64,000 nucleotides of DNA from Cyanophora paradoxa CCMP329. Lineage: Eukaryota > Plantae > Glaucophyta. The notes beneath the pieces are model-generated. The model ran no database searches. It saw nothing but the letters and a program-made list of their open reading frames with translations, and had not been told where the DNA came from. Position numbers and translations under genes: made by a program. Shown here piece after piece: positions 1 to 64,000 of this stretch; position 1 is the stretch's first letter, and the number at the start of each line of letters is the position of its first letter. The stretch spans positions 59,149 to 123,148 of the forward strand of contig QPMI01000242.1 of NCBI GenBank assembly GCA_004431415.1. Direction: 5' to 3'.

Positions 1-208
1 CACCTCTCACGCCGCCGGCTCGCGACGTCGATGCCAAATCGGTATCTGACAAATCCGGCTAAAGCCCCACGAAGTAATTCCATCCCTGGCCATGGGGGCC
101 TCCCGCACCATCCAGCACCTCCCTTAAAGTCCAACCCCCCTCCAACCCTAAAACGTTGTACAGTGTACGTGTATACGTAAACGTACAGGGACAAACTGTG
201 CGTCATGG

Positions 209-444
209 CGTTGCTCTTTCTAAGCTACGGGCGCGCGGGACCACTCCTAGACCGTCAACGCTTTAACTTTACCCGTGCTGTTCGGGGTGAGAGCGTAACC
301 CGCAGGGACTGGTGCCCTGATGGAGAAAAGGGGATCGGAGCCTAGCTGGCTACGAGCCGAGCAGGCGCTTCGCGTCCACGCCGGTGCCGTAGCGGATGAA
401 GATGCTCCTGCGAGAGGTCTGTGCGATCAGTACGATTACGATTG
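209..444. repeat. Dispersed repeat A; segments recur at 4511-4591
   Basis: gttgctctttctaagctacgggcgcgcg(g/t)gaccactcctagacc and ctgtgcgatcagtacgattacgattg occur in both places in the same orientation. Confidence 0.8.
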
Positions 445-1730
445 TGTCCAGAGTGCGAACGAAGTGGAAAAAAAGTCCGCCTAGACACAGAGTTGTACTA
501 GTACTAGAACTCTGATGAAACGGCCCGGCCTGAACCGGACAGAGCTGCAGTTCAAGCTGCAGTGGTGAAGCTTGCATATGATGCGGCGGCAGCTCACAGC
601 GCTGCCATGCAGCAGAAATACATGAAATTTGTTCAAGATGCAGCGCAGCAAAAGCGCGAGGATGGTGAAGAAACCTTCTAGCGAAACTCGCCTTCGAAGA
701 CCTTCTCGAAGGTTTCGCTAGTCCCAAAGGCGAAAAGTCTGAATATCCAGTGAAAAAGCGGAATCCTGAGGAGCACGCGGTAGATCCAGCGCACAGGCGC
801 TCCAAGCAGCTGGACGAATGCCTCAAAATTACCGAGCTTTGCAATTGGATACAGAAACGCGGCACCTTCGGGTTCCGGTGGCGTGCAACATCAAACAAGC
901 CGAAGCTGCTACACACACTATCAGACTCGGGTTCGAATCTCTCTCTATTGCTTTGCTCTTTCTCTCTTTCGGAAGGCCACCGCAACCGGCGCGCCTCAGT
1001 CAGCCTGCGCTCGAATCTGTGCTGCACAAAGGGAGAGGGCTCGCAATTCCGAGCAGCAGCTGCGGAGGGCTCGCAATTCCCCGACTCGCTGAACGACAAC
1101 GCGATGTTCAACGACGCGCCGACGCCCCTCCTGCGGGCCGAGGAGCGGGAAGAGGAGGGTGAAACGGGGCACGTTCCGAGCTGTTATCAGAGTCCACACT
1201 ATCTCGGCTCAAAGTTAACTGTTGAACGCGACCAGCCGCAGGGGTGAACTTTCTTGCTCAACCTTTAGAGGTCCTTCCCCTCCAACAGGGGCAGTGCAAC
1301 TGCAGTGTCCCTGTTCCGTTCATTATATATAAAGTTGGACGAAAGTTGGACGAAAGTTGGACGAACGCACATGGCGTTGCCCTCGAATTATTATTATAAA
1401 CTTTAATGAGAGTAATGCGCCTCTCCGCAGACACTAGCTATATATAGCTACAATTCCCCGTCCAATTGCAACCTCAAATCGTAGTCCAGCGATCGTAATC
1501 GAATTAATTTAAACCAAGCGTTATCGATGATTGTGTCAAGAGAGAGCTCGAGTGGGCTACATTTGGAAAAACGCCAAGTCCGGGCCCGGGCTACAACTGG
1601 TGGCCATGCCATGATGGGCCGACTAGTTGTCACGGAATTTTCTCTCAAGGGAGCGGGCCTCAGCAGCTGCTATGCAGGCACGCTCCGTGGCAGCTTTTGC
1701 AGCATCGACCTCCTGCTTGATAACCTGGCC

Positions 1731-2250
1731 GAACGCGTAGCATTGGACACCGTCCAACCAAATCAAAATCAGAATCAAAAAATCACATACATCATAGAAC
1801 GCCTCGCGCGTCTCCGAGGGCCGATCGACCTCGTGCCCGTCCGGATTCTTGCTAATATTAATGCTGCCCTGCTCGCGATCGATCCATCATTCAAGGTTGT
1901 GAGCGCATAGACACGATATATTTGAGTACCGCTTCTTTCTCCAAAAAAGGCCGTAGGTTCCTTCGCGGTGAGGCGATCGAAGGGCCCGGCGTTCGGTACT
2001 CCAGGATCATGGAGAGCGCGTCGACGTCCTCGCCTCGCTCTGCGGACCCGGGCGTGAAAGCCGCTTCGACAGCTGTGACAGATTCATGATCAGTAACAAA
2101 AAGCTCAGTTCGCGGCGCGGCGCGAGCTACACCGCGCCAGCTGTGACGCTGCCAGGCGCAGCGTCAGTTGGCGAGGAGCTCGAGAGGGTGCTGGAATCCC
2201 CCCCTTCCGCCTGCGCAACGAGTGCGGAATTGAAACGAATGTAAGCGCGG
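1731..2250. repeat. Direct repeat B copy 1 (second copy 4693-5150)
   Basis: Near-identical ~450-500 bp from gaacgcgtagcattggacaccg to gaatgtaagcgcgg; copy 2 lacks ~70 bp. Confidence 0.9.
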
Positions 2251-2659
2251 ATTCCTATGTCTCCCAGGCGCGAGGAAAGCATCCGAGGGCGCCAGAATCC
2301 GGGGTGGAATTCGAAATGGGCGCGCCTCGAGCTCGGGCCTCGGGGCTCCGGCCTTCGCCATTGCCTGCTGCGCGGCGCGCGAGCTCGAGCGCTTAGCGCG
2401 TCGAGTGGGAGGCTCGCGCTCGCAGTTCGCGCACCGTTCGTCTGGGGCAGGATGGCGGCAGGAATAGGACCGCGCTCGCAGTTACGGGAATAGGGCACAC
2501 CGTTCGTCTGGGCGAGCAGGAAGGAGCTCGAACGACGCGGGGACAACGGAAAGGGGACCAGGGTTGCGACTCAGAGTACCCGCTCGTTTTTTTTCAGCGT
2601 CATCGAGATCCCCCCGGCCTGAGTCCCCGGTCCCCGTGTCGTTACTATTCGTCAGTTTG

Positions 2660-4443
2660 ATGGCATTCGTCGCGGCGCTGCCGACGGCGCTGCCGACGGC
2701 GCTGCCGGCGGGGCGGCCGCGGCCCGATAGCTTCGGCCAGCGGCGCGCCGATCGGCCGGCCTTGAGCGCGCGGCTCAACGTACGCGGCGGCACAAAGGCT
2801 CGCACGTTCGCCGCCGCATCGCCTGGGCCGCGGCTTCAACGTATGCAACTTTTGCGCCGCGCCTTGCTTCGCTGACGTTCGCACCTTTTTGCACGTCAGC
2901 AGACGCCGCGGTGTCTGCTGATGTGCGCACCTCGGGGCGAGACGTCGGGCCGAGCAATGGGTCCGCCGGATCCGGTAGCGGCGGCGGAGACGAAGGCCAC
3001 TTTCGCGGTGGCGGTGGCGGAGGTGGTGGCGGCGGACCCCGCGGCGACGGCTTGTCCGTGATTCAGCGCTCCGATGACGACGTGGAGAGAGAACTAGTGT
3101 TGCAAAGACGGAATGCGAATTTTCGAGCGGGGTTCTACAGTCTGGCAGGGTTGGTGGTGCGATCGATAGTAGTGGTGCGATCGCCGTTAACGTGGTACGT
3201 GCAGCTCGCAGGCGCCTCCGCACTCGTCGCCGAGATCGCAGCTCGCAACATCGCCGGCGGGGTCTACTTGCCCATGTCACCAGGCACGCCGACTATTCAC
3301 AGCCGCTGAGCCTTCGTTCGCGCTTTTTGCATTTGAGTGTTTTTGCGCAGGGGCTGCGGTGCTCGCAACGACTGCAGGGGCCGCGCTCTGGCAGACGTTG
3401 GCTATCGGCGGAACGGGCGGGCGAGCTGTTGCAAGGTCGATGGGTGGCCGTCTCCTTGAGCCCGGAAGGGTTTCGGGCCAGGAGGCTGCTTTGCTTCGGC
3501 TTGTAGATGAAGCAGCTGCTGCAGCTGCCTTACCAGCACCTCCTTGCTACCTGATTCCTTCACACGAACTCAACGCCTTTGCAGCGGGATTCAGCCCGCG
3601 ATCGGCTGCCATCGGAGTGACCCGCGGAGCCATCGAACGGTTTACAACCGCAGAGCTCAGAGCTGTGCTAGGCCACGAGGTCTGCAGTCGACGAGGGTGC
3701 TGGCTCAGCAGCTGCTGACTGCATCCCGTGCGAAGATTGCACACATAAGCAATGGAGATTCGAAATCGAGTACCGTCCTTGCTGCCGTATTGGCTGGATT
3801 CTACGGCGTATCTCGCCTCGGCATAAATCTGCTCACGCGACCAACACGGTACAACAGTGGCTACGCACCCAGGCAGAGGCGTGATGAGGACGAGGACTCG
3901 GACTACGACTTCAGCCGGCGAAATCGACGGAAACGAGCTCGCCGATTGGATCCGTTCACAGCAGTCGGGATTTCACTCGTTGCGGCAGGGGCGATCACAT
4001 GGGTTGCTGGCTCTGTCCTCCGCAATCGTCAGTCAGCTTCTTGGATACCTGTTAGCTGTTACTGACCAGATAGCAGTTGTCAGTCGAGACCGGGAGTACC
4101 TGGCGGACTCATGTGGAGCAAGGTATTCTGGGCGACCGCAGGACCTTGCATCCGCCCTTGAACGCATCGAAGCTGAGGGCAAGCGGGGCTACAAGACACG
4201 AGATTTGCCTCGACTTGGTGTGTGCTGTGCTTTGGTTGCCCTCCTCCTGGCTTATTATCTCCAGCCTCGCCATACAGTCACCTCTACTTCGCAGCCTCGC
4301 CTTCGACGCTCTTCGAGGTGCAAATCGCTCTGCCGGTGTTTCCTGCCACAGAGCTTATGGTGTGCATGCGCATGCAGTTTATCTTCGCCACCCACCCTCC
4401 TATCCGCAAACGAATCGAGCGCCTGCGGGCCATGCACGTTTGA
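2660..4443 (+). CDS. htpX: Spliced gene: HtpX/peptidase M48-type Zn metalloprotease with putative plastid transit peptide
   Basis: Motifs across exons: LNAFAAG, VTRGAIERFTTAELRAVLGHE|IAH (HExxH split by an intron at ~3680-3735), SRDREYLAD, THPPIRKRIERL. Hydrophobic TM segments are present. The N-terminus is MAFVAALP followed by an Ala/Arg/Pro/Ser-rich leader. Confidence 0.85.
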
Positions 4444-4692
4444 CTAGCTGTGCTCATTAATACGCAAGGGCGAATCGATATTATAGTACTGTAGCTCGCA
4501 GCTGCAGTATCGTTGCTCTTTCTAAGCTACGGGCGCGCGTGACCACTCCTAGACCTAGACCACTCCTGTGCGATCAGTACGATTACGATTGCGATCGCCG
4601 CGCCCATTATAATTACGATTACGATGGGCTATAGGTGGGAGGAGCCCTGGCATTGGACACCGTCGGGGGGAGCCCTGGCATATATTACGATG

Positions 4693-5150
4693 GGAACGCG
4701 TAGCATTGGACACCGCCGACGTCCAACCAAATCAAAATCAGAATCAAAAAATCATATACATCATAGAACGCCTCGCGCGTCTCCGAGGGCCGATCGACCT
4801 CGTGCCCGTCCGGATTCTTGCTAATATTAATGCTGCCCTGCTCGCGATCGATCCATCATTCAAGGTTGTGAACGCATAGACCAGATATTTTTAAGTACCG
4901 CCTCTTTCTCCAAAAAAGGCCGTAGGTTCCTTCGCGGTGAGGCGATCGAAGGGCCCGGCGTTCGGTACGCCAGGATCATGGAGAGCGCGTCGACGTCCTC
5001 GCCTCGCTCTGCGGACCCGGGCGTGAAAGCCGCTTCGACAGCTGTGAAAGATTCATGATCAGTAACAAAAAGCTCAGTTCGAGAGGGTGCTGGAATCCCC
5101 CCCTTCCGCCTGCGCAACGAGTGCGGAATTGAAACGAAATGTAAGCGCGG
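4693..5150. repeat. Direct repeat B copy 2
   Basis: Matches 1731-2250. Confidence 0.9.
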
Positions 5151-6654
5151 GGGGTACATGGACAGATCTCGACCCAAAAACGACCGACGCACACCTTCCC
5201 GTTGGCCGTTGGCCCGAGCTGTATCTCGTCGTAGCTAAGGACGCCCCAGCCTTCTCTGCCTCTTCTCCGCGGCTGCTCACTGTCCAGCTTCTCACATGGC
5301 CGGCGCCACCTCCAGCGGATCTCTGCCGGCTTCAACAGTCGTTTTCGGGTCCGCGTTCAACCACATGCACAGGCTCTAGCGCTTTCAGACCTTTCTGACA
5401 CCGCCTCAGCGGCTACACGTTCGGAAGGATTGCGCCTGCCGTCTCTCGGGGTCACTCAGGCCAGGCGATCTGGACGCCTCAAGGGTGCGAGCGCCAGCTG
5501 CCCTTAAAGCCGGCCTTGACCCGTTGTAGCCAGTGCCGCCTCCAGCTCAGCGGCCTGGCTAGCGCTCGCCAGAGTGCGCAAAACACGCCTAAACACTCAA
5601 AACACGCCTCCGTTAGCTGCTTGTTTCCTTTCTTCTTGCTCTAACTCGTCCTCTACTTACGCGCAGCTACTCTGGGTTCGTCCCGCTGAGCGAATCAAAC
5701 AACGTGCTTGAATATGCCAAGGTCGGGCCGGCTGAGCGGGCCAGCGAGCAGTCGCCGGATTCATCGCAGGTACGCGGCTGCTGGCTGCGAATCTCTTACA
5801 TCAAGCGTGCTTTTGCCAGACATATACACCACTCGCAGTATTCCGACAAGAGATATCACGCCCCTCCCCACATGACAGTCTATCAGCAAGAATACACGCT
5901 TCGACCGAACGACTTCCGCCAAGCCTTGCACGTGAATTCGAAGCCTGGCGGTTCCTCGTGCGTCGATCGCCCCATTGACAATTATCCCATGAGTCTTCTT
6001 CTCTTAAATTCCTCCGTGGAGCAGGTTGAGCCTGGCAAAGTCCGCCGCTTTCCCCGAGGGCGGGGCAGGATCAGAACAGCCCAAGCAGACCCAGAGCTTC
6101 GTGCAGAAAGTCCTAAGGAGGACATCGCCCGGTAGTCCATTCTACCGTGGCGGCTTCCTGGAGAAGCAACAGTGAGCTCGAGAGCTCCGGTCCTCGTTCC
6201 CCACCCTTCTCCACCATACAACGTCCTCCGCCATCGCTCCCCTCCATGCCGTCGATCCGCTCACCTGGGCTTCCACCTTCAACTCGCTTTCCACCCTGTC
6301 CCATCTTCACTTACAATAGCTTCAGTGAATGCGTGCACATGCATTATAAGAGCGTATATTATAAAGGCGAGCCTTAGGCCCTAAGCCTGACTTCTGCAGC
6401 CCAGTTGCTCGAGCTCATGCATGGCATTGCATGCCGGCAGAGGGGTACACGTTCGGGGCGGCCAGCTGCAGCCTGCAGAGCGCCGGCCCATGGTCCGCGC
6501 GCCGAGGCCGGGCGTCCGCGCGCATACGCATGCGCTACAGCTAGCTCCTCTACAGCTTTCATGCTGTAGAGGCCTGGGCGGAAGCCCGGGGTTCTGGACG
6601 AGGGGGCCGACGTAAAACCGGTACCCCGGTACCGGAGCACACACACACACACAC

Positions 6655-6880
6655 TCGGACTGCACTCCGCACCGCACTCCGCCCCAGAGAACAGGAGCGT
6701 CAAGCCTTGAAGCTTGTCAAGGTGAGGGGGGGTATCAAGCCCCGTCCCTATTTTCCAGCGTTTCAGCGCGCGGCGGTTGCGTTTCAGCGCGCGGCGGTTG
6801 CGTTTCAGCGCGCGGCGGTTGCGTTTCAGCGCGCGGCGGTTGCGTTTCAGCGCGTTTAAAAGCGTGCGCAAGGAGTGCGA
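6655..6880. repeat. Dispersed repeat C containing a 21-bp tandem array (gcgtttcagcgcgcggcggtt x~4.5, 6758-6853); inverted copy at 57170-57387
   Basis: Its reverse complement aligns to 57170-57387 apart from short insertions. Confidence 0.9.
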
Positions 6881-7900
6881 TTACTAGTTACGATTAGGGC
6901 GTCCTTCATCTAGATCTGCGATTACGATCGTAATTAGGGCGTCTTGGCTTTGAGCTACGATCGTAATTACAGAGTACTAGTCGCTCGCGCCTGTGGTCTG
7001 AAGGCGCCCCCGCGCTCTTCGCCTTCCTCCCGCCGCCCTTTTACGCCGGCGGCTGTGATGGAGCTCGAGGTCAGCTTTCGCCGCACTCCGGATCCCATCC
7101 CCTCCCTCCATCTGACTGCACGGTCGTGCACGGTCGCCCCAGGCCGTTCTGGAGCCTGAAGCAGGCGACGGTTTGGAGCTGGAGGAGGGAGGCGGCGACT
7201 CTACTGTCGCTGGCGATATCAATGAGGTGAGCGCCCCCGAGGACCCGCCGATTGCACGTGCGCTCGCACGCTTCTCACGCATCGGGAGTGGTAGCAGCAA
7301 AGTGGTATTCCCTTGCAAAGTGGTAGCATCGGGAGGTTTTTCAAAGTGAGACTGCGCAGTGGCCGCATTGTGGGGGTGCCGGGTGACCTGGATATTGAGG
7401 AAGATATTGAAATAGTAATTGACGAAATCGCCAACATGGGCGACGACTTTGTGCAAATGATGAACAGAAGGAAGTTTATTGGCATGCTCAAAAAAGAAGT
7501 TGAAAACTACAAATTCACTGGTGACTTTTTTGGTGCTGACAATCTTGTTAGTGTAGATGAGCAGGCGAGCTCCAGTGCGCTTGCACTGGAGCATTCAGCC
7601 GCGCGCGATGCAGCTCCCCGCGAACTCGAGGCCGCTGTTGTGGACCCCGCCGTCCGCGCCGGTCATGTCGCCTCCACACGCCCGTCATGTCGCCGCCACA
7701 CCTCTTCGTTCCGTACCAATCGTACCGCTCGCGCCGTCCCTCGGGCAAGCATCGGTGACCGGCGCCGGCATCCCCCTGCTGGGGCAGCAGAGCGACTTGA
7801 TGCGTTCACTCGGAGATCGTAATCGCAGATCAAGGGCGCCCTGGCTAACTTAGTAATCGTAATCGCAGATCAAAAGCTAAGATCTAGACGTCCTAGTTAC
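6879..7900. mobile_element. Possible degenerate TIR element: inverted arrays of taatcgtaatcgcagatc...gacgccc flanking a short ORF/gene fragment
   Basis: 6879-6975 is the reverse complement of the motif set at 7815-7900. The same motif recurs at 61944-61990. No TSD identified. Confidence 0.4.
7038..7800 (+). CDS. Unknown protein or gene fragment (acidic core ...GDLDIEEDIEIVIDEIANMGDDFVQMMNRRKFIGMLKKEVENY...)
   Basis: Lower-GC, protein-like ORF at 7313-7600 with intron-like flanks. No family recognised. Confidence 0.35.
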
Positions 7901-8099
7901 GTCATGCTGACTTCGGCGTGCGTCAATCTGCGATTGCGGCCCTAGTCGACGCGCTAAGTGCTGGATCCTCTGAGCTGAAGCGTACCGCAGATAATCGACG
8001 TTGAAGACACCGCCACATATATCAAGCAAATAACAATTTCTGCTGCCAAGGGGAAGTTCATAGTCTCGGTCACCGCCCTACGTCAGAGTGCGTTCAGCA

Positions 8100-9100
8100 T
8101 TCTGTTGGGCGGAACTACGCTCGTGCCACTTCATGTGAGTGCCAGCGTCGAGCTCTCGCTTGGCGACGACGTCGACCGGGTACCCACAACCCTCCTTCCA
8201 GGGCGAGGAGGCGCGGCAGGCGTGCGTCGATCGCGAGCTGCCCCTGGTGCCCCGAACTCCGATCAGGCTCCAGGCGCGCCGTCCCTCCGCGCGCGAGCGC
8301 CGCGGCGCTCACCGTGGCGGCGATCTTGCAGGTCTCGTTCAGGAGCGCGGGGCAGATGGGTGTCTTCCGACAGGCGGTGTCGATCGCGCTGCGCCCAGCG
8401 AAGGCGGGGGCGCGGGCGGGCGTGCTGCTGGCGGCGACCAAGAAGTGCTTCGCGGCGGTCTCGCGCCTCGCCGACGAGCGGCGCCTGAGCCCCGAGGCCG
8501 CCCCCTTCTACCCGCTCCACCTGCGCCGGCTCTTCGACGCCGCCCCCGCCCTGCTCGACGCCGCCCCGCGCCCGCCCATGCCCTCCTACACCGCCCGCGA
8601 GGCCTTCCCATCCCTCTACCCCGTGCGCCTGCCGACCCTGGGGCCGCGGCGGCGGCGTTGAGGGCGCGGCAGGTCCCGGAACCGCTCCTCGCTCCAGCGG
8701 CCGAGCTCGAGGTCCGACACACCCCCCCCCCCCCCCCCCCCCCCCTCTTCGCACAGGGGCTTGTCCATCCTGGCAACTCACCGTCCCCCAGAAGTGGCTC
8801 CCACAGCGGCTGTCGCCGCTGGCGGCCGAAGCGGGGCCCATCGCCTACACTGAGCGCATGCACGCCGTCCTGTGGGTGCGCCCGCCGCCGCCGCCCCGGC
8901 GCGCTCGGGGGGCGAGGCGGCGGCAGGTCGAGGAGGTGCAAATGCTCCACGACATCAAAGCGTACGACCTCTTCCACGCGCCGCTCCCGCCTGCGCGCGG
9001 GGACGCCCGCCTCCCTGCGGCGCCTGCGCGTGCCGGGCCTCCCCGAGAAGCGGCCAGACCTGCAGTGTACGCGCCCCGCCGGGGCCCGGCGGCCGGCGTG
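8100..9100 (+). CDS. Spliced gene of unknown function
   Basis: Protein-like exons (VSFRSAGQMGVFRQAVSIAL..., QVEEVQMLHDIKAYDLFH) separated by GC-rich introns ending in GCAG. Ends uncertain. Confidence 0.5.
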
Positions 9101-9589
9101 ACGAGGCGCAGACGGGGACCTGCTGCGGGTGCGGGTGGCGGGCGAGGAGGCCGTCGAATATCACTTCTACGTGCAGGCCGTCCTCGTGCGCCCCTCCACA
9201 GCGAGAATCATTTCGGGTACGATTTCGGCGAATGCCGAAATGAGCTATCCCCCGCCGAAATCAGCTCCAGATAGCAGGCGCCGTCGGACATAGAAGCGGA
9301 GGCGTAGGAGGCGAGGCGTAGCGACAGCTATGTTCTGGAAGCAGTTTCAACGGTGTCTGTGCCCTCGCGCACCGGCACCAGTGGCGCGAGTACGATCGCC
9401 CAACAACGTGTCGCTCCGCGCAAGCTAGCCCGTCAGAAGACATGCAAAAGCTTCGGAGAAGTGCTTTCGTCCTAGCCTAGCCGCGCGCGCTCGTGATACT
9501 ACGGTAGTTGCTCACTGGAGCCGATGGCCTACAGCTGCAGCTGTATAGCGCGTTATCTAGGCACATCATGCCCCGCTCGCCCCGCCCTG

Positions 9590-10725
9590 CCGCTGCGCGC
9601 CCCGCCTCGCGCGCGCCGACGGGGCTAAGGCCAGGTTCGCGCCGCCCTCGCCGCCTTCCCGCCCGCCGCGAGCTGCGCTGACGCCCGCGCACAGGCCGGA
9701 TCGCGCCCCGCGCCGGCCCCTGCCCGCCCCGCCCCGCCGCGGCGCGCCCCGCCTCGCCGACGGGGCTAAGGCCAGGTTCGCGCCGCCCTCGCCGCCTTCC
9801 CGCCCGCCGCGAGCTGCGCTGACGCCCGCGCACAGGCCGGATCGCGCCCCGCGCCGGCCCTGCCCGCCCGCCCGCCGCGGCGCGCCCCGCCTCGCCGACG
9901 GGGCTGAGGCCAGGTCCGCGCCGCCCCCGCCGCCTCCCCGCCCGCCGCGAGCCGTGCTGACGCCCGCGCACAGGCCGGATCGCGCCCCGCGCCGGCCCCT
10001 GCCCGCCCCGCCCCGCCGCGGCGCGCCCCGCCTCGCCGACGGGGCTGAGGCCAGGTCCGCGCCGCCCCACCGCCTCCCGCCCGCCGCGAGCCGTGCTGAC
10101 GCCCGCGCACAGGCCGGATCGCGCCCGCGCCGGCCCCTGCCGCCCCGCCCCGCCGCGGCGCGCCCCGCCTCGCCGACGGGGCTGAGGCCAGGTCCGCACC
10201 GCCCCCGCCGCCTCCCGCCCGCCGCGAGCCGCGCTGACGCCCGCGCACAGGACGGATCGCGCCCCGCGCCGGCCCCTGCCGCCCCGCCCGCCGCGGCGCG
10301 CCCCACCTCGCCGACGGGGCTGAGGCCAGGTCCGCGCCGCCCCACCGCCTCCCGCCCGCCGCGAGCCGTGCTGACGCCCGCGCACAGGCCGGATCGCGCC
10401 CGCGCCGGCCCCTGCCCGCCCGCCCCGCCGCGGCGCGCCCCGCCTCGCCGACGGGGCTGAGGCCAGGTCCGCGCCGCCCCGCCGCCTCCCCGCCGCCGCG
10501 AGCCGCGCTGACGCCCGCGCACAGGACGGATCGCGCCCCGCGCCGGCCCCTGCCCGCCCCGCCCCGCCGCGGCGCGCCCCACCTCGCCGACGGGGCTGAG
10601 GCCAGGTCCGCGCCGCCCCCGCCGCCTCCCCGCCCGCCGCGAGCCGTGCTGACGCCCGCGCACAGGCCGGATCGCGCCCCGCGCCGGCCCCTGCCCGCCC
10701 CGCCCCGCCGCGGCGCGCCCCGCCT
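9590..10725. repeat. GC-rich satellite A, ~139-bp unit x8
   Basis: Marker gccgacggggct(a/g)aggccagg at 9615, 9756, 9894, 10035, 10172, 10310, 10447, 10586. Confidence 0.95.
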
Positions 10726-10919
10726 TGCATCCCTGTCCTTCTTGAAAACCACACTCGAGCACATACACTACAGAAATACATGTACAGAAAATACAGAAGA
10801 GCGAGAGCGAAAAATCGCGACGAGCGACTCGGCGAGGCCGGCGATAAAATTTTGGGAGAGAATTGGAACTCGGGGCCGGGCCAAAGCGTTTGCCGATTTT
10901 GACATTTTCCCGGTCCCCC

Positions 10920-11839
10920 GAAACACCATCTATTACATTGGGATTCAGTTTCTATAAGGTGAGCCGGGGCCGCCGGGCGCGACACAGAAGAATCGCCTCG
11001 AGGGAGTGAGGGGGGCACCTGAGAATGATGGGCCCGCGGAACCACGCCCGTCCTCCCCAGGGCGGGCCCCGCGCCTGCATCCGAGCCCTGCGAAACACCA
11101 TCTATTACATTGGGATTCAGTTTCTATAAGGTGAGCCGGGGCCGCCGGGCGCGACACAGAAGAATCGCCTCGAGGGAGTGAGGGGGGCACCTGAGAATGA
11201 TGGGCCCGCGGAACCACGCCCGTCCTCCCCAGGGCGGGCCCCGCGCCTGGATCCGAGCCCTGAGAAACACCATCTATTACATTGGGATTCAGTTTCTATA
11301 AGGTGAGCCGGGGCCGCCGGGCCCCCGGGGCGCGACACAGAAGAATCGCCTCGATCGCGAGGGAGTGATCATGAGGGGGGCACCTGAGAATGATGGGCCC
11401 GCGGAACCACGCCCGTCCTCCCCAGGGCGGGCCCCGCGCCTGGATCCGAGCCCTGAGAAACACCATCTATTACATTGGGATTCAGTTTCTATAAGGTGAG
11501 CCGGGGCCGCCGGGCGCGACACAGAAGAATCGCCTCGAGGGAGTGAGGGGGGCACCTGAGAATGATGGGCCCGCGGAACCACGCCCGTCCTCCCCAGGGC
11601 GGGCCCCGCGCCTGCATCCGAGCCCTGCGAAACACCATCTATTACATTGGGATTCAGTTTCTATAAGGTGAGCCGGGGCCGCCGGGCGCGACACAGAAGA
11701 ATCGCCTCGAGGGAGTGAGGGGGGCACCTGAGAATGATGGGCCCGCGGAACCACGCCCGTCCTCCCCAGGGCGGGCCCCGCGCCTGGATCCGAGCCCTGA
11801 GAAACACCATCTATTACATTGGGATTCAGTTTCTATAAG
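10920..11839. repeat. Tandem array: 172-bp unit x5 plus a 39-bp partial unit
   Basis: Units start at 10920, 11092, 11264, 11457, 11629, 11801. The third unit is 193 bp because of three short insertions. Confidence 0.95.
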
Positions 11840-12119
11840 CGGGAAGTTGCTGGGAGTACTACGTCTTTGAGCAGCCGGGCAAGCTCGAGCCGCAGGCTTC
11901 CCCCCCGTGCCACGGTGCGCGCGGGCCCCGCCCATTACGCTTGAGTGAAAAACCGGTGCTAGTGCGGGTTTACCTTCCGTCTGAGGCATGAGCAAGGCCC
12001 CGCAGCTGCCCCGCCCCGCCCCACCCCGCCCCGCGGCTGCCACTAGCAGATAGCTAGCTGATATTATAAATAAGTACGTAGACCTGCAGTCAAGCGGCAG
12101 GCGCAGCAGCCAGGCGGGG

Positions 12120-13410
12120 CCGCCCGCCGCCGCCCGCCGCGCCTCCGCCCGCCGCGCCTCCGCCGCGTGCGGCGAGCCTCGTCGCCGCCCGCTGCGCCTC
12201 CCGCGCCGCCCGCCGAGATGCCCCGCCGCCCGCCGCGCCTCTGCCCGCCCGGAGAGCCGCGCCTCCGCCCGCCGCGCCTCCGCCGCGTGCGGCGAGCCTC
12301 GTCGCCGCCCGCCGCGCCTCCGAGCCTCCCGCGCCGCCCGCCGAGATGCCCCGCCGCCCGCCGCGCCTCTGCCCCGCCCGGAGAGCCACGCCTCCGCCCG
12401 CCGCGCCTCCGCCGCGTGCGACGAGCCTCGTCGCCGCCCGCTGCGCCTCCCGCGCCGCCCGCCGAGATGCCCCGCCGCCCGCCGCGCCTCTGCCCCGCCG
12501 GAGAGCCGCGCCTCCGCCGCCGCGCCTCCGCCGCGTGCGACGAGCCTCGTCGCCGCCCGCTGCGCCTCCCGCGCCGCCCGCGAGATGCCCGCCGCCCGCC
12601 GCGCCTCTGCCCGCCCGGAGAGCCGCGCCTCCGCCGCGTGCGACGAGCCTCGTCGCCGCCCGCTGCGCCTCCCGCGCCGCCCGCCGAGATGCCCCGCCGC
12701 CCGCCGCGCCTCTGCCCCGCCCGGAGAGCCGCGCCTCCGCCCGCCGCGCCTCCGCCGCGTGCGGCGAGCCTCGCCGCCGCCCGCCGCACCTCCCGCGCCG
12801 CCCGCCGAGATGCCCGCCGCCCGCCGCGCCTCTGCCCCGCCCGGAGAGCCGCGCCGCTGCCCGCCGCGCCTCCGCGCCGCCCGCCGAGATGCCCGTCGCC
12901 CGCCGCGCCTCTGCCCCGCCCGGAGAGCCGCGCCGCTGCCCGCCCGCGCCTCCGCCGCGTGCGGCGAGCCTCGTCGCCGCCCGCTGCACCTCCCGCACCG
13001 CCCGGCAAGATGCCCCGCCGCCCGCCGCGCCTCTGCCCCGCCCGGCGAGATGCCCCGCCGCCCGCCGCGCCTCCGCCCCGCCCGGAGAGCCTCGCCGTCG
13101 CCCGCCGCGCCTCCGCTTCGCCCCGTGAGCCGCAGCGCCTCCCGCCGCACCTCCCGCTCCGTGCGGCGAGCCTCGCCGCCGCCAGCTGCGCCTCCGCCCC
13201 GCCCGGAGAGCCGCGCCGCCGCCCGCCGCGCCTCCGCCGCGTGCGGCGAGCCTCGCCGCCTCCCGCCGCACCTCCCGCGCCGCCCGGCGAGAGTGCCCAG
13301 CCGCCCGCTGCGCCTCTGCCCCGCCGGCGAGCCTCGCCGCCGCCCGCCGCGCCTCCGCCCCGCCCGGCGAGCCGCGCCGCCGCGCCTCCGCTCCGCCTGG
13401 CCGCGCCTCG
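12120..13410. repeat. Degenerate GC-rich satellite B (~80-130-bp units)
   Basis: Recurring gagatgccccgccgcccgccgcgcctctgcc and gcgtgcggcgagcctcg modules. Confidence 0.9.
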
Positions 13411-15199
13411 GCCCTATGCGGCGGCCCCATGACTTGTCTATGAGAAAACTTCTAAGCGTGGTACGAACTGTTCATATCGCTTGCCGGAGGGGCGGGTCCC
13501 CGCATGGATCGCGCTGCGTCAGCATCTGCGCTGCGTCGCCGAGTCGCCCTGCGCCACGGAGTACTCAGCCCTGGGGACTTATAGGAGAGATTGTATTAGA
13601 ATTGGCACGCACGAAGCTTTTCGCTCGCTAGCTGCTCGGGCTGTGTATCGGTTGCCGCGCCAGTCTTGGCATCCTCGCACACGTATGCTTGCACGCGCTC
13701 AGCTGCACGATGGGATGCAGCTGCGGGACCGTTGCACATGGTTGCAGCAGCAATGCAGCCGCGGGACAGGGGTACCAGTACGCAATTGGACAGGGTACAC
13801 ATCCAAAAAGCCTTCGTCAACGTCTTCGTCCCGCAGGCCTCGCTGGCCGCCGCCCGAGCAACAGCATTGAACCGCGACTCGTAGCGCATTCTTGTCCTCT
13901 TCACGCGCAGGTCCTTGTTCATCGGCTTCCGTTCATCGGCTTCAACGGACACCCGCCGCGGTCGGTCTCCCGCCGTCCACTTGGTGCCACGCTGGCTAAC
14001 TAGCTCTTGAGGGCGGACAGCAACCCTTCCGAGCACCGAGACGCGAATTCCGACGCTCTGGACCGAGACGCGATGGCAGGTTCGAACATGTGCCCAAGAA
14101 ACCGTCCTGCCATCGGATTTGCTAAGTGATCTGACTACTCCGTGCAGGAGCCCTCGGTGGTCTCCCTGCGTTCCGCGTTCCGCGGTCCCTCTGGCACCAG
14201 GTACGCGCGCGCCTCAGGCTGCGCCACGTTAGCTAGCAATGCTTGCTAGCAAGCGCGCCAGGCCGGTCCATCCTATAGCTTCCCGTCCCGCGCTGAGTCC
14301 CGCGCTGAGCTTTAGGCACCGCGCCTTGCCTTGACTTCGCGCGTGCAGGCGCCTGGCGGCACCGCGGCACGCGCAACGAGGCGCCGCGGATGTGGTGGAG
14401 CACATGGAGCGGCGCCGGCGGCTGGGACAAGTGGGCGATGGCGCTACGGGGATGGCGCTGCGAGCTAGCTAAGAGTTGGTCAACGAGGCGCGATGTAGCT
14501 GTAGCTAGCTAGCTAGCGAGACCATAGGCATCTGATAGCTAGCTAGCTAGCTAGAGAGTGAGTGCAATCGAGATTGGCTGCTCGCTGGTGGGCGCGCGGC
14601 GCGGGCGCACGGGTGCTCCGGTCACAGGCCTGCGAGATAAGCTTAAATAAGCTTAGCTGCCTGCCGAGATGAGCTTAAATGGTATTTCGGGCTCATTCTT
14701 GCATTGGACAAGCGAGTCCCTGCGGAGCAGGAGTGGCCTTGGGTCTTGGGGACTCAAGGCGTGAGGGTGGCCGCTCTTTGTTTTTAAAACGCGTACGGGG
14801 GCCCGCAACCGGTACCGCGCGCGGTTATTACTAGCTATAGTATATATATTTACTGCTGCAGCTGTTGAGCCCGGAGAGGACTACCGTAGTACCGTAGTAC
14901 GCGGCTGTACGCCGCCTAGTAGCTTCTAGCCTAGTAGCTTGGTCTAGCTAGCGCCAGCGATTCGTGCCGGCGCCACGGTGCGCCACGCCGCGCGCGCCGC
15001 GCGCGTGGCGGTCCGAGTCTCGTACCGAGTCGTACGCGTATATCGAATCTATTATCGATATCAGCTGCAGTGACTCTGAGCTGAGCGAAGCGACGCGTGA
15101 CGCGCGCGGCTCGGTCACGTGCACGGCCGCGGTGACTCCAGCCTACCAGCCGGGTACAGAGGCTTTTTGCAATTTCCATCGGCGAAGGGGAAGCAAGCT

Positions 15200-15469
15200 G
15201 GAAGCCAATGATATTTGCGCTTGTCCGTGAATTCGAATGGGGCGATTGAGCTTTTTGGCCAATGGCGATCGGGCTTCACGCGAACAATTTCGTTCGTACG
15301 TGCTGTTAGTGCTTGTTAGAGGTGTCACATTTGAAAAGTAGCGCCGCCATCGTGCTCCCTAGGGTCGAAAATGGGTACCTAGGTCCAAAAATTTTGTCTA
15401 TAAAATCAAGTTGAAGTTTGACACAAGATAGGCACAGACCTAAGGGCCTCTCCTTTCCCCAAGGCCGAC
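15200..15469 (-). repeat. Dispersed repeat D (probable TE terminus); inverted homolog at 53332-53570
   Basis: The reverse complement gtcggccttggggaaaggagaggcccttaggtctgtgcc...caaaatttttggacctaggtaccc...gagcacgatgg matches 53332-53460, with weaker similarity beyond. Confidence 0.8.
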
Positions 15470-15569
15470 TTTCGCAAAGATGCTATCTCGGGTTTTACTC
15501 GAGCTCAACCCGAGCTGATTCTTGCTGTGCTCGGCGAGCCGCCCCTGCGCCCCTTGCGACCCCTCGCCA

Positions 15570-18364
15570 GGCCGCGCAGGCCCAGGTGCTCGCCCTCGCG
15601 CCGGCGGCCTTCGCGGCGCGGTGGCCGCACGGCGCGCTCGTCCCCCGCTGCCACGTCCGCTTCACCTTCTGCCGGATGGGCATCCGGCGCGCCGGCCCCC
15701 GGGCCTCGAGGCGGCAGGGGCGGGCTGACGGTGCGCCAGGCGGATGCACCAGGCGGTGGACGAGGTGCTTGCCGCGAGGGCCGTCCCCCTCTTCCCCAAG
15801 GCCGACCCTGTGCCCCTCGCCCCGCCCCGGCCCCGCGCCCCGGCCCCGCCCGGTCCCGAGCCCTGCGACGAGGAGGAAGACGAGTGCTGGGACGAGGAGG
15901 CCGAGGAGGAGCACGGGGCGGAGGCGCTGCACGGGACTGGTGCCGGCGCCCGCTCGCCCCCGGCCCGCACGCGCGTCAGCGGGGCCGGCGCAGACGCGTT
16001 CGGGGCGCCCCTCGACGAGGAGCACGCCGGCCCCTGCTTCCCCGTCCTCCGCACGGCCTTCCCCTACGCGGAGGCGGCGCCGGGGCCCGAGCGCTGGAGC
16101 CGGCGCCGGCACCCCGCGCTGGAGGCGAGCCGGGAGCTGAACCCCGAGCAGCTCGAGGCCGTCGCTCGCTGCGTCGTGCGCCCCGCCCCGCCCCCCCCCC
16201 GGTCCAGACACACCCTTGAGGCCGGCCGGCCCGGCAGCTCCACCGGCCCACCGGCGCTCCTTTCGTCGTGTGGGGTCCCGTCGGCACCGGGTGCGCGCTC
16301 TGCGTGGGCGGCCGGGGCGGGAGTGACAGCGGCGGCAGGAAGACGATGACAGTAGTCGAGATCATCCTGCAGGCGCTCGGACCCCGGCCGCCGCCGCGCC
16401 CCGCAGTGCATCCCTCAGGCCGGGCCCCCGCAGGCGACCCGGCGCTCCCCGGCAGCGCGTGTGCTCGCCTGCGCCCCCTCGAACTCTGCCGCCGACACTC
16501 TCTGCGCCCGCCTCGCCCAGTGCGCCCCGCCCGTCCCCGCCGCCCTCCGCGCGCCCCGCCCGCCGACCCCGCACTGCAGGCACTTTCCCCGGGGCACACT
16601 CTTTCGCCTGTGCGCCGTGGGGGGCGGGCGCGGGGCGCGGGGTGCCCGGGGGCCGATGGGCGGGGCAGGAACTCGTTCCAGCGGCCGGCAGCGACGGTCT
16701 TCGCTTCGGTTCTGCCATACTGCGTCGCCGACCCCGACACGGGCCTCTTCGGCGCGCCGGCATCCCCCCCGCCGGCCGGCTGGTGCGGGCGTGACGGGGC
16801 GCAGACGTGCCGGAGCTGCCCGAGCTCGCCGCCTTCCGCGTCGTCGTCGCCGTCCGCCCGCGCCGCCCGCCCCCGCCCGCGCCCGCCCCGCCCACGCCGG
16901 CCCCGCAGACGTGCGCGGGGCCGGCATCCTCCGCGCCCTCGGCCTCCCCGCCGGCCACTTCGGCTGGATCGTGTTCGACGGCGCGCGCCCCCGGCGCCCC
17001 CGGCGGGCCGCTGACGGGGGCCAGAGGCCGGCCAGGCGCTCGAGCCCGAGTCCCTCATCCCATTGACCCTCGCCCTCGGCGCACCCCGCACCCGCCCCGC
17101 CCCGCCCCCGCCGAGGGGCCCCCAGGCGGCGCCCACCCCACGCGGGTCGTCATCTGCGGGGACCCGCGGCAGCTGGGCCCCCTCCTCAGATCTCCGCTCG
17201 CATTGCAGCTCGGGGCAGGCATCTCGCTCCAGGCGCGCCCGCCCCGCCCTGGCCCCCGCGCGGCGCGGAGGCGAGGAGGCGGGCGGGGCAGGAGCGGCTG
17301 CTGGGGCAGGGGCCGTACGGGCGGCGGGACGCGCGCTACATCACCGTGCTACGCCGCAACTACCGCTCCCAGGCCGCCCTCCTCGAGGCCCGCCGCCCGC
17401 CCGGCCCGCCCCGCACACCCTCCCGCGAGGCGGCGTGCAGGTGCCGGGGAGGCTCTTCTACGAGAAGCGCCTGCTCGCCGCCGCGGAGCCCGACGACTCG
17501 CTCGCCTCGTGGGGCGAGCTGCCGGCGGCGGCCCCGCTGCTCTTCTACAGCGTCGAGGGGAGAGACGTGCGAGACGTGGACTCGCCGTCGCTGCACAACC
17601 CGATCGAGGCGAGCGTGGTGACGGGGCTGGTGGAGAGCATCCTCGCCTTCGCCGCCCCGGGCCGCCCCGTCTCCACCAACGACATCGGCGTCATCGCCCC
17701 CTACCGCAAGCAGGCGCCCGCCCCCGCCCCGCCCCGCCCCCGCCCGCCCCAACCCCCCGCCAGGTCCGCTCCATCCGCACGCTGCTCCGCGCACGCGGCC
17801 TCGGGGCCATCCGAGGCGCGCCCCCGCCCCGCCCTGCCTCGCCCCGCCCCGCGCCCGCCGAGGGCGGGCAGTGGGGACGGAGGGGACTACCAAGGGCAGG
17901 AGGAGAGGGTGATCATCGTGTCGACGGTGGTGGCGCGGCCGGGCGGCTGGCGCAGGCGCGGGAGCAGCGGCTGGGCTTCCTGCGCGACCCGCGCTCGTTC
18001 AACGTGGCGGTGACGCGGGCGCGGGCGCTGCTCGTCGTCGTCGGCCACGCCGCCGTCCTCAGCGAGGACCCCTGCTGGCGCGCCCTCATCGCCCACGCCG
18101 CCCGCCTCGGCGCCTACAGGCCCGCCCCGCCCCGCCCCACCCCCGCCCCCGCGCGCCTCACGGGGCCGGGCCGGTTGCAGGGGCGGCGTGCGAGGCCGCG
18201 GCGGAGGGGGCGGGGGGCGGGGCGGGGGCGGGGGTGGAGGAGGTGGCGCGGGCGGTGGCGGAGCGGCTGGCGCTGGGGGCGGAGGAGGAGGCCTTCCCCC
18301 GCTCGAGGACCTCGGGCGCCACTTCGCCGACGCCGACGACCTCGAGTGGCGCGTCGTCATGTAG
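15570..18364 (+). CDS. MOV10/SDE3/Armitage-type UPF1-like SF1 RNA helicase; 5' end not found
   Basis: After splicing: VRFTFCRMGIRRMHQAV, LNPEQ, PFVVWGPVGTGKT, LACAPSNSAAD, FDEAGQALEPE, GDPRQLGP, LRRNYRS, DIGVIAPYRKQV, YQGQEERVIIVSTV, FNVAVTRARALLVVVG. Confidence 0.9.
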
Positions 18365-19689
18365 CGCCCCCGGCCCCCGGCCCCCCGGCCCCCGCCCCCA
18401 CCCCCACGCCCCACCCAGCCCTTCAACTCTTCTGAGCGGGCTTTTTCTTCTCAAGCACTCCCGCTGTGCCCGGAAGTTTTTTGCCTGCTCATGATCATAT
18501 TTACATGAAATCCGTAACCGATCGCGACATTAAAAACACTAAACCTCTTGAAAAAGAGGCAATCTAAGCTCTGAATCAGCGTGACCCCGCGAGGGTTGGG
18601 GCCGCGCCACCTCAAAGCTGTACCAGTCTCCCCGAGGAGCGGGAGGAGATGTTGTCTATAGATGAATCTAGATGCGCGAGTCTGGTTCATCTCGCGCTGC
18701 CGGTGGCAGGCTCAGTGGCCCCACGAGGACGACCCCGCCGCCGGGCCCGGACTGTAGCCAAGGTCGCGCGAGCAGCACAGCGGGTGCCTGCAGGCGGCGC
18801 TTCAGAGGGACACTGGCGAGCGATCCGCCGCGCTTCTAGATGCGCACCCGTAGCAGCAGAAGGGGTGACCCCGGAAGTAGTGCACTGCAGGGATGGGGCC
18901 GTCGGACCCCGGGGACGAACAGCGAAAATGCTCGCGGAGCCGCACCGTGGCCGTGGTCGGGGGGCAGGCCCGCGCAGGCGCAGCTGTGACAGTAGTTTGG
19001 GGAGACGCTGCCCGCCGCCGCCGCCGCCGCCGCGTGCCCTCCGTGCCCGGAGTGGTGCTCGTGCGCTGCCCTGCGCACCGCCCCCGTCACGCTCCCTTCA
19101 GGTCCCGCCGCCACCAAACAGTCCGTTCTTGACAATACAAACCCATGAGGAGCCGTTGAGTAGCGTGACCTCTGCGGCGCGCGCGCAGGTCAGCAGATCG
19201 CGGATGTGCTGTCAGTGACTAGCTGCGCGCGAAGGGGGCTCACCCGAGCGGCTTCTCTACTCCGCTGAAGACCGCTGCAACGCGGAAACGCGTCAGAAAG
19301 CATGCGAGGAAGGCACGCGGCAGAAAACCGCGATCCGAGACCGACCTCCGTTCGTTCAACATCGCCTCCCTCAGGAACTCGGAATAGCTTGCTGCGCAGG
19401 ATAGACACCGGCACGTCAACAGAGTTGGCCGGGAGTGCTCCAATCCCGGGCCGCGAGCTCTGGCGCCCGGGTCACAGGGCGGCGCACTTGACATATCACC
19501 CCTATCGAGGACGTGGCCAGCGGGGCGCCTACAGCACGATATCGAGGCGCTAGCGCTTCGAAGAAGCTGAGCCCCTTTTTTCGTCGAATTTTCGAGCCAG
19601 GAGGGGTCTACGCCGCGTAGGCCAGCTCCGATTCCGCCCTGCAGCGGGATCACTCGCTAGCCCACTCAGTTATGGCTCTATGAGTGAGC

Positions 19690-21997
19690 ATGGGCTGCCG
19701 CACAAGCAGCGCCGCTGCTTTGAAGCATGAAGAAGCTTTACCAGCGGCAACGAGCGAGTCCACTGCAACAGATAAGGACGGCGGCGCTGCGATTGTCCAG
19801 CCAGGGCCCCCCCAAGCCGCCCCGCGATCCTCCATACAGAGCGCGACCCCCAATCCGCGGTCCCCAAGCCCGGCATCCACGTTTGCGGTCCTGCAGACCC
19901 CAATCACGGGACCTTGGAACTCTCCCGGCGCCGCGTCGCGGGCATCGACAGGCTCTCCAGACCTTGAAGGTGCAGCAGGAGCTCCGATCAACAATGGGGC
20001 GCCCTGATACCGCGACACAGCTCGGGGATCAACGTCCGCGGCGCAAGAGAAGATCACTGGCTCCGCGGCTAAGCAGGTGGTCAGCCCAAGCCGGCTTGCG
20101 CAGCCCTGTGAGCCGGAGTACGGGCGCATCGCCGAGACGCCGAGCCCGGGCACGTCGCCAAAGCGGCCGCGGAGAGGCGACGTGCCCGGGGAAGCAGAGG
20201 CGGGGGGGCAGGAGCCGGCCGAGGTGCCGCCCGTGACGCCGCTGCCGGTGGAGCCGATGGCCCTCCCGGAGTCGGCCCGGGCGGCCTCCACCTCGCGGAG
20301 GGAGACGGCGCGCCGCCCGCCGCCCGCCGGCGCCGCACCCCGGCAGCACCTCACGCCCCGCGCAGGGCTCGGCGAGCGCGCCGACCTCGCAGGCGCCCTC
20401 GCGGGGCACGGCCCTCGACCCCGAGCCACCGTGCGCACCCCGCGCCTCCCCGCCCGCGCACCCCGCCCCGGCAGCCGGAAGCCGGTCCTGCGTGCCGGGC
20501 GCGGGGCCAAAAAAGAGCGAAAGAAAACCGAAAGAGCGTGGGGAGGCGCTGCGGGGGGTGACGGACGGGGGGCAGGCGGCGGACCTGAGCGAGCGCGGGG
20601 AGCGGGCGTACGTGGAGGGGGAGTACGGGCGGGCGGAGAAGCTGCTGGGGCGGGCCCTGGCGCTTCGCGAGGAGCACCTGGGGCGCGCCCACGCGGAGAC
20701 CCTCGCGTGCGCCCTCGACCTCGCCGCCGCCCTCCTCGCCCAGGGCCGCTTCCCCGAGGCCGCCCCCCTCGCCGCCGTCCGCCCGCCCGCCCCCGCCCCC
20801 GCCCCGCTGAGGGGCCCCGCAGCGCGCGCTCGAGGGGCGCGAGGCGGCGCTGCGGGGCGGGGAGGGGGGGAGGCGGAGGTGGCCCGCGCCGCGCGCCTCC
20901 TCGGCGACGCCTACGCCGCCATGGGCAAGCTCGCCAAGGCCGCCGCCGCCTACCAGCGCGCCCTCGCCGCCCTCGGGGCGCCAGGCGAGGCCGGCGAGGG
21001 CGAGGGCGAGGAGGCGCTGGAGGTCTGCGGGGCGCTGGCGGAGGTGGAGCGGGAGCGGGGCCACGCGGGGGAGGCGCACCAGCTGCTCGAGCGCGTGCTC
21101 GCGGGGACGCGCTACGAGGAGCAGACGGTGCAGCTGCTCCAGGCCGCCGCCGAGGCCGCCGAGGAGGCCGCCCGCCTCGAGCGCGCCGAGGAGCTCCACC
21201 GCGTCCGCCCGCCCCGCCCCACCGCCCCCGCCGGCCTGACGGGGCGCAGCGGGTGCTGGCGCTGCAGGCGGGGGCCGGGGGCGGGGAGGGGGCGGAGGCG
21301 GGCTGGACCCTCAACACGCTCGCGCTGCTCTGCGAGGCGCAGGGCCGCCCCGCCGACGCCGAGCGCCTCTACCGCGTCCGCCCCCGCCCCCCGCCCCGCC
21401 CCGCCCCGCCTGCCCCTCACCGCACGGCAGCGGGCGACGGCGGTGCTGGAGAAGGCGCTGGGGGCCGAGCACCCCAACGCGGCCGCCGCGCACAGGTGCG
21501 ACCAGCGGGGGCCGGGGGCGGGCGAGGCGGGGCTGAGCGGGGGCGGGGGCAGCAACCTGGGGGCGTTCCTGCTGAAGCAGGGGCGGGCGGGGGAGGCGGT
21601 GGGCCCGCTGCAGTACGCCCTCCTCGTGAGCGAGGCGGTCCTGGGGCCCCTGCACGAGGACACGCGCGACACCGCCGCCTGGCTCGCCGACGCCTACGAG
21701 GGCAGCGCCCAGGCCCCACAGGTCATTGCTCTGGGCACCCCCAGCCCCTCGACTTGGCTCGTGACAGCGTTTGCTCTTGACCAGGCCGCCGTCACCCGAG
21801 CCAAGCACCGGCTCACCCCTGCCGCCCCCCGCCGGCCCCTCACCGCCCAGCGCGTGCGCCCCGCCCCGCCCCGCCCCGCCCCGCGCCGGGTGACCGCGCG
21901 GCAGGCGCCGTCGAGGCCGGTCTCGTGCCGGAGCCGCGCCCGGGTGCCAACGCGCACGTCTCTCCGCTGCGAGGAGATCGCCGACAGCGAGAACTGA
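19690..21997 (+). CDS. TPR-repeat protein (kinesin-light-chain-like TPRs) with N-terminal MGC dual-acylation motif
   Basis: Starts MGCRTSS. Repeats include YGRAEKLLGRALALREEHLGRAHAET, LNTLALLCEAQGRPADAERLY, LEKALGAEHPNAA, NLGAFLLKQGRAGEA, VLGPLHEDT. Confidence 0.8.
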
Positions 21998-22171
21998 GGC
22001 GGCGCCTCCACCGCTCACTGCCGGCGCCCCGCTGCCTCACCCTCCGCCGCCCCTAGCTCCACCACCCCCGTCGCCTCCGATCTCATCGGCGCCTCATTGC
22101 CAAGTTGTGGCCCCTGCCTCAACCAGCGATAATACTTCACGCGTCTTAGCCTCTCAATTCTTTGAACTTTC

Positions 22172-23273
22172 TATGCATGTGCACTTTTCTCTTCCGAGAC
22201 TCCCTGCGTGTTTTTAATGACTGCACACGTTTTCATTGCCTGCGCGTTATTCTATGATAGATGTGACGAGCGTAATTTGTACGTAACTGTACGGTAGATA
22301 AGGTTTAATTTGGACAGAATTTCAGATGTTGGCCGGGCCGGGCCCGGGCCGCCGGGCTTTCAAGTTTAGCCAAGGTCACGCGAGCAGCACCGTGGCACAG
22401 GGTTAGCGGGTCACCGGGTGCCGCAGTGCCGCAGTGCCCAGTGCCTGCACTGCACGCGGATCATCGGACTCCGAGGCTCCGGGATTTCGGGACTAGAGAT
22501 TCCGAATTTCAGCCTGGGCAGTGGTTGCCGCAGTGCGCATCTCAGAGTCTTCGAGTCTTGCCGCAGTGCCACTGGGGCATGCCATGATCATCGGATGATG
22601 GCATGCCGCAGTGCCAATTCAATGATTTAATGTTGGGCCAGCGCCCTCATGATCAGACGTACGGCGACGGGTTGAACTTCAGTAACATTGCACTTGACTC
22701 AGTGAAATTCAATGCATGTGCACTTTTCTCTTCCGAGACTCCCTGCGTGTTTTTAATGACTGCACACGTTTTCATTGCCTGCGCGTTATTCTATGATAGA
22801 TGTGACGAGCGTAATTTGTACGTAACTGTACGGTAGATAAGGTTTAATTCAAGATTTGGACAGAATTTCAGATATCGATGTTGGCCGGGCCGGGCCCGGG
22901 CCGCCGGGCTTTCAAGTTAAGCCAAGGTCACGCGAGCAGCACCGTGGCACTGTGGCACAGGGTTAGCGGGTCACCGGGTGCCGCAGTGCCGCAGTGCCCA
23001 GTGCCTGCACTGCACGCGGATCCGATGATGATCATCGGACTCCGGGATTTCGGGACTAGACTCTGAGAGATTCCGAATTTCAGTGGTTGCCGCAGTGCGC
23101 ATCTCAGAGTCTTGCCACTGGGGCATGCCATGATCATCGGATGATGGCATGCCCGGCGGCCGCAGTGCCAATTCAATGATTTAATGTTGGGCCAGCCTGG
23201 CAGCGCCCTCATGATCAGACGTACGGCGACGGGTTGAACTTCAGTAACATTGCACTTGACTCAGTGAAATTCA
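22172..23273. repeat. Tandem duplication, ~540-560-bp unit x2 (junction ~22711)
   Basis: atgcatgtgcacttttctc...cagtgaaattcaa is repeated; the copies differ almost only by short insertions. Confidence 0.95.
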
Positions 23274-23541
23274 AGCCTTTTGAGGTTCGTTTCAAGTTTC
23301 ACTGTCAACTTGCAAGTAGCCTACTCATGGTCGCCCGACGTATGGCACACAGACATGCTGCTAGTTAACAGCTAGCGAACGTCACATGCCACGATCTCAT
23401 GCAATTACCCCGGCCCGTCACTGCGTCGCAATCGAGAAAGGCTCGCGCGCGCTTGTGTCAGTGTCGCGCGATAATATTGATAGGACTGCAGATGAAGGAG
23501 GAGGGGGGAGAAGGTTGGAGGATGCGCGTGGGGCCACCTCG

Positions 23542-26500
23542 CTAGGCGTCGGTGAGGTCGACGGAGGGCCCGCCGGGGAGCGAGCGCGCGGAGAGGCTGC
23601 GGGCGGAGGAGCCGGCCGGGCGCGGCGCGCTCACGTTCGTCGCCTTGCGCTGCAGGCCGCCCTCCGGCCCCGCCGCCATCACCACCAGCTCGTCCCCGGG
23701 CGGCGTCCCCGACGCCCCCTTGGCCGGCGTCGCCGCCGCCCCAAGCGGCGCGCCCCGCACCGCCCCGGGCGCTGCGAAGGCCGAGCCCGAGGAGCGGGGG
23801 GAGAGGGCGGCGGTGGGTCCGCTGGGGGCGACGGCGGCGAGGGTGCGCGGGCTGAGGGCGGCCGGGGAGGCGCGCGCGACGGTCGCCAGCCGCAGCTCCG
23901 CCGTCGCCGCCCGCCGTTCCGCAGCCTCCAGCTGCCGCTGCCCCCCCGCCACCCTCAGCCCCGCCCCGCCAGGAGGAGACGTGGCAGGGGCGAGGCGCCC
24001 ACCTGCAACTCTCCCGCTGTCCGCTCGAAATCGCGCGGGGAGGCCTGCGGGGCGGTCGGGGCGGGTCGGGGGCGGGGGCGGGGGCGGGGCGCACGCTGGC
24101 GCGCTTGAAGGTCTCGAGCTTGAACCACTGGAGCTCCTCGTTCTCGGCCTGGAGGCGCGCGATGGCCCCCTCGAGCTCGCTGACGCGCGCGCCGCCGCGC
24201 TCCTCCCCGCGCGGCTCCTTCAGCACCGCCTGCAGCAGCGACACGTTCTCCTGCTGCAGCCGCGCCACCTCCTGCGCCGCGCTCGCCGCCCCGCCCCTCG
24301 CCCCGCCCGCCCCGCCCCGCCCCGCCCCGCGCACCTCGCGCAGCACGACGAGCTCGCGGCCCATCGCCGCCGCGTCGGGGCCCTCCTGGCCCGCGGCGTG
24401 CCCCGCGGCGTGGCGGCCTTGGCGGCGGCCCCGGAGGCGCGCCCCTGGCTGCCGGCGAGGCTCCGGTGCGTGCCCGACTGGAGGAGCGCCTCGAGCTGCT
24501 TGCCGTCGGCGCCGCCGCGGGCCGCCTCCTTGGCGGCGAAGAGGCGGCGGGTGAGGGCCTCGTTCTCGTCGCGCAGGAGGATGAGCTGCTCGACGACCTT
24601 GCCCGCCGCCGCCTGTTCCTGCCGCAGCGCCTCGACCTCCTGCTGCAGCGCCGCCCGTTCGGCGGCCCCCCGGGCGAGCTCGCCGCGCAGGGCGGCGGCG
24701 GCGTGCTGGGCGTCGCCGCCGGCGCGGGACTCGGCCTCGAGGGCCTCGAGCTGCGCCTGCGCCATCTTCAGCTGGTACTCCAGCGACACGGACTCCGCCT
24801 GTATCGCCTCAGGCCCCGCCGCCCCCGCCCCGGCCCCGGCCCCGCGCACGTGCAGCCGGTCCCGCTCCCGCCGCATCTCCTCCAGCTTGGCGGCAGAGGC
24901 CTCGGCGGCCTTGGCGTGGGCGGCGGCCTCGGCGTGGGCGTTGGCGGCGGCCTTGCGGAGGGCGTCGGTGTCGGCGCGCCGGCCCTCCAGCTCCTGCACC
25001 TTGGCGACGATCTCCCGGTTCTCCGCCTGCATCGCCTCCTTCACCCCGTACAGCTGCCGCCCCGCCCCCACGCCCCTCGCACCCCGCTCCGCCGGCCCCG
25101 CCCCGCCCCGCGGCGCCGCGCGGGGGCACCTCCTGGCGGAGCGAGTCGCGCTCGGCGGCGAGCTTGTCGCGCTCCCGCTCCACCGCCTCCAGCGCCTCGA
25201 TCGCCTCCTCCGCCGCCCGCGCCGCCTCCCGACCCCGCCGGTCCGCCTCCCGCTGCCGCCCCGCGTCGGCCCCGCCCCGCGAGCCGCGCGCGCCGCGCCG
25301 CGCCGCGCGGGCGGCGCACCGCCTCGCGCTCGAAGCGGGTCGCCTCCTCCGCGGCGGCGGCCGCCCGCCGCTCGAGCCGCTCCGCGCGCTCCCGCCCCTC
25401 GTCGCCCTGCTCCGCCGCCTCCCGCCCCGCCGCTCCGCCTCCCGCCGCCCCGCCGCCTCCTCCTCCACGCGCTTCTCCAGCGCTTGCACCTGCGGCCGCC
25501 TCAGGCGCCGGCGGGCGGGGCGGGCGGGGGTGCGGGGCGGGCCTGGCGGCGAGGGCGTCGCGCTCGGCGGCGGTCTCGGCGGCGGCGCGGCGGAGGGCGT
25601 CGGCCTGGCGGGAGACGGCGGCGTGGTCGCGCTTCAGCTGCTCGGCCCCCTCCATCTCGCCCCGCAGCGCCCCGATCTGCTCCTGCAGCCGCTCCAGCTC
25701 CCGCGCCCCCGCTCCTGCCGCTCCCGGCTCCGCTCCGCCGCCCCGCGCCCCTCCTCCGCCTCCCGCCGCCACCGCTCCGCCTCCTCCTCCTTCTGCGCTG
25801 CGATCGCCTCCACGGCCGCCGTGCGCGCCGCCAGCTCCGCCGCCGCCTCCTTGCGCGCCTCCTTCCGCGCCTCCGCCGCCGCCCGCTCCGCCTTGCGCTC
25901 GGCCTCGTCCTTGGCCTGCGGGCGCCGCAGCGTGGGCCCCGGGGCGGGCGGGGCGGGCGGGCGGGCGGGGCGGACGGCCTTGAGGTCGGCGAGCTCGCGG
26001 CGGAGGTCGTCGGCGTGGGAGGACTCGCCGGCCGCCAGCGCCCCTTGAGCGCCTCGTGCCGCCGCTCCACCGCCCCCAGCTGCTCCTCCAGCTCCCGCAC
26101 CCGCCGCTCGTACGCCCCGCCCGCTGCCCCTGCGCCCCGCCTCGCCCCCGGCCGCGGGAGGGCAGCGGGCGGGGCCTCGCCTGCGCATTGGACTCGACGG
26201 TGAGGGCCTCGACGCGCCGCGCCAGCGCCGCGCGCTCGCGCTCGGCGGCAGCGCGCTCGCCCTCGGCGGCCGCGAGCTGCTCGCGCGCCTCGTCGAGCTG
26301 CTCGCGCGCCCCGCGAGCTCCCGCCGCGCCTGCTCCAGCTGCGCGCCGGCCCCCGCGCCGCCCTGGAGCTGCTGCTCGGCGGCGGCGGCGCGCTCCTCGG
26401 CGCGGTCGCGGAGGGCGCGCTCGCGGGCGGTGTCGCGGCGGCTCTTCTCGAGCTGCTCGCCGAGGAGGGCGACCTTGGCCTGGAGCTCGCCCAGCTCGCG

Positions 26501-28744
26501 GTTCACCTGCGCCAGCAGCCGCGCCTCCCCCGCCTTGAGCGCCTCCACCTGCTCCGCCACCCGCCGCGCCTGCTCCTCCACCGCCGCGTCCCCCGCCGCC
26601 GCCGCCGCCAGCTCCGACCGCATCTCCCGGTCCGCCCGGCTCACCATCGCCTCCAGCTCCCGCACTTGCTCCGCGTACGGGTGCTCCCCCGCCCCGCCCT
26701 CCCGCTCTCGCGCGAAGCCCTCCGAGGGGAGCGGCCCCGGCACCGGCAGCGCCCCCGGCCCCGCGCCTCGCCCGTCCGCCTCGGCCCGGCGCCGCTCGAT
26801 GGCGGTCTTGAGCATCTGCGCGGGGGTCAGCGGAGCGCGGGGCGGGGGAAGAGGGGGGCGGGGCGGGCGGGCCTCGAACTTGGGCTCGAGCTCGTTGAGG
26901 CGCGCGGCGCGGCGGAAGAGCTCCTCCTCCGCGCGCCGCCGCGTCGGGCTCACCCCCCGCTCCTCCGCCTCCTGCTGCCGCGACAGCTGCTCCAGCGCCC
27001 GCGCCCCCGCCCCGGACCCCACGCTCCCGCCCGCCCCGCCTCGCCCCGCCCCGACGCCAGCCGCGGCAGCGGGCTGCCGAGGCCCGGGGCGTGCCGAGGG
27101 GGCGAAGCCCGGGGCGCGGGGGCTGGCGGCCTCGAGGCGGCGGAGGCGCTCCTGGCTCTCCGCGAGGGCCGCGATGGCGGGGCCGGCCTGCGGCTCCGCG
27201 TACTTCACCAGCTCCTCCTCCAGCCGCCGCCCCTCCAGCACCGCAAGCTCCGCCCGGCGCCCCTCGATCTCCCGCTGCTGCCCCGTCAGCCCCGCCCCGG
27301 GGCCCCGGCGCGGGGCGGGGACCTGGCGGCGCTGCTCGCGGCCGCGGGTGCGGCGCTCGTCGAGGAACTGCACGCCCGTCGGATCCGGCCCCGGGTCCCC
27401 CGCCGCCGAGAAGACACGGAAGAGCGCGTGCAGCTGCCGGCCCGTCGGCGCCGGCGCAGGGGCGGGCCGGGGGCCGGGGCGGGGCGGACCTGGAGGAGGA
27501 GGAACTCGTCGTCGCGCTGCTTCGCGAAGAACTCGTCGACCGTCCAGAAGCACGGCAGCCCGTTCATCCGCAGCAGCTCCAGCACGTACCCCACGTTCGC
27601 CCGCGCCTCCTCCCTGTCCCCCTGTCAGCCGCCCCGCCCCGCCCCGCCTCGCGCATCGCCCCCCGGCGCACTCGTTCTCCGGCTGGCAGTAGACCCGCGA
27701 GAGGTCCGGGATGTGCTCTGCGGCAGCCGTCGCCCCCTCTGGCGCGGGGCCGGCGGCGGGGCGCACGCACCGGGGACGGGGAGCTTGGGGTACTGGGCGA
27801 CGGGCCGCTGCGCCTTGCAGGCGATGTGGCGGTGGAGCACGCAGGCGAGGGCGGCGCCGCTGCCGAAGTCCTCCCACAGGAGCGCCTCGCCGCCCTTCTT
27901 CGCGAAGGAGAAGGCGTGGTGCGAGAGCAGCTTCCCGTACGGCCGCAGCGCGTCCCCGTAGAACCGCCGCATCTCCTTCGCCACCGCCGCGCCCCGCGCA
28001 TCGCTCAGCACGAACGCCTGCCCGGCCGTCAGCCCGCGGGGCCGGCTTCGTTGCTCGAGAGGTGCGAGCGGCACGATTTGCGCTGTTCACCTCGACCACC
28101 TCGTGCAGCAGGCTGTAAACCTTTTCAGGCTTCTTTTCGTAGATCTCCTCAGCCGATGGGATGTACTGCGGAGCGCGGGCGAGTGAGAAGGCTTCTCTAT
28201 TGAGACAAAACGGCGGAGAAAGAAGAGGCGGACCTGGGCGCGACGCGAGCGCTTCCAGATGATCGAGAGAGCCTTCTCGATGTTGTTCAGTGCCGGCTGC
28301 TTCGAAAGGACCTTCTTGTTTATGCCCAGAATTTGCACATCTGCGACGACCACGTCAGGCGCCGCCAGCCCCACTAGTCGTTTCGTTGTCGCAAGCGGAT
28401 ATGCTCGCAGCGACGCACCTGGGGCAAGGTGCTGGACCAGTGCGCAGAGGAGGATACCGGAACGAAACTCGTCGGCGATGTTAGCCGGCGTGAGAGGTTG
28501 TGTGAGCTGAAGTGAATTGAGAAAGCGTAGCAGCTGCGCGCTCCGTGTCTTGCCTGCGTGACGACGGAAGTCAACGAGCCGCCGACTTCAAAGCCTAGCG
28601 CGGCGCGGGAGGCGCTGCTGGTAGCAAAAGCGTGCTAACCTACACGGGCTGACGATGCGGCCGACAAGCGGTCGCCGTCGACCTGCTGGCGGCGAGCTTC
28701 GTCAGTGTGAGCAAGCTCCACGCGCTCGCGGTGCGAACCTCCAT
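23542..28744 (-). CDS. Large spliced protein with N-terminal calponin-homology-like domain(s) and a long coiled coil
   Basis: LLRFLNSL...IADEFRSGILLCALVQHL...ALNNIEKALSII, a second CH-like block (LWEDFGSGAALACVLH...NVGYVLELL), then E/A/R/L heptad-rich exons. Confidence 0.7.
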
Positions 28745-28861
28745 CCAGTCTCCAATGACCGCAAGCAGTCTCGCGGGCCTCGTTCTCTCTCCGGCGGCCG
28801 GCGGCGCGGGCCGCGCGGCAATTGGGGGGTAGAGGCAGCCGCTGAGCGCTCGTCTTGATCG

Positions 28862-30262
28862 ATGGACGAAGCGGGCGGCGATAATGACAGCGATGTCGAG
28901 TACCACGACGATGACTTCGAGTGGGAGGAGCTTGCGAGCCGAGTGGCCGAGAGCGTTGCGCGGCAGCCGCAGCTTGCGGACGCGTCCACACGAGGTGCAA
29001 TCAGCCTCCTTAACTGCCGGTAACTGCCGGTTAACGCTGTTGCGCAGGTCGACTCGAGGCCGAGGTGAGCGCGCGCGCGCAGCCTGCAGCTGCCGGTTGT
29101 TAGCAAGTCTCTCGGTGCAGGCGGCCTCGCAATGGGACAGCTTCTACAATCGAAACGAGGCGAAGTTCTTCAAGGACCGTCGCTATCTCCTCGCTGCCTT
29201 CCCCGAGGAGCTCGACCCGTCGCGGAGGCCGCCGGACAGTGCGCCTCTTCGGCTGCTGGAGTGTGGATGTGAGCCCCGCGCGCGCCCCGCTCTACACGAT
29301 CCGGGTTCTCTTGATCCCACTCTTTTAGGTGGCGCAGGCAACACTCTCTTCTCGTTGCTGCGGCGGGACCGGCGCATGGAGGCGGTCGCTTTCGACTACA
29401 GCGCGCGGGCTGTCCAGCTGGTCACCGAGTCGCCCTTCTTCGACCCTCTGCGCTGCTCGGCCTTCACCTGGGACATCGAGGTGCCCCCCCGAGCCCGCCC
29501 TGCCGCCCTCTCGCCTTGCTGCCCCGGGGCGCCCCCCGCGCGGGCCGGGGGCCAGACTCTGAGAGATCGATCAGTCCCTTCGGCTGATCATGACGCGGGG
29601 CCGGCAGAGGGAGGCGCTACCGGGGGAGCTGGTCGGCGAGGGGAGCGTGGACGTGGCGACGCTGGTCTTCTCCCTCTCCGCGATGGCGCCCCAGAACATG
29701 CCCGCCGTCCTCCGCCGCATCCGCGCCGTCCGGCCCCGCCCCCGGCGCACCCCTCCGGCGCCTGACTGCCGGCGCAGGCGCTGCGGCCCGGCGGCCTCGT
29801 TTTGTTTAGGGACTACGGCCTCTATGACCTCTCCCAGTTGCGCTTCAAGCCGACGGCGAAACTCGGGGAGAGCTACTAGTTTGCCCCATGCCTTCTCCTC
29901 CTGCTCCGTGCCTCTGAGTCTGCATCGTTTGGCAGTGCTCGAGGGGACGGCACGCGGTCCTTTTTCTTCACAAAGGGTGCGTTTGTTTAAATGACTCCGA
30001 TCCGCATCAGTGCGGGCGCCAGCCTCAAGCTTGCCCGCACCGCCTGCGGGGCGCCCGGCGATGGCGGCGGGCAGAGCAGGCGAGGGCGCTCTTCGAGGGG
30101 CGGGAGGACTGGCAGCGCGCGGAGGGCGGGGGCGGGGAGCCCCCCGAGGACCGCCCCTTCGAGTGCCTCGACGTGCGCTACAGTACGGTGCGGAATTACA
30201 ACCGCAAGAAGCGCGTGAGCATGGAGCGCGTGTGGGTGTCTGGAAAATTCAGGAGACGATAG
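28862..30262 (+). CDS. tRNA N3-methylcytidine methyltransferase (METTL2/6, Trm140 family)
   Basis: [83 protein letters not shown]. Confidence 0.92.
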
Positions 30263-30285
30263 GGCACGGGGAGGGCGGGACGGGG

Positions 30286-31330
30286 TCACTTGTGGCGGAG
30301 GCGGGCCTCGAAGCGGTCGAGTTCCGAGCTGCTCTCCTTCGCCTCCCGCGCCGCCTCGCGTGCCAACTCCCGCGCCTCCTCCTCCTGCCCCGTGTCAGCC
30401 AGCCCAGAGCGCCCCGGGCCGCCCCCTGCGCACCTCCTCGGACATCGCCCGCACAGGCGGGTTCACAGGCCCCTTGCGCGGCGCCGACTGCATCGGCGCG
30501 GCCTGCTTCTTCATCACCGGCGGGCCCTTCGGGACGTGGACTGCGCTGTCAGGGTCAGGACGGCGGCCGGCCGCTCGAGTGGCGTCTGCGAGCGGCGTAC
30601 TTGGCGGTTTACTTGCGGGCGCCGACGCCTTTGTGCTCCGCGGCTTTTCTCCGCGCAGCCTCCGCTCGAACTCGTCGATGTCTGCAGCGCGGCCAAGCTG
30701 CGATCAGCCCCACTGCCGTGGCTCGCTGCAACGCGTCTAGCGCGCCTTTTGCAGAGTCCACAGGGGTAGTCTCTGGCTCAGGCATGTACGTGTCCTCCAG
30801 GTCGGCGCTCACTTTAGTCACGGGCGACGCGCGGGCGACAGCTGCAGAGCCGGAACCTGCCGCCGGCCCTCCTGACGCAGAGCGCTGCACGCCTGCTCTT
30901 CTCATCGTCTGCCGCTGGGGTGTCGTGTGGGCCAGAGGAGCTGTTGTCACAATCGTAATCGGTGCTGCTGTCGGCCGTGTGGGGTGCCGTAATCGTAATC
31001 GCACTCACAGCTAGCCTGTGCGGAGCAGATATGCGGGCTAAATGCGAAGCGAAGAAGCTGCTGTTGCTGGAGGGGGAAGAAGCGGGGGCTACATGTACAG
31101 CAACGTTGGAAACCTGATGCGTCGCCTGTGCTAGTTCGAGTATGCACGCGGTGCGGTTCTCCCGCGCAGCGCGCGGCTTTGAGCGCTGCGGCGGCGGCAC
31201 CGGTAGCGCATTGGCAACCGCGGCTGAGCCCGGCGGCCGCGGCGGCACTGGTCGCGGTGTTGAGCACGGCGGCGGCGCTGTTGCGCGTTGCATCAGAGTT
31301 CAGCGCGTCAACTGCACTGCCCTGATCATG
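30286..31330 (-). CDS. Unknown low-complexity protein, convergent with the methyltransferase
   Basis: 3' exons read ...KGPPVMKKQAAPMQSAPRKGPVNPPVRAMSE|EEEARELAREAAREAKESSSELDRFEARLRHK*. 5' end uncertain. Confidence 0.45.
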
Positions 31331-31680
31331 AGCTGGTCCCCCGGGGGAGCCAGCGCTAGCGCTTCCCCCGGGGGAGCCCCGGGGGAGCCCCGAGCCCGCC
31401 GCCCCTCGTCGCCGCCCTCTAGATCTGCGAAGATACCTAGGCTTTCTCCCCCGGCTCGAGCTCCGCTTCACGCCGACCCCTGAACCAGCGCTAGCGCTAG
31501 CTGCAGTGCTCGCTATAGCTCTCCGACGAACTCGCCATCCGCGACTCATCTTTGACGAACTTGCCATCCGCGACTCATCTCGGACTGGGCAGTCCGAGTT
31601 GCGGGTACAGTCGTAGATGAGTCTCAGCAGACATTTGCTGTGTCCATGGATGCCCGCGCTCTTCAGGGGCAGAGGGGGCG

Positions 31681-34600
31681 CTAGGTGGGGGCGGGGGCCG
31701 GGGCAGCGAGGGCGTGGTAGAGGGGTACCAGGCACCTGCAGCCCGCTCGCCTCTCTGGGGCGCGGCGCGGGCGGCCGGCGGGCGGGCGGGGCGGACCAGG
31801 CGCTGCCGGGCGCCGCGGTCAGAGGACGGGGCGGCCCGAGGGTCAAGGTTGAGAACGGCAGCGCACTCTAAGGCGGCGTACTCCAGCTGGGCAGGCGGCA
31901 GCGGCCGCCGCTCCCAGTTGAAGATCTTCCCGAGTTGCGCCGGCGCCGGGCCAGGGGTAAGAGATCGAAACGGGGTTTGGAATGTGAGCAAAGTGCACCT
32001 GGGGTCGCTTGTCGAGCGGGCGCCCGAGCACGCGCTCCACGGCCCCTGCCAGCGACGGCAGCGCCCTGCCCGCCCCGCCATCAGCCGCCCCGCCCAGCCC
32101 GCAGCAAACGGCGCCGGCAAGGCGACCTGCGGGCCCCCGGGGCGGGGCGGGGCAGCTGGCGGGCGCAGAGTGTCTGGCGGTGTATGCGTGAGGCGGGGAG
32201 GGGGGGCGGGGTGAGGGCAGGGGAGGCGCCTGCAGGTCCACGAGGGGTGCGACCGCCCCCCGCTGCTGCACCCCCGCGAGCGCGGGGAACGAGGCCGAGA
32301 GCGCTGCGCCGGGTGAGGCCCCGCGCGCGGCGCGGCGCGGCGCCGCGCGGTGGTGCGTACATTTGAGATCCGAGGCGAAGGAGAAGCCGAGCTGCGGGGT
32401 GCGTGAGAACCGGGGCCGAGGGGCCGGGGGCGGTGACTGGGGCGGGCCTTGAGGTGGTGCGGGGAGCGGAAGAGGGCGGCGAGGAGGGCGGGGCCGGCCT
32501 CGGGGAGGGCGAGCACGTCGAGGAGCCTGCGCACGCGGTCATTCAGATGACCGCGGGGCGCGTGAAGAGCGTGCGACGTGCCAGGCGCGGTCGGCGGTGG
32601 CGAGCTGCACGAGCGCCGTGCGCTTCGCGTGGCGCCACTCGCTGTCGAGGCCCACCACCAGGAGCCCCGCCTGCGCCCCGTCGGCCCCCGCGCGGCAGCG
32701 GCGCGGGCCGGGGCGGGCACGGGGGGTTGTGCCGGGGGCAGCTGGAGGGCGGCGGCGAGCTCCGCGAGGGCCTCCGCCGTCTCCACCCACGCCACCGGCA
32801 CCGGCAGACGCAGGAACTCGCTCCCCTCCCCCGCCTCTGCGCCCCGTCAGCCGCCTGCGCAGAGGCGGGGCCGGGTGGGGGACCCTGGGGCGGGGGGCCG
32901 GCGGAGGCGAGGAAGTCGGGGAGCGGGGGCAGGGGCCGGGGGAGGGCGTCGGCGTCGGGGCGGAGCGGAGCGAACTCCGCCTCGCCGAGGAGCCCGAAGT
33001 GGAGCGCCACGCGCGCCGCGAACGCCCGGCGCCCCCCGGGGACGAGGCCCTCGCGCCCCACCCCGAGCAGCAACAGCCGGGCGAGGGCGCGCTGCAGGGC
33101 GGGGCGGCCCTCGGCGAGCGCGAGGGCCGCCTCCACGGCCCCGCCGTAGAGGGCGGCCTTCACGGCGGCGGCCTCCTCGAGCTCGCAGAGGCGCGGGAAG
33201 CGCTCCTTCACGCCGAGCTCCTCGGCGAGGGCGACGAGGGAGGCGAGGGGCACGCGGCGGGTGCGCTCCTCGGGCGGCTGCTCGGGGCGGCCGCCGCGGG
33301 GCGCGGGGGCGCGGTAGAGGGCCCCCTCGAAGGCCCCCCCGAGGGCGGCCAGGCAGAAGGCGACGAAGGCCTCGCGGGCGGGGGCGGGGTAGGGGGCGAG
33401 GAGGCGGGCGGCGAGGGGCAGGAGGCGGTGGGCGAGGAGCGGGGCGTGCAGCTCCTCGAGCCCCGCCCACCGCCCGGGAACGCCTCGGCGATGAACCCCA
33501 TCGCCACCTGCCCGCCCCTCGCTTCCCCCGCCGCCGGCCTGGCGCGGGGCGGGGCCGGCGCGCCTGCGCGGTCGAGCAGCAGCCGGCGGCGCGCGCCTCC
33601 TCGAGCACCGCCCGCGCCCCGGCCTCCGCCTCCCGCTCGCCCGCCTCCGCCTGCCCCGCCCGTCGGCCCCGAGGGGCGCCGCGGCGCGGTGCGCACGAGG
33701 AGGGCCTGCAGGGCGAGGGCGAGGAGGGAGCTCGGTAGCGGCCGCTTGGGCGCCCCGCGCGCGCGCCCCGCGGCGGCGGCGGCGGCGCGGCGGCGGGCGA
33801 CGGCGGCGGCCTCCTGGAAGGCCCGCGCCGCCGCCGCCCGCGCCTCCACCTCTTCCCGCCCGCACGCCCGCCGCGCCCCGGCCCGGCGCCCCGCAGCACC
33901 GGCCTCGCCCTCCTCGGGCCCCGGGTCGTCTCCTGGCCCGGGCCCATCGCCCGGCCCCTCGCATGCTACCGCTGAAGCCGCGCTGGCACCCTCCGTCGCC
34001 TCCTCCGGAGGCGCCGGCTCGCACACCGTGCTCCCCGCCTCCTCCCGCTCGCACGCCCTGCGCGGCGGCTCGATCCATGCGGCGGCGCGGGCGGGGCCAG
34101 GGGCGGGGGCGGGCGGGCCTGGCGGCGCGGGAGCGGGAGACAACGCGGGCGATTTCGGCGGCGAGGCCAGCCGGCTCGCGCGCACCGCGGAAGAGGCCGC
34201 GCAAGGCGGCGCGCACGGCGGCGTGCTGAAAGCTGCGGAGCGGGTCGGGGCGGGGGGCGCGGGGGCGCGGGGGGCGGGGACCGGCGGAGGGCGCAGTCGT
34301 GGTGGAAGCGGTCGGCGCAGGCCCGCAGCGCCCCCTCCACGTCCCCCGCCGCCACCTCCACCGCCTCCTCCCACACCGCCCCCGCCTCCCCCTCCCCCGC
34401 CCTCCCCTCCGCCTCCTCCGCCCCCGCTGCCTCCTCGCCAGCCGCGCGGCGGGGGACCGCAGGGCGGGACGCGCTTGGGCCGCTGGGCGCCCTCTTGCCG
34501 CGCTTGGCGCGGCACTGCTTGAAGACGGGCGGGGCGGCCGGCTCGCAGGCCATCGTGTCGAGCAGGCCGGCGAGGAGGCGCCGGCCGTCGGCGCGCGCCT

Positions 34601-35045
34601 CCGTGTGGCACGCACCGCACGCGAGCCAGACCTGGAAGACCGGATACGCGGCGCGCCGGGAGAGGGTGACTCCGAGTACAGAGTCGCGCTCACAGGACTC
34701 CTCTTCCAGCGCCGCGAGGCCCCCGTCCAGCGCCGCCGCGACCAGCGCCTCCCACGCTCGCGCCGCATCCGCCTCCGCGGTACGCACGATCCAGAAGCCG
34801 CCAGAGGCGAGCGCTTCGTGCTCCCACACTGGCACGGGTCAGCGCGCGGCCCCGCTCGCGGGCCGATGGCACGCACCGGGCAGCACGTCGCCTCGCATCA
34901 GATGCACGCGGCGGCGCGCGTAGCCGTCGAGCCTTGCGATGGCCGCTGCCACGTCTCCTGGCGTCTGCACCTCTGCGACGTGAAAGAGCGACTTGACGTA
35001 ATCGTTCTCCTCGCGTCGGTGCGCGTAGCAGCGCCATGGCGGCAT
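31681..35045 (-). CDS. Fusion gene: N-terminal eIF4E-like cap-binding domain, helical region, C-terminal MUT-7/EXD3-type DEDDy 3'-5' exonuclease
   Basis: eIF4E-like: PWRCYAH..NDYVKSL, LMRGDVLPVWEHEALASGGFW, AWEALV, VLGVTLSRR, FQVW. Exonuclease: VGLDSEW (ExoI), ALVQLAT, KLGFSFASDL (ExoII), LVDLQ, SLAGAVERVLGRPLDK, NWERRPL..QLEYAALDAWCLVPLY (ExoIII). Confidence 0.8.
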
Positions 35046-35391
35046 CGGTTTAGCTAGCAATAGCGCCGATCACTTCAGCATGTATGTTTCTCGAAGTGCA
35101 ATAGCGCCGATCACTGCTGGGGTACCGGATACCGACAACTCGCAAAAGCTCCAACACTCCGACAGTCAGGACCTGTCAGGTACCGGCCAGTGGCGCCCGT
35201 CTCGTGGGCGAGCCCCCCGGACGCGAAGGGCCTCAAGACGTTCAATCGCTCTCTATAACAGAAGAATAACGTCCGCTGCCGCCGACCGAGCTGTCGGGTT
35301 GTTTCTCTCGTTCGTAGGCAGCCCGCGAACGGATTCGCGACCTTGGGCTGATAGCGGAGCACCGAATTCTAATTAGTAGCCCGGTGGCAGC

Positions 35392-37862
35392 ATGGCCGCT
35401 AGGCCCTTGAACACGCCGACGTTGGGGGCGCCGCCGCCCCCGCTGCTGGACGACCCTCCGGCCCCCCCCAGCCTTGAGTCGATGGCGATCCCTTCGATGG
35501 ATGTCTCGTCTCCCGAGGGAGTGCCCGCGAGCTACGCGAACATGTGCGTGTTCGGTTAACTGCTCCGAGCCGCCTCGAAGGCGACGGTGACACGAGCTCC
35601 AGGTACGGCCACACGATGGAAACCCCATCTCCCTCGGCGATGGACCTGAACCAAGTTCGCGTGAACGTGTCGAACGCGCCTGGCACGCTGGGCGCGACGA
35701 GGCCCGGTCTGCCGGGGATCCCGGGCGCTCCCGCGCCTGGCACGCTGGGCGCGACGAGGCCCGGCCTGCCGGGGATCCCGGGCGCTCCCGCGCCTGGCAC
35801 GTTGGGCGCGACGAGGCCCGGCCTGCCGGGGATCCCCGGCGCTCCCGCGCCGGGCGCGGCGGGCGCTGGGAGGTCCGGCCTGCAGCCCTTGAGCACGACG
35901 GGGCCGGAGGCGCCGGACGGGGCGGGCGGGCCGCCGGTGCCGGGGCGGGCGCAGCTGCAGAGCGCGAGCGGGCGGAAGTTCTCGGTGTCGGGGCGGAAGG
36001 CGAGCAACCTGTGGATGGGGAAGCGGCGGGCGTCGCAGCTGGCGAGCGACTACTACACGAACGAGCTGCACCGGCTGGCCGTGGAGCAGGCGAGCCCGAA
36101 GTCGTGCTGGACGCCGGGCGTCATCATCTGCTGCATCATCGTCTTCCTCTGCGTCGCGGCCGCCGTGGTCGTCCCCTCCGTCATCCTCACGCGCCCCGGG
36201 AGCAGCCCGACGCCCTCGCCCTCGCCCAGCCCGACCCCCTCCCCCATCCCCATCGTCGAGACGCTCGTCTTCGAGGACAGCTTCGAGGGCAGCGCCCTCG
36301 ACCGCTCAAAGTGGAACGTGCGCCTCCCGCTGCAGCCCCGGCCCCGCTTCCCGCCCCCCGCCGCCTCGGCGTGCGACGGGCCGGTGGCAGGTGGAGGTGA
36401 GCGCGGCGGGGGGCGGCAACTGGGAGTTCCAGGTCTACTTGAACAAGGAGGCCTCGACACCGCCCGGCAACTTCTACGTGAGCGGCAGCAAGCTGCGCAT
36501 GCGGCCGACCCTCACAGAGAACCTCCCGCACAACATCACCCACGCGCCGCTCAACCTGACGGAGAACGCACCCGGCTGCAACAACAAGTACGGCGGCTGC
36601 TGCACGGACACCTCCAGAGCTTCCCTCGTGGACTTCGCTGGCTGCGAGAGGTCCGAAATTTGAAGTTCTACCGCTGCCTGAGTTCCGCGCCGGCGGGAGG
36701 CGCCTTACGGGGAGTGCAGGGACCCCGCCAAGCCGACGGATAGCCCGACGGGGATTGTCAACCCCGTGGCGAGCGCCCGCATCAACACGCGCAACAAACC
36801 CGGCGGCCACATCAAGTACGGCCGGGTGCGAGCGCCCGCACCGGCAGCGGCGGATGCGGCGGCGGCCTGAGGCGCGGGCAGGTGGAGGTGAAGGCGCGGA
36901 TGCCGCGGGGCCGCTGGCTCTGGCCGGCGATCTGGATGCTCCCCGTGAACGAGACGTACGGGGAGTGGCCCCTCAGCGGCGAGATCGACATCGCCGAGGG
37001 CTGGGGCAACCCCCGCACCAGCGGCGACGACGACATGCCCGGCGTCCACATGGTCACCTCGACGCTCCACTGGGGCATCGGCTACCCCTCGATGTACACC
37101 ATGACGCAGTGGACCCAGATCCGCCAAGCCTCGCCGAGCCCCGCCGACTTCGCCACGCAAGAGATCATCTACGGCCTCTACTGGGACGAGAAGGCGCCGC
37201 CCCCGCCCTCCCCCGCCTCTTGAGCGCCTCGCGAGCGCTGCCCACAGGAACTCCGCACGTACTACAAGCTCTCGGAGAACGACGTGCAAAACCCGATCTC
37301 TGAATTCAAATTCCCGGAGAACGGCTTCTTCAAATTCGCCGGGTCTCGCTGGCCCATCGGCAGCAAAGACCCCTGGGGCGGCAAGTGCGCGACGCGCCCC
37401 GCACCCCCGGGCGCACGGCGCGGGAAGCGCTGAGAGGCGGGCAGATCGAACGCGCCCTTCGACCAGCCCTTCTACCTGATCATCAACCTCGCGGTTGGCG
37501 GCACCATGGGCTACTGGTCCAAGTTCGAGAGCATCGGCCAAGCCGCCTGGAGCGGTGTCCCCCCGGGCAAGGTGCGCCATCCGCGTCCCGACCCGCCCCC
37601 GCTCGCTCCGGCCTCTCCCCCGCCCACCTCTCGCGCCCCATGACGCTCGTTCCCTGCAGGAGATGAAGAAGTTCTATGAGGCGAAGGACACGTGGAGCGG
37701 GGGGGCAAACGGCCAAGGCTGGTGGCCCGAGTGGCAGGCCCAGGGCTCCAACAACGAGTTTGTCGTACGGCCCGCGCCCCGCTCCCTTCCTATGTGTCCC
37801 CAATGCGCCCGCAGATCGACTGGGTCAAGATGTGGGAGCGTCGCCCCCAGACCTCCAAGTAG
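35392..37862 (+). CDS. Membrane-anchored GH16 beta-1,3-glucanase/laminarinase-like protein
   Basis: TM segment (GVIICCIIVFLCVAAAVVVPSVIL), LVFEDSF, GGGNWEFQVY, KYGRVEVKARMPRGRWLWPAIWMLP, WPLSGEIDIAE (ExDxxE intact), APFDQPFYLIINLAVGG, IDWVKMW. Confidence 0.92.
35675..35855 (+). repeat. Coding tandem repeat (APGTLGATRPGLPGIPGAP x3) in the GH16 N-terminal tail
   Basis: Three near-identical in-frame units. Confidence 0.9.
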
Positions 37863-39364
37863 AAGGCCACTGGTCATGGGTCGATTTCGACATATTAGGC
37901 CTTCTTCGATTTCTTTTCCTAGTACGATCCTCTAACGTAGTAATCTGAGAAGGCTAGAAGAGTGGTAATTTAGTTCTAGATTTAGTGAATTTCCCGTTGC
38001 ATCTGCATGCACGACCATCATGGCATCATGGCCATGGCACTGGCGCCGGCCTGCCCAGCTGCACTGCGGCAACGCCAGGCTGGCCATGGGGCGGCATCGA
38101 TATCATGATCATGATCATGGTGCCACGGTGTTCCGAAGTTCAAGATTGCAGGCCGGCGCCGGCGCCGGCGCGCCAGGTATATATCCGATGATCATCTGAT
38201 GAAGGTATATATGCGCATGCAGCTTGAGGCCTAGGAGGGGGAGTTCGAGGCCATGGGGGGCCGCCGGGACCGGGGGGCCGGGCCGCGGGCCGGGCCGGGG
38301 CCCGGCGCGCGGCCGGGCCCGGGGGCCGGGGAGGGCCGCGGGCGGGGGGGGGTGCATGCGCATGTTTAAGAATTTTTTATCGAACTCAGCTTCGCCGACG
38401 TCGACAATCAGATTCCGGCCCGCGCGTGCGCTTCATAGCCAGATCGAAGCACTTCTCAACCGTGGCAGGCAAAGTTGCAAACCCCGCGGCCGTGGGACCC
38501 GCTGCTCCATCCTGTCCTGTCATCGCCGCTTGCCGCAGTGCCGTACAAATACACACTCGGCTCTGTGGACTTCTTTTACGTTTGTGCGTTGAATTATGAA
38601 GGCCAACCTCTGAGCGCTTTGCAAGTTCCCGATCCGGCGTCACAGATCAGGCGCGTCAAGGGTTTCTGGTGAACCTGACGCGTTAGCGTCGCTCAAAGGG
38701 ATCTACTAGCCCGAACCTGACGCGTAAGCGTCAAAGGATGAGCGCTGTCCAGTATTCACTTTACCACGTGCCCGAGGCGGAGTTCTGGTGCGCTGCGGCC
38801 GCTTTCCCACACATACCGCTTTAGCTCCCACCTACATCCGTGTCTTAGTTTCTTGCCCGACTGACGCGGAGGTGCGCAGGAAAGCGCGTGTGCACAAGGA
38901 GTCAGGGACGCTGCAGCGGGAGCCGTCGACGACGCGGCTGGCGCGGAGCCCGCCGCGGGGCGCGGTGGCGCCGGCGAGCTCGTCGCTGGCGTACTGGCAG
39001 TCGGGCTCGATGACGACGAGCACGATGGATCCACAGGAGCTCTTCGCCCGCGCCCGGAAGGCCCAGCGCGCCAAGTCCCCCGCCGCCCGCCTCAAGGCCG
39101 CCAACCGCGTCCCCGGCACCCACCCCGCGCACCTTGCTCCCGCCCCGAGCCCCGCCCCGCGCCGGTAGGCGCCCGTTGCCGTCGGATCCGGAGCTGCCCG
39201 AGCGACCCAAGCGTCGCCGGCCCTGCCTTGCCCGGGCGTTTTTTTGGCCTGCAAGCGCGCGTCTATTCGCTTTTTCGTAGTCATGGTAGCACAGCAGAGT
39301 TGACACAGCAGTTTGAAAAAGTAGGAACGTGGGAGGGAAGAGAGGGGCGGGGCGGGAGAGGGGC

Positions 39365-41075
39365 TCAGGGGGCGAGCTGGTCGATGCCGAGGTGGATTCG
39401 GCGGGTGAGGACGGCGGGGAGGGTGCGCGCGGAGGGGGCGAGGCGGGCGGCGGCCTCCTCGGGCGGCAGGCGCCGCACCAGCGCGTCCTCCCCCGCCGTC
39501 CATGGCCGCCGCTCCCGCCCTGCGCCCCGTCGGCGGCGGCCCGGGGGCGCGGGGCGGGGCGGGGGCGCGGACGGGGGCAGCGGCCGCGGAGGAGCTCGAG
39601 GGCGTCGAAGTAGTCGCGGGTGGCGTAGAGGGCCTCCACCGCCTCCAGCCCGCTCGCCCCCGCCGCCTCCCGTAGCCGCGCCAGCTGCCGCCCCGCCGCC
39701 CCCGCCGCCGCCCCCGCGGGGCCCGCCACCACGACCGCCTCGCGGGCCTCCCACCCCTCGTCCACGTCCGCGCTCGCCTCCGAGCCCGCCGACCCGCCCC
39801 GCCCCGCCCGCCCCGCCCCGCTCCCGCCCCGCCCTGCGCCCCCTCAGCCGGCCCCCGCCCCGCGCCACGCCACCCGGCGCACCTCGGCCGGTTCGCCCTC
39901 CTCCGCCGCCTGCGCGGCCCCTTCCACCCTCCGCCTCCCCCGTCGCCGCCGCCGACTCGGCCTCCGCCTCGGCCTCGGCCCCGCCGGCCCTCTCAGCCTC
40001 CCCGCCCCCGCCTCCTCCGCGCCGGCCTCCCTCCGCCCGCCCCGCGCCTCGGCGCCGGAGGCGCCCGCGCGCCCGCGGGTGCGCTTTGCCACGGGGACGG
40101 CCGCCTCTCCCGCCTCCTCCGCCTCCTTCTCCCGCCCCGCGGCCTCCCCGCGGCCGCCCTCGCCGTCCTCCTCGCTCTCGTCCGGGCAGGGCCGGGGGCG
40201 CTTGGGGCGGGGGAGGGGGAAGCCGGCGGGGCCGCGCGGCAGGCCGTCGAGGCGCGTCTTCCAGCGGTTCTTCATCGACTCCGCCGTGCGCTCCAGCAGC
40301 TGAGGTCCGTCGGCCCCCGCCGGGCGGCGCGGGGCGGCGGGGGCGGACCTTGGCGCGCTCGGCGGCCTCCCAGAGTGGCATGGAGCGCGGGTTCAGCTGC
40401 GGGTGCGCCTCCGCCCACCGCAGCAGCGCCGCATCCTCCTCCGCCCCAAACGCCGCCCCCCTTGGCCCCCGCCCGCCCCCTTCCCCTTCCCCGCCGCCCC
40501 GCCCCGCGCCGCCGCCGCCGCCGCCGCCGCCGGCGGCGGAGTGGAACGCGGGCGGGGCAGGGAGGGCGGTGCCGGGGCGGCGGGGCGGGCGTCGGAGCGG
40601 CGGGCGCGGGCCTCGAAGGAGCCGTCCTCGCGGAGGACGTACTGGCTCAGGTCCTGCGCCCGCCCCCTCGCCCCGGCCCCCGCGCCCCGCCGCCCCCCGC
40701 CGCCCGCGCACGTGCAGGATGTGGTCCCGGAAGCAGTCGTCGAAGAAGCTCACGTGGTACTGCGGCCTCCCGTACCGGTCCTTCGCTCGCACCATGTAGT
40801 ACGCGTACTGCGCGAGCCTCAGCGCGCCGCGGCGCACGGGCGGCTTCGCGCGCACCTCCGCGCGCCTCGCGACGCTGCCACCGCGCCTCTGCGCGCAGGC
40901 GCATGAGCTGCGACACAGAGCACCGAGCAGAAGGACGCGGCCGGACTTTGATGGCGTCCTCGTACGCCGCCGCGTCAGCCCGGCTCTGGAAGTAGAATTC
41001 CATCTTCTCTCCCCGAGACGCATCGGAGAGGAGCTCCCTGTCCTGACTCTCGTCGAAATGCGCGTCGCCCTGCAT
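39365..41075 (-). CDS. RAP1: Rap1/TERF2IP-like telomere protein (BRCT - Myb - RCT)
   Basis: BRCT-like (MEFYF...AIK|RRGGSV...YHVSFFDDCFRDHILH|DLSQY); Rap1-type Myb (FGAEEDAALL...LW...RTAESMKNRWKTRL); acidic linker; RCT-like (AVEALYAT...ALELL...PWTAGEDALV...AVLTRRIHL). Confidence 0.7.
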
Positions 41076-41242
41076 TGCCCGTTCGCCTCACGCGCTTGCC
41101 TCGCCGTCTGTTGCAATTGAACAAAACTCGGCCTGTGACACGCGTCTACGGGTACAGCCAGGGTTCGCCGCCCATAAATTATGGAAAAAGTATTCCATAC
41201 TTTTTCGAAAAATTATGGGATAATTTTTGCCCCCCCTTTCGG

Positions 41243-44200
41243 TTTTTTTTTTTCACGATTTGCATTAGCACACAACAACAACTACTAGGAGTTTCACATC
41301 GCCCAATTTATCTCTCCGACTAGATAACACTGAGGACCGTCGAGTGCTGTGCTCTGTCTAAATGGTAGGTTTGGTGCTGGGCTATCTGTATATCTAGCTA
41401 CACTGGAGGTCTGAAATAGGTTTGTAGCTAGCTTTAGCTATAGGTAGCTATTTATCTGTCGCTAGCGCTAAGTCTGATCTGCAGCTATTTTGATTTGTAT
41501 ACTAGGGTCCCTGAAAGTGAAAAGGAAAGGAAAGTAGCTAGGGATCCCGGCTCCCGTCTGCAGGTGTATACACCCCGATCGATTTTCGCTGCTCCTCGCC
41601 AGCCCCAGCCGGGTGGGCTACTGGCTCGCCTCCGCCTCCGCTGTCTTGGTGTTGCCTCCCCCGTGCCCCTTATGAGACCCCCCCCCAGATAGCGCCCATT
41701 TTATCCCTTCAGCGCGGCCTGGTCCGCGCCGTGCCCACGCCCCAATCATACCTGTTGGTGTGGTCGTACAGCTGCATCGCTTCGGCAGCCGCTGCCCAGC
41801 CGTAGTCCTCCGTCATCACTGAATTCGCACACACCGAGACAGTACAGCTAGTGATGTAACTGGGGTGTCTGACTGTGTCATGTCGAAAGGTAACAATTTA
41901 GGCTAAGGCGCAATGCTAGCCATCAGAAACCGGACAGGGTGGAGCTATTGTACTGAGGAAAGCGACCTACACACACCTAGCAACGCTACTTACTCCTACC
42001 TAGAGAGCCAAATCAGGCCAGAGCAACCATAACCCCCCCTCAAGACGTGGGAGCCTACAGGAGAGAACCCAGGTATAAGCGAGGATATGGGGTTGGAGCC
42101 GCGCAGCCTGAACTATAGCCCTCCATCTGATAGGGAAGATGCACACTAAGGGAACAAAGCCAGCTAACCCAGGGAGGGCCGGAAACCGGAGCCCGTGAGA
42201 GCCCGGGTGAAAACCGGCGGGCGCACAGCGTCGCCAGCCGAGACCAGCAAGCTGTGCTCCTCGGCCGAGAGATACCTCCTCCAGCTGGCGCGCGTGCGCA
42301 CGCGGAATCCGCTGCGGCGGGGTTGGGAGGCCCCGGGCCGCCCGAGTGCTCAGAAGCACATCGCCTCGCCAGGAATCCAAGCATCTGTGCGGCCGCGACG
42401 CCCACGGCCGCGACGCGGGCGTGCACTCACACGACCGACGATCATCTGCGCGGGCGCAGCGCAGGTCGCCGACCCCATAGCCGCGGGCGGCCGATCGCTA
42501 CCGCAGAGAAGTGCTTGGGCTGAACGAGAGAGCAGCTGCTAAAGCCGCCGCTGGTGTCCGCTGGAGTGGCTCGCCGAACCGACCCACGGAGCGGATTCCT
42601 AACGGACGCGCGGCTAACCAGCTAAAGGAGGGATGGAGGCGCCGCCGAGGCGATTCGCGGCAGCCGGAGAGGCGCCCAGCGGGCAGGAGCCCGCCACCTA
42701 CTTTCTCTCCAGGTCGGGGTACGCGAATCCCGTAGTCCTCCGGGGGACAGTTCAGCGATGCGTATTCCAGGTTTTCCCCACCGCCGCGGTGCCTGGACAT
42801 TAGCGCGTGGCACGCGGCGCACCGTTCTGTGCACCGCTCCTTGGTCGGCTGGCCTCGGCGCTGCCGGGATGGCCCTGCCGCGGATTGATCAGACTCGCCT
42901 GCCGCCTCGCGGACGCGCGCCTCGGTGCGTCTTCGCTTCGCGCGGCGCTCTTTCATCACCTTCGTGATCCCGCACGCTTTCTCCCACTCAGCGTAGGCCT
43001 TGCAGCGGGCGGCCCACGTCTTGTGGGCCTGCTCGCCTATCGCCGTCGTCAGCTTCCGCGTGACCTTGGCCGCCAGCTTCTCGTCCGGGATCGTCTCCCG
43101 GACCATGTCGGTGAGGCCCGCAGGCGGCAATCCACGGAGCACACAGATCTGTGTTCGACGTTCTAGCGGCGTGAGCGTCGGCTCGTTCACGCGCGTCACC
43201 TTGAGCGAGTTGCAGAGCGCTTGCGGGAGCGACCGCTGGAGCGGCTTCGCGAGCGCACCGCTTACAACAGCTGATATGCTTGCTTCTGCCGCAGCGCGCG
43301 CTTCCACCGCTACCGCGCTGAGGCACGTGAGCATGTGCTCGAGCGTCTCCTCCGTACCAGCGACTAGCCTGGGCGGCCGGCAATGTCTTGCTGCCGTGTG
43401 CCGCAGAGCACGCACAGCCCGTTTGGGTTCACCTCGCTGTACAGCTCTGGCGCGTCCCGCTTGCGGACCAGGGCCGTCGCCACGGTACCCAGCACCAGTT
43501 TCACATGCGTACCCCGGTAGCAGTTGCTTTCCCGGCTCACCCCGACGCGGCGGGGTCCCATCGCCATCTGATCGTACACAGCGCCGTGATCGACCGGCTC
43601 CCGCAGCCACTGGCCTGCCTGCGCCTGATTCGACCAGGCGAAGTGCGTATGATGCGCATGCAGCACTGCGGCGTGCCTCCGGGGATCGCCTTCGACCCGC
43701 CTCGCGGCTCCGTCCGACCCCTCGATCGTCAGGACCGCCGGCATGCTGAACTCCGGCGGCAGGAAGATGCCCTCATCGATCTCCGGCTGGTCGAGCTCCC
43801 TGGCGAGCTTCGCGGCGGCGTCGGCACGGTTGTTCATCTCATCAGTGCCGTGCGCTTTGACCTTGACTAGCTCGATTTCCCGGCTGTGCTCACGCTTCGC
43901 CAGGATGGCCCGGAATCTGGACCAAGCGTAGAGCTCGGCGCTGCACGGGTGGCGGACGTAGTCGCGCGCGTGCTTGTGGTGCGCATTCTGAACGAACTGT
44001 TTGTACCACGTGCAGACGTTCTGACTGTCCGTGTGCAGCCGCAGACCTGTAGGCGCGAGCACGTCGGCGACGATCGCCGCCTGGAGCTCTGCCTTGTTGA
44101 TCTCCTGGAGGCCGCGGAGCCGGCCGTACAGCGTGGACTCCTCTCCTTCCGGATTGAGGGGCGCAACATCCGGTGCGCGGGCCGGAATCACTATTCCAAA

Positions 44201-47200
44201 CCCCGCTCGGGCATCCGCTGTCTGACCGGCCCCCAGGCTCCCGTCCGTCCAGATGTTCAGCTTTCCTTCCGTCTCGGCGTACCGAGCGAGTTGTTCCGTC
44301 TCTGCCTTGGGCCACACTTCCAGCAGGTGCTGCCAGTAAAAGTTTTCGGTCCCGCCGTGCTGCAGATCGCGTGTCCATGTCTTGGGCCCCCCGCCCGTGT
44401 AGTAAAGGTCGCGCCGTTCCGCAGATTTCGACACGGGGCGGGCCTCGTCCCTCGGCTCCGTGCTCGGCGCCGCCGCGGCCGCCGCGTCCAAGGCTACGCG
44501 CAGGTCCTCCTCGGCCTCGGGGCTCAGCTCCTCGCGGAGGAAACGTGGGTCCTCGTCCTGGACCGCCTTCACGCGGGCCTGGCGGAGGAGCTGCTGGCGT
44601 CTCTCGTCTTCATTCAGTCCGGGATCGTAGTACTCGAGCGTCATCCGCCCAGCGGCCCCTTGCGCCCTCGTCGCGACTTCGTCTCCCGGCTCTCTCCGGC
44701 GACTAGATACGTCTCGGGTTCGCCGCCCAAGCTCAGGAGGGTGTCCTCTTCCTCCCACCAACCCTCACCGTTTGTCCAAGGGCCGTCGCACTGACTCATT
44801 TCCGGGCAGCGTGCCGGGATCGGGTGCTTACACCGCTCGTCGTGGTGCCAGTACATCTTTCCGGAGCCGGGACTGCCGTGTACGTTTCCGGGCGCCCCTT
44901 CACCTTCTCGTGCCTGCAGTGACCGTCGCACCGGCAGTAGAGTCCGGGCTCGCTCCCGTCGGCTTCGGGGTCCGCGCCGCTCGGTATCGGCACCCAGTGC
45001 TCAAGCAGGTATTCGAACGCAACGATGCTGCCCTCCGGCGCCCTCCCTCTGACTACCCGGCCCACGTAGGGCAATGCAGCTTCATCGTGGAGCGCCTCCG
45101 CCTCGAAGACGGCTACGAAAGTCCCCGGCGTCCACTTGACCTTGCGGGCCCCGCCGGGGAGCGAGGCCATGGCCGACGCGCGCGTGCCCGCCCTTCGCAT
45201 CGGGTGCCGCAGCTTCTTTCCGTCTACCGTGAGCGCGCCCACCAACTCTCGCCACCACGCAGGCTCGCTCTGCTGCAGCGTATCCTTGGGGCCTGCGTCT
45301 GCAAGTCTCGCCAGGTGCGCACGGTCTCGCCGTCCGCAGCGGTCACCGCATCCATCGTCACTGCGCCCGCCTTGTACAGCGCGGGGCCGCTACTCCAAAG
45401 ATCGAGCTCGGTATGTGCGTCGCGACGACGTAGCGTCGGTCGAGCCGCTCCGGATCAGGCCAAGGCGTCGTCCCGGGCATGGTGCGGAACGCCGCGTAGC
45501 GCGCGTGGTTCGACACCAGCCTGTACTTACGCCGCTGCATCTGCGGCATGATCGCAGCCAGGGAGTTCCCGCGGGCCAGTCCGCTGGAGACGGGCGCATT
45601 CAGGAACTCGGTCGGGAGCAGCGGCACGCCGAGGTCCTCCTGCAGCGCGCGCACTCGGTGCCGGACCGCCTGGGCGAGCAGCGAGCCCTCGGGTGCGCAG
45701 AGGCGGATCTGTGCCTCCGCGATCTGAGCCTCGGCCTGCAGGTGCTCGGTCCTTTTTAGGCTGTACCCCCCGTGGCTCCAGATCACGTAATTCGTCGTCG
45801 AGGCGGCGAGATTCGCGTGGTGCTTGACCACCCTTAGCCAGATGCGATCTAGCTCCTGGCACTGACCCTCGCTCAGGGTCATGAGCTTCAAGCCGTACGC
45901 GATTCGGGCCTGGACTACGGCCTCGACAAGGTAGCAGGCCTCGTTCGCGGTGAGCTTTTTACGCTCTATCAGCGCCACGGCTCCTCGCGCCTGATCGCAG
46001 ATGTACTGCCACTGACGATCCCAGTTCAGGTTCGCGCTCATATGCACCCCGAGGAGCTTGAAGTGCTCGTGGGGCTGGCGGACGAGCCCGACGGGGGTAC
46101 CGTTAATCTTCGGCGGGGAGGGCCGCTTCTCCTTCTTCTTCGCGGCGGGGTGGGCCCCCGGTTTGCTCTCAGTCTCGCGGCGTGCGTTGTTCCACGTGAA
46201 GATCGTCTTCTTCGCGTTGACCTCGATATCGTGCAGGCGGAAGAATTCGCCGGCCACGTCGGCCTGGGCCTGCAGCCCCCGCAGGCTGCCGCTCATCCAC
46301 TTCGTGTCGTCGGCGTACGCCACGCCGCTGACGCGGGCCCGGGCCGCGCGTTCCGCGGCGTCTGTCTCTCTCGGGTTCCCCATTACGTACGCTGTACCCG
46401 GCTCCTCCGCCGTCTCAGGGTGAGCATATTGCTCTATCGTTTTCGCCACCTTCTTGCCGCACTCTCGCTCGTGCTGATCCATCCGCACTTGCGCGCAGAG
46501 GAGCGCATCGTAGAAGATCAGCCAGTGCAGCGGCGACTCGACGCCGCCCTGCGGCAGCCCGCACTCGAGCTCGAACTCGTCCGAGAGGCCGTGCCCCGAG
46601 ATCGCCCTGGCCCGACGGCGTCGGAATATGTTCCTGTGGAGCTCGATGTAACCCTCCGGTACGCGCAGCCTCCGCATCGAGAGCTCCATGCTCTCCCACG
46701 AGACGGAATCATACGCGCGCCTGATATCCTGCAGCAGGACGTAGACGGGCTTCTTGTACTGCTTCGCGTCCTCGAGGACTGCATTAAAGACGTGGAGGGC
46801 GTCATCCGTCGAGCAACCAGGTCTGAAGCCGTAGTTGGCGCCCCTCAGGAACCCGTTCTCATGTATGGTCCGGGACAGGCGCGCGTTCAGGAGGCCCGTG
46901 GTGAGCTTCAGGGCGACCTCCTGGAGGGTAATCGGCCGCAGGTTGTTATCGATGTCTCCGTCCCATTCCCCTTGCTTCGTGATGCCAAGGATGTTGCCCT
47001 GACACATGGCGTCCGGCAGGTCCCGCAGGCGGATCGCCTCCGCCACCAGCGAGAGCAGCAGCTTCCGGCCCCAGTGGACCGGCTCGCCCTCGGCAGCCTC
47101 ATCGGGGCCCCCATCCTCCTGTTCGGGGCGGGCGGGGGCCGCGCCCCCTGCCCCTTTGCCCTCGCCTTCCTCCTTTTTCTTGGGCACTTCCGCCCACAGG

Positions 47201-50200
47201 AACTTCACCATAGCGTACGAGAAGTTAGATGGCCCTGCCGCCGTGTTCCCCAGCGTCTTAATGTACTCTCCGAGCTCCTGTTCGCTCGGTTCGGCCATGT
47301 CCCGCTCGTATTTGGCGGGGTCAACGTAGTCTTTCGGCTCATATTCGAGCTTCCAGAAATCGAGCAGTGCCCTCCCCGCGCTATCCTTCAGCTTGCTTTC
47401 AGGCAGTGTATCCACCGTGCCCCCCACTCGGGGTTGCCGGCGCTTGCACCAGGCTCGCCAGTGCTCTTTCAGCAGCCGCTTCACTTCGGCAGGCTCGTTG
47501 TAGATCTCATACGTCTTTCCGTCTCCTGACACCCGAGTGATATGCATGATCGGCCTGTTTCGGGGCTTCTCTAGGACCGAGGCGATGTAGGAGCCTAGTC
47601 GGCGCCCATCCATGAAGTTGTCTAGCCTGTTTTTGAGGGCCTTCTCTATTTCGCCTGCCTGCAACGCCCGGCGGATCCTCTGCAGATCGTGCCGCGTTCG
47701 GTTCTGCCATGTCTTGAGCTCTCTAAAGAAGGTCGCCCAATCTTCTTTCAGCTGCCGCCGGCGCGCAGCGGCCCAGTCATTAATCTTGTCAACTTCAACG
47801 TCCGAATTCGAGGTTGAATTCGAATTCGAAGTCGAATTCGGCGACGATGGGGGGGAGGACTGGGACGGGGGGGGCGAAGCTGGGGTACCGCCTGCAGCTG
47901 GTGGCGGAGATCGAGATCCGCTCGAGCTTTGGGAGTTACGTGTGTCGTCCTGGCCCTGGCTTTGGGGCCACGAGCCTTGTGCACGAGCCCGCCTTTCAGC
48001 CGGCCTCAGCGGGAAAGGCCGCAGACCTTCCTTGTCCGTCACGTAGCTCTGCAGCTTTTCTACTGCCAGGATCGTCTGCTCCGACGGAACCCCGCTGGGT
48101 TCCTTGTTCCAGGCTGCCAATATGCGGGCGACCTTGGAGTCCACCTTCGCCTGCCACGGCAGGTTGCGCGGCTTGGTCGGCTTCCCGCCCCGGCGCCTCA
48201 TGCATAGATGCTCCTTTGCCACCTCCTGAACAAGTGTGGCGCTCGCAGCGTGGATTCGGGCCAGGCGGTCGAGGCGCTCCTCCGGCGTTCCCTGGCCGAC
48301 CGACTCCAGGTCCGACCCCAGTGCTTCCCCGAGCTTTTTGTTAAGCTCTCGCTTCAGCTCATCCTTCTGCTTCAGTGTCCGCTTCAGGCCGTCTGGGTCG
48401 AAGACCGGCGGACCTGGCTTCGGGGTGAGCATCGGTCCCACCGGCGCGATCAGCCCGGCGCGCTCCAGGTCGAAGTCCGCGAGCACCGGGAAGTGATCCG
48501 AGTCGTGTGGCGCATCGACCCAAGCCGGGCAGGCGTGCACGCTGAGGAGCGCCTCATCGAGCGCCTTCGACACCACCACCGCATCGATGCGCGCCGCGTG
48601 CCAGAGTGCGTCCTTCGGCAGATTCGCGGGGGCTTCCTCTTCTGCGTGTTCCGTTCCTTCTGACTCGACGGCGCCGGCAGGCTGCGGCGGGTCTGCCTCG
48701 GCCGCCGGGCCCTGCTTCGCACCGTGCGGTGTGCGGTGCGTAACCTCGCGCGCCGAGCGCCAGGTCCCATTATCATGATCGTGGGAGTGCTGAAGCGCTG
48801 TATCGCGCAGGTCCCATGAATCTGTGAACGTGTTCCACCATTTCCTCTCCGCCGTCCTGCTCGGGACCATGGTCCCGTTGCGGATCCGCGACAGTTCGGG
48901 GATCGCTACGGAGTTCCAGTCTCCCAGCAGTATCAGGTGCGCGTGCTGCCGAGCGCTGAAGTCGCCGTGCATCTTTGTCAGCTCCTCGACGATCTTCTCC
49001 TGATCCTGGCGGTGCGCAGCCTTGCTCACGGTCGCGGGCATGTACACGCTTGCCACGAATAGCTGGATGTTCCCTTGGAACCGGAGCTCGAAGCCGATCA
49101 GCCGGCCCGGCACTTCGTACTTCTTCGTCAGGTGCTTGACCCACTGCGGCGCCACCCAGAGCGCCGCGCCGCTTCCCCGCGTTCCATCGCCTGACTTCAG
49201 CGTGTACAGCAGCTTCCCGTGCGTGATTGCGCCTTCCGGCTGGAGCGGGTCCTCCCCATCCGATCGAAGTGCGGCTGCCATCTGGGGCCTAGTCATTGAC
49301 AGCTCTTGCGCTCCCGCAATATCCACGTCCCAGCGCCGGCAGAATTCTTCCATTTGCTGCAGTTTGGCAGCGTTCGACCCTCTCGTGTTGAAGGTCATCG
49401 CTCTAATGACTCCTTTCACTTTGTCTTTTGCAATGGACGGAGACGCCCCGATAGAATCCCCGCCTTCAGGAAACTCGATATCGGGAAAGATGTCTTTAAG
49501 CCTGTACTCGGATGCAGGCCTTGCAACTGCAGGCTTTGGAGCCTGCGCTTTCTTGCCCTTCTCTATCTTACTTTGGTTCTTCTTTCCTTTCACTGTGGTC
49601 TAGCGACGGGGGCGCTAGTTGGGTCGCAGACACACGCTTGCACATACCGGACTCGCCGGCCTGTGCTCAGCTTCGGCACTACTCTGGAGACTTGGCATAG
49701 CTCGGGCTCTGCAGCTGCGCATGCATTCCCATAGACATTCAAATTGGCGAGAGCGCGCGGCGAGTCCGAGAGCAGGGTGACCGCAAGCAAGTTCCCGCAT
49801 GAAGAAAGCTTGTTGCCTGCAGCTGGCCAGAAGAGGGGCGCCAGAAGGACGGGCGACTGCGGGAGGAGATCAAATCTGCAGAATTCGATCCCGTCGCGCG
49901 AGGGCCGGGAATCAGCTCGGAAACCGTCGCATGCATCTTGGAATGATGCTCGGGGTCCGCACGCATCCAGGATGCGTTCATTCTCGACCGGGATCGCCGA
50001 ATTCCCGAGAGGCACCGCCGGCCGAAGCCGCAGACACAACCGGCCGCAGCCGCAAAGAACAGCAGGACACATGTGCATGCCCTTGAAGGGCAGCCGGCCG
50101 CAGCCGCAGTCAACCTGCGGTGCTCCGGAGCGACGTGCGGCGTTCACGCGCTTTGCCGGAGGGTTAGCCAACGTGTACATGTGCGTATGCGTACTTCCGC

Positions 50201-50398
50201 GCGCTTCTGCGTGCGCAGGGAGGCGGAGCGGGAAGCGTTCAAACCTTTGTCATCTCTTTGGGACCTGGATGGCCGAACAGCTAGCCCTAGTGCTCCTAAG
50301 ACTATTCCCACGAGTTTCCCGCGGCGGCGGTCGTCTGAAGGCTCAGGAAAGGCTTCCGACGGATCGACCTGAAATTCCCGGGGGTACCGGAATCTCCG
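41243..50398 (-). mobile_element. Non-LTR retrotransposon (LINE, APE-RT-RNase H), ~9.15 kb
   Basis: A11 tail (T11 at 41243-41253); 17-bp TSD tttgcccccc(c/g)tttcgg at 41226-41242 and 50399-50415 with one mismatch; pol ORF inside. Confidence 0.92.
42498..49593 (-). CDS. LINE polyprotein: AP endonuclease, reverse transcriptase, RNase H, C-terminal CCHC-type zinc finger; several frameshifts in the 3' half
   Basis: APE: TFNTRG, GAQE, LLGDWN, RIDAVVVS, SDHFPV. RT: LRPITL, NYGFRPG, DIRRAYDSV, GLPQGGVESP, YADD. RNase H: IWTDGS, INKAELQA, HTDSQ, KVKAHG..NNRADAAAK. Zinc finger: CVLC...ETLEHMLTC. Frames shift near 45380, 45280, 44790 and 43380. Confidence 0.92.
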
Positions 50399-50687
50399 TT
50401 TGCCCCCCGTTTCGGCCATCCATAATTTATAGAAAATTTTTAGAGGGCACCCCCCTGGCGCCTCTAAACGTTATAAGATAGATGTACAGTGTATTGAAAG
50501 TAGATAAGGCTGCTTTGCGGGTGCTGAATGCGAGGTGCGTCGGCGCCTCTTCCCCCCTCTAAGAGCCCCTACCCCCCCTCTGTCACCCAGCCATCCTTGC
50601 TCCAGAGCGTCATTAGCGGCTCAGGACATATCTCTGAGAGTCAATAAAGCACTCTAACATGCATATAATGCTTCTGAGCAACGAAAC

Positions 50688-53164
50688 TGTGCTGCCCACT
50701 TTCCGACTCCCAGCTAGCCCTGGTCGTCGGCTCTAAGCCGGCAGCTTGCCTTGCCTTGTACCCTTTGTAGCCTGCTATTCCTGGTGCCACGTTGTTGCCA
50801 ACTGGCCCGCTTATTTTAGCCCTGGGCCGGGCCCTCGCTTGCCCTGCGCGGCGCTCGCTTGCTGTCTGTCCTTGTTCTCTCTGTCTTACGCTGGCTCTGC
50901 GCCTGCTGTGTACGTAATGGCACCCGCTTGCCGTCGCCCTACGGTGCTGTACGGGCCTGTCCCTCTCTGCTTGGGGCGCCTCTGGGCCTAGCCAACTGCT
51001 TAGCGCATCCCGCTCAGCGCATGGGGGCTGCTGCGTTGGGCTTCGACTTTTTAGCTCGTATGCCTGGGGACGAACGCTGCGCTCTTGCCCGAACCCCTGG
51101 ACAAGCACGCCATCGTTTGCCTCGGCTTGCGCGTACGGCCTCCACTCTCTTGTAGTGGGAAGCGCCTATGCTGCAGAGCACAGCTTTACGAACCGCATGG
51201 TTCATGTTTTACTACCCGCCACTGCGCGCGCCTTTTCTTGCTTACGGACCTGGCGCACCACTCTTTCTGTAGTGGGAAGCGTCCGCCAGCCCGTCTATTG
51301 AGCCGCATGCGCTCACAGTCATCTAAACGTGCCGTGGCTGCGCTCAAGAACAGACGCTGATGCAGCCCGCGCTGTCGCACCGAGAAGGCAGACAAGATGC
51401 CAAGACCTTGCCCTGGCTCCGACGACGTAGCTGCCCTTCTCCGGGACGTCCAGCTCGTCAAGCCAGATGTCAGTCGCTTCACGCACATCTCCAGCGTGTG
51501 CGGACTGTCGTTCTTTCCTGTCGTGGGCGTTTGATCAGCGACCGAGGCCTGTTCAGCGGGCGGAGGTCTGACCGAGGCCTGTCCAGCGGGCGAAGGTCAA
51601 CAGAAGCGTAAAGGATGCGCTCTGGAACGTCCTACGACGACGTGAGCAGCCATAGCTAAAGTTGGACGGCGGACAGCGGACCTGTCTGTTGAGGAGCGTC
51701 AGCAAGCAGCACTGGGTGATGCCCCGCGACCAGTCTTCACGTTCGCGCGTCGACTGCGTCGGCCCGTCGGGTGATTCCCGTGCATCGGTTGAACCTGGCA
51801 GCTGGGTGATTCCAGCTGGACGCCAGCGCTGTTTCGGTCTGCTTAGCTGTGGGTGATTCCACGCTGACCAAGCCAGCACGCACCGGCGCTCTAGTCCGGG
51901 TGATTCCGACCAAGCCTCCGCTTGCGACTCTCCGCTGCTGAGAGGTCCATACGTCTTGCCTACGACTATCACGCGAGCACCGATGATCATTCCGGGCCGC
52001 GCTGATGCTGTCTCCTGTCCCGCGATGGTGGCCTGCCTAAGCCCTGGCTACGCGCTGCATCTGCGTACGCCGGCGGACTCGATGGCTGTATCCGTGGTTT
52101 GCCATCCCGTCCGATCGTGGAGGATCCCTGGCGATGGGTCTGTATGATGCGACCAGTGGCCTGCTGCTGCTGCGGAGCCTGACCCCGTACGACTGGCTCG
52201 CCGCCTCTACTCTTCATGGCTTGCCTGCTCTACGCGTACGCGGCTGCACACGCTACTGTGCTGTCCGATCGCCCCGCCTTGTGACTCCGCCGGCCGAGTC
52301 ACTTGGCAACGCAATGCGGCAAGCTGCGCCGAGCTTGGCCCGCAACGCGTACTCTGCCGCTGCGGCTCTGCTGATCGAGCCTGCGGTCCTACACTACTAC
52401 ACTCTACGTCAAGTACCTTCTACACTGTGGAACTTTCGACCCGGCGCCGCCGCGGCCCGGCGGCTCGTGTGGCGCGGCGCCGGCTTCGAATTCGAGCTTA
52501 GTGCTAGCGCTAGCACTCGTTTTCCCTTCCGGCGGGATTTAGAGGGTTTGCCCCCGGTTGGCTGGCGGCGCTCCGCGCGCTCTGCAGCTGGCGTCAGGTC
52601 GTGGGTCCCTCACCCAACTTTCCTTGTTGGGCCCAGTTCCTCATACTGGTGCCGACGGCCTGATGGATTTTTATTTGCCCCTCTGGCCCGCCCGCTGTGG
52701 CGCCGAGGACGGCTTTCTGTGCAGGGACGGTAGCCGGCTTTTGGCTTGTAGTCCGTTCAGCCTCGCCTACGTCGCTTTAGTTCAGCCTTTAGCTCGTAGC
52801 GCCGAGGACGGCTTTTTGTAGCGGGAAGCGTGTGCTGCCCACTTTCCGACTCCCAGCTAGCCCTGGTCGTCGGCTCTAAGCCGGCAGCTTGCCTTGCCTT
52901 GTACCCTTTGTAGCCTGCTATTCCTGGTGCCACGTTGTTGCCAACTGGCCCGCTTATTTTAGCCCTGGGCCGGGCCCTCGCTTGCCCTGCGCGGCGCTCG
53001 CTTGCTGTCTGTCCTTGTTCTCTCTGTCTTACGCTGGCTCTGCGCCTGCTGTGTACGTAATGGCACCCGCTTGCCGTCGCCCTACGGTGCTGTACGGGCC
53101 TGTCCCTCTCTGCTTGGGGCGCCTCTGGGCCTAGCCAACTGCTTAGCGCATCCCGCTCAGCGCA
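50688..53164 (+). mobile_element. Non-autonomous LTR retroelement (TRIM/LARD-like), 2477 bp
   Basis: 334-bp LTRs at 50688-51021 and 52831-53164 with TGTGCTG...CAGCGCA ends, identical by eye; TSD AAAC; PBS-like TGGGGGCT (51022-51029); purine-rich agcgggaagcg before the 3' LTR; no gag/pol. Confidence 0.9.
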
Positions 53165-53331
53165 AAACAAGGCTGAGCGACGAAACTTTTCCGCTTTGTA
53201 TGGCATAATTTTTCCCATAATTTTCCATAAATTATACATGTACATACAAGGCAAAAATTATCGCCATAATTTTTGGACCCTCGGGGGACCCCCAATAATT
53301 TTTACATCCCTGGGTACAGCACACACTACGT

Positions 53332-53570
53332 GTCGGCCTTGGGGAAAGGAGAGGCCCTTAGGTCTGTGCCTGTACATGTCTTGTCAGTGGATTCAAACTG
53401 CGATTCAGGGCAAAATTTTTGGACCTAGGTACCCGTTTTCGACCCTGGGGAGCACGATGGCCGAGGCGGTTTTCCTATGAGAGGTCTCTAATGGGCAGTA
53501 ACAGCACCTCGAAAAGCATCGAAAAGCATTTTCCCGGAAAAAAATAGAAAGCGCAAATCACATTGGTCAT
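53332..53570 (+). repeat. Dispersed repeat D, second copy
   Basis: Inverted homolog of 15200-15469. Confidence 0.8.
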
Positions 53571-56500
53571 CCAAGTCGAAATTTGAAAATTATTAATTTC
53601 AAGAGACCGCACCCCATTCGCTGGGAGACAGTTTACAAATTAACGGAGTGGCACATGGACGGCCAGCAAATTTGTATGAGACAGGATAGTAGTGTGCCAC
53701 GATGTGGGATTTGAATTTACTTGATGCTTTAGTTGAAAGATAATTTAGATAAACAATTTAGACAGAGCCTTATTACTGCGAATTACAATCACTGCTCGCG
53801 AAGCCCATACAAACTTTTGCATTTGCCCCCCCCGCCGAGTCGATTCGTCCTGTACCCGGGAACTCTCTCACCAGGCACCGGCGGCGAGCCGGCAAGCACA
53901 GCACGCCCGTCGCGCCAGCACATACAGCACTAGAGAGCTCGTAGCAGCACCGTGAGCGCCCGCTCGGTGGCGTTTGAGCGACTCGGCAGAGACCGCGCCT
54001 TCGTTGGACGACGAGGTGGTGCCGGAGCATCGTCAACCGTCTAAGAATGCCTTCTACCGCTCTCGGAACGCGGAGAAGAGCGCCCACGCAACCGGAGCTG
54101 CGAACGCCTGCTCCGCCTCTCACGCGGTTTGAGATTGCTCGGATGAACGAAAAGGTGGTGGTGCGAGTGAAACCAGTCGTGTGCGTCATGCGCTTCTCTA
54201 CCTTTCTTGACCAACCGTGCCCTGGGGAACCGAGCGTCGCCCGTGGGCTTTTGAGAAGTCTGGCCGACCCCCCGCACTTCGCAGCTAGCGCGGTCGACTC
54301 GCCCAGCTCCGACGCCCCGGGGGCGGCTCCCGGTCACGCTGGTGCGCATCGCTCGCCGCTCGCTTCGTCTCAGACGCATCCGCGCCGACTTTCCGACCGT
54401 CTAGAACCGCCGGTGAAGCCGCCTAATCGTCCAGGAAGGTCAGGATCGACCGCCGAGAACGAGGCGAGGGCCCCGCGCTTGCCCGCCACCGCGCCGGCCC
54501 GCCACCGCGCCGCTGAACGGTTGTCGCGCAGCAAAAGGAGCCGAAAAGGAGCTTTCGTTCTCGATAGAAGCGCCTGAGCGCCGGCAGCAGCAACGGGAGC
54601 CGCGAGCGCTCTTGGAGATCGGTGCGCCTGCAGCTGCCCGCGCGCGCCGCACGCTCCCGCCCAGTGCGCCCGCTGATGCCGCCGCCCGCGGCTCTCGCGC
54701 AGAGTGGTGCGGCTTCGCGCGGCGTAGGCGGCAGCAGCCGGCGGCTGGATTCGAAGGGGCAGCTAAGCTGCACCAACCCCTGAGCGGGGCTGCATCCCCC
54801 CCTCCTCTGCGGCCCTCCCGGGCTGCGGCCCCCTCCGCCCCGCGTTCTCTCTCTTGGAGCAGTGATATAACTACATGTGATAATGATTGTGGCTCAAAGA
54901 GCGGGCCGCTGGGGCCAGCCCGTCGCCCAGAAACTCACTAGCTCTCACTACCTCACTGACTGTGATCAAGCGATCTCCGCTAAGGATGCACCCCTCCGGG
55001 CCGCGATGCATACGCACATGCTCTATCAAGGTGTGCATCGATCTGCGCTAGCGGCGGCCCAGCGAACCCTTGCTGTGTGGAGCGAAATCAAATCGCGCAG
55101 GTGCCCCCACCCCAAGCCTTCTGGAGAAGCGGGCGATCTCCGCTGCGGATGCATGCGCCGGGGCCGCGCTCCAGCTGCGCATGCTCTTTTAAATTTTGCA
55201 TCGATCTGCGTTAGCGTCGGCCCGGCGGCCCTCGCAGTAAGCAGCGAAATCGAATCTGCCAGGTGCCACCCCCCCACTGGAGCAGGTGCCGCTGGCGGCG
55301 GGGGTGCGTGCCGCCGCCCGTACGCGGGCTCTGCGCGTGCTCTAGATGTCCCTCATGGCCCTAGACATCTCAGCCCGCACCGCCCCGCCGTCGCAGCCAT
55401 GCCATCTGGAACCGCATGACATGCTTGATTGCACACGAGCGCGCATCTGCCTGAGGCGCGGCAGGACACGCAGGCGGCGCGTTCCCGGGCCTAAGCGATG
55501 CGGGCGAGCGGTGAGCGGCCTCCGCGACGGCGAAAGATGCCTCGGCGGCGCAGGGCCTGCGAGCGGCGGGTCGGTCAGGGCGCGGAGTGTGCGAGGGGGG
55601 GCGCGCAGGGCTTCACCACGCACTCATTAGTGATGCCTGCACTATCTATGAGCGGCAGGATTGATACGAGGCGCGCGGCGGGCGGCCGGCCGGCCCCGCG
55701 GGCGGCCGAAGGTGCTCGTCGCCTGCCGACGGTCCGAAGCTCACACGGCTCGACCGGGGACGCGGCAAGGTGCGATCCCGACCTTATCTAACACGCTGAG
55801 AACGTTGGTTGCGCTGCGAGCGACCTGGCTGCGCGGAAGTCGCAAGACGGCGCACGCGAGATGGGTCGCGCGCCGGGAGCTAGCGCAAAGCCGTCATAGG
55901 TGCTGCCACCATGCTACCGGGGACTAGGAGCGTGTCGGCGAGCACCGCAGGGCGCTGCTGTCGGCGAGAGGCGCTGCTGCCGGATGCTGTTGCAATTTGG
56001 ACTTTTTTTCCAGTTGACCAGCCGGGCTTTGCAGGGGCTTCGCGAGCAGTGATTGAATGATTCATAGATTATTAAACTACCTCCGAGGCTGAGTCTCCGG
56101 TCCGAGCAGTGATGGCTGGGTAATTGATAACATATTTTAGCAACCATTATTTTAACCCAGGTATTTTGATTATTGATAGTGGTGCCGAATTCCAGGGGTT
56201 ATCGATAGCACCGCTAATAAATGGGGGTACGGTGCAAAGCTCCCGTTTTCCTCGCGCAACAACGCGCAGAAACGATTAAGAATGACAGCAGAACGTTTAA
56301 AAATGCTGTCAGACACCAGGAAACAGCCAGCAGGCTCTGATGCGACGGATGCCGGAAGACAACCCCTCGTCTTTCTGCCGCAGTGCCCATGTAGACTTCT
56401 ATGAGGTGGTCAGCAGTGTTTAATTGCTTTGGATAGTGGATAAGAGAGCGTTCTGAACAGTTTGGCGACGTTTCTGCTCTGTCCGAGCGGGGTTTCTATG

Positions 56501-57169
56501 GCGCGTGTGGGGATGGTTATCGATAACATACGGTGCCATAATTATAATATAAAATAATGGTGCTAAAGATTATCAATAGCAGTCTCGATTTGCCAAGAAT
56601 TAATAATACCATCACTGGGTCCGAGGCTAGAGTCCGAGCTCGATCGGACGCTGCGCATGCGCTGGCTTCGAATCTCGACCTTCGAGTACTAGAAAAGTTC
56701 CATATGCCTCGCACGCGACGACGTCGACGTTCAACGATATCGATTGGCGGCTTTAAGTCAAAAACCTCCGAGAAGCGCCGCCGCCGCCGCGAATCCGGGG
56801 GCCGGCGCCCGCGTATACGTACGCGTCGGCCCCGCGATCGATATCGAAGCGCCGCCGCCGCCGCATCGATCACACGTGCACAGGCTGTGATCACGCGCGC
56901 GCGGCGCCGGCGCGGCGGCGCCGATTCTCGGTACGGGCCCGGCCCGCATCATGTACCGTAGTACCCTTGGCACAAGTCTGTACCCTCTCACTTGAGTGCG
57001 TACCCTTGCGTGCCGAGTGGCCCCCGGCCCCGGTCGCACCTCGCTCGCGAGCTCGAGGATGACGTCGACAGCGCCCGAGGACGCATGCCGCAGTGCGCAG
57101 CGCCGGCGCCACGCACCGGCGCCGCCGAGCTGCATGCAGAATGCCTTCGCCCAACGCAGAATGCCGAGC

Positions 57170-57387
57170 TCGCACTCCTTGCGCACGCTTTTAAACGCGC
57201 TGAAACGTTAACGCAACGTTAACCGCCGCGCGCTGAAACGCTGGAAAATAGGCCTATAGCTATAGCTAGGGACGGGGCCCGGGGCCGGGCTTGATACCCC
57301 CCCTCACCTTGACAAGCTTCAAGGCTTGACGCTCCGGATCCTGTTCTCTGGGGCGGAGTGTAGCGGTGCGGAGTGCAGTCCGAGTGC
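57170..57387. repeat. Dispersed repeat C, inverted copy carrying many palindromic micro-insertions
   Basis: Aligns to the reverse complement of 6655-6880. Confidence 0.9.
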
Positions 57388-57754
57388 AGCGGAGTGCTCG
57401 CAGCGCGCGGCCGCCGCGAACTTCGGAAGGCCCAGCTGCAGGCCGGTCCGCCGCGCCCGATCGCGACCCACGCCCCGCGGCCGGGGCGCGGCGCGGCGAC
57501 GTGTGGGGCGGGGCGGGGCAGAGTGTTGAACTTGTTTGTATCGTGCTCGCTTGAGTTGAGCTCGAGCAGCTAGACGAGCGCAGGTGGCAGCACGCGTACC
57601 CGTCTAGCTCCAGCTGACAGCTCAAAGTGTCCCTGGCTGACCCTTAACGACTGCGATTGCTCATTATAGCGCCTCAGATACAGCGCTTATCAGCCGCTTA
57701 TCAGCGCGCTTTGAGCGCGGACAGAGCTACAGCTGAGCGCAGCCGGGGGGGAGG

Positions 57755-58769
57755 ATGGACGCGCCGCTGCTATCTTCGACGGATGCGAACCTCGGCGGCG
57801 TGTCTATGCGTGGCGGGCCGAACCTCGGCGGCATATCTATGCGCTCCAGAGCGGTTACACAAAGGCGCTCGATAGTACCGGAGGACGAAAACGACATCAA
57901 CGCCGCGGGCAAGTCGAGGAGGCTGGTGCAGCAGGAGCAGATCGAGCAGATGCAGCAGGAGAGCAAGGAGGAGGTGGACGTGGACGACGTCGTGCAGATG
58001 AAGAAGGCGTCGCTGTGGCAGCGGGTGCGGGCGCTCTTCCGCATCAACAAGCTCGTCTTCCGCCCGTACATGTCCGTCGAGTCGGGCGGCTCCACCTGGG
58101 AGGCCGGTGCGGCGCAGCGCCCCGGGGCGGCGCTGGGGCGGAGGGGCCGGGCTGACGCGGGGCGGGCCAGGGTTCCAGTACACCACGAAGACGTACCGGT
58201 CGCGGCCGGTGGCGCTGTGGCTGGGCCTGCTGCTCTGGGTGGGGGTCACCTACTTCGGCGTCCTCCTCCCCTTCGGCTCCCAGTCCGAGGTCGGCAAGTG
58301 GAACCACATCGAGCGCTGGTGGGCCGTTCTCGCCAAGCCCCGCTGGGTCCTCCCCACCAGCTGGTTCATCCCCTGCTACCTCGTCATGCACTTCGCCGCC
58401 GCCCTCGGCATGTGGCTCCTCTGGCAGGACGGCGGCGTCTTCCGCTCCCTCCTCCCCACCGTCCTCTACCTCGTCCAGGCCCGCCCCGCCCCCCCGCGCC
58501 ATCCCGCCGCCCGGGGGCGGCTGAGGGGGCGCCAGATCGCGTTCGGGGCGCTGTGGGCGGACGTCTTCTTCGGGGCGAAGAGCCTCGGGGGGGCGCTCGC
58601 GGTGGTCGTCTTCGCGTGGCTCACCGTCTCGTACATGCTCTACGAGTTCGGCCGCCGCAACCGCGCCGCCGCCCTCTGCCTCCTCGTCCACTGGACAATG
58701 CTCACCTACGGCATGGCCCTCTCCTCCGCCCTCAACACTCTCAACCCCGCCGGATCCGTCCGCTACTGA
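57755..58769 (+). CDS. tspO: TspO/MBR-family membrane protein with N-terminal extension
   Basis: WWAVLAKPRWVLPTSWF, YLVQ|IAFGALWADVFFG, AALCLLVHW...; five hydrophobic segments; two introns (second 58479-58535). Confidence 0.88.
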
Positions 58770-59825
58770 GCCCCCGCACCCGCGCCCCCTCCCCGCCCGC
58801 CCCCCGACCCAACCTGGACCCCTGCCCCACCCCGTCCCCCGGCTCCCTTCTCTGCTGGTGCGCCAGCGCTAGCACCAGAACCCTCCCCACCCCCTCCCCC
58901 ACCCCACCCCCACCCCCCACCCACCCACCCCCTCGAGCTCCCACCCCCCTTTCCTCCGCGCCCATTGCGTGCACCCTCTACACGCCGACGTCGCGGACTC
59001 GCGCGCGGTTCCGCATCAACCAGCATCAGTGGTTCCCGTCCCCCCGGACTCCCGAGTCCCGGCCCGGCGGCCCGATCTCCAAAGTGAAACCCAAACTCAG
59101 CTTCCGTAGGCCCTGAGGGGTCCAAGTTAGAGCGCTCTGTGCAAAGAGTCTGCATTTCATGATCAATTGCAAAATTTGCATCTGTTCATCGCGATCGGTT
59201 GTGGGCAACTTGTTGCGCAACTTGCAGAGTACTAGTACTAGTCTTGCGCTAGTACTAGTACACGTAAACTGTCTTCGAATTCGAATTCGAACGGGAATCG
59301 GGATTTATATTACATATATGATTTCCCGAAGCTTAAGTTCCAAGCTTAATTAAGGTTTGCATGATGGCCCAGTTTGCAACGGCTGCATATGTGATCACGC
59401 GGTTGAGGCGAAAAAAATATAACTTCAGCAAGCTTACCGCGGCCGGGTACCGGTGAGTCGGTGACTCGGTGCGTTGGAACGTGCCACTCAGGCACTCAGC
59501 AATTGCATATGCATGCATGCGCGCGGGGCCGCCGGCGCCGCCCGGCCGCCGCCGCGCTCACTGGCAACTTTGGCAAGCCCCGGCGCGGGCCCCGGCCCTC
59601 TCGATCAGAGTCTGCTGAAGCTGCAGCTGCAGTGATCGTGAAGCAGCACTGCGGCAGCAGCAGTAGCAGGCTGCCAGCAGGCTGGCAGCAGCTGCATCTG
59701 GAGCAGCAGGCCCACAGGAGCAGCGCTAGCGGCGGCCGCAGCGGCGCGCGGGTATATCCTTCGGCGCAGTCAACGAGCCCGAGAGCTGGCCGCAGATGCA
59801 TGAGCCACGGTGAACGCGCGCGCAG

Positions 59826-61400
59826 CAAAATTTAAAATGAGCGGGGCGTTCGCGGCGTCCTGGCACACCGCCCCATCTCAGCGACTTGGAAACGCATGGC
59901 ACGCAATCGCCATTGACGCCGCAAAGCCCTTGCAGGTGCGGCGTGCATTGCTATCTCGCTCAGCAATTTTTCTCAGATCCCTCCAGCAGACTACTTCGAC
60001 GGCGCGGCCTTTTCCATGGACACCGCATGCAACTGCAGCTGTGGAGTCCTCTTCCTGCGATGATTTGTGCGTGGGCGGTGCAACGGGCGCGGCAGCGCGC
60101 TCCTCGCGCCACTTCGAGTTCAGCACGACGAACGCAAACGCGCTGGACTTGGAGCCGCAGCAAGGCTTCGACTTCATCGGCCCCCGCGGCTTCCTCGTCG
60201 CGAACTGCAAGCCCCACCAACATGTACACCCCGACGAGCGCGCCCCATCTGCACCCCGCCCATCTCTTTTCCTTCCTGCTCTCCCCGAGAGCCTCCCTCG
60301 GACCCCTGCCGGTGACCGCCCCTCCGCCCCCGTCGCCCTTGCGATTTGATTCTGCGGCAATGGGATTGATGCGGGGGGGCAGGGGGCGCGGGGGCGGGCC
60401 TCGGGCTGGCGTCGCTCTCCGTGGAGCTGGAGCGGGCGGTGGCGCGTGACGCGGGGCCCCTCGAGCCGGCCCGGAGCTCGCCCCGCAAGCGCCCCCGCCC
60501 CGACCGTCCGCCCCGCCCCCGCCCCCTGCACCCCCGCCAGCCACCCCGCGCGTGACGGCCGCGGCGTGCGCAGGGGCGGGCTCGCCGGGGCGGGGGACGG
60601 GGCCGGGGACGCCGCCCTCGCCGAGCTCGACGCCATCCTCCGCGGTCCGCGCCCGCGCACCCCGGGCCCCGCACCCCTCACCCCGCGTCCCTCCAGAGCC
60701 CGCAGACCCCTCCCCGCCGCCCCCTCTCACGCCTCCGCCGCGCGCCTTGGCCGGTGCGCTCTGCCCTCCGCCCGAGCGGCGGCGGCGGGCGATCGCGAGG
60801 CGGGTGCGCAGGGCGGGGGTGGCGGGAGCGAGAGGTCGCGGGGACGCCGGCGATTGCGCTGGCCGCCCTGCTGCTCGACGACAATGCCCCGGACCGCCCC
60901 GCCTCCCGCCTCCGCCTCTCCTTCCCCCGTACGCCTCGGCCCCGCCGCGCCCCGGCCGCCCCGCCCCGCCGGGCCGCGCGCTGACGCGCCCCGCGCAGGG
61001 CCGGCCACTGCGGTCGCGGTCGCGGGGAGCGCTGGGGCGGGCGCTGCCGTGCTGCCCGCGCCGTGCGCCACAGCGCAGGCCTCCTGCCCGAGTCCGCCCC
61101 GCGCCGCTGCGCCGCCCGCTCCGCCCCGCCGCGCGCCTGACGCGTGCCGGCAGGCGGCGGGGCGGCTGCCGGCGGGCCTCCAGCCCTCCTCGTGGGGGCC
61201 CCGCCTCGTCGCCCGCCGGTGCCTCCCGCCCCGCCCCGCCGCCCCCTCCCGCCCCGCGCCGGCTCACCCCGCCCCAGGCGCACTCCGCCCGGGGCCTCGA
61301 AGGGTACCCCGGCAGATCGCCGCTCCGGTCGGCCGCCCGGCGCCACTGCCCCCCGCCCGCCCCTTCTTGTCGCCGTCCGCCCCCGCCGGGTGCGCGCGCC
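59826..61400 (+). CDS. Spliced gene of unknown function
   Basis: Exons join as MSGAFAASW...KPLQ|IPPADYFD|AVESSSCDDLCVGG...GFDFIGPRGFLVANCKPHQH. 3' end uncertain. Confidence 0.5.
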
Positions 61401-62384
61401 CAGCCCCATCGCCCGAGCGTCCCGCCTCACGCGCTCCGCCCGCAGCACCTCTGCATTCTGTCGGGCCCCGCCTCCCGCCAGCCTATGTACTCCGCCAGCC
61501 GCCTGACTCTCCGTTCGAACGCCTGCGGACACGCCACTTTTTCCGTCATTTTTGGGGCTTTTCTTTGAAATCGGTTTCTTCCGATCCTGTGCCTGATACT
61601 TGTAATTTCTTGCTTTTACTACTTATAATTATGTACAGTTTTTTTTGTCTCCGTTTTCATCTCTGTATAACCTAGTGCCCTCATGGGTCTAGATATGTTT
61701 AGATTGATTTCTTCGAAGAAATCCAATGATCGTGAAGATAGAATGCGGTTTTCAGCACCTCTCCGTGCTCCGGACTTCGAATGTTTCATCCCGTCTTTGT
61801 CGTAGTGTGCTTTCATGTTTCCCCACCGCAGTCCCCGCGCAGTCCGCGCGCGCACGTTATCTTACTCTAATCATTGATTGAGATATCGATGCGCTGCGGG
61901 CCAGTCTGCGCGTGCGGCAAATGCTCTTACTTCGTGTCGAACTTAGTAATCGTAATCGCAGATCAAAAGCTAAGGCGTCGACGTCCTAATCATTGAATTA
62001 CTATCTTTAATTGCGATTGCATTTTGTATACGTATAAGTAATAGCTTCGATTCGAATTCGTACCGCTAAGTAGCAATTACGTAATAGTAGCCTATAGTAG
62101 TCACACTAAGTAGTGTCACCAGAAAGTGTCTCGTTCAATGATTGTCTTAGTCCGATGGTTACCAAGTAACAGCGATAGTCATAAATCGCCCCATTTGCCT
62201 CTCGCGCCGCTAGTCATGCGCTGTCGGCGAAGCCTGTCGCTCGCCTGGCCCAGTGGCTGTGAGGGCCTTCAAACCGCCGAGGCACACTCACTCAGTTATG
62301 ACTCAGTGATTCGCCGCCTAGGGCCTGTGCCGCCGGCTGGCGCGGCGCGGGGCGGCGCGGCGCGGCGCGGGGTGGGGCGGGGCG

Positions 62385-63945
62385 TCAGGGGAGGCTCCAG
62401 GGGGCGCGGCAGGCGGGGCAGAGCTGGTGGCGGACGACGGCCTGGCGGGCGTCAGCGGGCGTTAGCGGGCGGGCCGGCGGGCGGGGCCGGGCGCGCACGT
62501 GGGCGGCGCAGGCCCGGTGGAAGCGGGCTCCGCACCCCTCGCGGTGCTCGTACGGGCGCATCCCGCGGTTCACGTTCGCCCCCGCCCGCCCCTCCTCCAG
62601 CGGGCCCTGCCCGGCCGGGGCCCGCGTCAGCCCCGCCCGCCCCGCGGCCCGGCCCGCGCGGCGCACCCGGCAGACGCCGCAGCGCTCCTCGGCCTCGCCG
62701 TCCGAGGCGGCGCGGCGCCCCCGAGCTCCGCCGGCGCCGACGCCCGGCCCCGTCGCGGGTACCGCGGCGGCGTCCCGTGCCGCGCCCCGCCGGGCAGGGG
62801 CGAGGCGGTGAGCGGGAGGGGCCAGGGAGCGGCGCGGGGCTGGCGGGACGGGCCTCCGGGTGGCGGGCCCGGGGAGAGGAGGCGCGGGGGCGGGCCGAGG
62901 TCGGGTGCGGGCGGGGCGTGTAGGGGAGCTCCACGGGGGAGGCCGCCCCGACGTCCCCCCCGCGCCGCACGATGCCCCCGCCCCCGGCCCGCGAGCCGTC
63001 CCCGCCCCCACGAAGAGCGCCGCGTTCGCCGCCGCCTCCCGCAGCAGCTCCTCCAGCCGCCCCGCCCCCAGCTCCCCGGCCCCGCTCCCCGGCACCCCCG
63101 CCCGCCCGGCCCGGGGCGGGGCGCGGGGCGTCGTGCGGGGCGGAACCGGGGGGCGGAGGCGGCGCTCGAGGGCGGCGAGGCGGAGGGCGGCGTCGCGGGC
63201 GGCCGCCTCGCCCGCCGCGGCCCGCTGCGCGGCGGCCCGGTAGGCGGCCGCCAGCCGCCCGTTGGCCGCCTCCAGGCGCCGCACGAGGGCGGCGAGGGCG
63301 GGCGCCGCCGCCTCCCCGCCGGCAGCGCCACCCGCTCCTCGCGCGGCGGCGGCGCCACCCGCGCCCGCCCGCCCGCCACTCGGCCTCCTCCTCGGGCAGC
63401 GAGTGGAGGGTCACCTGCGGGGCGCTCAGGGCCGGCGGGGCGGGGCAGCGCGGGGCGGCGCGCACGGGGCCCTCGCGGCCTTCTCGGGCGGCGCGGGGCT
63501 CCCGGGGGCGCTCTCGGGGGCGAGGGCGGGAGCGGGGGCGCGGAGCGGCGGGCGGTGCGGCGGCGGGCGCCGTCGGGGCGGAGCGGAAGGAGTCGGAGGG
63601 GCGGGGGTGCGGCGGGGCGGGGCCGGGGCGGAGGGAGCGGGCGGAGAGGGAGCGGTGGGGGCGGGGCGTCGGGGCGAGGGCGAGGAGGTGCGCCTCGAAG
63701 CGGTTGTAGAGGGCGTCCAGCGGGGAGGGCGGCCCGCCAGCGCTCCCCGGGACGGCCACCGGGGGGAAGAGCACCTCCGCCACGTACCGCTCCGCCGCCC
63801 CCTGCCCCGCCCCGCCCTCGGCCGGGGCGGTGGCGGGGGCAGGGGCTGCGGGGCGGGCGCACGGGGGAGGAGAAGGGGCGGCAGGAGGCGGCGAGGAAGA
63901 TGCCGCCCTCCTCCCGCCCGAAGGGGTCCACCACCGCCACCAGGC
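62385..63945 (-). CDS. RING-finger protein; 5' end lies beyond the window
   Basis: C-terminal CGVC...CGARFHRACAAH|..CPACRAPW preceded by a coiled-coil segment. Confidence 0.75.
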
Positions 63946-64000
63946 CCCGCCCTGCCCGCCCCCGTCGGCCCCCGGGCCGGCCGGGGCGGGGCGGCGCAGG

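What the first reader, a model, noticed from the sequence alone, without database searches (positions are those of the whole stretch)
31681..35045. eIF4E-like cap-binding domain fused to a MUT-7/EXD3-type 3'-5' exonuclease
Seen: one exon chain with no intergenic gap runs from an eIF4E-like fold to a complete DEDDy domain. By-eye alignment suggests the cap-contact positions are kept (PVWEH = W102/E103, Tyr at W56, SRR = R157, QVW = W166), while the dorsal TVEDFW motif that binds eIF4G/4E-BP is lost (TPGDVA). No Mut7-C domain follows. Established: MUT-7/Nibbler trim small-RNA 3' ends in transposon silencing, and PARN is a cap-stimulated 3' exonuclease with a different cap-binding fold. Inference: a cap-tethered 3' trimming or decay enzyme rather than an initiation factor. 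I do not recognise this architecture.
Basis: partly seen in the sequence, partly recalled or inferred. Interest (0 to 1): 0.8.

Follow-up and report, generated by a model that had tools for sequence, protein, structure and literature searches.

The report
Cap-binding domain fused to RNA-trimming exonuclease
One expressed, spliced gene of a very GC-rich alga-like eukaryote joins an eIF4E-type mRNA-cap-binding domain to a Nibbler/MUT-7-type 3'-5' RNA exonuclease, a combination found in no other protein searched, which suggests an enzyme that holds an RNA by its cap while trimming its tail.

Summary
On the minus strand, ATG 35045 to TAG 31681, lies one gene whose N-terminus is a complete eIF4E fold. 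Pfam IF4E scores 42.5 bits, the AlphaFold model has pLDDT 90.7, and Foldseek gives TM about 0.74 to eIF4E/4EHP. Its C-terminus is a complete DEDDy exonuclease (Pfam PF01612, 69 bits) whose nearest solved relative is the Nibbler EXO domain.

RNA contigs from two studies confirm nine introns. They also show that the window lacks one base at 33475/33476; with that base, the frames join.

No stop codon exists in any frame between 33965 and 33211. Codon periodicity is continuous from the cap-binding domain into the exonuclease part. An existing EukProt model (822 aa) already joins both domains.

No single RNA contig bridges about 55-105 nt of low-complexity exon (about 34330-34436). A DNA contig breaks there too, so I read the break as an assembly artefact.

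The cap-contact residues are kept (Tyr16, Trp58, Glu59, Arg115, Trp124). The eIF4G/4E-BP surface is lost (Trp73 to Ala).

A HMMER search of 1.84 billion representative proteins found no second protein with this architecture.

Verdict: a real, apparently lineage-specific fusion. A cap-tethered 3' trimming or decay role is inferred, not shown.

The parts
31681..35045 (-). Whole coding region: ATG at 35045 to TAG at 31683-31681. The RNA-informed local model has 15 exons and 875 aa.
   Evidence: Six-frame reading; RNA joints; local joined translation is open from ATG to TAG; 100% match to the EukProt model P0001.
34503..35045 (-). eIF4E-like (class III-like) cap-binding domain, aa 1 to about 165. 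It is encoded by exon 1 (35045-34877) and the first part of exon 2 (34828 onwards).
   Evidence: Pfam IF4E 42.5 bits; PDB phmmer best hit eIF4E3 4b6u, E 6.8e-9; AF2 pLDDT 90.7; Foldseek TM 0.70-0.75 to eIF4E/4EHP.
34829..34876 (-). Intron 1, 48 nt, GT-AG. It splits the domain just before PVWEH.
   Evidence: Joint 34828>34877 in RNA contigs of X1, X4 and X5.
33476..34502 (-). Ala/Gly/Arg/Glu/Pro-rich linker, about 300 aa, coding throughout. It contains the candidate intron 34281-34233, the RNA-proven GC-AG intron 34118-34058, and an unresolved frame change around 33700-33540.
   Evidence: Codon-periodicity scan; joint 34056>34118; intron features.
34233..34281 (-). Candidate intron, 49 nt, GT-AG, 69% C. 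It moves the eIF4E frame into the downstream frame. RNA evidence was not displayed here because the reads tool masked 34231-34436.
   Evidence: Size, acceptor and composition fit the nine RNA-proven introns. The periodicity switch from F1 to F2 falls exactly here. The intron is used in P0001.
33475..33476 (-). Single-base discrepancy. RNA contigs carry one extra G (plus strand) between these positions. With it, ...MGFIAEAF reads straight on into PGRWAGLEEL...
   Evidence: table 4 (X1 and X4, from two studies); sequence read.
32884..33475 (-). All-helical domain in front of the exonuclease, a candidate counterpart of the Nibbler/MUT-7 NTD.
   Evidence: Strongest codon periodicity of the gene. 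The AF2 model is all-alpha, with block pLDDT 60-87. It aligns weakly with the region before the EXO domain of oomycete and algal relatives.
31684..32836 (-). DEDDy 3'-5' exonuclease domain in 10 small exons. Motifs: ExoI GLDSEW, ExoII FASDLK, ExoIII YAALDAW.
   Evidence: Pfam PF01612 69 bits; PDB best hit Nibbler EXO 7jw2, E 3.5e-13; Foldseek ranks 1-3 are Nibbler EXO; one RNA contig carries the seven joints between 32064 and 32884.
31797..31802 (-). 6-nt micro-exon CGCCTG, flanked by introns of 64 and 61 nt. It supplies Asp-Ala-Trp of the ExoIII motif.
   Evidence: Coordinates. It is used in P0001. YAA.DA is invariant in 7 of 7 relatives. No RNA joint was displayed for it.
32230..32303 (-). 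Exon whose 3' part (VQQRGAVAPLVDLQ) is missing from the database model P0001. RNA uses a GC donor at 32229.
   Evidence: Joints 32173>32230 and 32303>32361; comparison of the models; PLVDLQ matches VVDLQ/LVDLQ/VVDLR in relatives.

Best explanation
This is one nuclear gene of a very GC-rich, alga-like eukaryote. The EukProt identifier style, the roughly 80% GC and the frequent GC-AG introns make me think of Cyanophora paradoxa; that is my inference and no tool showed it.

The gene encodes a protein of about 875 aa with four parts in order:
1. A class III-like eIF4E domain that starts at residue 1.
2. A disordered linker of about 300 aa.
3. A helical domain.
4. A Nibbler/MUT-7-type DEDDy 3'-5' exonuclease domain, with no MUT7-C domain after it.

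Proposed mechanism (inferred): the eIF4E-like domain binds the m7G cap between Tyr16 and Trp58, helped by Glu59, Arg115 and Trp124. It cannot recruit eIF4G or 4E-BPs, because the dorsal Val69/Trp73 positions are Pro/Ala and the N-terminal His-Pro-Leu segment is absent. The long flexible linker lets the exonuclease reach the 3' end of the same capped RNA. The enzyme would therefore trim or degrade Pol II-capped RNAs (mRNA tails, snRNA or snoRNA precursors, or capped small-RNA precursors) in cis. This would be a one-polypeptide analogue of cap-stimulated PARN, or of 4EHP-recruited deadenylation.

Shown: the gene structure, expression and splicing, both folds, residue conservation, and the absence of the architecture elsewhere in the libraries searched. 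Inferred: cap binding, RNA substrate, action in cis, and biological role.

The confidence given is for the single-gene fusion with an intact cap pocket and an intact active site. For the specific cap-tethered trimming or decay mechanism I would give about 0.4.
For: Single gene:
- RNA contigs from runs X1, X4 and X5 (two studies) carry GT-AG or GC-AG joints on the minus strand along the gene. They include intron 1 inside the eIF4E domain, the intron at 34118-34058 in the linker, and seven introns in the exonuclease part.
- The RNA contigs supply the base that the window lacks at 33475/33476.
- All three minus-strand frames are free of stops from 33965 to 33211.
- Third-position A/T depletion is continuous: F1 35078-34290, F2 to 34120, F0 to about 33700, then F2 33475-32884.
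- The joined local model is open from ATG to TAG.
- The independent EukProt model P0001 joins both Pfam domains.
- The RNA contig break near 34437 coincides, within about 30 nt, with the end of DNA contig X10. It therefore reflects a low-complexity tract and not a transcript end.

eIF4E domain:
- Pfam 42.5 bits.
- Best PDB hits by sequence: eIF4E3 at E 6.8e-9, 4EHP at 5.8e-7.
- AF2 pLDDT 90.7, pTM 0.86.
- Foldseek probability 1.00, TM 0.70-0.75, with only eIF4E-family hits.
- Cap-pocket columns are conserved, while the dorsal columns (V 48 of 77, F 63 of 79, W 61 of 79 in relatives) are P, V and A here.
- The residue roles come from PMC4306533.

Exonuclease domain:
- Pfam 69 bits.
- Nibbler EXO is the best hit by sequence and by structure.
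- D, E, D, Y and D are all in place.

Uniqueness:
- phmmer of aa 1-170 against 1.84 billion representatives gave only the protein itself below 1e-10. The 102 other hits are ordinary eIF4E proteins, and the long ones carry IF4E only.
- A word search with the exonuclease region found no other PF01612+PF01652 protein.
- The 30 nearest Atlas structures are IF4E-only.
Against: - No displayed RNA contig bridges about 34330/34380-34436, and the reads tool masked 34231-34436. The 49-nt intron that puts the two domains in frame is therefore supported only by its features, by periodicity and by the database model.
- The frame path through 33700-33540 is unresolved.
- There are no orthologues, so purifying selection cannot be measured. 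A young, functionless fusion cannot be excluded.
- Several positions that are nearly invariant in relatives are changed: Asn to Leu63, Lys to Glu75, Gly to Asp91, Asn to Leu125.
- Two phosphate-contacting residues of eIF4E1 (Arg112, Lys162) are Phe and Val. eIF4E3 and 4EHP show the same kind of change and bind the cap much more weakly than eIF4E1.
- MUT7-C is absent. In C. elegans MUT-7 it mediates the enzyme's activity and localization (PMC11347159).
- The model of the exonuclease part is only of moderate confidence (pLDDT 62.9).
Confidence: 0.8

Rival explanations
1. The eIF4E-like domain no longer binds the m7G cap. It serves instead as a protein-protein or general RNA-binding module, or recognises another 5' end. 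In that case the protein is simply a Nibbler/MUT-7-like small-RNA or ncRNA trimmer with an unusual N-terminal adaptor.
For: - Arg112 and Lys162 equivalents are lost, and Asn63, Lys75, Gly91 and Asn125, nearly invariant in relatives, are changed.
- Class II and III eIF4Es bind the cap 1-2 orders of magnitude more weakly than eIF4E1 (PMC4306533).
- The domain scores only 42.5 bits against Pfam IF4E, whereas ordinary members score 120-185 bits.
Against: - Exactly the m7G-contacting set is retained: an aromatic residue at the W56 column, plus W102, E103, R157 and W166.
- The partner-binding dorsal surface is the part that decayed.
- The fold is predicted with high confidence.
Confidence: 0.3
2. 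There are two adjacent same-strand genes, a small eIF4E-like gene and a Nibbler-like exonuclease gene. They were merged by the gene predictor and by eye because stop codons are rare at about 80% GC.
For: - No displayed RNA contig spans about 34330-34436.
- Open frames are uninformative at this GC content.
- An in-frame ATG (33503, MGFIAEAF...) could start a stand-alone helical-domain-plus-EXO protein.
Against: - Between 34838 and 33211 the only stop in any frame is the frame-1 stop at 33968-33966. That frame is not reached with the RNA-proven splice at 34118-34058 and the periodicity-supported frames.
- Coding periodicity is at its strongest (0-2 A/T at third positions per 96 nt) exactly in the unbridged stretch.
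- Spliced RNA covers 33816-34230 between the two domains.
- A DNA contig breaks at the same low-complexity tract.
Confidence: 0.08
3. It is a young, lineage-specific fusion that is transcribed but has no selected function. It could be decaying, with the frameshift at 33475 being real in the sequenced strain.
For: - It is a singleton with no orthologue in 1.84 billion representatives.
- The window itself carries a frame-breaking 1-base difference.
- The linker is long and of low complexity.
Against: - RNA from two studies carries the intact frame.
- All five catalytic residues and the cap-contact residues are intact, and a 6-nt micro-exon is maintained.
- The strict third-position G/C bias is kept across the whole ORF.
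Confidence: 0.1

Closest known systems
Drosophila Nibbler / C. elegans MUT-7 / human EXD3 (MUT-7 family of DEDDy 3'-5' exoribonucleases)
   Same: - The exonuclease domain is closest to Nibbler EXO by sequence (7jw2, E 3.5e-13) and by structure.
- The DEDDy motifs are complete.
- A helical region precedes the EXO domain, as in the NTD-EXO layout described in PMC11347159.
- MUT7-C is missing, as in Nibbler.
   Different: - None of these proteins carries an eIF4E domain.
- The helical region could not be shown to be the HEAT-like NTD.
- The nearest sequence relatives are oomycete and green-algal proteins, not animal ones.
eIF4E class III (eIF4E3) and class II (4EHP/eIF4E2)
   Same: - It has the same alpha+beta fold.
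- The best PDB sequence hit is eIF4E3, and the HLMR...PxWE motif matches.
- Trp is kept at the W43 column and Tyr stands at the W56 column (4EHP stacks the cap between Tyr78 and Trp124; PMC4306533).
- Arg112 and Lys162 are not conserved in those classes either.
- The closest database relatives are named eIF4E type 3-like.
   Different: - The dorsal eIF4G/4E-BP site is lost (Pro29, Val32 and Ala33 in place of Val, Phe and Trp).
- There is no N-terminal extension.
- It is fused to about 700 further residues that include a nuclease.
- It is only 20-30% identical to any relative.
PARN, poly(A)-specific ribonuclease
   Same: It works like the proposed mechanism: one polypeptide combines m7G-cap recognition with a DEDD-superfamily 3'-5' exoribonuclease, and cap binding promotes 3' shortening. 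This comes from established knowledge and was not tested here.
   Different: - PARN's nuclease is a CAF1-type DEDDh domain.
- Its cap contact comes from an RRM and the nuclease domain, not from an eIF4E fold.
- There is no sequence relationship, so this is convergence at most.
Cap-binding repressors that recruit decay enzymes in trans (4EHP-GIGYF2/4E-T with CCR4-NOT; trypanosome EIF4E1-4EIP)
   Same: A non-initiating eIF4E paralogue marks a capped mRNA for 3' decay or repression.
   Different: There the nuclease is recruited through adaptor proteins that bind the dorsal surface. Here that surface is lost and the nuclease is linked covalently.

Membership tests
eIF4E family (Pfam PF01652) | Profile match above Pfam's gathering score | tested here: met
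   42.5 bits against a cut-off of 28.7, aa 4-126 of P0001. Exon 2 alone scores 32 bits.
eIF4E family (Pfam PF01652) | Curved beta-sheet backed by three helices (the eIF4E fold) | tested here: met
   AF2 pLDDT 90.7 and pTM 0.86. Foldseek probability 1.00, TM 0.70-0.75; all top hits are eIF4E or 4EHP. The Atlas neighbours are IF4E-only.
eIF4E family (Pfam PF01652) | m7G-contacting residues: an aromatic residue at W56, plus W102, E103, R157 and W166 | tested here: met
   Tyr16, Trp58, Glu59, Arg115 and Trp124 fall in these alignment columns. The residue list is from PMC4306533.
eIF4E family (Pfam PF01652) | Phosphate-contacting Arg112 and Lys162 of class I | tested here: not met
   They are Phe68 and Val120 here. 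The same positions are Val/Val in eIF4E3 in the alignment.
eIF4E family (Pfam PF01652) | Dorsal eIF4G/4E-BP-binding site (Val69, Trp73) | tested here: not met
   Pro29 and Ala33 stand where relatives have Val (48 of 77) and Trp (61 of 79). The protein starts at the W43-equivalent strand.
eIF4E family (Pfam PF01652) | Binds m7GTP or capped RNA | not testable with these tools
   This needs biochemistry.
MUT-7 / Nibbler / EXD3 family | DEDDy exonuclease domain (PF01612) with all five catalytic residues | tested here: met
   69 bits. D and E lie in GLDSEW, D in FASDLK, and Y and D in YAALDA. The last Asp depends on the 6-nt micro-exon 31802-31797.
MUT-7 / Nibbler / EXD3 family | Closer to MUT-7/Nibbler than to RNase D, RRP6, WRN-exo, EXD1 or EXD2 | tested here: met
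   PDB phmmer E-values: Nibbler 3.5e-13, RNase D 7.9e-8, RRP6 1.5e-4, WRN 4e-3, EXD2 8e-3. Foldseek ranks 1-3 are Nibbler EXO. No tree was built.
MUT-7 / Nibbler / EXD3 family | HEAT-like helical N-terminal domain before the EXO domain | tested here: inconclusive
   The region is predicted all-helical, but at block pLDDT 32-87, and Foldseek matched only the EXO part. The alignment to relatives is weak. The Atlas feature score of 0.81 is only a lead.
MUT-7 / Nibbler / EXD3 family | C-terminal MUT7-C domain (PF01927); present in MUT-7 and EXD3, absent in Nibbler | tested here: not met
   There is no Pfam hit, the stop codon comes 7 residues after the EXO match, and downstream frames are empty.
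PARN | CAF1-type DEDDh nuclease with R3H and RRM domains | tested here: not met
   Only PF01612 (DEDDy) and PF01652 were found. PARN is a functional analogue and not the family.

The most novel reading that the evidence does not exclude
The protein is a self-contained, cap-selective 3' trimming enzyme. An eIF4E3-type domain picks out m7G-capped RNAs, and a Nibbler-type exonuclease shortens their 3' ends in cis. This would be a convergent replacement for PARN-like activity. It would also be a 'Rosetta stone' fusion predicting that class III eIF4E and MUT-7/EXD3-type nucleases cooperate in trans in other eukaryotes.
Probability: 0.3. Interest if true: 0.75.

Novelty: new variant of a known kind. 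Interest (0 to 1): 0.6.

Why it matters
eIF4E-family proteins are almost always small single-domain proteins that act through partners bound on their dorsal face. Here that face has decayed, the cap pocket is kept, and a 3'-5' exoribonuclease is attached covalently. That is what one would expect if cap recognition had been re-used to aim a nuclease.

If the biochemistry bears this out, it would be a second, independent way, besides PARN, to couple the two ends of an RNA in one decay or trimming enzyme. It would also give a testable hint about the poorly understood class III eIF4Es and about EXD3/MUT-7 outside animals.

The limits are that it is a singleton in one genome and that nothing about its substrate is known.

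Tried and rejected
- The word search with the helical-domain exon found only the protein itself.
- The word search with the linker (P0001:130-330), meant to catch peptides from RNA contigs that bridge the gap, found nothing.
- I rejected the reading YAALE (Asp to Glu in ExoIII) from a single 131-nt intron. Two introns of 64 and 61 nt around a 6-nt micro-exon fit better: all proven introns are 47-61 nt, the motif YAALDAW matches Nibbler's YAALDAF residue for residue, and the database model uses this micro-exon.
- I considered that the break in the RNA contigs at 34437 marks a transcript end. I rejected this because the DNA contig of X10 ends within about 30 nt of it, and because the tool reports masking of 34231-34436.
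- The Atlas feature search on the helical domain gave only sub-threshold leads (0.81).
- Pfam scans of neighbouring ORFs gave nothing.
- Paper searches for an eIF4E-exonuclease fusion, or for eIF4E in Cyanophora, gave nothing relevant.
- The RNA-informed 875-aa joined model was built and translated only in a local script. The database model P0001 and single exons by reference were used instead. As a result the exonuclease model was folded without the 14 residues VQQRGAVAPLVDLQ.
Full report
**What is in the sequence**

The region is about 70-85% G+C, so open reading frames are nearly meaningless here. The gene lies on the minus strand.

The first in-frame ATG after an upstream stop is at 35045. 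The reading MPPWRCYAHRREENDY... runs to 34877. A 48-nt GT-AG intron follows, and the frame then continues with VWEHEALASGGFWIV....

Pfam recognises IF4E in exon 2 alone (E 1.3e-7, 32 bits, cut-off 28.7). The exonuclease is cut into many small exons and is invisible to Pfam exon by exon.

**An existing model**

A word search with the longest clean exon (window:32546-34897:-, residues 476-669) returned a single protein, P0001. It is 822 aa, 100% identical, and its source is EukProt, id tig00001029_g6433.t1. PF01612 and PF01652 are precomputed for it.

My own scan gives IF4E at aa 4-126 (E 7.4e-11, 42.5 bits) and DNA_pol_A_exo1 at aa 645-815 (E 5.6e-19, 69 bits).

From the identifier style, the extreme GC content and the GC-AG introns I suspect Cyanophora paradoxa. 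This is my inference from memory and not a tool result.

**RNA evidence**

Eleven runs of one organism hold part of the stretch. I laid contigs of four runs on 30400-36300. X10 behaves as DNA, with no joints. X1, X4 and X5, from two studies, behave as RNA.

They carry these joints, which translate into minus-strand introns:

| Intron (window coordinates) | Type |
|---|---|
| 34876-34829 | GT-AG |
| 34118-34058 | GC-AG, after the permitted 1-nt shift |
| 32883-32837 | GT-AG |
| 32720-32671 | GT-AG |
| 32581-32527 | GC-AG |
| 32447-32392 | GC-AG |
| 32360-32304 | GT-AG |
| 32229-32174 | GC-AG |
| 32126-32066 | GT-AG |

In each RNA run one contig carries all seven joints from 32064 to 32884.

The RNA contigs of X1 and X4 also hold one extra G after plus-strand position 33475. 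On the minus strand this turns ttcccggg into ttccccggg and makes ...QVAMGFIAEAF read on into PGRWAGLEELHAPLL.... The window therefore has a 1-base deletion there, either an assembly error or a strain difference. The database model worked around it with a wrong local structure.

Upstream, the RNA contigs end at 35100-35122. A divergent plus-strand transcript starts at about 35165, so no further 5' exon is likely.

**Is it one gene?**

For:

1. A locally joined model uses the RNA joints, the extra base, the candidate intron 34281-34233 and the database model's last three exons. It is open from ATG 35045 to TAG 31681 and is 875 aa long.
2. Between 33965 and 33211 no frame has a stop. Between 34838 and 33211 the only stop is the frame-1 stop at 33968-33966. 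The RNA-proven splice and the periodicity-supported frames do not reach it.
3. A sliding count of A/T at third codon positions shows an unbroken coding signal: frame 1 from 35078 to about 34290, frame 2 to about 34120, frame 0 to about 33700, and frame 2 from 33475 to 32884. The strongest values of the whole gene lie in the linker at 34454-34263.
4. The candidate intron 34281-34233 is 49 nt long, GT..CGCAG, and 69% C. It looks like the nine proven introns, which are 47-61 nt, mostly C-rich, and have CAG acceptors. It sits exactly where the periodicity changes from frame 1 to frame 2.
5. Spliced RNA covers 33816-34230, between the two domains.

Against:

- The displayed RNA contigs do not bridge about 34330/34380-34436. 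One contig covers 35122-34437. The next reaches 34230 plus 101 unplaced letters.
- The tool masked 34231-34436 as repeat. The DNA contig of X10 also ends within about 30 nt of 34437. I therefore read the break as a de Bruijn-graph break in the GGAGG-rich tract and not as a transcript end.

I put about 0.85-0.9 on a single gene.

The path through 33700-33540 is not settled. Periodicity favours frame 1 (AEAGEREAEAGARAVLEE...) for about 80 nt. The 46-nt GT-AG intron 33696-33651 of the database model explains the entry into that frame. A 56-nt GC-AG candidate at 33594-33539 (donor GCGCGCC), or another missing base, could explain the exit.

**The eIF4E-like domain**

- phmmer against PDB sequences gives eIF4E3 (4b6u) at E 6.8e-9, 4EHP at 5.8e-7 and yeast eIF4E at 5e-5.
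- A HMMER search of aa 1-170 against 1.84 billion representatives found 103 proteins at E up to 1e-3. Only the protein itself scores below 1e-10. The next best is a 178-aa protein at E 2.1e-9.
- The named hits among them are eIF4E type 3-like.
- With 82 of these as an alignment, AlphaFold2 gives mean pLDDT 90.7 and pTM 0.86, with the expected strand-helix order.
- Foldseek returns only eIF4E or 4EHP chains at the top (probability 1.00, TM 0.70-0.75).

Column by column:

| Residue here | Human eIF4E position | Relatives in that column |
|---|---|---|
| Trp4 | W43 | W 55 of 66 |
| Tyr16 | W56 | Y 56, F 8, C 8 |
| Trp58 | W102 | 80 of 82 |
| Glu59 | E103 | 78 of 82 |
| Trp69 | W113 | not recorded here |
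| Trp82 | W130 | not recorded here |
| Arg115 | R157 | R 57, K 23 |
| Trp124 | W166 | 81 of 82 |

PMC4306533 lists Trp56, Trp102, Glu103, Trp166, Arg112, Arg157 and Lys162 as the cap pocket. It states that 4EHP stacks the cap between Tyr78 and Trp124. It also states that classes II and III bind far more weakly than eIF4E1.

Here Arg112 and Lys162 are Phe68 and Val120; in eIF4E3 both positions are Val.

The dorsal motif T-V-x-x-F-W reads T-P-G-D-V-A. The protein begins three residues before the W43-equivalent, so the N-terminal part of the partner site is absent.

Four nearly invariant positions are also changed: Asn to Leu63, Lys to Glu75, Gly to Asp91, and Asn to Leu125. This is the main reason for caution about cap affinity.

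**The exonuclease part**

- phmmer of P0001:440-822 against PDB gives Nibbler EXO domains first (7jw2 at E 3.5e-13, 7jw6 at 7.7e-10). RNase D (7.9e-8), RRP6, WRN and EXD2 follow.
- Foldseek on a moderate model (pLDDT 62.9) again ranks Nibbler EXO first.
- ExoI (GLDSEW), ExoII (FASDLK) and ExoIII (YAALDAW) are present.
- The ExoIII Asp comes from a 6-nt micro-exon (31802-31797) between introns of 64 and 61 nt. Without it the motif would read YAALE and be two residues short. With it the motif matches Nibbler's YAALDAFCLLEIY position for position, and YAA.DA is invariant in all seven aligned relatives. No RNA joint for it was among those displayed.
- The RNA joints add 14 residues (VQQRGAVAPLVDLQ) that the database model lacks. 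These match VVDLQ/LVDLQ/VVDLR in relatives.
- The 190 residues before the EXO domain are predicted all-helical and align loosely with the pre-EXO region of oomycete and algal relatives. That fits the NTD-EXO layout described for Nibbler and MUT-7 (PMC11347159), but I could not show homology.
- There is no MUT7-C domain.

**Is the architecture known or widespread?**

- Among the eIF4E-domain hits, the long proteins (1011, 554, 439 and 403 aa) carry IF4E only.
- Among nine exonuclease relatives from the word search, only P0001 has both domains. The others combine PF01612 with Mut7-C and YbaK, with ankyrin repeats, or with HRDC.
- The 30 nearest Atlas structures are IF4E-only.
- Full-text searches found no description of such a fusion. 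The 2024 MUT-7 family paper does not mention eIF4E or caps.

So the architecture exists as an unremarked predicted protein in one database and, as far as these searches reach, in nothing else.

The exonuclease and helical domains were not searched exhaustively, because the single exhaustive job went to the eIF4E domain. A distant fusion with an unrecognisable eIF4E part could have been missed.

**Mechanism**

My preferred reading is a cap-tethered 3'-5' exoribonuclease. The N-terminal domain holds the m7G cap, and the linker of about 300 residues gives the helical-plus-EXO module the reach to engage the 3' end of the same RNA.

This works like PARN, and like 4EHP-type repressors that bring in deadenylases. 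It is not a member of the PARN family.

Which capped RNAs are targeted is open. The rivals are weighed in their own sections: a non-cap-binding adaptor domain, two genes, and a functionless young fusion.

**Verdict**

- It is a new variant: a new combination of two known domains, so far a singleton.
- Interest is moderate to high.

Noticed in passing
window 33475-33476: The window lacks one base relative to RNA contigs of two studies (an extra G on the plus strand). This breaks the reading frame of the gene and has distorted the public gene model (P0001) locally. It is probably a homopolymer deletion in a long-read assembly. Other GC-rich genes of this assembly may carry similar errors.
   Followed up: partly
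window 32174-34118 (introns 34118-34058, 32581-32527, 32447-32392, 32229-32174): Four of the nine RNA-proven introns of this gene are GC-AG, with donors GCCCGCC, GCACGTC, GCCCGCC and GCGCCTC. All nine introns are 47-61 nt long. This agrees with the other notes on this genome about frequent GC-AG introns.
   Followed up: partly
window 31797-31802: A 6-nt micro-exon (CGCCTG), flanked by 64- and 61-nt introns, is needed to encode the catalytic Asp of the ExoIII motif. No RNA joint for it was among those displayed.
   Followed up: partly
window 32230-32303: The public model P0001 uses a GT donor inside this exon and so drops 14 residues (VQQRGAVAPLVDLQ). RNA contigs use the GC donor at 32229. The gene predictor seems to under-call GC donors.
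   Followed up: yes
window 35165-36300 (+ strand): A divergently transcribed plus-strand gene starts only about 45-65 nt from the 5' end of the RNA contigs of the fusion gene (35100-35122 against 35165), and it has a GT-AG intron at 35544-35602. Its ORF holds three tandem copies of a 19-aa Pro/Gly-rich unit (PGTLGATRPGLPGIPGAPA), followed by a hydrophobic segment. It has no Pfam hit.
   Followed up: partly
window 30540-31069 (- strand): Another spliced minus-strand transcript lies downstream. It has introns at 30541-30600 (GT-AG) and 30682-30745 (GC-AG). Its ORFs have no Pfam hit.
   Followed up: partly
window 34503-34540 (aa about 157-168): A basic cluster, KQCRAKRGKRAP, directly follows the eIF4E-like domain. 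It could be a nuclear localisation signal, which would point to nuclear capped RNAs as substrates. This was not tested.
   Followed up: no
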